A stretch of DNA of 57,604 nt from an uncultured virus (IMG/VR IMGVR_UViG_3300025466_000016). Lineage: Duplodnaviria > Heunggongvirae > Uroviricota > Caudoviricetes. Under the pieces are notes generated by a model. It had not been told where the DNA came from and ran no database searches. It saw nothing but the letters and a program-made list of their open reading frames with translations. A program made the translations under genes and the position numbers. This document shows, in pieces, positions 1-57,604 of this stretch. The first letter of the stretch is position 1; each line of letters opens with the position of its first letter. The stretch lies in IMG/VR virus record IMGVR_UViG_3300025466_000016, one strand, 5' to 3'.

Positions 1-1
1 T

Positions 2-193
2 CAAATATTTGCAGAGTGGCAAGAAATACAGTATTATGTAGAACAGATCGATACAACAAAATTTTACCAATGGAATCAATTCTTTATTAAAGAGCTATCA
101 ACTAAATTTGAATGTGGTCCAAATACTCATATCCTGGAAAAGGGTCACGAGTATCTAGCTGATATAATTTATAAACACTTATGTTCAAAATAA
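2..193 (+). CDS. 3' end of a gene entering the window; possible SGNH/GDSL-like protein (partial)
   Basis: Frame 2 is open from base 2 to TAA at 191-193 (QIFAEWQEIQYY...GPNTHILEKGHEYLADIIYKHLCSK*). The H-x-x-x-x-G-H-x-x-L-A ending resembles SGNH block V. Overlaps the next ATG at 181. Confidence 0.5.
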   Translation, partial: QIFAEWQEIQYYVEQIDTTKFYQWNQFFIKELSTKFECGPNTHILEKGHEYLADIIYKHLCSK

Positions 194-1950
194 AAACTTT
201 GACCGTTAAAAACTTTATGAGCGTGGGTAATACTACCCAGGCTGTTAACTTTGACCGTAGCGACTTGACTTTAGTCTTAGGCGAAAACTTGGACTTAGGT
301 GGTGATGACACTGGCGCACGTAACGGTACAGGCAAGACTACTATTATCAATGCTCTTAGCTTTGCACTATACGGCAATGCACTTACTAATATTAAGAAGG
401 ATAACTTAATCAACAAAACTAATAGTAAAAATATGATGGTTACTATTGATTTTGAAAAGGACGGAGAGACCTATCGCATTGAGCGTGGGCGTAAGCCTGG
501 TATTATGAAGTTCTTTGTTGGTGATAACGAAAAAGAAATCACCGATGATGCACAAGGTGACAGCAGAGAAACACAACAGGAAATTGAACGTATGCTAGGC
601 ATGAGCCACGATATGTTCAAACACGTTGTAGCACTTAACACATACACAGAGCCGTTTTTAGCACTCAAGGCAAATGATCAGCGAACTATTATTGAACAGT
701 TATTGGGAATTACCTTACTAAGCGAAAAGGCCGATAGATTAAAAGAATTAAATAAAGCCACTAAGGACGCAATTAGTCAAGAAGAATTCCGTATTAAAGC
801 TGTAGGCGATGCTAACAAGCGTATCGAAGAACAAATTGAAAGCCTTAAGCGTAGGCAAGGCATATGGATTACAAAACATGAAGAAGAGATTAGCAAACTC
901 CAAGATGCGATTGAAGAGCTACAGAAAATCGATATCGCGTCCGAGATTCAGGCACACCAAGCGTTTAAGACCTGGGACCAAACCCGAAAGGATATCAATG
1001 AGCTATCGTCGGCGATTAGTCGCACGAAATTGGACTTATCCCGTGAAGAAAAGACGATTGCTAAGATCACAGCAGAACTTGTTTCGTTGGAAAATCATAC
1101 GTGTCATACCTGCGGTCAAGAATTCCATGACGAAAAGCACCAACAGGTATTGGGATCAAAGCAGAGAGAATTGGATGGAGCAACGGAGTCAGCGAGTGCC
1201 CATGTTGCCACTTTGGCTGAACTACAGTCAGCTCACAATGGGCTGGGCAAACTAGGTCCGCGTCCCGAAACGTTTTATGATAAAGAATCTGATGCTATTC
1301 ATCATCAAGCTAGTGTTGACAATTTAATTAAACAGCTATCAGCCAAGGCAGAAGAATTAGATCCTTACGTAGAACAAATTGCTGAGATGCAAACACAAGG
1401 CTTAGAAGAAATTACATACGATGTGTTAAATGAACTATCAAATCTTAAAGACCATCAAGAATTTCTACTTAAACTATTAACAAACAAAGATTCGTTTATT
1501 CGTAAGCGTATCATCGATCAGAATTTAAGTTATTTAAATGCCCGCTTGGGACAATACCTGGATCGTATTGGATTACCACACACAGTTAAGTTTAACAACG
1601 ACTTATCTGTATCCATTACTGAGCTAGGTAGAGATTTAGACTTTGACAACCTATCACGGGGAGAACGTAACCGCTTAATCTTATCCTTAAGCTGGGCGTT
1701 CCGAGATGTTTGGGAAAGTTTATATCAGCCCATTAACTTGTTATTCATTGACGAGTTAGTAGACAGCGGTATGGATAGCTCGGGTGTTGAGAACTCCCTT
1801 GCTATCCTGAAAAAGATGAGTCGTGAAGCTAACAAATCAATTTGGTTAGTGTCACACAAGGATGAACTAGCGGGTCGTGTAAACAATACACTACACGTAG
1901 TTAAGGAAAATGGGTTTACTACCTACAACACGGACATAGATATTGTTTAA
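181..1950 (+). CDS. Rad50/SbcC-like recombination ATPase (T4 gp46-like)
   Basis: Walker A NGTGKTT, long coiled coil with CHTC zinc hook, signature LSRGE, Walker B LLFIDE, H-loop LVSH. Confidence 0.95.
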   Translation: MFKIKTLTVKNFMSVGNTTQAVNFDRSDLTLVLGENLDLGGDDTGARNGTGKTTIINALSFALYGNALTNIKKDNLINKTNSKNMMVTIDFEKDGETYRIERGRKPGIMKFFVGDNEKEITDDAQGDSRETQQEIERMLGMSHDMFKHVVALNTYTEPFLALKANDQRTIIEQLLGITLLSEKADRLKELNKATKDAISQEEFRIKAVGDANKRIEEQIESLKRRQGIWITKHEEEISKLQDAIEELQKIDIASEIQAHQAFKTWDQTRKDINELSSAISRTKLDLSREEKTIAKITAELVSLENHTCHTCGQEFHDEKHQQVLGSKQRELDGATESASAHVATLAELQSAHNGLGKLGPRPETFYDKESDAIHHQASVDNLIKQLSAKAEELDPYVEQIAEMQTQGLEEITYDVLNELSNLKDHQEFLLKLLTNKDSFIRKRIIDQNLSYLNARLGQYLDRIGLPHTVKFNNDLSVSITELGRDLDFDNLSRGERNRLILSLSWAFRDVWESLYQPINLLFIDELVDSGMDSSGVENSLAILKKMSREANKSIWLVSHKDELAGRVNNTLHVVKENGFTTYNTDIDIV

Positions 1951-2815
1951 TAGAGATATTAAAATATTGCACCTCGAGCCAACTGATGTATGTCAGGCGG
2001 CTTGTCCTCTGTGTGCCCGCGAAACAGATCCTGCGTTTGATAAGAAGATGCACAACCATTTAACAATTGAACAGATTAAAGAAAAGTTTAGCGAAGATTT
2101 TATTCGCGGACTAGATAAAATGTTTATGTGCGGTAACTACGGCGATCCAGCTGCCGGCAAATATACTTTAGAAATTTTTGAATACTTTAGAAAAATTAAT
2201 CCCAATATTACATTAGGTATGAACACCAATGGCGGATTGCAAAACATGACGTGGTGGGTTAAGTTAGCACGACTATTGCGTAAACCCAACGACTTTGTTG
2301 TGTTTAGTATCGACGGTTTAGAAGATACTAACCACATATATCGACGTAATGTAAATTGGGAAGTGCTAGAAGCTAATGTAGCTTCATTTATTGCTGCAGG
2401 CGGTCCTGCACATTGGGACATGCTGGTATATCGACACAACCAACATCAAGTTGATGATTGTGAAGCACTAGCACGTAAGATGAAATTTAAATGGTTTCGA
2501 GCTAAAGTTAGCAAACGTAATTACATTAACGGTCTCGAAGAACCCATCGGATGGTTGCGCCCTACTTATACTCCAGGTCGAATTGATTGTCGTGCCTTAA
2601 GCGAAGCTAGCATTTATATGGATGCACAAGGTCGCATTAGTCCTTGTTGCTGGTTAGGTGCTAGACAAAGCGATTTTATAACCGACATCAACGAAGTGGC
2701 TGTTAACTGGGACAACGTAGACCTAGTAGAGCCCACCTGTGTTGTAACCTGCACAACAAAAGATAATATAACAGTATTTGATAGCCAATGGCAACGCGAG
2801 GTTGAACTATGTTAG
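1943..2815 (+). CDS. Radical SAM enzyme with C-terminal Cys-rich (SPASM/twitch-like) region
   Basis: CQAACPLC (CxxxCxxC), CGNYGDP, NTNGG, FSIDG; C-terminal C...GRISPCC...CxxxC. The TTG start is uncertain. Confidence 0.9.
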   Translation: MFNRDIKILHLEPTDVCQAACPLCARETDPAFDKKMHNHLTIEQIKEKFSEDFIRGLDKMFMCGNYGDPAAGKYTLEIFEYFRKINPNITLGMNTNGGLQNMTWWVKLARLLRKPNDFVVFSIDGLEDTNHIYRRNVNWEVLEANVASFIAAGGPAHWDMLVYRHNQHQVDDCEALARKMKFKWFRAKVSKRNYINGLEEPIGWLRPTYTPGRIDCRALSEASIYMDAQGRISPCCWLGARQSDFITDINEVAVNWDNVDLVEPTCVVTCTTKDNITVFDSQWQREVELC

Positions 2816-3831
2816 CTACCTGGCATTTTCATATCGAAATAAGTTCTAAGTGTACACTACGCTGTACTCGCTGTGCGCGACAAGAAGTTCCGGATTCGTT
2901 AGTTAACACCGAATTAGATTTAGAATTTTTTCAACGTAACTTTACACCAGAGTTTGTTCTAGCCAATGTAGAAAAGATTACATTCTGCGGCGACGACGGA
3001 GATCCAATTTACGCACATGATTTAATTTCAGTTGTACGTTATATCAAAACAATCAAACCCGTTGAGATTGTTATTATTACCAATGGTAGCCACAAGAAAG
3101 CTGAATGGTGGGCTGAATTGGGATCTGTACTAGATGCCGGAGATACTGTACACTTTAGCGTAGACGGATACGACAACGCCAGTAACAATTTATACAGAGT
3201 AAACAGCGATTTCGTGTCAATTATACAAGGTATTGAGACGCTAAGAGCCACGAGTAAATGTCGATTAGTATGGGCTGCTATTGCGTTTAAATTTAACGAA
3301 GAGCATATAGATTACATGCAATCGCTGGCCGATAAACTAGGCATGGATGCTTTTCAATTAACTTTAAGCACTAAGTTTGGGAAAATATATCCCAATTATG
3401 GCTTGAACGATCCACTACAACCTAGCGATCGGTATGTAAGCAGCTCGCATAGATTTGAAAGACGTGTTACAGTACTAAGCCAGCGCGGACTTAATAGCGA
3501 AGTTAAAAAGATTAATTTAGATTTGTTTAAGCAAACACGCCCACAGGGTGATGTTATTCCTAATGTAATTCCCTTGTGTGAAATAGGCAATAAAGGATTG
3601 TATATCGACGCACAAGGAAGATTATTTCCTTGCTGTTGGGTAGCTAATCGCTACACTCACAACACAGAATGGCAGGAAATAGCTGAAAACTTCAATCTAA
3701 ACACCAGAACACTAACAGATGCTGTTGCAGATAATTTCTGGATAAGGGATTTTAAACAGTTTGGCTGGCAAGAATGTCGCACAAAATGCACAAGGAACGT
3801 GGTAAATCAAGAATATGCTACAGTTTGGTAA
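2809..3831 (+). CDS. Radical SAM enzyme with C-terminal Cys-rich (SPASM/twitch-like) region
   Basis: CTLRCTRC, CGDDGDP, ITNGS, FSVDG, YIDAQGRLFPCCW, CRTKC; paralogue of the preceding gene. Confidence 0.9.
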   Translation: MLATWHFHIEISSKCTLRCTRCARQEVPDSLVNTELDLEFFQRNFTPEFVLANVEKITFCGDDGDPIYAHDLISVVRYIKTIKPVEIVIITNGSHKKAEWWAELGSVLDAGDTVHFSVDGYDNASNNLYRVNSDFVSIIQGIETLRATSKCRLVWAAIAFKFNEEHIDYMQSLADKLGMDAFQLTLSTKFGKIYPNYGLNDPLQPSDRYVSSSHRFERRVTVLSQRGLNSEVKKINLDLFKQTRPQGDVIPNVIPLCEIGNKGLYIDAQGRLFPCCWVANRYTHNTEWQEIAENFNLNTRTLTDAVADNFWIRDFKQFGWQECRTKCTRNVVNQEYATVW

Positions 3832-3852
3832 TAAAGAGATAACTATGTATGA

Positions 3853-4296
3853 ATGACATGGCTTTACGAAAACACTCTAGTAGAAACTTTACCCGAAACT
3901 TGTGTTGGATTTGTTTATTTGATTACAAATAAAATATCCGGCAGGAAGTATATTGGTAAAAAATTAGCAAAATTTAGTAAAACCACTTATCGTATGGTCA
4001 AATTGAAAAACGGTAAGAAGAAACGTAAAAAAATTAAAGGCAAAATTGATTCAGATTGGATGACCTACTATGGCTCTAGTCCAGAATTAACTAAAGATGT
4101 AGTAGCACTAGGAGTGGATAATTTTACAAGAGAGATATTGTATTATTGTTCTAGTAAATCTGAATGTAGCTACATCGAAGCAAGAGAACAATTTAGACAC
4201 AAAGTCTTAGAATCTGACGATTATTATAACGGACACATCCAAGTCCGTGTCCATGGCTCCCACATTAAGAACAAATTGACACCAAGTCACAGTTAA
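3853..4296 (+). CDS. Stand-alone GIY-YIG-fold protein
   Basis: GFVYLITN...KYIGKK motif, later E (YIEARE) and YYN; Lys/Arg-rich insert KLKNGKKKRKKIKGK. Confidence 0.75.
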   Translation: MTWLYENTLVETLPETCVGFVYLITNKISGRKYIGKKLAKFSKTTYRMVKLKNGKKKRKKIKGKIDSDWMTYYGSSPELTKDVVALGVDNFTREILYYCSSKSECSYIEAREQFRHKVLESDDYYNGHIQVRVHGSHIKNKLTPSHS

Positions 4297-4299
4297 TAG

Positions 4300-4745
4300 A
4301 CTAGCACAGGTCAACATCGTGTGCCTATGACAACTGGATCGCGGATCACAGGGACGGAAGACTCTTCGCTGTAAAGAGCACTCAATCAGTATCCTTAACA
4401 GGACCATGATCGGATATGCCTATAACCGGTTTGATTGTTTGAAAAGATTTAGGAAAAGGCTAAAAGACGTAGAAGCGATTCTACACGTTTGTTATATGTG
4501 TTAGCGTATGTATAACAAGCCGCCGTTGTATAAAGACAGAACGAGCAGGTACCGGACAACCGCCTGTGCATACGAAAGTATATAGTTTTAACGCTAAGTG
4601 ATTGTGCTACTCGGATGATGCTACAATTCTTACTTTGCCCGTTGTCTGGGCAAAGTGTGACTGATTAATCTGGATGATACTGAAAAACATCAATAATAAA
4701 AAAATGTTGTGAGCAAAGCGAAACAACAGATCTCGTTAGAGATCT
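4300..4745 (+). ncRNA. Candidate large structured non-coding RNA (unassigned family)
   Basis: About 450 nt with no credible ORF and ten or more stems, GNRA loops (GCGA 4475-4478, GAAA 4574-4577), G-U pairs favouring the + strand, and loop TTAGCGT (4501-4507) complementary to ACGCTAA (4591-4597). Confidence 0.65.
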
Positions 4746-4963
4746 TAAAAGAATGGAAGTCCTGAATCCTTGGTTGTATCTAAATTCTCTTTGATGATCT
4801 TGCTGACTATTTCGCGTTCTTGTTGTCCTAACATCAAAGCATCTTCATAGCTAAGTCCACCCCTCATGAACCAGGCAAATTTTAGAGCTTCGTGTTTAAT
4901 GGCTTTTGTTTCGTTATCGAGTTTTGTAAGATACTCGATAACTTGCTCTCTATCTAATTGCAA
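4745..4963 (-). CDS. Tail/baseplate assembly protein (gp51-like or GT-like C-terminal module), probably made by -1 frameshift from the upstream gene
   Basis: No ATG or Shine-Dalgarno; in the -1 frame of the upstream ORF at T TTT TTC (4981-4975); WFMRGGLSYEDALML...EREIV motif. Confidence 0.6.
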   Translation of the reverse strand: MQLDREQVIEYLTKLDNETKAIKHEALKFAWFMRGGLSYEDALMLGQQEREIVSKIIKENLDTTKDSGLPFF

Positions 4964-4968
4964 AAGCC

Positions 4969-5808
4969 TTATGCGAAAAAATTGGCGTAGTCGAATGTTA
5001 ACGGTACATCGTACTCGTTAGCACATGATGTACATGTTGCATGTATTGGTTTAATTGCTGCACTTGAGTTAATATCTGCTAAACGTTTTTGAATTGTGCG
5101 TAAGACTTTATAATCAGCCATATTATAAAATTCTTTAATAAAGTCGGAGTCAGTAACAACGGTACCATCTTCGGTTACAATACTTTGTGTGCTATTAACA
5201 CTAATTTCTACATTAAGATCAATTAACTTGTTTAGATAAGAGTCGCTCTTGACTTTCTTTTCTTCATCAGTAATTGTGCTGTCGGCAATAGTACGCATTA
5301 ACTGTTGTTCTGTAAACTCAATTTGACTTACACGATTAACTTCAAAGTAAGGTTGCGGTCTAAGAGTAATTTTTAAATTATCAATTTCCAATGGGGTAGA
5401 ATAGTCGGGGCAAATGATAGATCCGGTAATGCCGCTAAGATCTAGTTGGAAGTTATTTTCTTCTTCGCATTTTGGGCAATTACTGTCGAATTCCATATTG
5501 TTACCGTAGCTGGCAATGCGAATGTTTAGTAACACATAGTCTACATCAACGCTAGGCATTTTCCAAGCATCTTTAATGTTTGGCATACAACTTTCAATAA
5601 CGTCAACAACGCCCTGTCCGTTGAGTAATGCATCTGGTGTGCGAATAGTAATTTCGTCACGTGCAGTCATTGGGTATACTGGAATCTCCCCGCTAACTGG
5701 CAATTCTAATGCGCCTTCGGCCCAAAAACGCCCATTACTAGGCAATTTAATGTAAATTGCTGGCTGTCTAAAGTGTTTGGATAGAGGATTTGTTGATTTT
5801 TGTTCCAT
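4969..5808 (-). CDS. Baseplate hub assembly / tail assembly chaperone (T4 gp26-like)
   Basis: IKLPS...VYPMTARDE...DVDYVLLNIRIASYG...CPKC, C-terminal CTSC and ..NFF ending. Start reassigned to the ATG at 5808 (MEQKSTNPL). Confidence 0.7.
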   Translation of the reverse strand: MEQKSTNPLSKHFRQPAIYIKLPSNGRFWAEGALELPVSGEIPVYPMTARDEITIRTPDALLNGQGVVDVIESCMPNIKDAWKMPSVDVDYVLLNIRIASYGNNMEFDSNCPKCEEENNFQLDLSGITGSIICPDYSTPLEIDNLKITLRPQPYFEVNRVSQIEFTEQQLMRTIADSTITDEEKKVKSDSYLNKLIDLNVEISVNSTQSIVTEDGTVVTDSDFIKEFYNMADYKVLRTIQKRLADINSSAAIKPIHATCTSCANEYDVPLTFDYANFFA

Positions 5809-5820
5809 TTTTAATTCCCA

Positions 5821-5847
5821 TAAATAATTGATATACAAGTATATTTA
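5821..5847. promoter_or_regulatory. Pair of oppositely oriented TAAATA late-promoter boxes
   Basis: TAAATA on + at 5821-5826 (towards the tape measure gene) and on - at 5847-5842 (towards the gp26-like gene). Confidence 0.6.
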
Positions 5848-5858
5848 CCGGTAAAAAT

Positions 5859-8348
5859 ATGGCACTAGATGAAAATCAGATAAATCAAACGGCGCAAGCT
5901 ACCCAGTCTTCTATGCAAGGTCTTGGGCGTGATGCTGACTTATTGCAAAAAGTCCTACGTGCTGTCCGTGAAGAATACGACGATCAACCGTCAGTACTTA
6001 AACGCACACGTGACCAATTTGGTGCACTGGATCGCGACTTACGCACAGGTAGAAAAAGTTATTTAGATTTAGGCAGCGATCTTAGAAGTTTAGCAGCCGC
6101 AATTGAAGATGTAGAAGATGCTACAGAAAGAGCTGAGCTAAGAAAACGTTTATCAGAAAAAGCCAACGAAGCTGCTATAGCCAAAGGTACACAGGTTACA
6201 ATAGAGGCGCTGGCTACCTTTACTAAAAATTGGTTTAACTATCAAATAGGCATGCAAAAAGCTGCCTACAGCGGCTATCAAAACGGCAGTAGCGTATTCA
6301 AAGTAGCTAACGATGCAGCCAGTGCAAGGCTACAGTACTTAAATGAAAATGCCGACATGGCCGCTAGTGCTATTGGTGGACTTGCTGGCATTGCCGGCGT
6401 TGCTGCTGTTGGATTGGGTGTTGCTACAGGTGGTTTGGCCGCCGTTGGTGCTGTGGCCGTTGGTGGTATTTCAACTTTTATTGCTGGCATTTACAAAAAG
6501 ACCAACGAGATGGAGAAAGCTCGAATTGACATTATGTCAACCGAAGCTGAAAATCTTGTTAAAACATTCAATGCGGCAAACTCTGCGGGTGCTATATTTG
6601 TTGGTGGTATGCAACAGTTTAGAAATACAGCGGCTGACGCAGGGTTAACACAAGTACAGTTAAGTAAAGTAATTACAGAGAACGCAGAGAACCTACGTAG
6701 ATTTGGCGGTACTACAGGCGGTGCACTTGGTCGTTATGCTGAAGCAAATAAACGAGTAATGGATCAATTTGGTACTCAGCTAATGGCATTAGGTATAAGC
6801 GTCGACGACATCGCTGGCGGAACAGCCCAATACATGGGTATCCTTGGATTAGCCGGCAATACTCAAAAGATGACAGCCGAAGAAATTGCTAGAGACACTT
6901 ACGACTGGTTAAAGAATATTAAAGCTATTAGTGCGTTCACCGGTGAGGATGCTAAACGAGCTAAAGAACGTGCAGACCAGGCTGTAGCACAAACGCAAGT
7001 ATATGCCAAGTTACGAGAAGAAGCCGGTGGCGATCCAGTGAAAATGGCTCAATTAATCAAAGGCTTTGAAAGTCAGTTAATGGCATTAACTGACAAAGAA
7101 CAATTGGCCTTTATGCAACAACGTGCTACAGGCGTAATTTCACAAAAAGACTTCCGTATTGCTGATGCTGAAACCGGCGGCATAATGCAACGTCGTATTG
7201 ATAAAGCTGTAGAGCTGTCCAAGACAGAAGCCGATGCTACTAAGTTTATGGATTTTTCTAAGCAAAATGCCCCTGCCTTACTTGATGCAATTTATAAACG
7301 CGGCGGCACTGGTATGGCTAATTTGCTTGGCGGCAAATTCGGCGCCGTTGAAGAATTAAAAGCTGCCATTGGTCGTCAGATGCTGATACAGCAAGGCATA
7401 CTTGAAAATACTAACAAAACAGTTAACAACGCTGCCAACACCCAAGACAAATTAACATTGGGTGTTAGCGAGGGCATGATTGAATGGCAAAATAAACAAA
7501 TTGAAATTGCACAAAAACTTGACACACCGTTAAGAAATTTTGTTGACGAAATGAATGATCATATTATTCCAGCACTTGAGGAAGCATTACAAAGTGCCGG
7601 TATTGCTGGATTGTTTAACAATCAAGATAAACTAAGTTTTGACCAACGACTAAAGCAATTAAATCGCGGCGGACAACCAACTGGTCCAACGTATGACAAA
7701 GACGGAAAAATAATACGTCCTAAGCCTACAACTACAGTTGGCGAAGTTGATACAACAGTATTAAAGGGCTTGACCAAAGATGCACACCTTGCTGAAAATG
7801 TCAGCAAGAAAAACGGTGCATTTTTAAATAACAAACCACAGATGTACTCCGAAGTGTTTAATGCTATTAATGCTATAGCCCTGATGCATAAAGGTAAAAA
7901 CGTTACAATTACCGCAGGCGACGACGAGTATCACAGAAGTAAAGAATTCCAGCGTCTTAGCCCCAGTATGTTTAATAACGGTGTGCCTAACGAACGTAAT
8001 ACTCATGCTATGGGATTGGCTGCCGATTTAGTTGTATCGGGCGCCGATATGAAATCCGAAGTTGACGCAATTAACCAAAAACTCAGAGAACTTAATGTTA
8101 AGGCACGTGTAGCCTACGAAGACAAAGGTAGCACACCAGGCGCAACTGGTAGCCATTTACACATCACTGATGAAAATTCAGACGATACAAAGGATGCAGC
8201 TACAAAACTTAAACAGAAAAAAGCTGGTGAACAGCATTCTGAAGTAACCATTAAAGATCTACACGAGGTTATGGTTGCAATACACGAAGAATTGCAAGAT
8301 CAAACTCCTATTTTGGACAAACAATTAAAAGAACAACGTTCTGCCTAA
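5859..8348 (+). CDS. Probable tape measure protein with C-terminal peptidase M15-like Zn domain
   Basis: Long Ala-rich helical protein with a Gly/Ala hydrophobic stretch (about aa 168-210); C-terminal TITAG...THAMGLAAD...SHLHI (H-x6-D...HxH). Confidence 0.7.
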   Translation: MALDENQINQTAQATQSSMQGLGRDADLLQKVLRAVREEYDDQPSVLKRTRDQFGALDRDLRTGRKSYLDLGSDLRSLAAAIEDVEDATERAELRKRLSEKANEAAIAKGTQVTIEALATFTKNWFNYQIGMQKAAYSGYQNGSSVFKVANDAASARLQYLNENADMAASAIGGLAGIAGVAAVGLGVATGGLAAVGAVAVGGISTFIAGIYKKTNEMEKARIDIMSTEAENLVKTFNAANSAGAIFVGGMQQFRNTAADAGLTQVQLSKVITENAENLRRFGGTTGGALGRYAEANKRVMDQFGTQLMALGISVDDIAGGTAQYMGILGLAGNTQKMTAEEIARDTYDWLKNIKAISAFTGEDAKRAKERADQAVAQTQVYAKLREEAGGDPVKMAQLIKGFESQLMALTDKEQLAFMQQRATGVISQKDFRIADAETGGIMQRRIDKAVELSKTEADATKFMDFSKQNAPALLDAIYKRGGTGMANLLGGKFGAVEELKAAIGRQMLIQQGILENTNKTVNNAANTQDKLTLGVSEGMIEWQNKQIEIAQKLDTPLRNFVDEMNDHIIPALEEALQSAGIAGLFNNQDKLSFDQRLKQLNRGGQPTGPTYDKDGKIIRPKPTTTVGEVDTTVLKGLTKDAHLAENVSKKNGAFLNNKPQMYSEVFNAINAIALMHKGKNVTITAGDDEYHRSKEFQRLSPSMFNNGVPNERNTHAMGLAADLVVSGADMKSEVDAINQKLRELNVKARVAYEDKGSTPGATGSHLHITDENSDDTKDAATKLKQKKAGEQHSEVTIKDLHEVMVAIHEELQDQTPILDKQLKEQRSA

Positions 8349-8378
8349 CGGTAAATATAGCATAACAGAGAATATTAT

Positions 8379-10088
8379 ATGGCCGGTTGGAAAAAATATT
8401 TTAAAACATCAAACTTACCTAGTAACATCAGCCCCTTAGGCGGCGGGCGTCAGCCAGATCCTGGCATGCGTAACTATCAAAGTCAGTTACCAGAAGTTTA
8501 TATTGGACACCCAAACCGTGTTGAACGTTACAATCAATACGAACAAATGGATATGGACTCTGAGGTTAACGCGGCCTTAGATATTCTAGCTGAATTCTGC
8601 ACCCAAAAGAACGAGGAAAACCACACAGCGTTTACACTCAAGTTTAAAGAAACACCTTCCGATAACGAAGTTAAGATTCTCAAAGAACAGCTACAACAAT
8701 GGGTAGCACTTAACGAACTAAACAAGCGCATATTCAAAATTGTTCGTAACGTATTAAAGTACGGCGATCAAGTATTCATTCGTGACCCAGAAAACTTTAA
8801 GTTAATGTGGACTGAAATGTCTAAGGTTACTCGAGTTATTGTTAACGAAGGCGAAGGTAAGAAGCCCGAGCAATACTTAATCAAAGACTTAAATCCTAAT
8901 TTTCAAAATCTAACAATGACCGCTGTAGCTACTACAGACACCTATATGAATCACCCACAAACAGGTGGTCCTAGTGGTGCGTATGTACAACCACAAACAC
9001 CATTTGGTGGTGGCAGTCGTTTTAGTCATGCTAAAAACGAAGCGGCTATTGCAGCTGAACATATTGTTCATATTAGTTTAACCGAAGGCCTGGATGTATT
9101 TTGGCCATTTGGTAACTCTGTATTAGAAAACATTTTTAAAGTATTCAAACAAAAAGAATTATTAGAAGATAGTATCATTATCTACCGTGTTCAACGTGCC
9201 CCAGAGCGTCGTATCTTTAAAATTGACGTAGGTAATATGCCAAGTCATATGGCTATGGCATTCGTTGAACGTATTAAAAACGAAATTCACCAACGTCGTA
9301 TTCCTACACAAACAGGCGGCGGCGGTAATAGTAATATGATGGATGCTACATATAATCCATTGTCAACAAACGAGGACTACTTCTTTCCGGTTACAGCAGA
9401 CAATCGTGGAAGTAGTGTTGACGTATTACCAGGCGGTGCTAATCTAGGTGAAATTACAGACTTACGCTTCTTTACTAACAAGTTATTCCGTGGTTTGCGT
9501 ATTCCTAGTAGCTATTTGCCTACTACAGCCGATGATGGTAGTCAAGCATACACAGACGGACGTGTTGGTACAGCACTTATCCAAGAGTGGCGCTTTAACC
9601 AATATTGCCAACGCTTACAAGCTATGATAGCTGACAAGTTAGACTCAGAGTTTAAGACGTTTATGCGTTGGAGAGGTTTTAACATTGATGGATCGTTATT
9701 CGATTTGTCATTCAATGAGCCACAAAACTTTGCACAATACCGTCAAGCTGATATTGATGCGGCACGTATTGCTACATTTACACAGCTAGAAGCATATCCT
9801 TACCTAAGTAAGCGTTTTTTAATGAAGCGATATTTAGGCATGACTGAACAAGAGCTTGCAGAAAACGAAATGGCCTGGGCCGAAGAGCGCGGCGATACTG
9901 AATTAGCTCAGGTAGATGCAGCAAGCCCACGTAACGTGGGTGTTAGCTCGGGTGCTATTCAAAATGATTTAGAAAATTTAGGTGATTTGGACGTTGGTGG
10001 AGAAGCAGAAGGCCCTGGTCCCAGCGCACCTGAGTCTACAGCACCCGGTGCTGCCGCGGGCGTTGGTGCACCCACACCTGCACTTTAA
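8379..10088 (+). CDS. Portal protein (T4 gp20-like)
   Basis: LLEDSIIIYRVQRAPERRIFKIDVGNMP, EDYFFP, LPGGANLGEITD, LRIPSS; TAAATA at 8352-8357. Confidence 0.95.
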   Translation: MAGWKKYFKTSNLPSNISPLGGGRQPDPGMRNYQSQLPEVYIGHPNRVERYNQYEQMDMDSEVNAALDILAEFCTQKNEENHTAFTLKFKETPSDNEVKILKEQLQQWVALNELNKRIFKIVRNVLKYGDQVFIRDPENFKLMWTEMSKVTRVIVNEGEGKKPEQYLIKDLNPNFQNLTMTAVATTDTYMNHPQTGGPSGAYVQPQTPFGGGSRFSHAKNEAAIAAEHIVHISLTEGLDVFWPFGNSVLENIFKVFKQKELLEDSIIIYRVQRAPERRIFKIDVGNMPSHMAMAFVERIKNEIHQRRIPTQTGGGGNSNMMDATYNPLSTNEDYFFPVTADNRGSSVDVLPGGANLGEITDLRFFTNKLFRGLRIPSSYLPTTADDGSQAYTDGRVGTALIQEWRFNQYCQRLQAMIADKLDSEFKTFMRWRGFNIDGSLFDLSFNEPQNFAQYRQADIDAARIATFTQLEAYPYLSKRFLMKRYLGMTEQELAENEMAWAEERGDTELAQVDAASPRNVGVSSGAIQNDLENLGDLDVGGEAEGPGPSAPESTAPGAAAGVGAPTPAL

Positions 10089-10110
10089 TTAAAAAAGGTT
10101 AAATAGTAGT

Positions 10111-10332
10111 ATGAACATCTTTGAACTATTTGACCCGGCACCCGAAGGTTATCATGATGAAAAACTTGATAACAGTATTGCTAATAAAAGCGATAGTCGT
10201 GCTGGCAGTCGTATTACTTTAGCTCACTTAAATCAATTGCGTCAAAGCCACGATGTTCGTAAACTAGAGCACGAAAAGAAATTAGGTGCAATAGCTAAAC
10301 AATATACACCGCCTGCTGAACCAGCAATGTAA
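10111..10332 (+). CDS. Small head-module protein (possible prohead core protein)
   Basis: Lies between portal and protease; TAAATA 5 nt before the ATG. Confidence 0.55.
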   Translation: MNIFELFDPAPEGYHDEKLDNSIANKSDSRAGSRITLAHLNQLRQSHDVRKLEHEKKLGAIAKQYTPPAEPAM

Positions 10333-10462
10333 TGCAGTTGTAACAAATATACCTTAATTTTTTGGTATATCTCTCACAAATCCTTTAAAAAACCCCCATT
10401 TAACCGTAATATACGTAGTTTTGTGTAAATAACTTTACAAAGCCACTTATTAAGGAGTTCTT

Positions 10463-11470
10463 ATGAACAAGTTTGAAAAATTAATTGAATACATCATCAA
10501 TGATGAAGATCAAAAAGCTCGTGAATTATTTCACGACATCGTAGTAGAAAAGTCCCGCGATATTTACGAAGATATTATGGGCGAAGAAAACATGGAAGAA
10601 AAAGTTGAGCACGACCCAGCAAATATTGTTGACGAAATTTCAGCTGAAGAAACCATGAAAGAAGAAGACGACGAATTCTCAGTTGACGGTGAAGATGAAG
10701 CCGGCAACGTTGAAGGCGACTTCCCAGCTGATGCAGAACATGCAGATGCAGAAGAAGGTAATCCAGAAGAAGAAGAAATTGAGCACATGGTTGCAAACGT
10801 TGACGCTAAGTTAGACGAACTATTGGCTAAATTTGACGAAATTATGGGTCATTCAGATGCTGCTGAAATGCCAGGCGAAGAGCCTGGTATGGAGCACGAT
10901 GCAGAAGTTCCTAGCGAAGAGCCAGCAATGTTTGAAGGCGAAAACCCATTTGCTAAAGGTTCTGGTAAATCTGGTTCAGCACAATCAGGTAAATCTGGTT
11001 CAGCTATGTCTGGTAAATCAGGTAAGAGCGGTTCTGGTAAAACAGAAAGCCGTAAGACAGCTACAGAACTAATGCGCGAGTATACAGAGAAGATTGCTGA
11101 TATTAACTTGAACGCTAGTACATATAGCGAAGGCGAGCCAGTTGGCGCAACAGGTAAAAAAGTTGCTGTTAATACAAAAAGCGAAGTAGGTCCTGGTAAT
11201 AACTTTGGTGGTGACGCTGTTACTTCTAAAGGTGGAAATCAAAACCAAGACGGCACAAGCCCAACCAAAGCTAGCAACGAGTATACAAAAGGCGAAGGCG
11301 AAATCAAATCTGGTAACGTAAACGTTCCAGGCGGTAAAGCTGGTAAGCCACAGTCAACTGGTAACGAGTACAGCAAAGAACATCCAGCTGACGGTACAGC
11401 CGCTGGTAACGACGGTAAGATTCCACAAAATACCAAGAGTGTTCAAGTACAAAACACTGGCAAGAAGTAA
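10463..11470 (+). CDS. Acidic, largely low-complexity prohead core/scaffold-type protein
   Basis: Strong SD (AAGGAG), TAAATA at 10426-10431, Glu/Asp-rich N-half and Gly/Lys/Ser-rich C-half, directly upstream of the protease. Confidence 0.6.
   Translation: MNKFEKLIEYIINDEDQKARELFHDIVVEKSRDIYEDIMGEENMEEKVEHDPANIVDEISAEETMKEEDDEFSVDGEDEAGNVEGDFPADAEHADAEEGNPEEEEIEHMVANVDAKLDELLAKFDEIMGHSDAAEMPGEEPGMEHDAEVPSEEPAMFEGENPFAKGSGKSGSAQSGKSGSAMSGKSGKSGSGKTESRKTATELMREYTEKIADINLNASTYSEGEPVGATGKKVAVNTKSEVGPGNNFGGDAVTSKGGNQNQDGTSPTKASNEYTKGEGEIKSGNVNVPGGKAGKPQSTGNEYSKEHPADGTAAGNDGKIPQNTKSVQVQNTGKK
10958..11041 (+). repeat. 24-bp-period coding tandem repeat (SGKSGSAx)
   Basis: ggtaaatctggttcagc at 10964 and 10988, degenerate copy at 11012. 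Confidence 0.8.
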
Positions 11471-11489
11471 TAGAGATTAGGAACAGAAA

Positions 11490-12122
11490 ATGGCTTTGTA
11501 CCTAAAAGAGAACTTAACATTTGATCGGGCAGGTCTGATTGTAGAATCTGTCGACGAGAATGGTAAGACCTCTCTAAAAATGGAAGGGATATTCATCGAA
11601 GGAGGCGTAAGAAACGCTAACGAACGTGTATATCCCGTTCATGAAATTGAAAAGGCTGTTAACAACATTAACAAACAAATCAATGAAGGTTACTCTGTTC
11701 TGGGCGAAGTAGATCATCCAGATGACCTAAAAATCAATTTAGATCGTGTTAGCCACATGATCGAGAAAATGTGGATGGACGGTCCAACAGGACGCGGAAA
11801 ATTAAAAGTATTACCAACACCAATGGGACAACTAGTCGAAGCCATGATTACATCTGGCGTAAAATTAGGAGTATCATCACGTGGATCTGGTAATGTTAAC
11901 GAAGGTAGTGGACACGTTAGCGATTTTGAAATCGTTACCGTAGACATTGTAGCACAACCTAGTGCTCCTCATGCATACCCTAAAGCAATCTATGAAGGCT
12001 TGATGAATATGCGTGGCGGTCAACAGGTATTTGAAATGGCACGTGAAGCCAGTCAAAATCAAAAAGTACAGAAGTACCTGAAAGAAGCCGTTAAGGGCTT
12101 CATCAAAGATTTAAAACTATAG
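11490..12122 (+). CDS. Prohead protease (T4 gp21-like)
   Basis: NANERVYP, GEVDHP, VSH, TPMG, GVSSRGSG, DIVAQPSAP. Confidence 0.95.
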   Translation: MALYLKENLTFDRAGLIVESVDENGKTSLKMEGIFIEGGVRNANERVYPVHEIEKAVNNINKQINEGYSVLGEVDHPDDLKINLDRVSHMIEKMWMDGPTGRGKLKVLPTPMGQLVEAMITSGVKLGVSSRGSGNVNEGSGHVSDFEIVTVDIVAQPSAPHAYPKAIYEGLMNMRGGQQVFEMAREASQNQKVQKYLKEAVKGFIKDLKL

Positions 12123-12134
12123 GAGAAATATCCA

Positions 12135-13253
12135 ATGTTAGATGCTATCAAACCATTGTTGGATAACGGAATTATTAACGAAGACACACGTGAAGCAATT
12201 TCTGAAGCTTGGGAAGCTCGTATTACCGAAGCCAAAGAACAAGTACGTGCAGAACTACGTGAAGAATTCGCACAACGTTACCAGCATGACAAGCAAGTTA
12301 TGGTTGAAGCTCTAGACAAAATGGTTACCGAGTCTCTCACTGCTGAACTACAAGAGTTTGCAGACGAAAAGAAACAATTAGCAGAAGACCGTGTTGCATT
12401 TAAACGCACAATGGTTGAAAGCGCAGGCAAGTTTAATAATTTCATGACAGCTAAATTAGCAGAAGAAATTAAAGAACTTCGTGCCGATCGTAAAGTTTAC
12501 GAGCAAGCTATTAGCAAGCTAGAAGCATTTACAATCCGCGCATTAGCAGAAGAAATCCAAGAGTTCGAGCAAGACAAGCGTGCCGTAGTGGAAACTAAGG
12601 TTCGTTTAGTTGCAGAAGGTAAAGCTAAATTAGCTGAACTTCAACAAAAATTCGTAGCTCAATCTGCCGCTGCTGTTAAAGAGGCCGTAACTACTTCGTT
12701 AGAGTCAGAATTGACTCAACTAAAAGAAGACATCCAAATTGCTCGCGAGAACATGTTTGGTCGTCGTCTATTTGAAGCATTTGCTAGTGAATTCGCTGTT
12801 ACTCATTTAAATGAGAACAAAGAAGTAGCTAAGTTACAAGGTACTGTAGAGTCCTTGTCTCAGAAGTTGTCTGAAGCAGTTCAGAAAATTGAAGAGAAAA
12901 ATGTTTTAGTTGAATCAAAAGAACGTGAAGTTCGTATTATCAAGGAATCAGCAGAGCGCAAGGAACGTCTTGCAGACATGTTGAAGCCTTTAAACAAAGA
13001 AAAGTCAGCAATTATGCGTGACCTTCTTGAAAGTGTGCAAACTGATAAACTTCAGAGTGCATACGAAAAGTATCTACCAGCTGTACTAAACAACTCTGCT
13101 GTTAAACCGGTAGCTGAGAAATCAGTTATGTTAGCAGAGAGTCGTCAAGTAGTAACTGGTGATAAAACTGCTAAAACTGCCGTTGAATCTTCAGATAAAT
13201 TAGATGTAATGTCTAACGTATTTGAAATGAAACGTTTAGCAGGGCTTAAATAA
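12135..13253 (+). CDS. Prohead core scaffold protein (T4 gp22-like)
   Basis: Coiled-coil Glu/Lys/Ala-rich protein between protease and capsid genes; GRRLFEAFASEF. Confidence 0.85.
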   Translation: MLDAIKPLLDNGIINEDTREAISEAWEARITEAKEQVRAELREEFAQRYQHDKQVMVEALDKMVTESLTAELQEFADEKKQLAEDRVAFKRTMVESAGKFNNFMTAKLAEEIKELRADRKVYEQAISKLEAFTIRALAEEIQEFEQDKRAVVETKVRLVAEGKAKLAELQQKFVAQSAAAVKEAVTTSLESELTQLKEDIQIARENMFGRRLFEAFASEFAVTHLNENKEVAKLQGTVESLSQKLSEAVQKIEEKNVLVESKEREVRIIKESAERKERLADMLKPLNKEKSAIMRDLLESVQTDKLQSAYEKYLPAVLNNSAVKPVAEKSVMLAESRQVVTGDKTAKTAVESSDKLDVMSNVFEMKRLAGLK

Positions 13254-13278
13254 ACCCTAAATAGGAAAAGGAAATATC

Positions 13279-14472
13279 ATGACACAAGCATTATTAGAAA
13301 GCCGTTGGGGCGAAACCAAAGAAGCCCTGTTAGAAGGACTTAACGGTTCACGTCGTACAACAATGGGTGTAATCCTTGAGAACACTCGCAAGATGTTGGC
13401 TGAAAGCGCAACAGCTGGTTCTACACAAGCAGGTAACGTAGCTACACTAAACCGTGTAATTCTACCAGTTATCCGTCGTGTAATGCCAACAGTTATCGCT
13501 AACGAAATCGTTGGTGTTCAGCCAATGACTGGTCCAGTTGCTCAAATCCACACATTACGTGTTCGCTATGCTGACAACGTAACAGATTCTAGCGCCTACG
13601 CTACATCTGCAGCTGCTGGTGACGAGGCATTGAGCCCATTCAAGATCGCTGTAGCTTACTCTTCAGTAGCTCCAGGCGGTACAGCTACAACAGGTCAAGC
13701 TACTTCTACAAGTACACTTGAAGGTGTTGCTGGTAGCCGTATCAACGTTCAAATCTTGAAACAAGTAGTAGAAGCTAAAACACGTAAGTTATCAGCTCGT
13801 TGGACATTTGAAGCTGCGCAAGATGCACAATCTATGCACGGTTTGGATGTTGAAGCTGAAATCATGGCTGCTTTAGCACAAGAAATCACAGTTGAAATTG
13901 ACCAAGAGATCCTAGGTTCTTTACGTGCCTTGGCTGCAACTGATTACACATTTGATCAGTCTGCTGTATCTGGTACAGCTACATTCGTTGGTGACGAACA
14001 CGCTGCTTTAGCTGTTCTAATCAATCGTACAGCTAACTTGATCGCTCAACGTACACGTCGTGGTGCTGGTAACTGGGCTGTTGTTTCCCCAGCTGCTTTA
14101 ACAGTACTACAAAGTGCTACAACTTCTGCATTCGCTCGTACAACAGAAGGTACATTTGAAGCTCCTACAAACACTAAGTTTGTTGGTACATTGAACGGCG
14201 CAATGAAGATTTATGTTGACGGTTATGCAAACGACAGCCAAGCTGTTTTAGTTGGTTATAAGGGTTCTAGCGAAGCTGATGCAGCTGCGTTCTATTGCCC
14301 ATATATCCCATTGATGAGCTCTGGTGTTGTTCTAGATCCATCTACATTTGAACCAGTAGTAAGTTTTATGACACGTTATGGATATGTTGAGTTAACAAAC
14401 ACAGCATCATCTCTAGGTAACGCTGGTGACTATGTTGGTGAAATCGCTGTAGCTAACTTATCTTTCCAATAA
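13279..14472 (+). CDS. Major capsid protein (T4 gp23-like)
   Basis: VGVQPMTGP, AKTRKLSARWTFEAAQD, EIDQEI, FYCPYIPL, FMTRYG; TAAATA at 13258-13263. Confidence 0.97.
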   Translation: MTQALLESRWGETKEALLEGLNGSRRTTMGVILENTRKMLAESATAGSTQAGNVATLNRVILPVIRRVMPTVIANEIVGVQPMTGPVAQIHTLRVRYADNVTDSSAYATSAAAGDEALSPFKIAVAYSSVAPGGTATTGQATSTSTLEGVAGSRINVQILKQVVEAKTRKLSARWTFEAAQDAQSMHGLDVEAEIMAALAQEITVEIDQEILGSLRALAATDYTFDQSAVSGTATFVGDEHAALAVLINRTANLIAQRTRRGAGNWAVVSPAALTVLQSATTSAFARTTEGTFEAPTNTKFVGTLNGAMKIYVDGYANDSQAVLVGYKGSSEADAAAFYCPYIPLMSSGVVLDPSTFEPVVSFMTRYGYVELTNTASSLGNAGDYVGEIAVANLSFQ

Positions 14473-14526
14473 TCAAGACTGAACTTGATTTAACGAAAGT
14501 TAAAACTCCCAGGGATGGGAAGGCAG

Positions 14527-14550
14527 AAAAGCACCGAAAGGTGCTTTTTT
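14527..14550 (+). terminator. Intrinsic terminator after the major capsid gene
   Basis: AAAAGCACC-GAAA-GGTGCTTTTTT. Confidence 0.9.
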
Positions 14551-14596
14551 GTTGGCTGAACATAAATATTATTAACATTCTTAAAGGATTAAAGCA

Positions 14597-14812
14597 ATGG
14601 CATACGCAATTTATAAACAAGGCGCACAAGTAGCAATTGGCACAAAAACTGCTGGCAGTTTAAATACAAATTCAGTAGTATCTGCTGTTGGTAGTTATTC
14701 GGCATTACCAGTTTCTGCTGTAGTTGGAACAGCAACAGGAAAAGGTACTATTTACAAAGCAGGTACACAAGCTGTAGTTGGTACATCGGTTGGTATCCAT
14801 ACCATTCGCTAA
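14597..14812 (+). CDS. Small late protein with internal duplication
   Basis: TAAATA at 14563-14568, SD AAGGA; IYKQGAQVAIGT / IYKAGTQAVVGT repeat. Confidence 0.7.
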   Translation: MAYAIYKQGAQVAIGTKTAGSLNTNSVVSAVGSYSALPVSAVVGTATGKGTIYKAGTQAVVGTSVGIHTIR

Positions 14813-14825
14813 TTAAAGGTATAAT

Positions 14826-15011
14826 ATGACAACTAAAGCGCCGCCGCCAGTGGTAGCAACAAAGCCTAAAACAGTTATTCCGGCACCCGTTCCTGCTGCA
14901 CCATCTGTTCGTAATGCTATTCCTTCAGCTAAAACAACACAACCTGTACAAACAGCACCGAAGCCAAAGATTGTAACTACCAATCCGGTAGTTGGTAAAG
15001 CAGTTCATTAA
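14826..15011 (+). CDS. Small Pro/Thr/Lys-rich protein
   Basis: SD AAGGT before the ATG; followed by a terminator. Confidence 0.6.
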   Translation: MTTKAPPPVVATKPKTVIPAPVPAAPSVRNAIPSAKTTQPVQTAPKPKIVTTNPVVGKAVH

Positions 15012-15030
15012 TTGTTAAATTAAGCAAATA

Positions 15031-15052
15031 AAGGACCTTCGGGTCCTTTTTT
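15031..15052 (+). terminator. Intrinsic terminator
   Basis: AAGGACC-TTCG-GGTCCTTTTTT. Confidence 0.9.
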
Positions 15053-15065
15053 GTTGACTGTACCA

Positions 15066-15147
15066 TAAATATGTATGTTCACTTGCAAGAGTAACTTTCG
15101 GAGCACCACTCCGGATAGCCTAGAACGCTATATTAAGGAGAAATAAA
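15066..15147 (+). promoter_or_regulatory. Late promoter plus three-hairpin 5' leader
   Basis: TAAATA at 15066-15071; stems at 15077-15095 (GCAA loop), 15097-15115 and 15116-15130; SD AAGGAG at 15135-15140. Confidence 0.6.
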
Positions 15148-15831
15148 ATGGCAAACAAACTAAAAATCACAAAAACAAGTAATGGTACAACAGTTGACAA
15201 ATATGTTAGCCCAACTATCGTTGATGGCGCACACTTTGGTGGCACAGGCGGTTTAACAAGTCAAGCTGGTTATCAAATTCAACCACAAGTTTATGTTACT
15301 GGTGGCAGCTCATTGCCTGGTTCAATCCTAGCACAAAAAGGCGCACACAAGTTTCAAGTAACCGATGGTACTTTAACTGGTAAATGTACATTAACTAACA
15401 GTCCTAATCTGACTGCTGGTCAAATGAATATTTTAATCAATCTAAGTACATTAACTACAGCAAACGTATCGGCCGCCAACGTAGCTGGTGGTGCAACATC
15501 TGCTTATGTAACATATACAACATCAACAGTAGTCGGTCCAGTTTCTGCTCCACGTGTAGGCGACTACATTATTGGCTTTACTGGTAATGCTAGTGTTGTT
15601 CAAGTCACTGCAATCAACGCAACTGCCGCTGGTGTAGGCAACGTAACTGTTGCTGTAGCCGGTAACGTGGGCGCACAAAACTCTGTAACTGTAACTGATA
15701 GTACATACGCTAGCCGTATTACTAACAAGTTTGTATACGATTTTGGTAACGATGGTTCTGGATACCCTAACAAGTTCCGTTATCGTTTATCTACACCGGA
15801 TGCAATATTTGTTCAAGTACAAAATGCTTAA
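15148..15831 (+). CDS. Probable virion structural protein (beta-rich)
   Basis: Own late promoter, strong SD and terminator; Thr/Gly/Val-rich. Confidence 0.65.
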   Translation: MANKLKITKTSNGTTVDKYVSPTIVDGAHFGGTGGLTSQAGYQIQPQVYVTGGSSLPGSILAQKGAHKFQVTDGTLTGKCTLTNSPNLTAGQMNILINLSTLTTANVSAANVAGGATSAYVTYTTSTVVGPVSAPRVGDYIIGFTGNASVVQVTAINATAAGVGNVTVAVAGNVGAQNSVTVTDSTYASRITNKFVYDFGNDGSGYPNKFRYRLSTPDAIFVQVQNA

Positions 15832-15851
15832 ATTATTTAAGCATTTAACAC

Positions 15852-15873
15852 AAACCCGCTTCGGCGGGTTTTT
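15852..15873 (+). terminator. Intrinsic terminator
   Basis: AAACCCGC-TTCG-GCGGGTTTTT. Confidence 0.9.
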
Positions 15874-15929
15874 GTTTGATTTGAGCAAAGATCTGCCAAG
15901 CATAAATACTACATAAACAGGATACGGAC

Positions 15930-16472
15930 ATGAGTACTACTAAACGAATTATAGGTAATTATACAATACAGACTTTGCCCTCTGGTCAAATTAACCTCGA
16001 TTCGGGACAGGTTGTTATTAATGGAAATTTAGTGGTTACTGGTAATAGCCAAAGTATTGTAAGTACAGATAGTGCTATTACAGATCACACTATTACATTA
16101 AACAATGGTGTAGCAACACCAAATCCTCTTGGCGCTAATATTATTGTAGACCGTGGTACAAGTCCTAATGTCAGTTTATCATGGAACGAAACAGTACAAA
16201 ATTGGCAAATTACTACAAACGGTACAACGTATGCTAATATTGCAAATACCTTAAATACTCTAGCAAACGTATACGGTGACAAATCACCACAGCTCGGTGG
16301 CAACCTAAATATTGTAAATCAATCAATTTATGATTCGGGTAATACTGTAACATTTTATACCGGTACAGTCAGTAGCGGTAAGTCTGGAATTTTTGTAGAC
16401 AACTCAAATGCAACACAACAAGAACTTGCAACTAAATCAGCCGCGGTTGCATTTAGTATTATTTTTGGATAG
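15930..16472 (+). CDS. Virion structural/fibre-associated protein
   Basis: TAAATA at 15903-15908; INGNLVVTG...ITLN...VDRG...LSWNE module shared with downstream fibre genes. Confidence 0.65.
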   Translation: MSTTKRIIGNYTIQTLPSGQINLDSGQVVINGNLVVTGNSQSIVSTDSAITDHTITLNNGVATPNPLGANIIVDRGTSPNVSLSWNETVQNWQITTNGTTYANIANTLNTLANVYGDKSPQLGGNLNIVNQSIYDSGNTVTFYTGTVSSGKSGIFVDNSNATQQELATKSAAVAFSIIFG

Positions 16473-16482
16473 GAAGATTTAA

Positions 16483-16791
16483 ATGGCAATCACAAACGCA
16501 AACGTAACAACAGTAGCTAGTTCAATTTATACTAGTTCTGGCAATAGTGCAACAACAGTTCTGCACTTTTGTAACTACACTAATAACAATGCTACCGCTA
16601 ACGTTTGGTTAGTGCCCAATGGCAAACAAGCCAATGCTAGTACAATCATTTATTCAAACGTAGCACTAACAGGACAAAATACTTTAGTAGTTGATACAGA
16701 AAAAATTATTTTTGCTACAGGCGATGCAATTTGGGCCAACTGTAGTTCAAACGTTTCTGTAACAGCAACCGTAAGCTATATCGGAATTTAA
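16483..16791 (+). CDS. Small virion structural protein
   Basis: Beta-rich 102-aa ORF in the late operon. Confidence 0.6.
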   Translation: MAITNANVTTVASSIYTSSGNSATTVLHFCNYTNNNATANVWLVPNGKQANASTIIYSNVALTGQNTLVVDTEKIIFATGDAIWANCSSNVSVTATVSYIGI

Positions 16792-16793
16792 TA

Positions 16794-17249
16794 ATGGCAC
16801 GATTTCTTAAAAACCCAGATATTGTTAAAAACAATAAATTTGCCGCTAGGTTGCCTATTGTACCTAGTAGCTCCTATGGCGACACTCCGGTAGACGGACT
16901 AATTAGATTTAATCAAAATAATAGTCGCATTGAATTTTATTATAATGGTGCGTGGAGCCAAGTTTCTAAAATTGGTACAGTAAACATTGTAACAGATACA
17001 TTTACAACAGGTAGTACGGGATCTAATCCAAGTGGTCAATACGGTCCGATGAGTTATAGTTATATTGCCGGACAAGAAAATAGTGTATTAGTTTTTGTTG
17101 GCGGAGTACAACAAATTCCTCTAGTGAACTATAATTTTTCTGCTGGTGTGGCATCTAATCAAATTTATATCATACCATCAACTTCGGGCGACGCCGGACA
17201 ACAAATTTTGGTAATTCATAATCTTAACAGCACCAACGTGCCAGCCTAG
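16794..17249 (+). CDS. Virion structural protein
   Basis: GLIRFN...IEFY..GAW motif and LVFVGGVQQIP module recurring in neighbouring fibre genes. Confidence 0.65.
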   Translation: MARFLKNPDIVKNNKFAARLPIVPSSSYGDTPVDGLIRFNQNNSRIEFYYNGAWSQVSKIGTVNIVTDTFTTGSTGSNPSGQYGPMSYSYIAGQENSVLVFVGGVQQIPLVNYNFSAGVASNQIYIIPSTSGDAGQQILVIHNLNSTNVPA

Positions 17250-17259
17250 GAGCTAGCAC

Positions 17260-19257
17260 ATGGCAATTGGTAAAATATCGGGAGTAATGTTACAGGCGAA
17301 TCTGGTTCGCCAAGGTACCAACCTCTCTGTTGACGCCACAGCCTATTTTGATGTAAACAATTACAGACTTGGTGTTAACAACTCTAGTCCACAATACACT
17401 TTAGATGTTAACGGCAACGCACACGTTGGTAATTTATTAATTCTTGGCAATACTATCAGTAGTACCACTGGCAAAATTAATCTTGGATCAATTGCCAACG
17501 TTCAAATCACCGGTGGCTCACCTAATACTATTGTTTACACTGACGGCGCTGGTAATTTATCATTTGGTACACTAGATACGTTATCTGGATTAGAAGGATT
17601 CACAGGCAACTACATTGCACTTGGGGCAAACACACAAGGTGCATTGGTTAGTAATGCTACTACGTTAACTACAACTACAGCAGTAACAGATGCCATTGCA
17701 GATTTAAACTATGTACTAGGTAAACTAGTACCACCAAGTCCACCAAACTTTCCAAACAACACTACAATTTCTGTAGGCACTACCAACAGTGGGTTGATGT
17801 GTAACTTTACACAAACTGACAACTCTGGTTGGGGGAACCTAAGTGTTGCCGGCGGAACACTAGTTAGTACACTTAGAGCATCATCGTTTAGCACAATTGG
17901 TACAGCCGTTACTAACGTGGGTCCGGGTAACAACGGAACAGTAACAGCCTATATCAATGGAGTTCCAAATGGTAACATAACATTAAATGGAACTAACTCA
18001 AACACTACCAACGGTAACCTTTATGTTTACAACGTAGAAGATTATCATGCAGTGGTATCAACAGTAACAGCAGGATTTTGGTCAGTGTTTTCTACTTACG
18101 CAGTTGGCACTGGTGGTATACAACCTGGTTGGAATCGCGTAAATATCTACGACAGTTCTACTGGTACAAGTACAAATAATGCCACATGGTATTATGATAG
18201 TTCGAGCCCAAGTGCGCCAGCATTTACTGGAACCAATATGGTGCTGAGCAGTAACGTAGTTCAGTACTCAAGTACTATTCCTATGTTTACTACAAGTGCT
18301 GGATTTACATTAACCGGCAACGTAAGAAACATCAGTGGAGATACATATCCTAACTCAACTAACTTGATTTCGGCTAGTAGTGCTAACGGTGCATTTGCGG
18401 CTCCTGCTTTAGTAAGTTATGCTACTGCTGGAGTTACTACTCCAATTACCAGAAATAATACAGCACTGATTTCTTTCTCTACTACTTCTAACATTGCTAG
18501 TGGATTTGGCAATCTACTTGGCACACAAGGTCCAAGTATCACTGTAAACAATGGATATAATTCAACTGCATGGGCATTCAGCGCACCAGCAACTTATATC
18601 CTTTACAAAACCGGTACTGGTACACAGATTGAAGAAACTAGTATTACAAATAGTTACACTGGCGGTAGTGCCGCTTATCGCATTGCCAATCCAGACGCTG
18701 GTACTGCCGCAGATACACCAGCATACACAGGAAGCGAAGCCACATTTAATAGTCAGACTGGTCCGTTCTACACAACTGATGCTACCAACGTTGGCGCAAA
18801 AATATTGTACGATCAAACAAATTACTCAACAGGATTCCTACCGGTTGGTCCTAATCTAAGTGGTCGTAGTACAAGTCAATACTTTACATTTAAGTTTGTT
18901 AAGAGTGCTGTAAGTAAATTCAATATCAGTTATTCGGGTACAATCGCCGGACTATGGGTAGCACTACCTGGCAGCACAATTGACACAACAGCCGCACCGA
19001 CTAATGGTTGGATTAATATGGCAACAGCTTACGCTGGTTCGGGTGTTCCGGGAACAGGCACCGGCGGCAACGGATCTTCTGGATGTTCAACTGGTGGAGC
19101 CGCAGTATTAAATAGTCTAGTAAGTGGTGGTAGTTACACCTGTACATTTGGTACAGCAAGTAGCACAAACTCAACTGGTAATGAAATATATGTTCGCGTT
19201 AAATTAACTAGCGGACAAAGTTTAACAGCATTAAGTATAGCGAACCCAACTAACTAA
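17260..19257 (+). CDS. Fibre/appendage-type virion protein
   Basis: RLGVNNSSPQYTLDVNG fibre motif; Ser/Thr/Gly/Asn-rich 665 aa. Confidence 0.7.
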   Translation: MAIGKISGVMLQANLVRQGTNLSVDATAYFDVNNYRLGVNNSSPQYTLDVNGNAHVGNLLILGNTISSTTGKINLGSIANVQITGGSPNTIVYTDGAGNLSFGTLDTLSGLEGFTGNYIALGANTQGALVSNATTLTTTTAVTDAIADLNYVLGKLVPPSPPNFPNNTTISVGTTNSGLMCNFTQTDNSGWGNLSVAGGTLVSTLRASSFSTIGTAVTNVGPGNNGTVTAYINGVPNGNITLNGTNSNTTNGNLYVYNVEDYHAVVSTVTAGFWSVFSTYAVGTGGIQPGWNRVNIYDSSTGTSTNNATWYYDSSSPSAPAFTGTNMVLSSNVVQYSSTIPMFTTSAGFTLTGNVRNISGDTYPNSTNLISASSANGAFAAPALVSYATAGVTTPITRNNTALISFSTTSNIASGFGNLLGTQGPSITVNNGYNSTAWAFSAPATYILYKTGTGTQIEETSITNSYTGGSAAYRIANPDAGTAADTPAYTGSEATFNSQTGPFYTTDATNVGAKILYDQTNYSTGFLPVGPNLSGRSTSQYFTFKFVKSAVSKFNISYSGTIAGLWVALPGSTIDTTAAPTNGWINMATAYAGSGVPGTGTGGNGSSGCSTGGAAVLNSLVSGGSYTCTFGTASSTNSTGNEIYVRVKLTSGQSLTALSIANPTN

Positions 19258-19258
19258 C

Positions 19259-20761
19259 ATGACAATATCTCAAACACAATTAGTCGACATATTGTATAAG
19301 AAACTTAGTGGGGTTTCTAAAACAGACACGAGTACGGCAAAGTCGCCGGCCAACGAAGCCAATGCTAGTCCACAATTAAGTCCTGGATCTACTATCTGGC
19401 AACAAGACTATTATATTCCTAGTGTTACTACACTACCTACAAGTAACTCAAGCGTAGTTACAGTTTACAGAGATAGTTTAAGTTCTACTGTACAAGCAGT
19501 GGCTCTAAGCGAAGGCGTATCGCAAGAAACTTGGGCAACAAACTTAACAGATTGGATTAGTCCTCAATTTGGTGCAGGCTACCAGCTACAAATATATGCT
19601 GGTCCTCCGGGACGTGGCAGTCCGCAGAATTTTACTAACTTGCCTGTGGGTGGTTCTGGTAACAGTGACTCTTGGTACTTTGACTACTCAGCCGGTATTG
19701 TAAACTTTGCTGATACTAACGTACCAACTCCTGTTGCTAACGTGGCCAACGTTGTTTATGTTGTGGGTGCTAGATATACCGGCACTAAAGGTATTGCTAA
19801 CTTTGCTAACTTACAAGTAGCTAATATTTCTATTAATGGAAATACTATTACAGGCAATACTGGTGTTACTTTCAGCGGAAATATTTCTGGCAATGTAATA
19901 GGTACTGTTTTAACACCAACACAAAGTTATATTACTACAGTTGGTACATTAGGTAATCTAACAGTAACGGGTAATATTGCTACCGGAAATATATTAACTG
20001 GCGGCTTATTTTGGGCTAACGGCAATCCTGTATTGTTTACTAACTATTCAAACGGCAACGTAGTTGCATTGTTGTCTAGTTTTGGCAGTAACAATATCAG
20101 TACCACCAGTAACATAACAGCTGGCAACGTAACGGCCAGCAACATAAATGGCAACGTTTATACAGATTACATTTATCCAAATACTACCACAGTAACAACA
20201 TTTAATTCCTCAACCGCCATTGGCTTACCGACCGGTGGCAACGTAGGTCGCCCAAGTTCACCAACAGCTGGACAAATTCGATATAACAGCGACTACAACT
20301 CAGTAGAGTTCTACAACGGATCCACCTGGGTAAACGTTATTACAAATATTGCCGGGCAGAACTTTTATGGTAATGCAACAATTGGCGCTGGACCTTATAC
20401 ACTAAATCAATCAACTACAACCAATGGTGTACTGGTAAGTATTAACGGTACTGTTCAACAACCAGTTTATGCGTACAATGTAACAGGCAACCAAATTACT
20501 TTTACAGAAACTCCCCTGGTAACTGACCAGATTGATGTGCGTTTCTTAGCAGCCTCGGTTACAGTTGACAATATTTTTAATACCGATGTTAGTGTAACTG
20601 GTAATATTACATTAACTGGCATACTATCTTCACCGTTAACTACTAAAACAAGTACATCCACCGGAACAGCCGGGCAAGTGGCGTGGGACGCTAATTATAT
20701 CTATGTTTGCACATCCGCAAATACCTGGAAAAGAGTAGCATTAACCGGCGGTGTATTCTAA
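19259..20761 (+). CDS. Fibre/appendage-type virion protein
   Basis: GNI/GNL repeats, GQIRYN...EFYNGSTW, VSINGTVQQP, C-terminal GQVAWDANYIYVC...WKR. Confidence 0.7.
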   Translation: MTISQTQLVDILYKKLSGVSKTDTSTAKSPANEANASPQLSPGSTIWQQDYYIPSVTTLPTSNSSVVTVYRDSLSSTVQAVALSEGVSQETWATNLTDWISPQFGAGYQLQIYAGPPGRGSPQNFTNLPVGGSGNSDSWYFDYSAGIVNFADTNVPTPVANVANVVYVVGARYTGTKGIANFANLQVANISINGNTITGNTGVTFSGNISGNVIGTVLTPTQSYITTVGTLGNLTVTGNIATGNILTGGLFWANGNPVLFTNYSNGNVVALLSSFGSNNISTTSNITAGNVTASNINGNVYTDYIYPNTTTVTTFNSSTAIGLPTGGNVGRPSSPTAGQIRYNSDYNSVEFYNGSTWVNVITNIAGQNFYGNATIGAGPYTLNQSTTTNGVLVSINGTVQQPVYAYNVTGNQITFTETPLVTDQIDVRFLAASVTVDNIFNTDVSVTGNITLTGILSSPLTTKTSTSTGTAGQVAWDANYIYVCTSANTWKRVALTGGVF

Positions 20762-20892
20762 TTTAGAATAAATATTTTTGTAGTACCTCAATCTGTCTAG
20801 CACAACTCACCACACCAATTCTCTTCGTTTTTAACCGGTGTAATCCATATTCTCCTATATAAGGTAAATACTGTATATCGGGAGCTTTGGGC

Positions 20893-23800
20893 ATGACCAC
20901 ATACTTAACAAGAATACAAAACAATCAGATTACAGATAGCACAATTAATGCGGCTACTAAAATTGCGCCGGGATCTATCCAAGGTAATTTGCTTGCTGCA
21001 ACAGTAACATTTAATAGTAACATTACAATTCTTGGTAATTTAACTGTAGCAAATAGTTACACACAGTTAAATTCTATTAACACATATATTAACGACCCGA
21101 TTGTTGTGTTCAACAACGGTTATACTGGAACTCCTAGTTATGACGTTGGTATTTTAGTAAACCGCAATTTACAAAGTTTACCTGGATATGGTTCAGTAAA
21201 CGCAGCCTGGGTTTGGAAAGAAGCAGATCAGGCTTTTGAAGGTATTGCCACAACAGAAACAGGTACTACAGCAGGTAGTATTAACAACTCAGGTTATGCC
21301 AACGTTAAAATTGGTAACCTAACAGCCGTATCCGGTACAATAAATAATTTCTTAACCGTTGGTACAACACTGGGTGTAACCGGCGCTGCAACATTTAGCT
21401 CTACAACATTAACATCTGGAGTAGCAACACACACAGCCAACTTGGTGGCTGCATCTGGTACAGCAAGTACAAACACAACAACTGGTGCATTGGTAGTAGT
21501 TGGTGGCACTGGCATTAGTGGTGATGTTAACATTGGCGGATCGTTGAGTGTTAGTGGAGTAACTAAATATACAGGTAACTTAGTAGCCGCAGCTACAACA
21601 ACAAGTACAAGCACAACAACTGGTTCTATCGTATCCTTGGGCGGTATTGGCTTAGCTGGTAACGTAACAGCTGGTGGACAAGTGCAAGCCGGTCTTGGTT
21701 TATATGCTGTTGGTGCATTTAACGGTGGCTACTCAGATGGTACAGTAGTTGATTATGTAAACAATAACGGTCGTATCAGCGTTGGTTCCGGTGATGCATT
21801 AACATTTTATGCTGGCGGTCCTGCAGCAACACAAACATTACAAATTAGTTCCGCTGGCGTATTAACAGCCGCTGGTAACATTGTTGCTGCAAGCGGTACA
21901 GCAAGTTCTAATACAACAACTGGCGCACTAGTAGTATCTGGTGGTGCCGGCATTTCTGGTGCTGCATACGTTGGTGGAGTGTTGAACGTAGCACAGGCTG
22001 CAACATTACAATCTACATTGGCAGTTTCTAGTACCGCAATCGTTTCTGGTAATATAGTAGCAGCCGCAACAACAGCAAGTACAAATACAACAACTGGCGC
22101 ATTAGTAGTTCAGGGCGGTGTTGGTATTGCCGGCGCTGTGTACACTGGGTCAACCGCAACAATAAACGGTAACATAAACAATACCGCAGGTGGTGGATTA
22201 ACAACTACACAAACAACTGGTTATTTGTTTAATGAAACAGCAACAACATTGAATGTTGGCTCATCTGCAACCACATTGAACTTAGGTGCTACAAGTGGCA
22301 CAGCCACATTAGCAAATCCAACATTAGTTGGTACACAAACAACACAAAACGTTTACAACACAGTAGCAACAACAGTAAACGCATTTGGTGCTGCAACAAC
22401 ATTAGGTATTGGCGCCACAAGCGGAACAGCCACAATTGGTAATCCAACATTAGTTGGCACACAAACAACACAAAACGTTTACAACACAGTAGCAACAACA
22501 GTAAACGCATTTGGTGCTGCAACAACATTGAACATCGGTAATGCAAGCGGTGTGACAAATTTATCTGGTGTACTTAAATCCGGCGGAAACGTTGTAGCAG
22601 GGTCTGGTACAGCAAGTACAAGTACAACTACAGGTGCATTGGTAGTTAAAGGTGGTATCGGCGTAAGTGGCGACACATACATTGGTGGTAACCTGAGTGT
22701 TGCTGGCACATTAACATACATTAACACAACACAAGAAATTGTAACTGGTGTTGAAGTGGTAGCTGGTAACTTAGTAGCTAACTCAGGAACAGCAAGTTCT
22801 AATACAACAACAGGCGCATTAGTAGTAGCTGGTGGTGCTGGTATTAGTGGCGCACTGAACGTCGGCGGTGGTTTTGGTGTCGCAGGCAATATTGCTGATA
22901 ATGGTGGCGGATTAACAACTACACAAACAACTGGTTATTTGTTTAACGAAAATGCTACAACATTGAATGTTGGTTCAGCTGCAACCGCATTAAACTTGGG
23001 TGCTACAAGTGGCACAGCTACAATTGGTAACCCAACAATAGTCGGTACACAAACAACACAAAACTTATACAACACAGTAGCAACAACACTTAACTTTGCT
23101 GGTGCCGCAACAACATTAAACATTGGTAATTCAAGCGGTACAACAACTGTTGCTGGTATAACAAAACATTCTGGTAACTTAGTAGCAGCCGCAACAACAA
23201 CAAGTACAAACACAACAACTGGTTCTATTGTATCCTTGGGTGGTGTTGGTATTGCTGGTAACTTAAACGTAGGTAGTTCTACAAGTCAACACAACTTACA
23301 AGGTAACTTGTTAATTGGTGCAAGCTCAGTTGGACCTTCTGCATATATTCCGTTAGTTATTAATCAAAATAGTGTTGTACCTTTTGCCTCGGATGCTACA
23401 TTCCAAATTTCAAGTGCTGATAGTAATAATGGTGTGATTGTTATTGACAGCTTTGCTGGAACATCGGCTTCGGCGTTCAAAGGACGTCATGCACGTGGAT
23501 CAAGTTCTGCTCCGGCAGCTGTACAGACCAATGATGTGTTGGGTGCATTTGTTGGTGTAGGTTACGGAGCATCTGCTTACGCACAACCAGTAATAAATAA
23601 TGCGGCTGGCTTGATAGTAGCAGCAACCGAAACATTTACTAATACAAGTAATGCAACAAAAGTTAACCTAAACTATATCCCAACTGGTTCTACATCTGGT
23701 GCTCCTGGTTTAACAGTTGATTCAACAGGTAACGTAGTTATACAACAAATAACACCAAGTACAAGTTTCCAAACTGGAGCATTGGTAGTTAAGGGAGGTA

Positions 23801-25296
23801 TGGGTGTTGCTGGCGCTGCTTTCTTAAATGATAAACTTGATGTATTATTAACAACAACGTCTAGAGGTAATTTGGTAGCCGCTGCAACCACAGTAAGTAG
23901 TTCAGCTACAACTGGTGCTTTAGTTGTAGTTGGCGGTGCTGGTATTGGAGGCAATTTATACGTTGGCAATTCTGTATTTGCTGGTCAGGGCGCACTAACA
24001 GCAGGTCAATTCCTTGGCAATTACAGCGATGGTGTAGTAGTTGACTACGTTAGCCCTAATGGTCGTATTAGTGTTGGCCCAAGCGACAACTTAATATTTT
24101 ATAGTGGTGGCCCGGCAACAACTCAAACGTTGTCTATTGGCTCAACTGGAGTGTTAACAGCAACAGGAAATATTGTTGGAGCCAGTGGAACAACAAGCAC
24201 AAGTTCAACAACTGGTGCTATTGTTGCGGTTGGCGGTGTCGGTATAAGTGGCAATTTAAACGTCGGTGGAATCACAACAGTAACAGGTAACGTATTCCTG
24301 TCCAATGCTGTAACTATTAACAGCACTCGAACAGCCGGTCAAGACTTCCTTGTTAAAGGTGTAAACGATCAGACATTAATTTGGGCTCGTCCAAATGCAA
24401 CATACGATTCTGTTATCATTGGTAACTCTGCAACAGTTTCTAATGCCATAGTTGGTGCAAAATTAGTTATTAATTCGTCAGATTCGATCCTGTTCCCGGT
24501 GGGTTCAAATGCACAACGTCCAAGCTCAGTTGGCGGTACTGACGTTGCAGGTATGTTCCGATATAGTACAAACTTAAATGGTCCGGAATATTATAATGGT
24601 AGCTCATGGCAAGGTATTACATCATCGTTTACTATTATCACTGATAAACAATTCACCGGTGATGGATCAACACTTTCATACACCATAGCAAATGCTACAA
24701 CAGCATCGGCAAGTATTGTTAGTATTAACGGTGTGTTACAGATCCCAACATTGGCTTACTCAGTAACAGGAAACGTAGTAACATTTACAGAACCACCTGC
24801 AAGCACTGACATCATTGATATTCGTGTGTTGACTACAACACAGACTATCAACGGTATTGCAAGTACAAACGGTTACCAACAGTTTGCTGTTGATAACAAT
24901 GGAGCTTATGTTTACACTGGTACAAGTAGCACACAACCAACAACACTATGGAATCCACAAGGTGCTGAAGTTAACCAAAATGCTAATATCATACTTGCTA
25001 CAGCTAGTACACCGGGTCAAATAGATAGTTTCTTTGCTAACACATATAGTTCAGCAGAATATACTATTACTTCAACTATACAAGGTACAAACATTCGTGA
25101 AATAGCTAAAATTCTAGTTGTTTCGGACGGTACAAGTGCAAATACATACAGAACAGTTTATGGTATAACTAGTACAAGTGGCAACACTATGACAACATGG
25201 ACGGCAAACGTAACAGGTAGTAGCGTAACACTATACGGTACTCCAGCAAACGCTAACCAAATTTACAGAATTCGTAAGAATTATCAGGCAGTATAA
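20893..25296 (+). CDS. Long tail-fibre-like repeat protein
   Basis: TAAATA at 20865-20870, SD GGAG then ATG at 20893; many ASTxTTTGALVVxGGxGIxG repeats. Confidence 0.8.
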   Translation: MTTYLTRIQNNQITDSTINAATKIAPGSIQGNLLAATVTFNSNITILGNLTVANSYTQLNSINTYINDPIVVFNNGYTGTPSYDVGILVNRNLQSLPGYGSVNAAWVWKEADQAFEGIATTETGTTAGSINNSGYANVKIGNLTAVSGTINNFLTVGTTLGVTGAATFSSTTLTSGVATHTANLVAASGTASTNTTTGALVVVGGTGISGDVNIGGSLSVSGVTKYTGNLVAAATTTSTSTTTGSIVSLGGIGLAGNVTAGGQVQAGLGLYAVGAFNGGYSDGTVVDYVNNNGRISVGSGDALTFYAGGPAATQTLQISSAGVLTAAGNIVAASGTASSNTTTGALVVSGGAGISGAAYVGGVLNVAQAATLQSTLAVSSTAIVSGNIVAAATTASTNTTTGALVVQGGVGIAGAVYTGSTATINGNINNTAGGGLTTTQTTGYLFNETATTLNVGSSATTLNLGATSGTATLANPTLVGTQTTQNVYNTVATTVNAFGAATTLGIGATSGTATIGNPTLVGTQTTQNVYNTVATTVNAFGAATTLNIGNASGVTNLSGVLKSGGNVVAGSGTASTSTTTGALVVKGGIGVSGDTYIGGNLSVAGTLTYINTTQEIVTGVEVVAGNLVANSGTASSNTTTGALVVAGGAGISGALNVGGGFGVAGNIADNGGGLTTTQTTGYLFNENATTLNVGSAATALNLGATSGTATIGNPTIVGTQTTQNLYNTVATTLNFAGAATTLNIGNSSGTTTVAGITKHSGNLVAAATTTSTNTTTGSIVSLGGVGIAGNLNVGSSTSQHNLQGNLLIGASSVGPSAYIPLVINQNSVVPFASDATFQISSADSNNGVIVIDSFAGTSASAFKGRHARGSSSAPAAVQTNDVLGAFVGVGYGASAYAQPVINNAAGLIVAATETFTNTSNATKVNLNYIPTGSTSGAPGLTVDSTGNVVIQQITPSTSFQTGALVVKGGMGVAGAAFLNDKLDVLLTTTSRGNLVAAATTVSSSATTGALVVVGGAGIGGNLYVGNSVFAGQGALTAGQFLGNYSDGVVVDYVSPNGRISVGPSDNLIFYSGGPATTQTLSIGSTGVLTATGNIVGASGTTSTSSTTGAIVAVGGVGISGNLNVGGITTVTGNVFLSNAVTINSTRTAGQDFLVKGVNDQTLIWARPNATYDSVIIGNSATVSNAIVGAKLVINSSDSILFPVGSNAQRPSSVGGTDVAGMFRYSTNLNGPEYYNGSSWQGITSSFTIITDKQFTGDGSTLSYTIANATTASASIVSINGVLQIPTLAYSVTGNVVTFTEPPASTDIIDIRVLTTTQTINGIASTNGYQQFAVDNNGAYVYTGTSSTQPTTLWNPQGAEVNQNANIILATASTPGQIDSFFANTYSSAEYTITSTIQGTNIREIAKILVVSDGTSANTYRTVYGITSTSGNTMTTWTANVTGSSVTLYGTPANANQIYRIRKNYQAV
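22315..22529 (+). repeat. Near-identical direct repeat, 126-bp period, within the fibre gene
   Basis: aatccaacattagttgg(t/c)acacaaacaacacaaaacgtttacaacacagtagcaacaacagtaaacgcatttggtgctgcaacaacatt at 22315 and 22441; diverged third copy near 23030. Confidence 0.9.
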
Positions 25297-25320
25297 TAGC
25301 CAACAGGGAGATATGGAACT

Positions 25321-27084
25321 ATGGCAAACAGTAATTTCGTAGTACACAATGGTCTTACAGTAGGACCACTAACAATTGATGCTGCAACAGGCAGTATTAC
25401 AACAACAGGTAGCGTATCTACAACGGGTACAACACCAACAGCATTTTCAGCAAACATTGTAGCCGGATCAGGAACAGCTAGCTCAAGCACAACAACTGGT
25501 GCTCTAGTAGTAGTTGGTGGCGCTGGTATTAGTGGTGATGCATACATTGGCGGTAACCTAAGAGTCACAGGAACCACAACTTTTATATCAACCGAATACA
25601 TTGGCGGCGCCGAAGTAGTTGTTGGTAATGTAGTAGCAAATTCTGGAGCAACAAGTTCGAGCACATCAACTGGTGCGCTAGTGGTAATTGGTGGTGCTGG
25701 TATCAGTGGTGCAGTGTTTACTGGTTCAAACGCAACACACGCAGGTAACGTTAACTTAACCGCAACTAACTCAGCATTAACTACGAACCAAACAACTGGT
25801 TATGTGTTTAACGAATCAGCAACAACAGTTAACGCATTTGGTGCAGCAACAACATTAAACATTGGTAATGCTAGCGGCATAACATCTATACTTGGTGTAA
25901 CTACACACGGTGGTAATTTAGTAGCCGCTTCTACAACAGCAAGTACAAGTTCATCAACGGGCGCATTAGTAGTTCGTGGTGGTACAGGTGTAAGTGGTGA
26001 TTTATATATCGGCGGCCAGGCGGTAGTCAATGGAAACGTAACAATTGGTGGTAACTTATCTGTAACAGGTCAGAGTGTAAGTATTGGTGCAAGTACCTTG
26101 TCGGTTAACGATCCGGTTATTAACTTAAATACTCCGAGCGATTTAACACCACTAACAGTGACTACAACCAGTGATATTGGTTTAAAATTCCACTATTATT
26201 CTGGTAGTGATCGCCATGCGTTTGTGGGTCGTGCGGTTGACACCGGCTATTTAGAATGGTACGCAGATGGTAACGATACAGCCAACGTATTTACTGGAAC
26301 GGTATATGGTACTGTTAAATCGGGTGCAATAATTTTAGCTAATACAACAGCAGCTACAGGTGCTAACACTGGTGTACTACAAGTGTGGGGCGGTGGAAGT
26401 ATTACTGGTGCTATGTATGCCGGTACTTCTTATGATAACGGTAACCGTGTAATCACAAGCGTAACTATTACAGCTGGTACAGATTTAAGTGGTGGTGGTA
26501 CAATTACTGGACCTACCGGCAGTGTCACTTTAAACGATACAAGTACATTGGCTACAGTGACAGGACGTGGTGCTACAACAAGTACAGCAGTTACATTTAA
26601 CGGTCAGGTTAATATGGGCGCAAGTATCGTTCCAACAGCCAACGTTACTTATAACGTTGGTAGCTCAACCGCTTGGTTTAACACATTCTACGGTCAGGCA
26701 ATACACGCACAATACGCTGACTTAGCAGAAAACTATCAAGGTGACAAAGCCTATGCACCTGGTACAGTAGTTATGTTTGGCGGCGCACAGGAAGTTACAA
26801 TAGCTACCCCAGACACAACTGCGGTAGCCGGCGTAGTATCTACTAATCCAGCAACATTAATGAATGGCGGTTTATCTGGAGCGACTGTGGTGGCAGTAGC
26901 ACTAACTGGACGAGTTCCGTGTAACGTAATTGGCCCTGTTGCTAAAGGTGATTTAATGGTATCAGCAGGGTTTGGTTTTGCTAAAACTAATAATAACGCT
27001 GGCGTTGGCCAGGTAATTGGTAAAGCATTGTCGGATTTTACTGGTGCAAAAGGTCAAATTGAAGTAGTGGTTGGCCGTTTCTAA
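25321..27084 (+). CDS. Tail-fibre-like protein with C-terminal ADLAE (intramolecular chaperone-like) domain
   Basis: TTGALVVxGG repeats; YADLAENY...PGTVV.FGG...GVVST.P...VALTGRVPC...GKAL. Confidence 0.8.
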   Translation: MANSNFVVHNGLTVGPLTIDAATGSITTTGSVSTTGTTPTAFSANIVAGSGTASSSTTTGALVVVGGAGISGDAYIGGNLRVTGTTTFISTEYIGGAEVVVGNVVANSGATSSSTSTGALVVIGGAGISGAVFTGSNATHAGNVNLTATNSALTTNQTTGYVFNESATTVNAFGAATTLNIGNASGITSILGVTTHGGNLVAASTTASTSSSTGALVVRGGTGVSGDLYIGGQAVVNGNVTIGGNLSVTGQSVSIGASTLSVNDPVINLNTPSDLTPLTVTTTSDIGLKFHYYSGSDRHAFVGRAVDTGYLEWYADGNDTANVFTGTVYGTVKSGAIILANTTAATGANTGVLQVWGGGSITGAMYAGTSYDNGNRVITSVTITAGTDLSGGGTITGPTGSVTLNDTSTLATVTGRGATTSTAVTFNGQVNMGASIVPTANVTYNVGSSTAWFNTFYGQAIHAQYADLAENYQGDKAYAPGTVVMFGGAQEVTIATPDTTAVAGVVSTNPATLMNGGLSGATVVAVALTGRVPCNVIGPVAKGDLMVSAGFGFAKTNNNAGVGQVIGKALSDFTGAKGQIEVVVGRF

Positions 27085-27104
27085 ATCGTATTAATCAACA
27101 GAAT

Positions 27105-27134
27105 AAAAGGACGCCAAGGCGTCCTTTTTCTTTT
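27105..27134 (+). terminator. Intrinsic terminator
   Basis: AAAAGGACGCC-AA-GGCGTCCTTTTTCTTTT inverted repeat with T tract. Confidence 0.85.
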
Positions 27135-27177
27135 GTCCGCAATCGGCGATAAATACACAAACAATACGGAATTTTAA

Positions 27178-28365
27178 ATGGCTTTAACTCGTCCCTTAAT
27201 TAACAATCTAAACACTACAGTTGAAGTGTTTCAAGACCCAATAACGGTTTTGCATGGTGGCGCAACATTAGCCAACGTTGATGTTGGATTCATAATGAAT
27301 CGTGCTAACGGACTAGTTAGCAACGTAGCACTATATTGGAACGAATCTAGTAATAGTTTTGTAACAGCATTTACAAGCAACAGTGGTGCAACAGACACAA
27401 ATATTTCAGCAACAAGTTATGCTAACGTAACTACAGCTAACGTTTCCTTATACGGAATTAGATCATCGGCTGACACTGGTAATATTGCTATCACCGGTAA
27501 CCTAGTACCTACAGCCAATATTGCCTATGATCTTGGTACAACCACACAACGATTTAAAACATTATTCTTAAGTGGTAATACCATTGACTTGGGCGGTGCA
27601 TTAATTACAACAGACGTAACAACTGGTGCGGTTGCAATCGTACCAATCCCCACAACCGCTACCCCAAACCCAACCGGTATTGTTATTAGTCCTGCAGGAT
27701 CAATCACTACTATTACCAGTGTTAATGGAGCAATTTCTGCAGCCAATATTGGTACAGCAGCTAATACAGTAACGGCTTCTAATACTAGTACTTTTGCCAA
27801 TGCTAATGTAACCGGTAATTTAACGGTAGGCGGTAATTTAACGGTAGCGGGTACGGTAACATTTACAAATAGTGTAGTTGAAACTAGTACAGAGCTAGTG
27901 CAAGGGGTCGAAGTAGTAGCCGGTAACTTAGTAGCTAATTCTGGAACAGCAAGCTCAAGCACAACAACGGGTGCTTTGGTAGTAGCGGGCGGCGCAGGTA
28001 TATCCGGGAACTTAAATCTTGGTGGAAACTTAACTGTTGGCGGAACTTTTAGTGCATCTAATATATTTACAGATAGAGGCGGCGATACACTAGATTGGAA
28101 CACGCTAACTACAATGGGGGTATATTTGATAAATAGAAGTAGTTGGTCCGGAACTACAAATACTCCGATAAATTCGCAGTATTTTACAGGTCAATTAGAA
28201 GTTGTAAACACAGGGAATGTGAGTATAGCTCAATTTTATAGACCGTACAATTCTACTGCAAGTGGAGATGTATATTGGACCAGAAGTAAACATAGCTCAA
28301 GTGCCTGGAGTTCTTGGGTAGAAATTATAAATGGCGCAGAGACCATGGATGGCGGCAGTTTTTAA
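27178..28365 (+). CDS. Tail-fibre-like protein
   Basis: TAAATA at 27150-27155; TTGALVV repeat; C-terminal DWNTLTTMGVY...GQLEV...WSSW fibre module; ends DGGSF. Confidence 0.75.
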   Translation: MALTRPLINNLNTTVEVFQDPITVLHGGATLANVDVGFIMNRANGLVSNVALYWNESSNSFVTAFTSNSGATDTNISATSYANVTTANVSLYGIRSSADTGNIAITGNLVPTANIAYDLGTTTQRFKTLFLSGNTIDLGGALITTDVTTGAVAIVPIPTTATPNPTGIVISPAGSITTITSVNGAISAANIGTAANTVTASNTSTFANANVTGNLTVGGNLTVAGTVTFTNSVVETSTELVQGVEVVAGNLVANSGTASSSTTTGALVVAGGAGISGNLNLGGNLTVGGTFSASNIFTDRGGDTLDWNTLTTMGVYLINRSSWSGTTNTPINSQYFTGQLEVVNTGNVSIAQFYRPYNSTASGDVYWTRSKHSSSAWSSWVEIINGAETMDGGSF

Positions 28366-28377
28366 GGATAACAAAAC

Positions 28378-29907
28378 GTGGCAAATACAATATTACTAAA
28401 ACGATCGGGTACAGCTGGTAAAGTACCAGTAACAGCAAACTTATCACTTGGTGAATTGAGTGTAAACTATACCGACGGTCGTTTATATACAACTACTGGT
28501 AGTGCCATTGTTGACTTAAAACAAAACGATCCAATCACTTTATCCGGTGATGCAACCGGTACAAGCACAAACCCAGCTGCAGGCGGTAACTATAGTAACT
28601 TAGCAGTAACATTATCTACAGTTAACTCTAATACCGGACAGTTCGGCGGCGGAGCACAGATTCCTTTCTTTACTGTAAACGGTAAAGGTTTAATAACAGC
28701 AGCCGGTAACGTAGCATTATCCACAGTGGCAGTAACTAGTGCCACAGCAGGCACAGGTATTAGCGTATCTGGAGCCACTGGCTCGGTTACTATTACTAAC
28801 ACTGGTGTAACAAGTGCAGTTGCTGGTACAGGTGTTAGTGTATCGGGCGCAACAGGTGCAGTTACAGTTAGCATTGGTCAAAGTGTTGCCACAACAGCCG
28901 CTCCAACATTTGCTGGTTTAACATTAACTGGAAACCTGGCAAGCTCAAGTACAATTTATGGTGTTGGTGTTTACGATTCGGGTTCACGTGTAGTATATCA
29001 ATCCACTGGCGCCGGTAACTTAACAATTAATTCTGGTTCTATTAGTTTACCAGCAACAGGCCCTGGTGCAACTACCGTTGGTAGTGCTACAAGTATTCCG
29101 GTTGTTACAACAGACGCATACGGTCGTGTTGTTGCATTAACATCTAGTTCAATTTCAACATCATTTACACTAAATGGTACAACAGGTACAACTAGCGTAG
29201 CTGGTGGTAGTGCATTAACATTTGCAAGTACTAACGGTGTAACAGTAGCCGTCGGCGCAACATACGCAAACATTAGTACACCACAAAGCGTACAAACAAC
29301 AGCAACTCCAACATTTGCCGGAATGACATTAAACGGCAACTTGACTATGCAGTCAGGTGGCGAAATTGTTGCTAACAATTTGTATGTAACAGGTAACTTA
29401 TACCTAGCAGGTAACACAACTACTGTTAATGCTACTAGTGTAACAACAAACGATTTATACTATGTAGCGGCCGCAAACGCTGGTACAAGTGCAGCCGCGA
29501 ACGGTGCTGGTTTGATAACACCATATGCGGCATTAACATATAACAGTACAAACACAGCATGGTCGAGCAACGTTGCTTTATATGCTACAGCATTATACGA
29601 CAACAACAATCGCGTATTAACAGTATCAAGTTCACATTCAAATAATGGTGGTGACGTTGCTGTTACCGGTGCATATAACGCATTGGTCTTAACACTAAAC
29701 ACAGTAAACACAAACGTAGGTACATTTGGTAATGCTACTTACAATCAAAATATTACTGTAAACGGTAAAGGTTTGGTAACTGGTGTCACTACACAGTTGA
29801 TTACCCCGGCTTGGTCAAGTATTACAGGTACACCAACTACGTTAAGTGGGTACGGTATTACAGATGCATTGAGTACTAGTGCTACCATTGATGGTGGTAG
29901 TTACTAA
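28378..29907 (+). CDS. Tail-fibre-like protein
   Basis: GTG start with SD; N-terminal ILLKRS..GK.P..ANL..GELS.NYTDG; TVNGKG / TTDAYGRV repeats; PTTLSGYGITDA; ends DGGSY. Confidence 0.8.
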   Translation: MANTILLKRSGTAGKVPVTANLSLGELSVNYTDGRLYTTTGSAIVDLKQNDPITLSGDATGTSTNPAAGGNYSNLAVTLSTVNSNTGQFGGGAQIPFFTVNGKGLITAAGNVALSTVAVTSATAGTGISVSGATGSVTITNTGVTSAVAGTGVSVSGATGAVTVSIGQSVATTAAPTFAGLTLTGNLASSSTIYGVGVYDSGSRVVYQSTGAGNLTINSGSISLPATGPGATTVGSATSIPVVTTDAYGRVVALTSSSISTSFTLNGTTGTTSVAGGSALTFASTNGVTVAVGATYANISTPQSVQTTATPTFAGMTLNGNLTMQSGGEIVANNLYVTGNLYLAGNTTTVNATSVTTNDLYYVAAANAGTSAAANGAGLITPYAALTYNSTNTAWSSNVALYATALYDNNNRVLTVSSSHSNNGGDVAVTGAYNALVLTLNTVNTNVGTFGNATYNQNITVNGKGLVTGVTTQLITPAWSSITGTPTTLSGYGITDALSTSATIDGGSY

Positions 29908-29983
29908 GATTTAAAAAATGGAATTTTTATTCCAGACGGATTTAGTTTTTACTAAATTATAGTATAACCTTATTAGGTAGAGA

Positions 29984-30640
29984 ATGGCGCAACCAATTTT
30001 ATTAAAGCGCAGTTCGGTTGCTGGCAAAGCGCCGTTAACTGCCAATTTACAGTATGGCGAATTGTCCATCAATTATACTGATGGCGCACTCTACTATCTA
30101 ACATCTCAGAACACCATTGGCTCATTCTTAGCCAACGGAACATCATACTCAGCAAACGTATTTACAGCTAATAGTGCTACTATTGTTGGTAACCTCACGG
30201 TGGGAGGAAACTTAATTGTTTCTGGCCCGTTGCGCGACGTCAATGGCAACATTGGACAAAGTGGACAAGTCTTGGTATCGTTTGGTACAGCAGGTGTGCA
30301 GTGGGTTACAAAAAATACTGGCGCATTATCGGCACTAAGCGACGTTAACATCACTAGTCCGGCGATACAACAAGTTTTAACATACAACGGTAGTCAATGG
30401 GTCAATGCCTCGTCAACTGCTACCGTCGCATCCGCAGTATTCGCATCAAGTCAGTACGATATGGGCTCTGTAACAGATAACAATATTACAGTAACTGAAG
30501 ATGAGGGAACAGTTACAAGTATAGCCGCTACAATTTATGACCTAGGGGTTATGAGCTTTACAGGTATTATTTCGTTAAACAACATCGACCAATCAATCAA
30601 ATCAGATTATTTAGGTTACTCAATTATTTTTGGATTCTAA
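29984..30640 (+). CDS. Fibre-associated virion protein
   Basis: Same N-terminal ILLKRS...GELSINYTDG motif as the preceding gene; LSALSDV...QVLTYNGSQWVN. Confidence 0.7.
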   Translation: MAQPILLKRSSVAGKAPLTANLQYGELSINYTDGALYYLTSQNTIGSFLANGTSYSANVFTANSATIVGNLTVGGNLIVSGPLRDVNGNIGQSGQVLVSFGTAGVQWVTKNTGALSALSDVNITSPAIQQVLTYNGSQWVNASSTATVASAVFASSQYDMGSVTDNNITVTEDEGTVTSIAATIYDLGVMSFTGIISLNNIDQSIKSDYLGYSIIFGF

Positions 30641-30649
30641 GGAAGAACA

Positions 30650-33556
30650 ATGGCACGTCAGTTAATAGAAAAATATGTTTTTACACCGGGACTACCTGGA
30701 GCAGGTACAATATTAATTCCTGGTAAAGTAGACCTAACACAAATCTTGATTATTGCAAATAAAACTAATCAAGTTAATATGTATGCCATTGGAGATCCAA
30801 CTAAGAACGGTACCGCGGTTTATTATCCTAGCGATACTACGTTTGCTCCTCAGGCAAGTGGTTACGGGTACACTATGCCCACAACCACATCGGAACAAGT
30901 AGGAACGACCTTAATCACATTTGCTGCAGATACCAGTAGTTATCTAAGCACTGATAAAATTGCTGTCTATACAGACGCACCAAAACAACAAGGTAACATT
31001 ATTCGTCCTTATGCATTTGGTGTAGACGCAATCGAACGTCAGCGTGTTGCTGAACCACAGTCATTAATTGACGCCGACTTTGAATATGGACTACAACCCA
31101 CTAAGTGGCTAAACTATTCCGATATTAGAAACTTGCCAGCTATCTTTGAAAAGCCAGGTCTTGATTTGTTCATGACAAATATTACCTCCGATGGCGGCAA
31201 TCCCAGTATTATGACAGTTACCTGTAGTCAAGCACACGGATTAACCGCTGGTAGCCCAATTATTATGTTTGGTCTTGCTAACGCTAGTAACTATGCACGT
31301 GCTGAAGGTTCGTTTGTAGTACAAACAGTAACAACAAATACATTTACCTACTATGCTAAAGGCATTGTTGGCACAAACGGATTAAGTGTTTACCAAGGAA
31401 GTTCTTACGTGCGTAAGGGCGGTTTTTATGCCGGATCATTAATTCCAGTATCAACAATTTATAGTGACGGTAACAGTCCAAGTAAAATTACAGTTACTTG
31501 TAGTGCCAATCACGGTATGATTCCGGGAACACCTTTAATTAGTACAGTAAACTCCGCAGGTACTAATCACTCTTATGTTGGCGGTAACTTTTACGCAGAA
31601 TCAGTTCTAAGTCCAACCCAGTTTACATTTACAGCACAGGTAGGTGGAGCAGTCGCTAACTCGGCAATTTCTGCAAACATCCACGTTCGTTCGGATGCGT
31701 ATGTACAGCATAGACCGTTTGACGGTGGTGTTAACTTAGGTACATTTAATGCGTCACATGGTGCAAGTATTAGTCGTCAAACTAAAAAGTATATGCGTTA
31801 CCAATCTGGTAAAGGCATCCTATGGACGTCTGGTGTATTGTTTAACCCAGTTCTTAACTTAGACCAAATATCTGCATCTGCAACCGCTGTTGGTTCTACT
31901 ATCACAGTTATTACTGAAGTTGACCACGGTCTACAAGCTGGTGCCACTGTGGTTATTGCTGGAGTTACTACAACCGGCTACAACGGAACATACGGTGTTG
32001 CTACAGTAGTAAACGAAAATACATTTACCGTTTTAGCCACTAATATATTAGGTAGTGCAACGGCAGTACTTACAAACTTACCACGTGTTACTGTTACACG
32101 ATGGCACGGTGCCACTACACGTTGCGGAACGTTTGACGAACAGAATGGCCTGTTCTGGGAATTTGATGGACAAGAACTTGCCGTAGTAAAACGTGCAAGT
32201 ACTTTCCAAACATCCGGCTTCGTTAGTGTTACTCCTGGTAGTCAAGTAGTTACAGGTACAAGTACACGTTTCACACAACAGTTAAAAGTTGGTGACAACG
32301 TAATCATTCGTGGACAAACATATAAGATCAATGCTATTGCTAGTGATACTTCAATGACAGTAAATCCGCCATATCGCGGAGTCAATGCATCTAGTTTAAT
32401 CAAAATGTCATTGACCATTGACTATCGTATTCCACAAAAACAATTTAACATTGACCGTATCGACGGCACAGGTATTAGTGGATACAATCTAAACATTAAC
32501 AAGATGCAGATGATGGGTATCAGTTGGTCATGGTATGGTGCTGGCTTTATTGACTTTATGTGCCGCGGTGGTGATGGTAATATGATACTTGTACATCGTA
32601 TGCCAATGAACAACATTAATGATAATGCGTATATGCGTTCTGGTAACATGGTTGCACGTTATCAAGCTATTAATCAAAGTGTTATTGATCGACTAGCAGC
32701 CAACGTTGCTGTTGGTGATACTACTATTAGTGTAAACGACGTAAGCCGATTCCCAAATACCGGTGGCACAGTCTATATTGACAATGAACTTATTGCCTAT
32801 ACAGCAACTAGTTTAACCAGCAACACATTATTAAATTGCACTCGTAGTGCTGGTCTAACATATTTCATTGGTGGAACTACAAAAACATTTACAGCAGGTG
32901 CCTCAGCCGCACACTATGTAGGCAATGGATTTAATGCTGTAACATTGGTAAGCTGTACTACTAGCCCGGTTGTTAACCACTGGGGTTCCAGTTATATTAT
33001 GGATGGTAAGTTTGATTCAGACCGCGGTTACTACTTTAACTACCAGGCCCCAGTTACAAATCTACCAGCCGGTAATACAGTAACAGCGTTCTTCTTACGT
33101 TTAGCGCCTAGTGTAAGTAACTCAATTGCTGGCACGTTTGGTGATAGAGACTTGATTAACCGCGCTCAGTTATTGCTAACCTCGTTGCAGATTCAGTCAG
33201 ACCAATCAGTACAGATTCAAGGTATTTTGAACCCTAGTAACATTGATGCTAGTACACTAACCTGGACTAACGTCAACACAGTAGGCCTAGGATCACAGCC
33301 AAGTTTTGCACAGATATCGACCAGCACAACAACAGCAGCACAACCGGGAGAACAGATTTTTGGTACTCTGGGACAACCGGGAGGTTTTGCGTCGATTGAC
33401 TTGAGCAACTTAAAAGAAATCGGTAACGGAGCCATTGGCGGTTATAGTAACTTCCCAGATGGTCCCGACGTTCTGGCAGTAATCATTAAAAATAATAGTT
33501 CAACAACAGCGGCTAATCCAATTATTAACCTGTTCTGGACAGAAGCGCAAGCGTAA
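30650..33556 (+). CDS. Large virion structural protein with repeated beta-domains
   Basis: Three T-V-x4-HG(L/M)xxG repeats (QAHGLTAG, ANHGMIPG, VDHGLQAG); RYQSGKG; SWYGAG. Confidence 0.7.
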   Translation: MARQLIEKYVFTPGLPGAGTILIPGKVDLTQILIIANKTNQVNMYAIGDPTKNGTAVYYPSDTTFAPQASGYGYTMPTTTSEQVGTTLITFAADTSSYLSTDKIAVYTDAPKQQGNIIRPYAFGVDAIERQRVAEPQSLIDADFEYGLQPTKWLNYSDIRNLPAIFEKPGLDLFMTNITSDGGNPSIMTVTCSQAHGLTAGSPIIMFGLANASNYARAEGSFVVQTVTTNTFTYYAKGIVGTNGLSVYQGSSYVRKGGFYAGSLIPVSTIYSDGNSPSKITVTCSANHGMIPGTPLISTVNSAGTNHSYVGGNFYAESVLSPTQFTFTAQVGGAVANSAISANIHVRSDAYVQHRPFDGGVNLGTFNASHGASISRQTKKYMRYQSGKGILWTSGVLFNPVLNLDQISASATAVGSTITVITEVDHGLQAGATVVIAGVTTTGYNGTYGVATVVNENTFTVLATNILGSATAVLTNLPRVTVTRWHGATTRCGTFDEQNGLFWEFDGQELAVVKRASTFQTSGFVSVTPGSQVVTGTSTRFTQQLKVGDNVIIRGQTYKINAIASDTSMTVNPPYRGVNASSLIKMSLTIDYRIPQKQFNIDRIDGTGISGYNLNINKMQMMGISWSWYGAGFIDFMCRGGDGNMILVHRMPMNNINDNAYMRSGNMVARYQAINQSVIDRLAANVAVGDTTISVNDVSRFPNTGGTVYIDNELIAYTATSLTSNTLLNCTRSAGLTYFIGGTTKTFTAGASAAHYVGNGFNAVTLVSCTTSPVVNHWGSSYIMDGKFDSDRGYYFNYQAPVTNLPAGNTVTAFFLRLAPSVSNSIAGTFGDRDLINRAQLLLTSLQIQSDQSVQIQGILNPSNIDASTLTWTNVNTVGLGSQPSFAQISTSTTTAAQPGEQIFGTLGQPGGFASIDLSNLKEIGNGAIGGYSNFPDGPDVLAVIIKNNSSTTAANPIINLFWTEAQA

Positions 33557-33580
33557 TAAATATAGAATAGAGAGAATAAT

Positions 33581-35980
33581 ATGTCATCACAAGTACAGTT
33601 TAGACGAGGAACCGCAACGCAAAATAACGCTTTTACAGGTGCTATTGGCGAGATTACCTACGATACTGATAACAAGACTCTACGTCTACACGATGGTACT
33701 ACAGCCGGTGGTGGCGCAACCGTATTAACTACTGGTGCTACACAAACAGTATTAAACAAAACGTTCAGTACAGGCTCAGTCTGGAATGGCGGTGCTGTAC
33801 CATTGGGTTATGGTGGTACAGGCAGTGCATTAACCGCGGCTGCGGGTGCCGTTCCGTATTCTACCGCAAGTGGTATGGGATTAAGTTTACCCGGCACATC
33901 GGGACAAATTTTAACTTCTGGTGGTACCGGAGCCCCGAGTTGGGTTAGCGCAAGTACATTAACAGTTGGTACAGCAGGTACAGCAACAACAGCTCAAAAC
34001 ATCTTAGGCGGATCGGCTGGTCAGTTAATGATTCAGTCAGACGTTAACTTAACAACATTTATTACAGCTGGCGCCAAAGGAACGTTCTTACAATCACAAG
34101 GTGCTGGCTATGCACCAAGTTGGGCAGCTGGTCAGGTTACTTACGGTAATACAACAGTATCACTAGGCGGCAACAGCGCCGGTGTACTAAACGGAATCAC
34201 CACTCTAAACTCAGACATACAATTTGTACCATTGCCATCTGGTAATACATATCAGCGCCCGGGCGGCAATGCAAGTGTTATTAGTACGGCACAAGTTGGT
34301 ATGGTTCGTTACAATACAACCACTAGCCAATTTGAAGGTTATGGCGCAGGTAATGCTTGGTCAAGCCTGGGTGGTGTTACGTCAGTTGATAAGAAAGCAT
34401 ACATTACCGCAGAAGCATTTGCTGGCGCAGGTGATGACGTTATTCGAGTATACGCAGGCGACTCTGGAACAAGTACACAGTCAATGTGGGCAAGCACTAG
34501 TAACGTTACGGTTCTTCCAACAACTACATCAGTAAGTTCAACTACTGGTGCATTACAAGTTAAAGGTGGTGCTGGTATTGCCGGCGCATTATTTGCTGGT
34601 GGCAACATTGTTGCTGTAAGTGGTACGGCTAGTACAAGTACAACAACTGGTGCGCTAGTAGTACAAGGCGGCGTTGGTATCTCTGGAGCATTATATATTG
34701 GTGGCAACATGAGCGTTGCTGGCACACTAACTTATATCAACACCACAACAGAAATTGTAACCGGCACAGAAGTCGTTGCTGGTAATTTAACAGCCAACTC
34801 AGGAACCGCAAGTTCTAGTACATCAACTGGTGCGTTAACTGTAGTTGGTGGCATGGGCGTATCTGGTGCAACATACATTGGCGGCTTACTAAACGTAGCT
34901 GGTGCAGGTACAATTACAGGAGCAGCAACATTAAGTTCAACACTTAGTGTAACTGGCGCAACTACATTATCAAGTACATTGGCAGTTACGGGTGCTACAA
35001 CCTTATCTAGTGCATTAACATATGGTGGTGTTGCATTAAGTAACTCTGTAACTGGTACAGGTAGTATGGTATTGAGTGCTAGCCCAACACTAACTGGTAC
35101 GTTAAGTGCCGCCGCGGGTACATTTAGTTCTACCCTGGGCGTAACTGGCGCAACTACATTATCGAGTACATTGGCTGTTTCATCAACATCAACCTTTACA
35201 GGTGCTACAACACACAACGGTGGTTTAAGTTCTACATCTGGCTCATTTAGCACAACACTTGGTGTAACGGGTGCAACAACAATATCTAGTTTATCAGCTA
35301 CAAGCGGTACATTTAGTACAACATTGGGTGTAACTGGTGCTGCTACTTTAAGTTCTACCTTAGGTGTAACTGGTTTAATTACATCAACTGGTGGTATCAG
35401 TGGAGGAGCTGCATCGCATACAACAGGCTCATTCAGTTCAACACTTGGTGTAACGGGTGCTACTACTTTAAGTTCAACTCTAAGTGTTGGTAGTACTGTA
35501 ACAGTCACAGGCTCAGTTCTTCCAAGTGCTAACGTTTCGTACAACGTAGGTTCAAGTACGGCTTGGTGGGGAACATTTTATGGTACAGCTAGCCATGCAC
35601 AATACGCCGACTTAGCAGAAAAATATTCAGCCGACGCAACGTATCCTCCTGGAACAGTAGTAGTATTTGGCGGAACGGAAGAAGTAACAGTGACTACGCA
35701 AGATCACGATACTCGTGTTGCTGGTGTAGTTTCTACAGACCCAGCATACTTAATGAATAGTTCTGCATCTGGAGTAGCTGTGGCAATGACAGGTCGCGTA
35801 CCTTGTCAAGTTCAAGGTCCTGTAACAAAAGGTCAAGTACTGGTAACAAGTATAACAGCCGGTGTAGCACAAGCAATTGATAATAGCAAATACCTTCCTG
35901 GTTGTATAATTGGTAAGGCGCTTGAATCTATAACAACAAATACAATTGAGACTATTGAAGTAGTCGTAGGAAGATTCTAA
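33581..35980 (+). CDS. Tail fibre-like protein with Mtd-N-like N-terminus and ADLAE C-terminal domain
   Basis: TAAATA at 33557-33562; QVQFRRGT...FTGAIGEITYDTD...HDGTTAGG; 12-aa GATTLSSTLxVT repeats; YADLAEKY...GRVPC. Confidence 0.8.
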   Translation: MSSQVQFRRGTATQNNAFTGAIGEITYDTDNKTLRLHDGTTAGGGATVLTTGATQTVLNKTFSTGSVWNGGAVPLGYGGTGSALTAAAGAVPYSTASGMGLSLPGTSGQILTSGGTGAPSWVSASTLTVGTAGTATTAQNILGGSAGQLMIQSDVNLTTFITAGAKGTFLQSQGAGYAPSWAAGQVTYGNTTVSLGGNSAGVLNGITTLNSDIQFVPLPSGNTYQRPGGNASVISTAQVGMVRYNTTTSQFEGYGAGNAWSSLGGVTSVDKKAYITAEAFAGAGDDVIRVYAGDSGTSTQSMWASTSNVTVLPTTTSVSSTTGALQVKGGAGIAGALFAGGNIVAVSGTASTSTTTGALVVQGGVGISGALYIGGNMSVAGTLTYINTTTEIVTGTEVVAGNLTANSGTASSSTSTGALTVVGGMGVSGATYIGGLLNVAGAGTITGAATLSSTLSVTGATTLSSTLAVTGATTLSSALTYGGVALSNSVTGTGSMVLSASPTLTGTLSAAAGTFSSTLGVTGATTLSSTLAVSSTSTFTGATTHNGGLSSTSGSFSTTLGVTGATTISSLSATSGTFSTTLGVTGAATLSSTLGVTGLITSTGGISGGAASHTTGSFSSTLGVTGATTLSSTLSVGSTVTVTGSVLPSANVSYNVGSSTAWWGTFYGTASHAQYADLAEKYSADATYPPGTVVVFGGTEEVTVTTQDHDTRVAGVVSTDPAYLMNSSASGVAVAMTGRVPCQVQGPVTKGQVLVTSITAGVAQAIDNSKYLPGCIIGKALESITTNTIETIEVVVGRF

Positions 35981-36723
35981 TGCAAATATTAAAAAAGATC
36001 TATCGTTCTAGTTATCCAGGTGAAGAAGTTATTACCAGTCTTACTTATGAAGGCGGTGAATGGAAACCAGAAACAGAACATGTTCCAAACAGCGTGTTTA
36101 ATACCTATACTACAACGCAGGCAATTGCTATAGGCAATGGAGAAAGTCGTTTGGGATTTGATCTTAGACATATTGCCGAACATAAAGGCGGATTATTTGG
36201 TGCTAACCGTTTACAAAGTTATGGCTGTAATGCTCTATACAGAGATTTTACTCCAGACTTTTTAGTAGCTGTTGGCGATACTATTATTGAAGAAATTGCC
36301 AACTCTGGTTATTGTGATAATAATATTGTTTATGCTCACGGTGAACACCTACTTGATTATCCGAGTAAATTTTATTTAATTCCGCAAAACGTTTCGTATG
36401 ATGCTGGCGCTCTTGCAGCATACATGGCCTGCTTTGATGGACATAAAAAAATATTTTTAATGGGTTACGACGGATACTATACAGGACTCGAATCAGTTAA
36501 TAACGTTTATAAAGACACTAACGGATATCCGGAGTCAATCCATCAACAAGACAACGCATTTTGGCAAATGACATTAGGTCATGTAATGGGCACATATACA
36601 GATGTAGAATTTGTACGTGTTATGCCTACTGCAAACTATATAGTCAGTGATGATTTTTTACGCTTGCCAAACTTCCGTCAGATTAGCTTCCGTGATTTTG
36701 TTCTTGAAGCTGACATTGGTTAA
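35980..36723 (+). CDS. DUF115/Maf-like (glycosyltransferase-related Rossmann-fold) protein
   Basis: AIAIGNGESR...YGCNALYRDFTPDFLVAV...AGALAAYMA...KKIFLMGYD pattern; TAATG overlap with the fibre gene. Confidence 0.55.
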   Translation: MQILKKIYRSSYPGEEVITSLTYEGGEWKPETEHVPNSVFNTYTTTQAIAIGNGESRLGFDLRHIAEHKGGLFGANRLQSYGCNALYRDFTPDFLVAVGDTIIEEIANSGYCDNNIVYAHGEHLLDYPSKFYLIPQNVSYDAGALAAYMACFDGHKKIFLMGYDGYYTGLESVNNVYKDTNGYPESIHQQDNAFWQMTLGHVMGTYTDVEFVRVMPTANYIVSDDFLRLPNFRQISFRDFVLEADIG

Positions 36724-37148
36724 TTTAATATAGATTCTAAAGTTTTAATTTTCTTTTTAACTATATCAAAATTAAAACTACGCCATAGTCCTGGATGTAA
36801 TGGCTTTGGATGATCATTTAATTCTACCCAACAATATCCGCGGTGCTCGTCATTTAATGTTGGTACAAACTCTTCTCCGCAATCGACTAAAAATGTATAG
36901 TAAACAAATTTGCGATTATCTGCGGTAAATGTTTCTAAGGGAATAAACTTTTTCTTAGTATAGTCTACTCCAATTTCTTCTCGTATTTCTCTAACTAGTC
37001 CTTGTATAACAGTTTCGCCCGACTCAATTTTTCCACCAACGATACCCCAGGCCCCAGCATGTCTACTTTTGTTTCTTAATAAAAATAGATATCGATTAGT
37101 TGATCGAGCATAGACTAATGCTCCGCAACCTTCTAGATGCTCACTCAT
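36720..37148 (-). CDS. NUDIX hydrolase
   Basis: Nudix box GGKIESGETVIQGLVREIREEIG. Start reassigned to the ATG at 37148 (MSEHLEG), which overlaps the upstream TAA. Confidence 0.9.
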   Translation of the reverse strand: MSEHLEGCGALVYARSTNRYLFLLRNKSRHAGAWGIVGGKIESGETVIQGLVREIREEIGVDYTKKKFIPLETFTADNRKFVYYTFLVDCGEEFVPTLNDEHRGYCWVELNDHPKPLHPGLWRSFNFDIVKKKIKTLESILN

Positions 37149-38551
37149 TATAGTACCAAACTCCAAGACCCACCAAAGTAAACTCCATCGGCTGCTTTGG
37201 CCCAAATGGATCCATCCCAGCTGTATTGTATTCCGGTAGTTAAATTTGTAGTATATTCAATTTGATTTGTGCTTGTACTATCAAATGCCACAGTCCAGTA
37301 ACTACCATTCCACTGAATGATGTCGTTAGCATTGGCAATTAAATTTGTTCCTGATGGACCGGCCCAGGCAACTCCTGTTTGATTGCCTACAGCACCAATT
37401 GGATTTAAAATTAAATATCTAGTACCTGTTGCTGGACTTAATAAACTAGAACCGCTGTTATTAACATTGGTAACATTGACGTTGTACGGATCAATGATAG
37501 CTGTTACTGAGTTTAATGTATTTGCCGGCAATGTTGCAGAGTCGGGGGTAAACAATAATGTAGTTGGATCGTTTGGGCTATAAGCAACAACACCAACTAT
37601 TTCGTGTGGCCCATCGGGATAATCAAATGTTAAACGCACCTGACTAATACCATTGGTTAATGTACCGTATAAATTTACCAAGTTTGCCCACGGTGTAGTG
37701 GTACCTGATCCGTCTGTGGCTATTTTGGAATATAGTGTTAGTGTTCCTGTAGAACTAGTTGGATTGCTAGAGTAAACAATAGAGTAATCAAGCGGTGTGT
37801 ATCGAATCTGGCTAGTAGCTGCGATATCAATAATATCGCCATTGATGCTACCACTATCATCATAAATGTTTGCAATAATTTGTTGTACAACTCCGCCTTT
37901 TTGTACCTTGGCAGGTAACGTCAACCAAATTGGAATTTCAAACTCTAGTGTAGCAATATCGATGCTAGTATCGTCGCCCATCATTGGCACACTACGACTA
38001 GTATAGTTTACACTAGTTAGTAATGCTACACTTAAACTAGTCCAGTCTACAAAATTATCTGTACTTTGAATTTCAAAGCCAGGATTAAATAGCGGAACTA
38101 ATTGTTCTATTAGCTGATGCTTTTGATCAGTATTACTGGTCCATATATCTAACTTCATACCAATTGTATACGGTGCTGGCATAAAGCGTTTTACAGTATA
38201 TTGGCCATCTTGTGTACCTAGATATTGTTGTGTTGTTTGATCGTAAACTTGTTCTCTAATTCTAACATCACTTTCGTGATATGGATTTTGTAAGCGATCA
38301 CGATCATACCGTAGTGTTGAGATATAAGCACTCATTGCCGGGACTGCCGATAGTGTATTTTCGCTGTTATTTTTAAGTATGGTACTGGCCTGACGACTAG
38401 GATCTCCATAATAGACTGGAACTGTTTGTAGTGTGCGATTGCCATTGGTGTCCTTGCCAAACTCAACTTGGAAGTTTGACACCATGCGAATAAATTGCAA
38501 AATGAATCGGCGCATTTGTCCGTCATAGTTAAATTGAACAACATTAGCCAT
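37148..38551 (-). CDS. Tail terminator / sheath stabiliser (T4 gp15-like) with C-terminal extension
   Basis: VPVYYG, PAPYTI...LDIWT...QLIEQLVPLFNP. Confidence 0.8.
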   Translation of the reverse strand: MANVVQFNYDGQMRRFILQFIRMVSNFQVEFGKDTNGNRTLQTVPVYYGDPSRQASTILKNNSENTLSAVPAMSAYISTLRYDRDRLQNPYHESDVRIREQVYDQTTQQYLGTQDGQYTVKRFMPAPYTIGMKLDIWTSNTDQKHQLIEQLVPLFNPGFEIQSTDNFVDWTSLSVALLTSVNYTSRSVPMMGDDTSIDIATLEFEIPIWLTLPAKVQKGGVVQQIIANIYDDSGSINGDIIDIAATSQIRYTPLDYSIVYSSNPTSSTGTLTLYSKIATDGSGTTTPWANLVNLYGTLTNGISQVRLTFDYPDGPHEIVGVVAYSPNDPTTLLFTPDSATLPANTLNSVTAIIDPYNVNVTNVNNSGSSLLSPATGTRYLILNPIGAVGNQTGVAWAGPSGTNLIANANDIIQWNGSYWTVAFDSTSTNQIEYTTNLTTGIQYSWDGSIWAKAADGVYFGGSWSLVL

Positions 38552-38556
38552 TTTTA

Positions 38557-39930
38557 TTAACTCTCATTATTATCTGCTCTAGGCGTCAATGCACGACTTA
38601 GAGGTTGTAATTCGTTTTGTACACGACCTTGGCTGTCTGTATATGTGTTAGTGTTATTTACATAACCCATGCGTTGTGTCTGATTATTTCCTGCACCTGG
38701 TGTTAAGTTAGTACGTACATTATCCTCAATCTTAACCCAACGTTGACCATCATATCTAAATAGTCGGTTTGGCAAATAATCTGTACGCAAAAAGTATTCT
38801 CCGTGCGCAGCCAAAATTGGAAAAGATATTCCCATTCCGGTAACAACTCTGTTTGGCGCTGTTCCGTCTCCGGTTAGGTATCCTTCAATTTTACTAGTAG
38901 GTGTTACAGATTCGGCACTAGTAGTATTGTCTGCAGAAATGGTATTATTATCAGAGGTAATAAAATCAGTAAACGGAGTTGAACCGTCGTCGCTCGATGG
39001 CACAGTATAAAACTTGCTAGTATCATAACCCGATGATGGGACATCAACTTCTGCTTGTGAAATTATGCTTTGATTGATATCTAAATATTGGTTATATGTT
39101 GAAAGAATTTGGCCAACTGGTGTAGTAGTTCCTGCGCCTGCGGCAATGTTATTAAGAATATCCTTGTACTCTTGACTATCCACTAGAGGATTAAGTTTAA
39201 CACGCCATAAGTGTGGCCACCATGTTGGACTAAATCCTTCTGCGGCAAAACTTGCATCGCCAACCACATAGTATCTTTTAAGTGCCGCTGGCAAGTCGCC
39301 ATCCAGTGCATCATAATCTTTTAAGTGTTGCAACTCTAATACGTCGCCGGCCATTAACTTACGACCAATCATGTCAACCATGTCGCGTAAGTGGAACACC
39401 ATAAAGATAGTTCCTGTTTGTAGGAACAGGCCAAATTGACTTAGATCAAAATCTTGGTCAGCACGTTGATAGATACCGCGCATTTTGTAAACATTTTGAT
39501 CATATTTGCGATCGCGGTTTTCTAACCATAGTAAGTCTTGAATGTTCTTTTCGCTTTGGTTGGCGTAACTGGGCTGAGTTGCGTCGGCACTAAATCCAAC
39601 TGTAACATTAGTCCCAATTGGTGTAGTAGTTGGACTAGATAAAAATACTGTAGTTGAATTCATCGACGTTACAGTAGTGTTTGCTGGAATCCCAGCGCCA
39701 AACACAAAATTGCCCACAGTAACACCCGATGTATTACTGAAAACAAGAGGATCGTTTACAGTAGTTTGACTAGCACTAGTGGATAGTTGTGCGCCTTGTG
39801 CAATTGGACCTAGATATTTGTTTAATAAAATACCAGTACCGCCGATGGTAAACATTTCGGATATGCGTCTATCCATAAACTTATAATCGTTGCTGTGAGC
39901 ACCATCTTTCCAAAGACTTAAACGTGGCAT
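38557..39930 (-). CDS. Neck / head-closure protein (T4 gp14-like)
   Basis: LSQFGLFL...GDVLEL motif; adjacent to the gp15-like gene. Start reassigned to the ATG at 39930 (MPRLSLW), with a - strand TAAATA at 39956-39951. Confidence 0.65.
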   Translation of the reverse strand: MPRLSLWKDGAHSNDYKFMDRRISEMFTIGGTGILLNKYLGPIAQGAQLSTSASQTTVNDPLVFSNTSGVTVGNFVFGAGIPANTTVTSMNSTTVFLSSPTTTPIGTNVTVGFSADATQPSYANQSEKNIQDLLWLENRDRKYDQNVYKMRGIYQRADQDFDLSQFGLFLQTGTIFMVFHLRDMVDMIGRKLMAGDVLELQHLKDYDALDGDLPAALKRYYVVGDASFAAEGFSPTWWPHLWRVKLNPLVDSQEYKDILNNIAAGAGTTTPVGQILSTYNQYLDINQSIISQAEVDVPSSGYDTSKFYTVPSSDDGSTPFTDFITSDNNTISADNTTSAESVTPTSKIEGYLTGDGTAPNRVVTGMGISFPILAAHGEYFLRTDYLPNRLFRYDGQRWVKIEDNVRTNLTPGAGNNQTQRMGYVNNTNTYTDSQGRVQNELQPLSRALTPRADNNES

Positions 39931-39963
39931 ACTGTATCCTGTTAATGTAGTATTTATCGCTAG

Positions 39964-39992
39964 TTGACCCATAAAGAGTTTTATAGTATAAT
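39964..39992 (+). promoter_or_regulatory. Sigma70-type early promoter
   Basis: TTGACC (39964-39969), 17 nt, TATAAT (39987-39992); ATG follows after 6 nt. Confidence 0.8.
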
Positions 39993-39998
39993 AATGGT

Positions 39999-40256
39999 AT
40001 GGAGTCAAATTCTACCTTAAAACACCGTATAGATACAGCGTTTTTTCAAATAATAGAATTGGATCCCATTCAACGTAGAGATCTTCAAAAAATGTGGCGT
40101 GTAGCTCGTAGTAAATGGAATGAACTTGACTACGAGCTTATTACTTGCCGAAAACTCAATCGAACTACTATAAAGTTTCAAGAACTTGAAAAAGATCTAG
40201 TAGAGCGCCTAGAAGTAATTGAACAGTACCTAACTTTTGCATTATTGACAAAATAA
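39999..40256 (+). CDS. Hypothetical early protein (helical)
   Basis: 85-aa ORF directly behind a consensus sigma70 promoter. Confidence 0.7.
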   Translation: MESNSTLKHRIDTAFFQIIELDPIQRRDLQKMWRVARSKWNELDYELITCRKLNRTTIKFQELEKDLVERLEVIEQYLTFALLTK

Positions 40257-40273
40257 TACCAAAATGCTATAAT
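40245..40273 (+). promoter_or_regulatory. Perfect-consensus sigma70 promoter with extended -10
   Basis: TTGACA (40245-40250), 17 nt, TATAAT (40268-40273) preceded by TGC. Confidence 0.85.
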
Positions 40274-40330
40274 ATATTATTAGATACTGAAATGTAGTGA
40301 TAATCATAAATATTGCTATAGGAGCATATT

Positions 40331-41110
40331 ATGATATATAGCAGACAAGTAGTTAGTAATACTGGAAAAGTAAAAGACATAGACGACGATGGCATTTTAC
40401 CGTATCGTGTACAGTTAAAATGCGACGAGTGCGATGCAGTTTGGGGAACATCGGTTGATAATTGGAAAAGAAAGAAATTGCGTAATGCACATAACGGATT
40501 AGACTTGTGTAAAAATTGTGTTAAAAAAGGAAATAGAAATCCTGCATATGGTAAAAACCCACATAAAAATATGTCCGAAGAAGAAATAAAAATCCTCCGG
40601 GACAATTTAAGTAAAACTTTGTCGGGTAAAAATAATCCTATGTATGGAAAACGACACAGCCCAGAAACAAGAGCGTTGCAGTCTAGGAGTAAAGTAGATC
40701 TGATTGCCGAAGGAAAATTTAATATAAAAAGTTGCAATAGAGGAAGAAAAGCATTTTATGTATCAACTAAATCTGGCATACAATTTTATGCCGATTCAAT
40801 TTTAGAGTTAGCAAGAATGATAGAATTGGATAACGATGCAAGTGTAATAGAGTGGACAAAACATCACGGAATTCGAATTCCTTATGTATTTGACGGGGTT
40901 GATTATAATTATGTACCGGACTTCTTGATTAAAAATGAAAAAGGTAGTATAATAGAAGAAGTAAAAGGAAGAATGATGCCCCGAGATGTTGAAAAACAAC
41001 AGCAAGCAATAATTTATTGTCGGGAAAACGGATACAAATATAGAATGATAACAGGAAACGATTTACAAGATTTAGCAAATTATAAAAAATTATTAAAGGA
41101 AATTAAATAG
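40331..41110 (+). CDS. Free-standing homing-endonuclease-like gene (Zn finger + NUMOD3 + TnsA-like PD-(D/E)xK)
   Basis: CDEC/CKNC, NPAYGK and NPMYGKRHSPETR (NUMOD3-like), YVPDFLI...IEEVKG; visibly A-rich; own TAAATA at 40307-40312 and SD GGAG. Confidence 0.8.
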   Translation: MIYSRQVVSNTGKVKDIDDDGILPYRVQLKCDECDAVWGTSVDNWKRKKLRNAHNGLDLCKNCVKKGNRNPAYGKNPHKNMSEEEIKILRDNLSKTLSGKNNPMYGKRHSPETRALQSRSKVDLIAEGKFNIKSCNRGRKAFYVSTKSGIQFYADSILELARMIELDNDASVIEWTKHHGIRIPYVFDGVDYNYVPDFLIKNEKGSIIEEVKGRMMPRDVEKQQQAIIYCRENGYKYRMITGNDLQDLANYKKLLKEIK

Positions 41111-41610
41111 TGCTTTTGTTTCTGGATACAGAGTTCACAGATTTTGTTGATTGCGACTGCATTGCAATCGGGCTAGTCGACGAAAACGGGCGCGAGTTCT
41201 ATGCTGAACTAACAGACTACAGACAAGAAGCCTGTAGCGATTTTGTTAACGAAGTAGTTCGACCATTACTAAAACAACACCCCAATCGTGTAGAAGGTAC
41301 AACCTGGGAAGTAGCAAGAGCATTAAATGAATGGTTAGAACCATATCGCCAAGAGTGTGCTGTGATTTGTTTTGATTACAATACAGATTGGGATTTGATG
41401 GTGAACATACTTACTATGTTGCCCGAAGAAGATCAACCAGACTTTTTAACAACTAGAAATATTTGGGGCGACTTAGATCAGCAAGCAATAGATTATTACT
41501 GGGCAGAGGCAGACGCCTTTGGTCATAAACCGCATCACGCTTTATATGATGCACGTGGCAATAAATATGCATATAAACCTTTGGTGAGAGAAAGACATGG
41601 CGAACATTAA
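41110..41610 (+). CDS. DEDDh 3'-5' exonuclease
   Basis: FLDTEF, DYNTDW, HHALYDA; GTG start overlapping the upstream TAG. Confidence 0.85.
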   Translation: MLLFLDTEFTDFVDCDCIAIGLVDENGREFYAELTDYRQEACSDFVNEVVRPLLKQHPNRVEGTTWEVARALNEWLEPYRQECAVICFDYNTDWDLMVNILTMLPEEDQPDFLTTRNIWGDLDQQAIDYYWAEADAFGHKPHHALYDARGNKYAYKPLVRERHGEH

Positions 41611-42778
41611 GATTAATGGTAAAGCAACAAAAACTAAAAAGTCAGCACCACGTACAAGTGCCATGCTCGACGAAAAGTACACAGGCGAAGAACCAGTGTG
41701 GGACACCGAACGTGCTGAAAAGTTTGATGATGCTACATTTGATAATCACATGCGTCGTAGTTTTTATTACTACAATTACTTTTTCAATCAAAAGGATTGC
41801 AAAAAATACGTTATTGAATGGATGAAAAATCCTGAGCACGGGTTTACGGCTGTAGATGTTAAAACATTTAGTCGTAGCCCAGATCGTGCAATTGAAATGA
41901 CAGCATGTAGTTTAGTTATGGCACATCGTCAAGGTATGCCATTCCGTGGACGTCAAGTTGAATACATTAAAGAATCAATCGCTCGTGCTATCAACAGCAC
42001 AGCCGACGAAGTAGAAGAAGTTGTAGTAGAAGAAAAACCTAAAGCATACGTTCCAACTATTCAGGACAGACTAAATGAAAAAACAGCAGACACTATCGGC
42101 GAACTGGAAGGGCACTACGACGCATTTATTAGTGATCCTAAATACAGCTTTAAGCCTTACGATTATTTTGTGGCTAACAATGTTCCACAAAGTCAGCTGA
42201 CAAAATACGAAGCGGTATATCAAGCTCGATTTGATGAGCTTAAAGCGGCTTTTGAAAAACAAGATGAACAGTTAGTAGAAGGCTACAGCCATTACAAAAC
42301 AGCAGACTTTAAACGCATCTTTGCCTTTATTGATCAAATACTAAACGACATTATCCAATATCGTGGAGTTAAAAAAGCTACTAAGAAAGTACGTGCGCCT
42401 AAGTCAGTGAGCAAAGAAAAAGTAGTCTCTAAGCTCAAGTATGCTAAAGAAGATAAAGTACTTCGTTTGATTAGTATTAATCCTGCGGACATCATTGGCG
42501 CACAGGAACTGTGGGTTTATAACACTAAAACACGCAAGCTGGGCAAGTATGTAGCTGACAGTTTAAAAGGTCCCTTAAACGTCAAAGGAACCGGCATTAC
42601 CGGCTTTGATGAGCACAAATCCACCTCAAAAGCACTCCGTAAACCTGAGGAAAAGCTCAAGGAGTTTGCTAAAGCTACTAAGGTAGAGTTGCGTAAATTT
42701 ATTGACAATATTAAAGCTACGGAAACCAAACTCAACGGACGTATTAACGCAGAAACTATCCTGCTCCGAGCTCAATAA
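41597..42778 (+). CDS. Hypothetical protein of a type seen in T4-like phages
   Basis: 393-aa ORF; C-terminal SINPADIIGAQELWVYNTKTRKL...LRKPEE...LNGRIN recalled from T4-like phage hypothetical proteins; function unknown. Confidence 0.7.
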   Translation: MANIKINGKATKTKKSAPRTSAMLDEKYTGEEPVWDTERAEKFDDATFDNHMRRSFYYYNYFFNQKDCKKYVIEWMKNPEHGFTAVDVKTFSRSPDRAIEMTACSLVMAHRQGMPFRGRQVEYIKESIARAINSTADEVEEVVVEEKPKAYVPTIQDRLNEKTADTIGELEGHYDAFISDPKYSFKPYDYFVANNVPQSQLTKYEAVYQARFDELKAAFEKQDEQLVEGYSHYKTADFKRIFAFIDQILNDIIQYRGVKKATKKVRAPKSVSKEKVVSKLKYAKEDKVLRLISINPADIIGAQELWVYNTKTRKLGKYVADSLKGPLNVKGTGITGFDEHKSTSKALRKPEEKLKEFAKATKVELRKFIDNIKATETKLNGRINAETILLRAQ

Positions 42779-42829
42779 CACCATTACTCTGTTGTACGGT
42801 AATAAATACTGTATAACGGAGTAATATAA

Positions 42830-43786
42830 ATGTCCACACCCTTTAACGGTAACGTAGTTGCAGATACCGGATACGATAGTCTAAATAACATCACTACTCG
42901 TAACCTGTTTAATCCCGCCACAGGTACACAATCTGCTGCACACATTGCCTTCGATGGTAGCGATACAGTAACATTCCCTGGCGTACAAGATCCAAATTGG
43001 GAGTATGGCAATACTACAGATTCCATGCGAACAAGTATTATTGATTATATACGTATGCGCTTAGGTGATGGTATTGTTGACGTAGAGCTAGACAAAGAAC
43101 ACTACGAAATGGGTATTAATCAGGCCCTGATTAAATATCGTCAGCGCGGACAAAACAGCGTAGAAGAAAGCTATGCAAGCCTACAGCTACTACCAGAAAC
43201 ACAAGAATATATATTACCAAGAGAAATTCAAAACGTTCGTGCTATTTTTCGTCGCGGTATTGGTAGCGTAACAGGAACAACAGCCAGTCAATTTGAGCCA
43301 TTCAGCTCGGGTTATTTAAACACTTATATGTTAGTAGCAGGTCGTGTTGGCGGTTTAACCAACTACGAATTGTTTGTCGACTATCAAAAGTTAGCAATGA
43401 AGATGTTTGGTGGTTACATGAATTACACATTTAACCCTGTAACTAAGAAACTTACTATTGTTCGTAAAATGCCGTTCCAGGGGGCAAACCCTCCACTAGA
43501 GCAACAAGAGTCAGTGTTGTTATGGATTTACAATACCAAACCTGACCAAATGATATTCAACGATACTTACGCATTTCCCTGGATACAAGAATACGCATAC
43601 AGCTTCTGTAAACGCATCCTTGGTGAAGCTCGTGAAAAGTTCAGTCAAATTGCTGGCCCACAGGGTGGTGCAACCTTAAACGGTGCAGCACTTAAAGCTG
43701 AAGCCAATGATGAAATGGCCAAATTGGAACAGGAATTAAAAGATTATATTGATGGTTCTGTTCCGTTAACTTGGGTAACTGGCTAA
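42830..43786 (+). CDS. Neck protein / head-tail adaptor (T4 gp13-like)
   Basis: RLGDGIVDVEL, WIQEYA...K..LGEAREKF...GPQGGATLNG..L..EA; TAAATA at 42803-42808. Confidence 0.85.
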   Translation: MSTPFNGNVVADTGYDSLNNITTRNLFNPATGTQSAAHIAFDGSDTVTFPGVQDPNWEYGNTTDSMRTSIIDYIRMRLGDGIVDVELDKEHYEMGINQALIKYRQRGQNSVEESYASLQLLPETQEYILPREIQNVRAIFRRGIGSVTGTTASQFEPFSSGYLNTYMLVAGRVGGLTNYELFVDYQKLAMKMFGGYMNYTFNPVTKKLTIVRKMPFQGANPPLEQQESVLLWIYNTKPDQMIFNDTYAFPWIQEYAYSFCKRILGEAREKFSQIAGPQGGATLNGAALKAEANDEMAKLEQELKDYIDGSVPLTWVTG

Positions 43787-44154
43787 TGAAAATTACAGAA
43801 ATTATCACAGAAGAATTAAAAAAGTATGGCGACATACACGACGATCACCGATCGGCATTTACTCGCGGTGTAAAGTTTCCTGATATTACTAATCAGTACT
43901 ACCACATGTACCGTGCAGGTGTTAACATCGCTGGACAAAGTGGTGATAGTACTATGAAGTCCAAAGAAAGTCCATTAGCAAACAACATGTTTATGATGGC
44001 CTATCATCCTAAAGAACTAGAAATGATTCGCGCAATGGCCGCAGAAATGGGACACACAATGGAAGAAATTAGTGACAGCGACAGTCACGAGCCCAAGTCA
44101 ATAAATAGTACTAGTCCAGTAAAAGCTCGCGGACCTATACAAAGAAAATTATGA
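43786..44154 (+). CDS. Hypothetical late protein (MKITEIITE N-terminus)
   Basis: Start reassigned to the ATG at 43786 (TAATG overlap with the gp13-like gene); resembles the next gene. Confidence 0.7.
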   Translation: MKITEIITEELKKYGDIHDDHRSAFTRGVKFPDITNQYYHMYRAGVNIAGQSGDSTMKSKESPLANNMFMMAYHPKELEMIRAMAAEMGHTMEEISDSDSHEPKSINSTSPVKARGPIQRKL

Positions 44155-44567
44155 AAATTACAGAAATTATTACTGAAGCTAAGTCGGATATTGATGCAAA
44201 CAACGACGGAATTCCGGATAGCCATCAAACAGCTACGCCTGGGATGAAAAGTCATCATAATTTAGATAACTCTAGTCCTTATGCACCTTGGCGCTTTGCC
44301 GCACACTTTCTAGGTGGTGCTGGCGCGCCAGACGGCAAGTACGAACACGAACCTGCTAAAGAGGGCCCAAACGGACAAGCATTAGTTACAGTAGCCTATA
44401 GCGACGCAGATGAAGCTATTATTGCACAGGCAGAAAAAGCGTTTGGAGTTTCTGGAACACAATTAACTCCGCGTGGATCGACTGAAGTCAAGGATGTAAA
44501 TCGAGTGAGCCCTGCCCGAAACCCTGGCGCAATTACCCGCATTGTCATTGCTACAGTTAAAAAATAA
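44151..44567 (+). CDS. Hypothetical late protein (MKITEIITE N-terminus)
   Basis: ATGA overlap; first 9 aa identical to the preceding gene; similar AY...N..SP C-terminal pattern. Confidence 0.7.
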   Translation: MKITEIITEAKSDIDANNDGIPDSHQTATPGMKSHHNLDNSSPYAPWRFAAHFLGGAGAPDGKYEHEPAKEGPNGQALVTVAYSDADEAIIAQAEKAFGVSGTQLTPRGSTEVKDVNRVSPARNPGAITRIVIATVKK

Positions 44568-44597
44568 TTTGACTTTTTTTAATTAATATGTAAAAAT

Positions 44598-44623
44598 AGC
44601 CCTTATTAACTGAGGGCTTTTTT
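44598..44623 (+). terminator. Terminator-like hairpin immediately before the dNMP kinase start
   Basis: AGCCCT-tattaactg-AGGGCT-TTTTT followed directly by ATG at 44624. Confidence 0.55.
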
Positions 44624-45247
44624 ATGATCATTGGGGTATGCGGGTTTATTGGTTCGGGTAAAGATACTATTGCTGACTACTTAGTTGGATTCCACGGCTA
44701 TCGTCGAGACAGTTTTGCTGGTACACTTAAAGATGCGGTGGCAGCTGTGTTTGGTTGGGACCGCGAACTACTAGAAGGTCGTACTCCTGAAGCCCGTGCT
44801 TGGCGAGAACAAGTAGACTCTTGGTGGGCTAATAGACTTAATATGCCTAATCTTACCCCACGTTGGGTGTTACAATATTGGGGCACAGAAGTATGCCGCC
44901 GAGCATTCCATGACGATATCTGGATTGCTGCATTGGAAGCACGATTAAGCCGTCGTAGTGACAATACTGTTATTAGCGATGTACGTTTCCCCAACGAAAT
45001 ACAAAGTATCCGCAACGCTGGCGGCAAAATTGTCTGGGTTAAGCGTGGCGAATTGCCTAGCTGGTATGGTGTAGCATTAGCCGCAAATAATAACCCACCA
45101 CAGCCGAACGCATCAAGTGAAATCCTTCAAGGACTTGGAGTGCATATTAGTGAAACAGCTTGGGTAGGTACTAAGTTTGATTACGAAATAGACAATAATG
45201 GTACTATTGAAGAGCTATATACAAACATCAAAAATCTGGTATTATAG
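44624..45247 (+). CDS. Deoxynucleoside monophosphate kinase (T4 gp1-like)
   Basis: IIGVCGFIGSGKDT, FAGTLKD, TPRWVLQYWGTE, VISDVRFPNE, HISE. Confidence 0.93.
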   Translation: MIIGVCGFIGSGKDTIADYLVGFHGYRRDSFAGTLKDAVAAVFGWDRELLEGRTPEARAWREQVDSWWANRLNMPNLTPRWVLQYWGTEVCRRAFHDDIWIAALEARLSRRSDNTVISDVRFPNEIQSIRNAGGKIVWVKRGELPSWYGVALAANNNPPQPNASSEILQGLGVHISETAWVGTKFDYEIDNNGTIEELYTNIKNLVL

Positions 45248-45578
45248 GAGCCGGCTTCCACGGCGACTTGGATTTATAAATTTCTTGTTGACAATTTAAG
45301 CATACAGTTTTTAAGTTAAACGAATTGTGATTTTTTAAATTACCATCAACATAAAATACATTACTTTGCTCCATGAGCTTAAACTTAAACCCGCACTTTT
45401 CACAAGCGGGTTTTTTCTTGTAACCACTCTTAACCCATGCCGGTGGCTCCGGGCGACGTTTACGACCTTTCCTAATACAAGCAGCACAACTATTACGATA
45501 ATGATGAACACCATCGCGTATATAGTTCACGGCAACCGGGTTATTACCGCAATTAGGGCATAGATCTCTGTTTAACAT
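45228..45578 (-). CDS. Zinc-binding HNH-like protein, apparently degenerate
   Basis: CPNC, CAAC, CEKC, VFYVDGNLKNHNSFNLKTVCLNCQ; TAAATA 4 nt before the ATG. Confidence 0.7.
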   Translation of the reverse strand: MLNRDLCPNCGNNPVAVNYIRDGVHHYRNSCAACIRKGRKRRPEPPAWVKSGYKKKPACEKCGFKFKLMEQSNVFYVDGNLKNHNSFNLKTVCLNCQQEIYKSKSPWKPAPIIPDF

Positions 45579-45681
45579 ACTATATTTACCAGCATAACCT
45601 TCCCAAAGGCACCTACAACCGCCACCATTTTACACCTTTATAATAAATAACTATAACATGTATTTTAAAGGAATATAAACC

Positions 45682-48600
45682 ATGGCACTAGTATCCCCAG
45701 GAGTTCAAATCTCCGTAAACGATCAAAGTCAGTATGTTGCAAGCAACGTAGGTTCTGTACCACTAGTAGTATTAGCTACAGCACAAGATAAAACCTACAA
45801 CAACGCAGCGGCTACTGGTACAAGTAAAGCAGCGGCTGGTAAACTACAATCATTTACAAGCCAACGTGACCTAGTAACAGCTATGGGCACACCAACTTTC
45901 CAATTAAGTTCTGCCGGTACACCACTTAACGGTAGCGAACTAAACGAATACGGCTTATTGGCTGCTTACTCAGCATTAGGCCTAGGTAATCAGTTATATG
46001 CTATTCGTGCAGATATTGACCTAAATCAATTGCAAGGCACTCACGTTCGTCCAGCCGGTAACGTAGCTGATGGCACATTTTGGTTAGACCTTGGAAATAC
46101 AGAATTTGGTATCTATGTATTCAACGCGGTAACTGGAACATTTAGCCATGTTAATCCAACATTGATTACTGATCAAACTCAAGTAACAAATATCACATAC
46201 AACGGTACAGCAAACGTACCACAACCTAACCCAAGCGTTGGGCAAGTGAATACTTATGCATTGGTGTTTGTTGACCAAGCTGGTGCAACTACAAATGCAA
46301 TTCGTTTATGGTATAAATCTGCATTGAGTAATACATGGGTGCAAGTTGGTTCCCCGGAATGGCAAACTGCATTGCCTGTTGTTACAGCAACAGTTTCTGG
46401 TGTAGGTTCGTTACTAACAGGTCAAACATTGTACATCAATGGTCAATCTGTTACATCAACAGCAAATCCAGCAACACTTGATAATTTAGTTTCAAATATT
46501 AACACAATCATGACTGGTAAGGGAGTTTCTGCACGTAACATCAACGGTTACTTGGCATTGTTTGCAACTAGCGCCGCTAATACATCTGGTTACCCAGCTG
46601 CAACGCCAAACGGTGGTGTATTATTAGCCGATGGTACTGGTAGTTGGTCAGCATTTGGCTCAACTATGGGTGGCACATATTGGAGTCCAACATTCTTCTA
46701 CGGTAATTATGCTCAACAACCAAGCGGTGGTTGGACATCAACAGATTCACAGCCACGTCCAAGCGGAAGTATTTGGTGGAAAACAACAGCAACTGGCACA
46801 GGTTATAGCCCGGCATTAAAAGAATTTAATGTAAGTTTAGATAACTGGGTACCAGTTAGCGCACCAATGTTTACATACTATTCTGATGCTATTTCAGCAT
46901 TGGACCCAGTTGGCGGCGGTCTAAACATTGCCCATGGCCAAATAGTTTCTGTACATGGTAGTAACGATACTACACCTAACAATTTACGTTTTGCTGAGCA
47001 AACAGCGGCAGTACAAGCAACAGCAACTGGTGCGGTAATTAACTTATCAACACTGGCAGCAGCAACAGGCACAACATACAAGATTAGTGCTACAGTTCCT
47101 GGTGCACAAAATACTACGTTGGTTACATACCCAAGCAACACTACAAGTTACACATTTAGCGGTACATCACCAAGCGATTTAGTTACACAAATTTTATCTG
47201 CAAACATTCCATATGTTACAGCACAATTAAATTCAACAACTAGTGGTACTACAATCAGTATTATTCACACAGCTGGTGGTCAGATTGCTTTAACTGGTTC
47301 AGTATTTGGTGCAGCTGGATTTACCGGATCTGGTACAACAGTTAACGGAACAGGCTACACAATTAATTCTAGCACTGGTGTTATTAATATTAGTAACTTT
47401 AATTTAATTACAACAAGTATTACATATAGCGCAACTGCTCCTTACAGCGCACCAGCCGACGGAACACTATGGTACTATAGCAATGCAGCCGACGTTGATA
47501 TTATGATCAACACAGGTGCTCCGTATGGTTGGAAAGGTTACCTAGTAGCCGGAACTGACTCACGTGGTTACCCACTTGCATCGACTGACCCACAAGGCGT
47601 TATTGTTAGCGCAAGTCAACCTACTAGCCAAAGCGATGGTTCTGGCAACATGCCAGGCGATCTATGGTTAGACAGTAGCGACTTAATCAACTACCCAAGT
47701 TTATATCGTTACACCGGTTCTACTTGGACAAAGATTGACACAACAGATCACGTGACAAGCAATGGTATTATTTTTGCCGATGCACGTTGGGACGCAACAG
47801 GTACAACAGATCCAATCAGTGGCGCATTACCATCAACAGTAAGTTTGCTATCAAGCAACTACATTGATCAAGATGCACCAGACTACAGATTGTATCCAAA
47901 AGGTACATTGTTGTTTAACACACGTCGTTCGGGATACAACGTTAAGAAGTTTGTAGCTAATTATTTCAATAGTACAAGTTTCCCAAATCTACCAAACGTA
48001 CCAAACGCAGGCGGAACATTACCATCTGTGTCAAATGCGTGGGTAAGCGTAAGTGGTCTAAACGAAAATGGTACACTAAAAGCTGGTAGTGCTGCACAAC
48101 GTAGTTTGGTTGTAGCTGCATTAGAAAGCGCATTAAGCAGCAACACAGATATTATTGAAGATAATTACAACTTCAACTTATTGTGTGCTCCTGGTTACCC
48201 AGAATTAATTCCTGGTTTAGTAACATTAAACAACAATCGTGGTGATACAGGTTTTGTTATTGGTGATACACCAATGACATTGGCACCAACATCAACAGCA
48301 TTAACAGCATGGAACAGTAACAAAAACGGTAATGGTCTAGCAACAGCAAGCCCATACTTAGCGGTTTACTACCCAGCTGGTTTAACAAACGATTTAGCAG
48401 GTAATCAAGTAGTAGTTCCGGCTAGTCATGCTGTATTGCGTACATTCTTGTACAGCGACAATGTAAGCTATCCATGGTTTGCACCAGCTGGTACACACCG
48501 TGGTCTAGTTGATAACCTAAGCGACATTGGTTATGTAGATGCTAACTCAGGTGCTTTCATACACAACGGTATTAACCAAGGCCTACGTGATGCATTGTAC

Positions 48601-49023
48601 ACAATCAACATTAACCCAATTACACAATTACCTGGTACAGGTTTAGTTGTTTGGGGTCAAGAAACACGTAGCGGTGACAGCACAGCACGTAATCGTGTTA
48701 ACGTTGTTCGTTTAGAAAATTACCTAAGAACAATTTTCAAATCAGTCAGCGGTGGATTCTTGTTTGAACCAAACGACACAGTAACAAGAAAATCTTTAGC
48801 ACATCAAATTGAAAGTGCATTACATGATGTTCTAAGTAAGCGTGGTTTATATGACTTCTTGGTAATTTGCGATACAAGCAATAATACACCAAGCGTTATA
48901 GCTAATAACCAGTTGTATGTAGACGTAGCAATTGAACCAGTTAAGGATGTTGAGTTTATCTATATCCCAATCGCTTTGTATAACCCGGGTACAATCGCAA
49001 GCCTGGGCGCAGCATCAACCTAA
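45682..49023 (+). CDS. Tail sheath protein (T4 gp18-like), enlarged
   Basis: MALVSPGVQI, PWFAPAG..RG, LY...INPI, WGQ.T, RVNVVRL, FEPND, EFIYIPI; TAAATA at 45644-45649. Confidence 0.95.
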   Translation: MALVSPGVQISVNDQSQYVASNVGSVPLVVLATAQDKTYNNAAATGTSKAAAGKLQSFTSQRDLVTAMGTPTFQLSSAGTPLNGSELNEYGLLAAYSALGLGNQLYAIRADIDLNQLQGTHVRPAGNVADGTFWLDLGNTEFGIYVFNAVTGTFSHVNPTLITDQTQVTNITYNGTANVPQPNPSVGQVNTYALVFVDQAGATTNAIRLWYKSALSNTWVQVGSPEWQTALPVVTATVSGVGSLLTGQTLYINGQSVTSTANPATLDNLVSNINTIMTGKGVSARNINGYLALFATSAANTSGYPAATPNGGVLLADGTGSWSAFGSTMGGTYWSPTFFYGNYAQQPSGGWTSTDSQPRPSGSIWWKTTATGTGYSPALKEFNVSLDNWVPVSAPMFTYYSDAISALDPVGGGLNIAHGQIVSVHGSNDTTPNNLRFAEQTAAVQATATGAVINLSTLAAATGTTYKISATVPGAQNTTLVTYPSNTTSYTFSGTSPSDLVTQILSANIPYVTAQLNSTTSGTTISIIHTAGGQIALTGSVFGAAGFTGSGTTVNGTGYTINSSTGVINISNFNLITTSITYSATAPYSAPADGTLWYYSNAADVDIMINTGAPYGWKGYLVAGTDSRGYPLASTDPQGVIVSASQPTSQSDGSGNMPGDLWLDSSDLINYPSLYRYTGSTWTKIDTTDHVTSNGIIFADARWDATGTTDPISGALPSTVSLLSSNYIDQDAPDYRLYPKGTLLFNTRRSGYNVKKFVANYFNSTSFPNLPNVPNAGGTLPSVSNAWVSVSGLNENGTLKAGSAAQRSLVVAALESALSSNTDIIEDNYNFNLLCAPGYPELIPGLVTLNNNRGDTGFVIGDTPMTLAPTSTALTAWNSNKNGNGLATASPYLAVYYPAGLTNDLAGNQVVVPASHAVLRTFLYSDNVSYPWFAPAGTHRGLVDNLSDIGYVDANSGAFIHNGINQGLRDALYTININPITQLPGTGLVVWGQETRSGDSTARNRVNVVRLENYLRTIFKSVSGGFLFEPNDTVTRKSLAHQIESALHDVLSKRGLYDFLVICDTSNNTPSVIANNQLYVDVAIEPVKDVEFIYIPIALYNPGTIASLGAAST

Positions 49024-49056
49024 GCATATAGATAAATAAGAGTATAGGAGAATATT

Positions 49057-49665
49057 ATGGCCGTAGCATCATTAAATAACTTTACAGTACCTCTAGCATC
49101 ACAGCCTGGTTCACAAGGCTTGTTAATGCCAAAATTAAAGTATCGCTTCCGCGCTACTTTTATTAACTTTGGTGTTAGCAATACAACTACTGAACTAACT
49201 AAACAGGTTGCAGATATTAAGCGTCCTAACGTAAACTTCAATCCAATTACCATCGATGTTTATAATAGTAAAGTATTTTTACAAGGTAAACCAGAGTGGC
49301 AAGAGACCACAGTTAATTTCCGTGACGACGCAACAGGCGCTGTTAGTAAATTAGTTGGTCAGCAGATCCAGAAGCAATTTGACTTCTTAGAGCAAGCATC
49401 AGCACCTAGCGGTATTGACTATAAGTTCCAACTTATATTTGATATGTTAGATGGTGGTAACGGCAACACAACTCCTAATGTTCTTGAATCTTGGGAATTG
49501 GACGGTTGCTTCCTAAGTTCAGTTGACTACGGTGAAATGGCTTACAATACTAGTGATCCAGTAATGATCGCATGTAACATCAAGTTCGACAATGCTGTTC
49601 AAACAGTAGGTGGCGGAGTTGGTACAAGCGTAGTTACATTAACACCAGGCGGAACAGTTAATTAA
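49057..49665 (+). CDS. Tail tube protein (T4 gp19-like)
   Basis: Follows the sheath; YRFR, GKPEW..TTVNFRDD, W.L.GCF...VDYG; TAAATA at 49033-49038, SD AGGAG. Confidence 0.9.
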   Translation: MAVASLNNFTVPLASQPGSQGLLMPKLKYRFRATFINFGVSNTTTELTKQVADIKRPNVNFNPITIDVYNSKVFLQGKPEWQETTVNFRDDATGAVSKLVGQQIQKQFDFLEQASAPSGIDYKFQLIFDMLDGGNGNTTPNVLESWELDGCFLSSVDYGEMAYNTSDPVMIACNIKFDNAVQTVGGGVGTSVVTLTPGGTVN

Positions 49666-49687
49666 TTAACACGAAGCAAAACTTTAG

Positions 49688-49716
49688 AACCCGGACATAA
49701 AAATCCGGGTTTTTTT
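49688..49716 (+). terminator. Intrinsic terminator after the tail tube gene
   Basis: AACCCGGA-cataaaaa-TCCGGGTT-TTTTT. Confidence 0.85.
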
Positions 49717-49733
49717 ATGGCATAAATATTAGT

Positions 49734-51185
49734 ATGGCAACACAATATAAAACCTTAGATGATAATAAAACAGGCACAGTAACTCTACGCGACTACCGCC
49801 ATGCGGCCCGTGTGTTTACCGATTCTAACTATCGCCTAAGTCCCAAATACGGATTTTTATTCTACGTCGAGTTTGATTTCAATCCGTTGATTACCAATGT
49901 TAGCAACACTACAGCAATGGAAATGGGTATGATTGTCAAGAGTGTTGGCCTTCCAAAATTTACCATTGATGTTAAGCCACACAATGCTTATAATCGCAAA
50001 AACTTTGTACAGAATTCAATCAAATACGAACCTGTTACAATTACATTTCACGATGACCAGGCAGACAATGTGCGTAACTTCTGGTATGACTATTATAGTT
50101 TCTTTTATCGTGATCCAGACTTTGCCGATGCTACATATCAGGCTCCACACAAATATCAAAGCCGTCCAAGTTTTGATTGGGGATATACTCCTCGCCCTAC
50201 AGTAGGCTATAATAATGCCAATGGTGCTCAACCTTATCAATACATACAGGCTGTTAGAATTTACAGTATGTACCAAGGTAATTTTAGTGAATACGAATTA
50301 GTTAATCCTATTATTACAACTTTCAAACACGGTGAACACAATAACAGCGGCGACGCCGCATTATTACAACACGAAATGAGTTTACAATTTGAAACAGTAA
50401 AATATCAAACAGGATATGTAACTGATAATACAGTTGGCGGATTTATTGATCTACACTATGACAGTAATCCAACACCTAATCCAAATTCTGAAGGTTCAGT
50501 ACAGCCAGGCACCTTTCCAAATACAATAACAGATTTAGCAAACAATTCAACAGCAATTAATCCGTCATTGAGAACTAACCAAGCACTAGCCAGTGCGTCA
50601 TTCGATACTACTGGCGCATTTGCAACAGCCTTAGGCGGGGCAGTAAACGTAGCGGCAAGAACAAATACCAACGCTGGCGGAGTTAGTATTCCAAGTCTTG
50701 GCAGCCTGACACAAGGTCTTACAAGTAGTGCGGTACTAGGACAACAGCTACAAGCCGCCGGAGTAAACTTAGTTGGCTCCTCAGTTTCTAAATTAGCCAA
50801 TGGTGTAGTAGGAGGCGTAGCAGCTGGACTTGGTTCAAACGGTACTGCCATTGTTGGCCTAGCAGCAGCCGCAATAAAAAATCCTAATGCTGTATTGAAT
50901 ACCGTTGAACAAATGGCAACTAATTATGCCGTTGGTATGGTAACTAACTTTGTTAATAAAGAAGTTGGACTAGCAACAAATTATATTGCTGGCCAAGTTC
51001 AAAGTGGAGTTAGTTATGTTGCTGGACAGCTCAACTCGGGATTGTCATTTGCTGGCGCAAGTACATTCACTGGCGGATTGCAAAACACCGTTAATGATGT
51101 TTCATATTCCCTTGGACTGGGTTCTGGATCCGGAGTACAAAACATTGGTGGCGTAGATATACCATTCTCAGCATTAAACGATTAA
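49734..51185 (+). CDS. Tube-fold baseplate/tail tube initiator protein (gp48/gp54-like) with Gly/Ala-rich C-terminus
   Basis: VKSVGLPKF...YEPVTITFHDD tube-like motif; position after the tube gene. Confidence 0.65.
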   Translation: MATQYKTLDDNKTGTVTLRDYRHAARVFTDSNYRLSPKYGFLFYVEFDFNPLITNVSNTTAMEMGMIVKSVGLPKFTIDVKPHNAYNRKNFVQNSIKYEPVTITFHDDQADNVRNFWYDYYSFFYRDPDFADATYQAPHKYQSRPSFDWGYTPRPTVGYNNANGAQPYQYIQAVRIYSMYQGNFSEYELVNPIITTFKHGEHNNSGDAALLQHEMSLQFETVKYQTGYVTDNTVGGFIDLHYDSNPTPNPNSEGSVQPGTFPNTITDLANNSTAINPSLRTNQALASASFDTTGAFATALGGAVNVAARTNTNAGGVSIPSLGSLTQGLTSSAVLGQQLQAAGVNLVGSSVSKLANGVVGGVAAGLGSNGTAIVGLAAAAIKNPNAVLNTVEQMATNYAVGMVTNFVNKEVGLATNYIAGQVQSGVSYVAGQLNSGLSFAGASTFTGGLQNTVNDVSYSLGLGSGSGVQNIGGVDIPFSALND

Positions 51186-51186
51186 T

Positions 51187-51585
51187 ATGGCAACTAATAC
51201 TCAAATTTCAACAGCAACCAACTTGCAAGGCCCAGATATATCGGCTGGTTCTTCACAGAACAACGCATCAAAATATTTTAATAATTTTTATGCATCGTCT
51301 TTTAATATTTCCGCCGATGCCAATGCTGCCATACTTACATTTTTTCAACAGTATACTGGCAATGCCGACGCTGGACAAAATTTAGCGGCCGCGGTTGTGT
51401 ATACAGCACTGGCACAAAAGTTAAATCCGATGGTAATACTTGATGAGTTTCAGAAATTATCTAAAGGTGAACTTAATAATTACCTAGTAGCATTTTTAAA
51501 TATCACTCGTAGCCCAACAAGTATATTAGGAACACGGCATGCGGTCCAAACGAATCCCTACGTAGCAAGAACAGTTTTAATTTAA
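51187..51585 (+). CDS. Hypothetical (probable baseplate) protein
   Basis: 132-aa ORF tightly packed in the late operon. Confidence 0.6.
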   Translation: MATNTQISTATNLQGPDISAGSSQNNASKYFNNFYASSFNISADANAAILTFFQQYTGNADAGQNLAAAVVYTALAQKLNPMVILDEFQKLSKGELNNYLVAFLNITRSPTSILGTRHAVQTNPYVARTVLI

Positions 51586-51589
51586 TACA

Positions 51590-52021
51590 ATGTCTAAATA
51601 CGCACAAGGCAAATTTCAACTACAAAATCCACAAAAGTATGTAGGAAACAAAACTCCAACTTATCGTTCGAGTTGGGAATATGTGTTCATGCAATTTTGT
51701 GATAATAACCCAAACGTACTACAATGGGCTAGCGAAGCCGTTCATATCAATTATCGTAATCCGTTAACTGGTAAAAATACAATATACGTACCGGACTTTT
51801 TAATTACCTATGGTGATGCTAACGGTAAACAACACGCAGAAGTAGTAGAAGTTAAACCCAAAAAAGAAACTACATTAGAAGGTGCTAAGAATATACGCGA
51901 CCAAGCTGCCGCTATACTTAACATGGCAAAATGGGAAGCTGCACGTCGTTGGTGTTCCGCACACGGGCTTACATTTAGGGTAGTTACCGAAGATATGATT
52001 TTCCATCAAGGTAAGAGATAA
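51590..52021 (+). CDS. Head completion nuclease (T4 gp4-like)
   Basis: NPQKYVG, YRSSWE, WASE, YVPDF, VEVKP, AKWEAA, FRVVTE. Confidence 0.92.
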   Translation: MSKYAQGKFQLQNPQKYVGNKTPTYRSSWEYVFMQFCDNNPNVLQWASEAVHINYRNPLTGKNTIYVPDFLITYGDANGKQHAEVVEVKPKKETTLEGAKNIRDQAAAILNMAKWEAARRWCSAHGLTFRVVTEDMIFHQGKR

Positions 52022-52038
52022 TACCAATAAATATTGGT

Positions 52039-52542
52039 ATGACTAAAAAATTAGAAGAACTCTTTAATTTACCCGCAACAGACGATAGTGTAGATGTTAC
52101 ACAACAAGAAGCCACTGATTTCATACACGACAATCAAGCGGTAATCACCGAAGTTAATCAAGCAATAGATAAAATAGACGCCGCCCTTCCTACAGTTCGG
52201 GACTTAGATACCGGCGACAGCGAACTAGATGAATTAGCAACTCTAGCCCAGAGCAAAGCTGAAGATCTTATTGATTTAGGTATGAATGTAGAGCCACGCT
52301 TTAGTGGTGTTATACTACAAACAGCGGGCGTAATGCTAGGACATGCTATTACAGCCAAAACAGCTAAATTAGATAAGAAACTTAAAATGGTACAGCTACA
52401 ATTAGCCAAAGCCAAGTTAGATTATCAAATAGAAAAAGACGCTAAAAACGCCAATCCTGTAGAAGAAGCTGTAGAAGGGCACGGGGTAGTATTTGATCGC
52501 AACGAGCTACTAAAACAGATACTTGGTAAGCAGGACAAATAA
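52039..52542 (+). CDS. Probable terminase small subunit (gp16-like)
   Basis: Size, helical hairpin pattern (DLIDLGMNVEPR) and C-terminal VFDRNELLK; late promoter; no other candidate seen in the window. Confidence 0.45.
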   Translation: MTKKLEELFNLPATDDSVDVTQQEATDFIHDNQAVITEVNQAIDKIDAALPTVRDLDTGDSELDELATLAQSKAEDLIDLGMNVEPRFSGVILQTAGVMLGHAITAKTAKLDKKLKMVQLQLAKAKLDYQIEKDAKNANPVEEAVEGHGVVFDRNELLKQILGKQDK

Positions 52543-52577
52543 TTAAATTAGTATAAATATACAATAATAGGAATATA

Positions 52578-53174
52578 ATGATGAAGCCGTTCCAAAGTTA
52601 CATTTTTGAATTAAGCAAGCCAAGCGAATTCCGCATCAAGTTGGCTGGCATTGAGCCAACCGGCGATGTTATGGATCGTATCAAACACGCTCTTGAAACA
52701 TATCAGCTAGAAAGCGTAAGTGCTGTTAAACATTTACCAATTCAAGAACACCGTGAATTCCCACAATGGGGCGGTGCATGTGAAGCCTGGCAATTTGATG
52801 TTAAAGTTACATACCCAGCTACACAAGTTGGTATTCGTACACTAATGAAAGACCGTGCCGGTCTAAATCCAGATTGGATTTGTGTACGCAATCTACACGA
52901 AGCTGAATACACAGATGAAGCCGAAGCACCAGACGCCGATGCTGCTAAAGGTGCATTGTTAGATCAACCAGACCTAGGCGGAAGCACAGAAGGTCCAGCA
53001 TTAGTTGGACAAGTGCGTATTGGTAGTTTATTAAAAGAATTAGAATCAAGAAAGTTTGAATTTGCTCAAGACAGTAAAGAAGCAGGTAAAACAACAAACA
53101 ACTTACCACAGGGTAATCTAGATCCAGTGGGTAGTAAACAAAACAAAATTTATCGCAAACCAAAAGGCAATTAA
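52578..53174 (+). CDS. Hypothetical late protein, possibly head-internal
   Basis: TATAAATA at 52552-52559; N-terminus MKPFQSYIFE resembles the T4 capsid-targeting sequence. Confidence 0.65.
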   Translation: MMKPFQSYIFELSKPSEFRIKLAGIEPTGDVMDRIKHALETYQLESVSAVKHLPIQEHREFPQWGGACEAWQFDVKVTYPATQVGIRTLMKDRAGLNPDWICVRNLHEAEYTDEAEAPDADAAKGALLDQPDLGGSTEGPALVGQVRIGSLLKELESRKFEFAQDSKEAGKTTNNLPQGNLDPVGSKQNKIYRKPKGN

Positions 53175-53175
53175 C

Positions 53176-54879
53176 ATGAGCAAGAATCATCCACACGACA
53201 ATATCTATTCCATCCTTGGAAAGTTAGAAGCATTAAAGCCAACTCCACAAGAGAAATATGAATCTGTACTAAAGCAGATACACGAAAGTGTTGAAGCTCA
53301 AGGTTCTATTATTGCCGGCGTTGATTCAGTTCAGGCTCGACTAGCAGAAGCGTTTGCCGCAGAGAAAGCGATTAACCCATATGCTGTTGGTATGGCTGCC
53401 GCTAAGAAGAAATTTGGTTACGGTGAAAAGCCAGCACACGACTTGCCAAAGAAAGTGATTACTAAAGGTCACGAGATTGCCAAGAAGGTTGACGAAGAAC
53501 AAGAATGCCCAACATGTGGCAATACTCGTTGCTCTTGCAACATGGAAGAAAACGTTAAGCACACAGGTACATACGGTACAGAATACTACAAGTCAGATGA
53601 CTTTACTGGTGGAGCAGAAGACGAAGCCAAAGCAAAGAAAAAATCTGCTAAGGTAGTGCGTCACGGTGTTAAAGGTCGTCCTGCTAACGAAAAGCCGGCT
53701 GAATATACTAAGATGAATGACCCGTTTGGTCGTGTACCAGACAAAGCTCCTAAGGGAACTAAAGGTCGTGTACATAGCCCACTAGCAGAAATGATGATGC
53801 AAGTTGAGCGCCGTCTAACAGAAGGCGTTAACTTCCAAAAGCTAATGCAAGAAAAACATCAGACCGTTGATGAAATGATTGCCGAACTACAAAATGACAT
53901 GAAGGTATTTAAAGAAACAGGTCATTGCAGTGAGTTATTAAAAGATTGTATGGAAATTAAAGGTGCACACGGTAAAATGGTTGCCGATGAAACAGCACAA
54001 CATGGCATCGGTGGAAACTTTGCACCAGTTCCAGTAAAAAAGCCACATGACAGTATGCTACAAGGAATGAAAGATTTCTTTACTGGCAAACCAGAACAAG
54101 GTCAGTCATTTGGTACAGGTAAGCCAATGCCAGAAGACATGGATCCTCTAGCCGAAGAATTAAACAAACTAGCAGAATTAGCTGGATTAACAGTTGAAGC
54201 AAAAGGTAAAAAGCCAGATGCCGACAAAGATAGTATCCCCGATTGGGCAGACAAGCATCCAAACAAAGCTGGCGGCGACAAAGATCGTATTGAAGAAGAA
54301 ATTGAACAAGAAGGTAACTTGTGGGGCAAGAATGTTCGAGATGCTAAAGCAGCCGGTAAAACTCAAGCTGACTTAGACAACGATGGCGATTTAGATCCAG
54401 TGACAGAAACAGGATTTGATCAAACAGAGACTCCAGAATTTACTGTTAACTCAACTGTTGATAGCGATGGTAAAAAATCTGTTAACATTAATGCCGAAGG
54501 CGAACGTGCTGAAGAATTGTTACAAATGCTAGCAATGGCTGGGATGGGTAACAGCGACAAAGCACAAGAACTACGTTCACAAGAGCCAGTTGAAATTGAA
54601 ATGGTTGGTGAACCAGAATGCGAAGTTGAAGAAGCCTACGGCGACGAAGTAATTGACGAACCAGTTGACGAACCAGTTAACAATGCTCATCACTATGAAT
54701 ATCAGTCAATGCAAAGTACTTTAAAAACAGGTGATGCTGATTCTACAGGTGCTCATGGCAACTTTGGTGGCCCCGGTGATAACAAAATGGCGACTCGTAA
54801 AAATCGTCCACTTCCAGTTACAACACTAGAAGCTAGATTAGCTGCAGAATACGACAGTATTAAAAAACTTAGCAAATAA
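53176..54879 (+). CDS. Acidic low-complexity protein, probably head-internal and processed
   Basis: Many (L/I/V)-x-E sites, LAELAGL motif, DxDxD(G) motifs. Confidence 0.6.
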   Translation: MSKNHPHDNIYSILGKLEALKPTPQEKYESVLKQIHESVEAQGSIIAGVDSVQARLAEAFAAEKAINPYAVGMAAAKKKFGYGEKPAHDLPKKVITKGHEIAKKVDEEQECPTCGNTRCSCNMEENVKHTGTYGTEYYKSDDFTGGAEDEAKAKKKSAKVVRHGVKGRPANEKPAEYTKMNDPFGRVPDKAPKGTKGRVHSPLAEMMMQVERRLTEGVNFQKLMQEKHQTVDEMIAELQNDMKVFKETGHCSELLKDCMEIKGAHGKMVADETAQHGIGGNFAPVPVKKPHDSMLQGMKDFFTGKPEQGQSFGTGKPMPEDMDPLAEELNKLAELAGLTVEAKGKKPDADKDSIPDWADKHPNKAGGDKDRIEEEIEQEGNLWGKNVRDAKAAGKTQADLDNDGDLDPVTETGFDQTETPEFTVNSTVDSDGKKSVNINAEGERAEELLQMLAMAGMGNSDKAQELRSQEPVEIEMVGEPECEVEEAYGDEVIDEPVDEPVNNAHHYEYQSMQSTLKTGDADSTGAHGNFGGPGDNKMATRKNRPLPVTTLEARLAAEYDSIKKLSK

Positions 54880-54881
54880 AC

Positions 54882-54904
54882 AAAACGCCCGAAAGGGCGT
54901 TTTT
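54882..54904 (+). terminator. Intrinsic terminator (possibly bidirectional)
   Basis: AAAACGCCC-GAAA-GGGCGTTTTT. Confidence 0.9.
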
Positions 54905-54940
54905 AATTTCCACTTATAGCTACCCTATAAATATTTGTCC

Positions 54941-55699
54941 ATGGACAAATCCCTAGAAGAACAAATTGAATCCTATTTGGGCAAAGATCGAGTGCCTAAT
55001 CTCCATTGGCAAGCTACTATACCACCTGCTTGGGAAATACCCCCTCGATCGGCTGGAATGATGCTGTGCAATCCCGATGCACACAATACAATAGTACACC
55101 TAGACGGAGTTGATTATCAATTAAACAATTTGGGTTATCGAGCTAACTTTAATTTTGATCTCAACGAATTAAAAAATAAAAATATTTTACTAATATTAGG
55201 CGACAGCGATGCTAGTGGTCGAGGCGTTTTGTTTGATGATATGTACAGCACAAAAATACAACAAGCAACAGATTTGTGTGTTGTAAATTTAGGAATACCG
55301 GGACTAAGTCCAGATGGTATGGCACGTGTAGGAGTACAAGCAATACTAGCACTAGGGTCGGCTATTAAGCACGTTGCTGTATTGTGGCCAGTTGCAAGCC
55401 TTAGAGAATTTGTAAGTAAAAAATTTAAATCGGGAATTTATATTAATAGCGATCATGTGCCTTACGAAACGTGGTGGGATCACATAGATTGGGTAAGTAA
55501 TAACTATAACTATCAAAAAAATCATATTCTCTTAGAACAAACAGCGTTAAATGCAGGCGCCAAGTATCACGAATTATTAATTAATAGATACGATAAAACA
55601 ACACCAACAACCTACAATCTAGTAGATAATAAATTTACTGAGTTTACACCCGAATCACATACGGCTATTGCTAATTATTTTATCAAACAAATTCAATAA
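54941..55699 (+). CDS. SGNH/GDSL-like protein
   Basis: LNNLGYR, ILGDSDASG (block I), VNLGIPG (block II), C-terminal TPESHTAIA. The ATG at 54941 is preferred (TATAAATA at 54926-54933). Confidence 0.7.
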   Translation: MDKSLEEQIESYLGKDRVPNLHWQATIPPAWEIPPRSAGMMLCNPDAHNTIVHLDGVDYQLNNLGYRANFNFDLNELKNKNILLILGDSDASGRGVLFDDMYSTKIQQATDLCVVNLGIPGLSPDGMARVGVQAILALGSAIKHVAVLWPVASLREFVSKKFKSGIYINSDHVPYETWWDHIDWVSNNYNYQKNHILLEQTALNAGAKYHELLINRYDKTTPTTYNLVDNKFTEFTPESHTAIANYFIKQIQ

Positions 55700-55707
55700 A
55701 TATTACT

Positions 55708-56139
55708 ATGAAACAATATCGTATAACCAGTGAACATTTTGTACCGCAAGGAGAAACCGGCGAAGTTGATGCTGTATTAGATCCAGCCGATTTAAACGAA
55801 TTAAAGCGTTTAGCCGGGTTACCGTTTGGACTTCAAGAAGACATGAGCACCAATGGAGCCGGGCTAGTCGGCGGAAACATGGACAATGTACCACAAGCTC
55901 AAGAAAACGGATTAACAAGCCCAGTTGGCAGCAACATTAGCTGGACAGCCGCAGAACGCAATGCTCTGATTAGAAATTGTCAGTCCGAATGGCGGTGTAA
56001 TCCTGGCGATCCGTTATGGATGCTAATCATGTTTGAAAAGCCGGGGTTAAAACATCACAGCTTACAAGATGCGGTAACTGACTTTCAAAACAAAAATCCA
56101 AAAGAACGTCGACCTATTAGGCAGCTACCGGGCAATTAA
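55708..56139 (+). CDS. Hypothetical late protein with ELKRLAGL motif
   Basis: TAAATA 5 nt before the ATG; motif shared with the scaffold C-terminus. Confidence 0.65.
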   Translation: MKQYRITSEHFVPQGETGEVDAVLDPADLNELKRLAGLPFGLQEDMSTNGAGLVGGNMDNVPQAQENGLTSPVGSNISWTAAERNALIRNCQSEWRCNPGDPLWMLIMFEKPGLKHHSLQDAVTDFQNKNPKERRPIRQLPGN

Positions 56140-56647
56140 GTCCTAGGTATTGGTTCCAAGATTCTTGTTTAACAGTAAACGGCATTTCTTTCCACTTACT
56201 TACTAGACTATAATAATCGGGCTTATAAGGCATAACCTTAGGTCGCATTAGTTTGCTACCCTTACTGTGATTACAGCTCTTACAGCTAGTAGTACAATTA
56301 GTCCATACAGTTTTACCACCTGCACTACGTGGAATAACGTGGTCAATGGTCAACTCGTCGTAATCAAATACATCCTCACAGTAAGCGCAACGGAACAAGT
56401 CCCGCATGTACATATTGTAACGACTGAATTTAACAGCCTTTTTGTAATGAAAATAATCGCGAGTTACGCAGACGCTAGGTACGTTTATTGCTAGACGCTC
56501 AGAATGAATAATCCAATTTGGGTATGTTTCGATAACATGAACACGACCTAGATACATCAATTTGATAGCATGGCGCCAGTCTATTACACTTAGTGGTAAT
56601 ACACTAATAGGTTCGTAGTTTGCATTTAATAGTAGTGTGTCAGACAT
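56117..56647 (-). CDS. HNH endonuclease (McrA-like)
   Basis: RDLFRCAYC, LTIDHVIPRSAGG...W.N....C..CN..KG. Confidence 0.92.
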   Translation of the reverse strand: MSDTLLLNANYEPISVLPLSVIDWRHAIKLMYLGRVHVIETYPNWIIHSERLAINVPSVCVTRDYFHYKKAVKFSRYNMYMRDLFRCAYCEDVFDYDELTIDHVIPRSAGGKTVWTNCTTSCKSCNHSKGSKLMRPKVMPYKPDYYSLVSKWKEMPFTVKQESWNQYLGLNCPVAA

Positions 56648-56713
56648 TTGATAAACCGTTTGTTATTTGAAGTTAAATATACTTATACCAATAAGTATAA
56701 CACAAATAAGACA

Positions 56714-57604
56714 ATGAGTAAAGACTTAGAAATCGCAATTATTAAGGCACCGTATAAACGGATGTCTTACACTGAAGAACAGATTAGGGAAATTGCCTTG
56801 TGTGCTGACCCTGTGAATGGACCTCAGTACTTTATGGATAACTACTTCTTTATACAACATCCAACAAAAGGTGCTATACAGTACCACCCGTTTGAATATC
56901 AAGGACGACTGATAGAAACGTACCATAATTATAGATTTAGTATTAGCCTTATGCCACGTCAAACTGGTAAGTCAACTAGTGCCGCTGGCTATTTGTTGTG
57001 GTATGCTATGTTTGTTCCAGATTCTACCATCCTAGTTGCTGCACACAAGTATTTAGGCGCACAAGAGATCATGCAACGTGTTCGTTATGCTTATGAGAAC
57101 TGTCCTGACTTTATCCGAGCGGGGGTAACAAGCTACAACAAAGGTAGCTTGGACTTTGAAAATGGTAGCCGCATAGTAAGTCAAACAACAACCGAAAACA
57201 CAGGTCGTGGTATGTCAATATCACTACTATACTGTGACGAGTTTGCGTTCGTTCGCCCTACTATTGCCTCAGAGTTCTGGGCTTCTATTACTCCTACACT
57301 AGCAACTGGTGGTAAATGTATTATTACTTCAACACCAAACTCAGACGAAGATCAGTTTGCACAGATTTGGCGCGGTGCTAATAAATGCTTTGACGAGTTT
57401 GGAAACGAAACAGAACTTGGCATCAATGGATTTAAAGCATTTCGTAGCAAATGGCAAGAGCATCCAGATCGTGATGAAAAGTGGGCTGATCAAATGCGAG
57501 CTCAACTTGGCGACGAACGATTCCGCCGTGAGATGGAATGCGAATTTATTATCTTTGATGAAACTTTAATTAATCCATTACACCTAGTTGAAATGGCTGG
57601 AATT
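56714..57604 (+). CDS. Terminase large subunit (T4 gp17-like), 5' part, running off the window
   Basis: Absent from the ORF track because it has no stop. ATG at 56714 (MSKDLEIAIIK); in-frame Walker A MPRQTGKST (56951), GRGMS, Walker B LLYCDEFAFV, IITSTPN; TAAATA at 56674-56679. Confidence 0.95.
   Translation, partial: MSKDLEIAIIKAPYKRMSYTEEQIREIALCADPVNGPQYFMDNYFFIQHPTKGAIQYHPFEYQGRLIETYHNYRFSISLMPRQTGKSTSAAGYLLWYAMFVPDSTILVAAHKYLGAQEIMQRVRYAYENCPDFIRAGVTSYNKGSLDFENGSRIVSQTTTENTGRGMSISLLYCDEFAFVRPTIASEFWASITPTLATGGKCIITSTPNSDEDQFAQIWRGANKCFDEFGNETELGINGFKAFRSKWQEHPDRDEKWADQMRAQLGDERFRREMECEFIIFDETLINPLHLVEMAGI

Follow-up and report, generated by a model that had tools for sequence, protein, structure and literature searches.

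The 57,604-nt stretch of uncultured virus DNA analysed here, referred to as the window, contains a gap between a small gene for a GIY-YIG-fold protein and a block of convergent genes. This gap had been read, in an earlier note made from the sequence, as a large pseudoknotted RNA that might act together with the protein. The locus raises the question of whether the region encodes an RNA at all and, if so, whether that RNA is a partner of the nuclease, an element of its message or a separate agent. The gap had also been called the longest in the window; there is one longer stretch devoid of ORFs of at least 90 aa (14472-15148), but it holds plus-strand ORFs of 61-71 aa.

A structured RNA directly downstream of the nuclease gene

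We collected 137 homologues of the region, of which 109 distinct sequences constitute alignment A2, and scored on this alignment 91 base pairs that had been written by hand. The proposed pairs were paired in 89.6% of cells (91 pairs, 109 sequences), compared to 36-45% in controls with partners slid by 1-3 columns. Compensatory change on both sides was observed for 73 of the 91 pairs, and the covariation score was 0.395, against 0.05-0.07 for slid partners, with none of 500 shuffles matching the observed value. Thermodynamic folding by itself did not distinguish the region from chance on either strand (z-scores of -1.94 on the plus strand and -2.91 on the minus strand), and it is the comparative evidence, which we regard as decisive, that establishes the RNA structure as real. 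In paired columns, G.U cells (886) clearly exceed A.C cells (202), upholding the earlier assignment to the plus strand.

These results demonstrate that positions 4297 to approximately 4690 of the plus strand encode a genuine structured non-coding RNA of about 390 nt, designated class 1, the 3' boundary of which is approximate. The element begins 3 nt past the stop codon of the upstream gene, in line with the predicted distance of about 8 nt or less. An nhmmer profile of 4297-4690 matches 70 of 80 loci collected from the protein and 118 of 120 loci collected from the RNA, so that the central claim of a large pseudoknotted RNA on the strand of the gene, directly past its stop codon and conserved 3' of the protein's homologues, was borne out. 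A tRNA search of the window found none. The features of the locus are as follows.

3853-4296, plus strand: gene for a 147-aa SegE-type GIY-YIG nuclease (PF19835)
4297-4690, plus strand: whole structured RNA, class 1 (nhmmer profile and covariation)
4299-4440, plus strand: 5' domain, Rfam RF01718 Polynucleobacter-1, helices P1-P6 (cmscan)
4299-4312, plus strand: small 5' pseudoknot within the P1 loop, 4299-4301 with 4310-4312 (covariation)
4469-4484, plus strand: hairpin P7 with a GCGA loop (5 of 5 counted pairs compensatory)
4487-4520, plus strand: long hairpin P8, loop 4501-4507 of which forms pseudoknot PK1 (12 of 12 pairs compensatory)
4525-4567, plus strand: conserved core, P9 crossing P11 (covariation)
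4538-4589, plus strand: P10 (4538-4542 with 4585-4589), enclosing P11 and a variable insert site (mutual information)
4591-4597, plus strand: 3' strand of PK1, partner of 4501-4507 (7 of 7 pairs compensatory, 96.5% of cells paired)
4608-4621, plus strand: motif A with core heptamer 4613-4619, placed in the loop of a hairpin that has weak support (identity to motif B)
4632-4656, plus strand: terminal 9-bp hairpin (86% of cells paired, 4 pairs compensatory)
4667-4680, plus strand: motif B, core heptamer 4672-4678, 59 nt past motif A (identity to motif A)
4705-4745, plus strand: two conserved hairpins, 4705-4728 and 4729-4745, past an A-rich spacer (fold z-score -4.86)
4745-5838, minus strand: convergent neighbours, a 72-aa ORF and a gp26-like gene (PF12322), conserved in 36-44 of 80 loci

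Architecture of the RNA

Every stem proposed in the earlier note occurs in the sequence where it had been placed. Across A2, the fraction of paired cells is 97.8% for GCACA/TGTGC, 89% for CTCTT/AAGAG, 95% for CAATCA/TGATTG, 99.6% for GATCGG/CCGGTT, 89% for GTAGAA/TTCTAC, 83% for the long stem at 4487-4520, 99.3% for GCAGG/CCTGT and 86% for the terminal 9-bp hairpin. The predicted long-range pseudoknot, PK1, shows compensatory change in all of its pairs, and class-2 RNAs present an analogous loop pairing with a different sequence. The ATAC-GAAA-GTAT hairpin (4570-4581) proved instead to be an insert specific to its lineage; it occupies a site that varies and is missing from most homologues.

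The alignment also revealed three helices that had been overlooked (4299-4301 with 4310-4312, 4525-4529 with 4556-4560 and 4538-4542 with 4585-4589). The first forms the small 5' pseudoknot; it is 91% paired, and its pair 4300/4311 is GC in 81 sequences and AT in 27. The second, P9 (4525-4529 with 4556-4560), crosses P11 (4545-4549 with 4563-4567) around the invariant stretch GGTACCGGACAACCGCC within the core; both helices are 99.3% paired in A2, and pair 4527/4558 is UA in 73 sequences and CG in 36. The third, P10, contains all of the top mutual-information pairs (4539/4588, 4540/4587 and 4541/4586) and is 92.5% paired. Hairpin inserts of varying length are confined to one fixed site enclosed by P10, ranging from 0 to about 70 nt among homologues, and the window's own insert is the hairpin at 4570-4581.

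Past the RNA, the stems of the two hairpins at 4705-4745 covary across homologues in an alignment judged by eye. The first carries a 14-nt loop with a mini-stem resembling GC-GAAA-GC, the second was flagged as terminator-like on the minus strand, and in many homologues a small UUCG-loop hairpin directly follows motif B. With three covariation-supported pseudoknots in about 390 nt, the RNA adds a complex natural fold of a size suitable for structure determination.

A known 5' domain on a larger, modular RNA

The earlier note had presented the RNA as undescribed. A cmscan search identified positions 4299-4440 of the plus strand as RF01718, Polynucleobacter-1, over the entire model (109 bits, E 9.3e-23, model positions 1-141 of 141; gathering cut-off 37 bits). 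The earlier note had counted a strong match of this kind as refuting its claim, but the match removes the novelty of only 142 of the approximately 390 nt. RF01718 was the sole match of the whole window at gathering thresholds, and between 3700 and 5000 a search at E values up to 10 added only a chance snoRNA hit (18 bits against a cut-off of 70). The 3' 250 nt, which have no Rfam match and to which the claim still applies, comprise another two pseudoknots as well as a pair of heptamers whose sequences always agree. The Rfam models of GOLLD, ROOL, HEARO, group I introns and hammerhead ribozymes gave no match.

The RF01718 domain is absent from class-2 RNAs and from most of the RNAs linked to a second nuclease type described below, and 20 loci that belong to class 2 or carry inserts contain the core although Rfam has no match for them. 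Judging from these sequence comparisons, the element is a modular RNA family of aquatic T4-like phages with an exchangeable 5' domain, which here is Polynucleobacter-1. All members have in common a 3' core of about 150-250 nt, made up of a hairpin with a long-range loop pseudoknot, another pseudoknot that surrounds the invariant GGUACCGG..ACCGCC and a terminal hairpin between the two matched segments. We estimate that an 18-mer of the core occurs in some 1100 IMG/VR stretches and the nuclease in some 4100.

The table of the original description lists 16 representatives of Polynucleobacter-1, marked as probably cis-regulatory (Weinberg et al. 2010, PMC2864571). The element studied here matches the whole model, with the model's helices covarying in A2, but it constitutes only the replaceable 5' third of a longer RNA. 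Moreover, unlike a cis-regulator in a 5' UTR, it lies past a stop codon (4294-4296), and the next gene is convergent. Polynucleobacter-1 thereby becomes an interchangeable part of a phage RNA that is much larger and very common. Resemblance to GOLLD and ROOL (PMC12286853) lies in being a large, multi-domain, pseudoknotted phage RNA abundant in lake metagenomes; the present RNA differs in lacking a match to their models, in its smaller size (about 390 nt) and in occupying one genomic slot behind a nuclease gene.

Searches of the literature on GIY-YIG-linked phage non-coding RNAs returned nothing on this RNA among the matches listed, and no cultured phage was matched when the region was searched by blastn. 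In bacterial genomes, 4 of 120 pattern matches are the true RNA, among them L277 and L281, which are MAG contigs of less than 2 kb; the remaining pattern matches were attributed to chance in GC-rich DNA. Sequencing run X1 contained only relatives that are 80-95% alike, on contigs that are probably DNA.

Two segments that covary by identity

The core heptamers of motifs A and B are identical to each other in 109 of 109 distinct sequences, which include nine variants, and the same identity was found in 66 of 66 members of a second sequence set. RNAs linked to the second nuclease type follow the rule in 16 of 16 cases, with a repeat sequence of their own. At position 4613, mutual information with the twin position reaches 0.98, compared to 0.13-0.21 for the best other column. 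The matched segments vary fast and independently of the remaining RNA, and the stem flanking motif A is only 43-63% paired. Covariation by identity rather than by complementarity, in every sequence examined, is what makes these segments unusual. Ordinary RNA structure does not explain such a pattern. The identity observed across the 109, 66 and 16 sequences points to a partner that would read both copies.

The earlier note had suggested looking for a variable, guide-like segment. Variable segments do exist in the form of the heptamers, but a complementary site was found neither in the flanks nor in the contigs: no complement of the heptamers was detected in the RNA or the gene, nor in the flanks or across whole contigs, no reverse complement or third copy occurred at a consistent position in the flanks, and no column covarying with the heptamers was identified in the RNA or in the gene and its leader. 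Two candidates were rejected: an 11-nt complement of motif B at 11713, within a head-protease gene, is due to chance, as it is missing from the homologous genes of contigs G002-G005, and the third forward copies of the heptamer in G011 and G013 fall inside a coding region.

To our knowledge, the only precedent for covariation by identity is the translational bypass of T4 gene 60, with its matched take-off and landing codons. That system, also from a T4-like phage, likewise presents two matching sequences that lie about 50-60 nt from each other on either side of a hairpin, but the matched part there is one codon and here 6-12 nt. No reading frame runs through the present region, homologue indels are not multiples of three, and variants such as AGATCAA abolish the apparent stop codon. 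A coding or bypass reading was discarded on these grounds: homologues do not preserve a common frame, and the apparent stop is missing from some variants. Type III toxin-antitoxin RNAs of the ToxI type, with their tandem array of full repeats, also differ: only 14 nt are alike between the two units, and Tandem Repeats Finder returned 0 rows for 4200-4800.

The direct repeats around a hairpin at 4608-4680 could be taken to indicate an element acting as DNA, either a replication origin or single-stranded hairpin repeats recognized by a small GIY-YIG nuclease, as small single-domain enzymes of this type with cognate hairpin motifs next to their genes are known from the Ssn/SRM systems (PMC11893778). 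The excess of G.U over A.C cells, the covarying long-range pseudoknots and the lack of tandem repeats argue against this reading, as does the published SRM pattern (PMC11893778), which neither strand of the window matches. A DNA-level element is already disfavoured, and we consider it exceedingly improbable. The likeness to Ssn consists in a GIY-YIG enzyme of very small size that lacks a DNA-binding domain, and in an adjoining hairpin-bearing element (PMC11893778). The differences are the absent SRM pattern, one long covarying RNA instead of short repeats flanking the gene, and a protein matching PF19835.

The nuclease gene and its slot

The proposal of a minimal GIY-YIG-fold gene held. The 147-aa protein matches PF19835 over the full profile (E 6e-31, positions 1-123 of 123) and has nothing beyond the catalytic domain, which includes a Lys-rich insert near residues 50-64; TIGR01453 aligns over positions 2-86 of 215, below its cut-off, and a C-terminal DNA-binding domain is not present. 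Among 18 homologues sharing 56-87% identity, residues Y22, Y33, G35, R93, E94 and N126 do not vary, and we take Y22, Y33-x-G35, R93-E94 and N126 to have catalytic-type roles by analogy with I-TevI. A PDB sequence search with the nuclease yielded no real match. At the same loci, GIY-YIG identity is 70-87%, compared to 55-96% for gp46 and 27-73% for gp26, the GIY-YIG values being biased upward by their derivation from the best 80 matches.

The locus is a syntenic slot with the order gp46 - nuclease - RNA - gp26. Of 66 RNA-first loci, 65 have the GIY-YIG gene upstream of the RNA and on its strand, with a median spacing of 28 nt, and gene and RNA are adjacent in 74 of the 76 protein-first loci that could be judged. 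An extra ORF separates the two in about one locus in ten, where the RNA remains intact. Accessory genes are inserted on either side, making the flanks insertion hot spots, and the inserted and neighbouring ORFs match no Pfam or PHROG family. The one RNA-first locus without a GIY-YIG gene, contig G006, has instead a PF24608 PD-(D/E)XK gene ending 20 nt before the RNA. In a sister group, this unrelated nuclease fills the slot, with the core RNA behind it in 30 of 38 loci and a GIY-YIG gene in none of the 38. These surveys demonstrate both the linkage of gene and RNA and the exchange of the nuclease, which represents either a clean case in which a phage endonuclease was replaced by a non-orthologous one, or a hint that nuclease and RNA are partners. 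Because a single syntenic slot is involved, the adjacency is in part inherited.

Two unrelated nuclease families at the same position beside a highly conserved sequence, flanks that are insertion hot spots and a protein of the SegE family would all be expected of free-standing homing endonucleases that lodge beside a conserved RNA gene and cut it in phages lacking them. We nonetheless regard homing as very unlikely. Nuclease-free alleles number 0 among the 66 RNA-first loci, so that sporadic presence is not observed, two complete genomes of 345 kb each carry the gene only once, its conservation is stronger than that of neighbouring core genes, and the DNA-binding domain is missing. Together with the occurrence of the gene in nearly all loci, these features suggest that it most likely encodes a structure-specific DNA endonuclease belonging to the phage itself and not a selfish homing enzyme. 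Relatives of the PD-(D/E)XK protein that replaces it point the same way, being putative Holliday-junction resolvases by database annotation.

Partner of the nuclease, element of its message or independent RNA

The earlier note had envisaged a ribonucleoprotein, for example an RNA-guided nuclease. The adjacency and the conserved RNA on which this rested are confirmed, and an RNA that binds the upstream small nuclease and scaffolds, targets or restrains it, with the matched segments as specificity elements, would fit a nuclease without a DNA-binding domain, the constant presence of some nuclease gene before the RNA even after replacement of its fold, and the quick change of the matched segments. 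Against this, the same core would have to be bound by two unrelated folds, both genes and the RNA share one inherited slot, ORFs can come between gene and RNA, and the flanks and contigs yielded no target with which the matched segments could pair. Furthermore, four cultured phages with a GIY-YIG homologue (Melnitz, C48C1, Variovorax V45v66 and phiN3) have no match to core model R1 in their whole records (E 0.3 or worse), nor to RF01718 in the 5.4 kb around those homologues. We consider such binding possible but unlikely, and an obligate RNA-guided nuclease is less likely than the modular RNA favoured below. HEARO, or omega RNA, with IscB is a structured RNA encoded beside a nuclease gene. The present RNA shares with it the adjoining nuclease gene but has no match to its Rfam model, is accompanied by GIY-YIG or PD-(D/E)XK rather than RuvC/HNH proteins and lies downstream of the gene, and no guide-target pairing was found.

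The start of the RNA 3 nt past the stop codon, its position between convergent genes, the terminator-like hairpins downstream and its constancy behind whichever nuclease gene fills the slot are also consistent with a cis-acting 3' UTR element, which would serve nuclease mRNA stability, 3'-end formation, translation or the insulation of convergent units and would have no role in trans. An element of some 390 nt that combines three pseudoknots and a replaceable 5' domain with matched segments and single-stranded stretches that never vary goes far beyond what stability or termination needs, and the RNA is intact where an ORF is interposed after the gene; a purely cis-acting element seems unlikely to us.

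We favour, with about an even chance of being right, a modular phage non-coding RNA derived from the 3' end of the nuclease transcript, a two-site scaffold or decoy that would not be an obligate guide of the GIY-YIG enzyme. The RNA would be made as the end portion of the transcript that carries the small-nuclease gene, because it starts 3 nt past the stop codon and has no evident promoter of its own. A sigma-70 scan of the plus strand between 3600 and 5100 found no promoter, and TATAAATA, which we take to be the T4-late consensus, is absent from the same interval; the TAACTA box at 3840, previously suggested as a promoter, gained no support from either search. The RNA would then accumulate as a stable folded species and may act in trans as a scaffold or decoy, displaying the same short sequence twice, in a loop and in the 3' tail, to a two-site partner. 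Several points weigh against this scaffold or decoy: searches of the RNA, gene and flanks, and of whole contigs, found no complement of the matched segments; the tight adjacency, kept despite insertions on both sides, fits a ribonucleoprotein or a cis-regulatory element as well; and the possible resolvase identity of the nucleases derives from database annotations.

A bolder reading, which we hold to be quite unlikely, is a two-part phage system in which a single-domain nuclease, GIY-YIG or PD-(D/E)XK, would be combined with a shared pseudoknotted RNA whose duplicated specifier segment, the same in both copies but free to change from phage to phage, sets recognition. Were it true, this would be an RNA-specified nuclease outside the CRISPR and OMEGA lineages and the first natural RNA known with an identity-covarying pair of elements. 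Candidates for what such a system might recognize are a nucleic acid read at two sites, or self as against a competitor phage.

Genomic setting and the GIY-YIG nuclease gene

The window derives from a T4-like phage. The RNA analyzed here (4297 to about 4690, + strand) lies directly 3' of a small nuclease gene, among the following features:

181-1950, gp46/SbcC-like protein (phrog_77)
1943-3831, + strand, two adjacent radical-SAM/SPASM-type genes between gp46 and the nuclease gene
3853-4296, + strand, GIY-YIG nuclease ORF of 147 aa (PF19835)
4608-4621 and 4667-4680, matched 14-nt stretches on either side of the terminal hairpin of the RNA
4705-4745, two conserved hairpins 3' of the RNA
4745-5838 overall, - strand, gp26-like gene (PF12322; 4969-5838) followed by a 72-aa ORF
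11490-12122, head protease

Since homologous loci carry zero, one or two radical-SAM genes between gp46 and the nuclease gene, the pair found here is an accessory insert. The nuclease covers the whole profile of the SegE GIY-YIG domain (PF19835, E 6e-31) and matches only the first 86 of the 215 positions of a group I intron endonuclease model, with a score under the model cut-off. By these profile matches it is a catalytic domain devoid of a DNA-binding domain, in keeping with the minimal GIY-YIG gene proposed in the earlier note. Residues Y22, Y33, G35, R93, E94 and N126, which we take to be catalytic-type residues by reference to I-TevI, are invariant in 18 homologues (56-87% identity). In cyanophage and rhizobiophage records, as in phrog_447, homologues commonly bear the annotation 'NAD synthetase', a name that the Pfam match suggests to be wrong.

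Comparative evidence for a folded RNA

Single-sequence folding (z-scores of -1.94 on the plus and -2.91 on the minus strand) did not decide whether the RNA is real. Rfam searches returned a full-model match to RF01718 (Polynucleobacter-1) at 4299-4440 on the + strand (109 bits, the cut-off being 37) and no further gathering-score match anywhere in the window. The RNA had been put forward as undescribed, which fails for this segment and appears to hold for the remainder. The 5' third of the RNA is hence a known Rfam motif, which Weinberg et al. (2010; PMC2864571) give as having 16 members and mark as probably cis-regulatory.

We gathered homologues by two independent routes, using the protein (an estimated 4100 or so IMG/VR stretches, of which 80 loci were kept) and the most conserved 18-mer of the RNA (about 1100 stretches estimated, 120 loci kept). 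Among the protein-first loci, a profile of 4297-4700 matched 70 of 80; among the RNA-first loci, it matched 118 of 120. A hand-written model of 19 helices, comprising 91 pairs, was then counted on the 109 distinct sequences among 137 full-length copies. Paired cells amounted to 89.6%, against 36-45% when partners were slid by one to three columns, and 73 of the 91 pairs changed on both sides. The covariation score (0.395, versus 0.05-0.07 for slid partners) was reached by none of 500 shuffles. The long-range pseudoknot proposed between 4501-4507 and 4591-4597 presented compensatory changes at all seven pairs, and the assignment to the plus strand was upheld, because G.U cells outnumber A.C cells in paired columns (886 versus 202). 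The hairpin at 4570-4581 exists in the window, but it represents a local insertion at a position where homologues carry from 0 to about 70 extra bases.

Mutual information revealed three further pairings overlooked in the earlier note: 4299-4301 with 4310-4312, 4538-4542 with 4585-4589, and 4525-4529 with 4556-4560. The last crosses the 4545-4549/4563-4567 helix and therefore constitutes a second core pseudoknot. The RNA is thus real, as had been observed; the interpretation attached to it in the earlier note is partly supported.

A modular RNA family in a fixed genomic slot

In about half of the protein-first loci, the profile match was confined to its 3' part. Alignment of twenty such loci, all lacking an Rfam match, revealed an alternative 5' domain (about 230 nt), conserved to the same degree and fused to the same core, in which an analogous loop-to-strand pseudoknot covaries with other sequences. 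For the core common to both forms, a covariance model (R1; window 4519-4683, 146 positions) was built from 66 sequences of class 1 (the form in the window) and class 2 (that with the alternative 5' domain). It found no match in two loci with enough flanking DNA. Weak matches (24-28 bits) lie 300-540 nt 3' of the GIY-YIG gene in L031, L035, L038 and L067, suggesting that the RNA also exists in a third form that has diverged further.

Linkage was counted on the 66 RNA-first loci in which the 5' end of the RNA is present and preceded by 1200 nt or more. The GIY-YIG gene lies upstream on the same strand in 65 of them, at a median distance of 28 nt, with gaps above 200 nt in five. In roughly one locus in ten (L044, L050, L055, L058, L064, L068, L071 and L079), ORFs of 238-344 aa separate gene and RNA; the six searched (all but L058 and L079) matched no Pfam or PHROG family. 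Each of two complete 345-kb phage genomes harbors one copy of the gene-RNA pair. The pair invariably has gp46 on one flank and the convergent gp26 module on the other, while the radical-SAM genes adjoining one end and the small genes adjoining the other are gained or lost. Being single-copy and fixed in place amid variable neighbors, it is not a mobile cassette. Among these best-match loci the GIY-YIG protein is more conserved than gp46 or gp26, a degree of conservation that would set it apart from selfish homing endonuclease genes. Among cultured phages, 754 records contain homologues that are more distant, none reaching 60% identity. Just 28-148 nt follow the homologue in Melnitz, C48C1 and phiN3, and an R1 search of four whole cultured-phage records found nothing.

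An unrelated nuclease in the same slot

The sole exception to the linkage, L131, carries the RNA (RF01718 at 63 bits, core found) and no GIY-YIG gene anywhere on its 17.7-kb contig. Instead, a 188-aa phage PD-(D/E)XK endonuclease (PF24608, E 5.6e-30), of a family named RusA-like resolvase in PHROGs, ends 20 nt 5' of the RNA. Among 38 loci gathered through its relatives, 30 present an R1 match, invariably 150-250 nt 3' of the gene and in its orientation, 31 have gp46 upstream and none has a GIY-YIG gene; a sister phage group therefore harbors an unrelated nuclease in the same slot and retains the RNA. RF01718 was matched, among the loci searched, only in two with a 100% identical protein. Cultured-phage relatives are, by annotation alone, putative Holliday-junction resolvases. 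In our reading of the swap, one phage endonuclease has been exchanged for an analogue, which tells against co-evolution of a GIY-YIG-RNA complex and is compatible with a looser nuclease-RNA partnership.

Matched segments and the RNA 3' end

The heptamers at the center of the matched stretches (4613-4619 and 4672-4678) are identical to each other in all 109 distinct class-1 RNAs, in nine variants. The core alignment shows this identity in all 66 rows, its 15 class-2 rows included. Identity covariation is 100% at four positions, which are almost independent of all other columns. In all 16 PD-(D/E)XK-linked RNAs examined, these two sites are occupied by a matched repeat of 6-12 nt whose sequence is quite different, although the 6-nt repeat of L358 is no better than chance (reached by 86 of 300 shuffles). 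No complementary partner was found in the RNA, gene, flanks or whole contigs. Two apparent extra copies proved to be chance, and a coding or bypass reading was rejected, as no frame is kept. The simplest idea is that one partner reads both heptamer copies.

Within the limits of the literature searches, no published account was found of the RNA as a whole, the pseudoknots of its core, the exchange of 5' domains, the link to nucleases of two families or the identity-covarying segments. The SRM hairpin motif of Ssn single-domain GIY-YIG nucleases is absent from the window. On this comparison the RNA appears mostly undescribed, with a putative role and a putative tie to the nuclease.

The first of the hairpins at 4705-4745 has a 14-nt loop enclosing a GC-GAAA-GC-like mini-stem. 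In many homologues this loop reads TGAGCGNAAGCGAAA, which superficially resembles a hammerhead core; the hairpins matched no Rfam ribozyme model. Many of the class-1 homologues, the window not among them, carry a short GC stem capped by a UUCG loop about 10 nt after the second matched stretch, a possible marker of the RNA 3' end.
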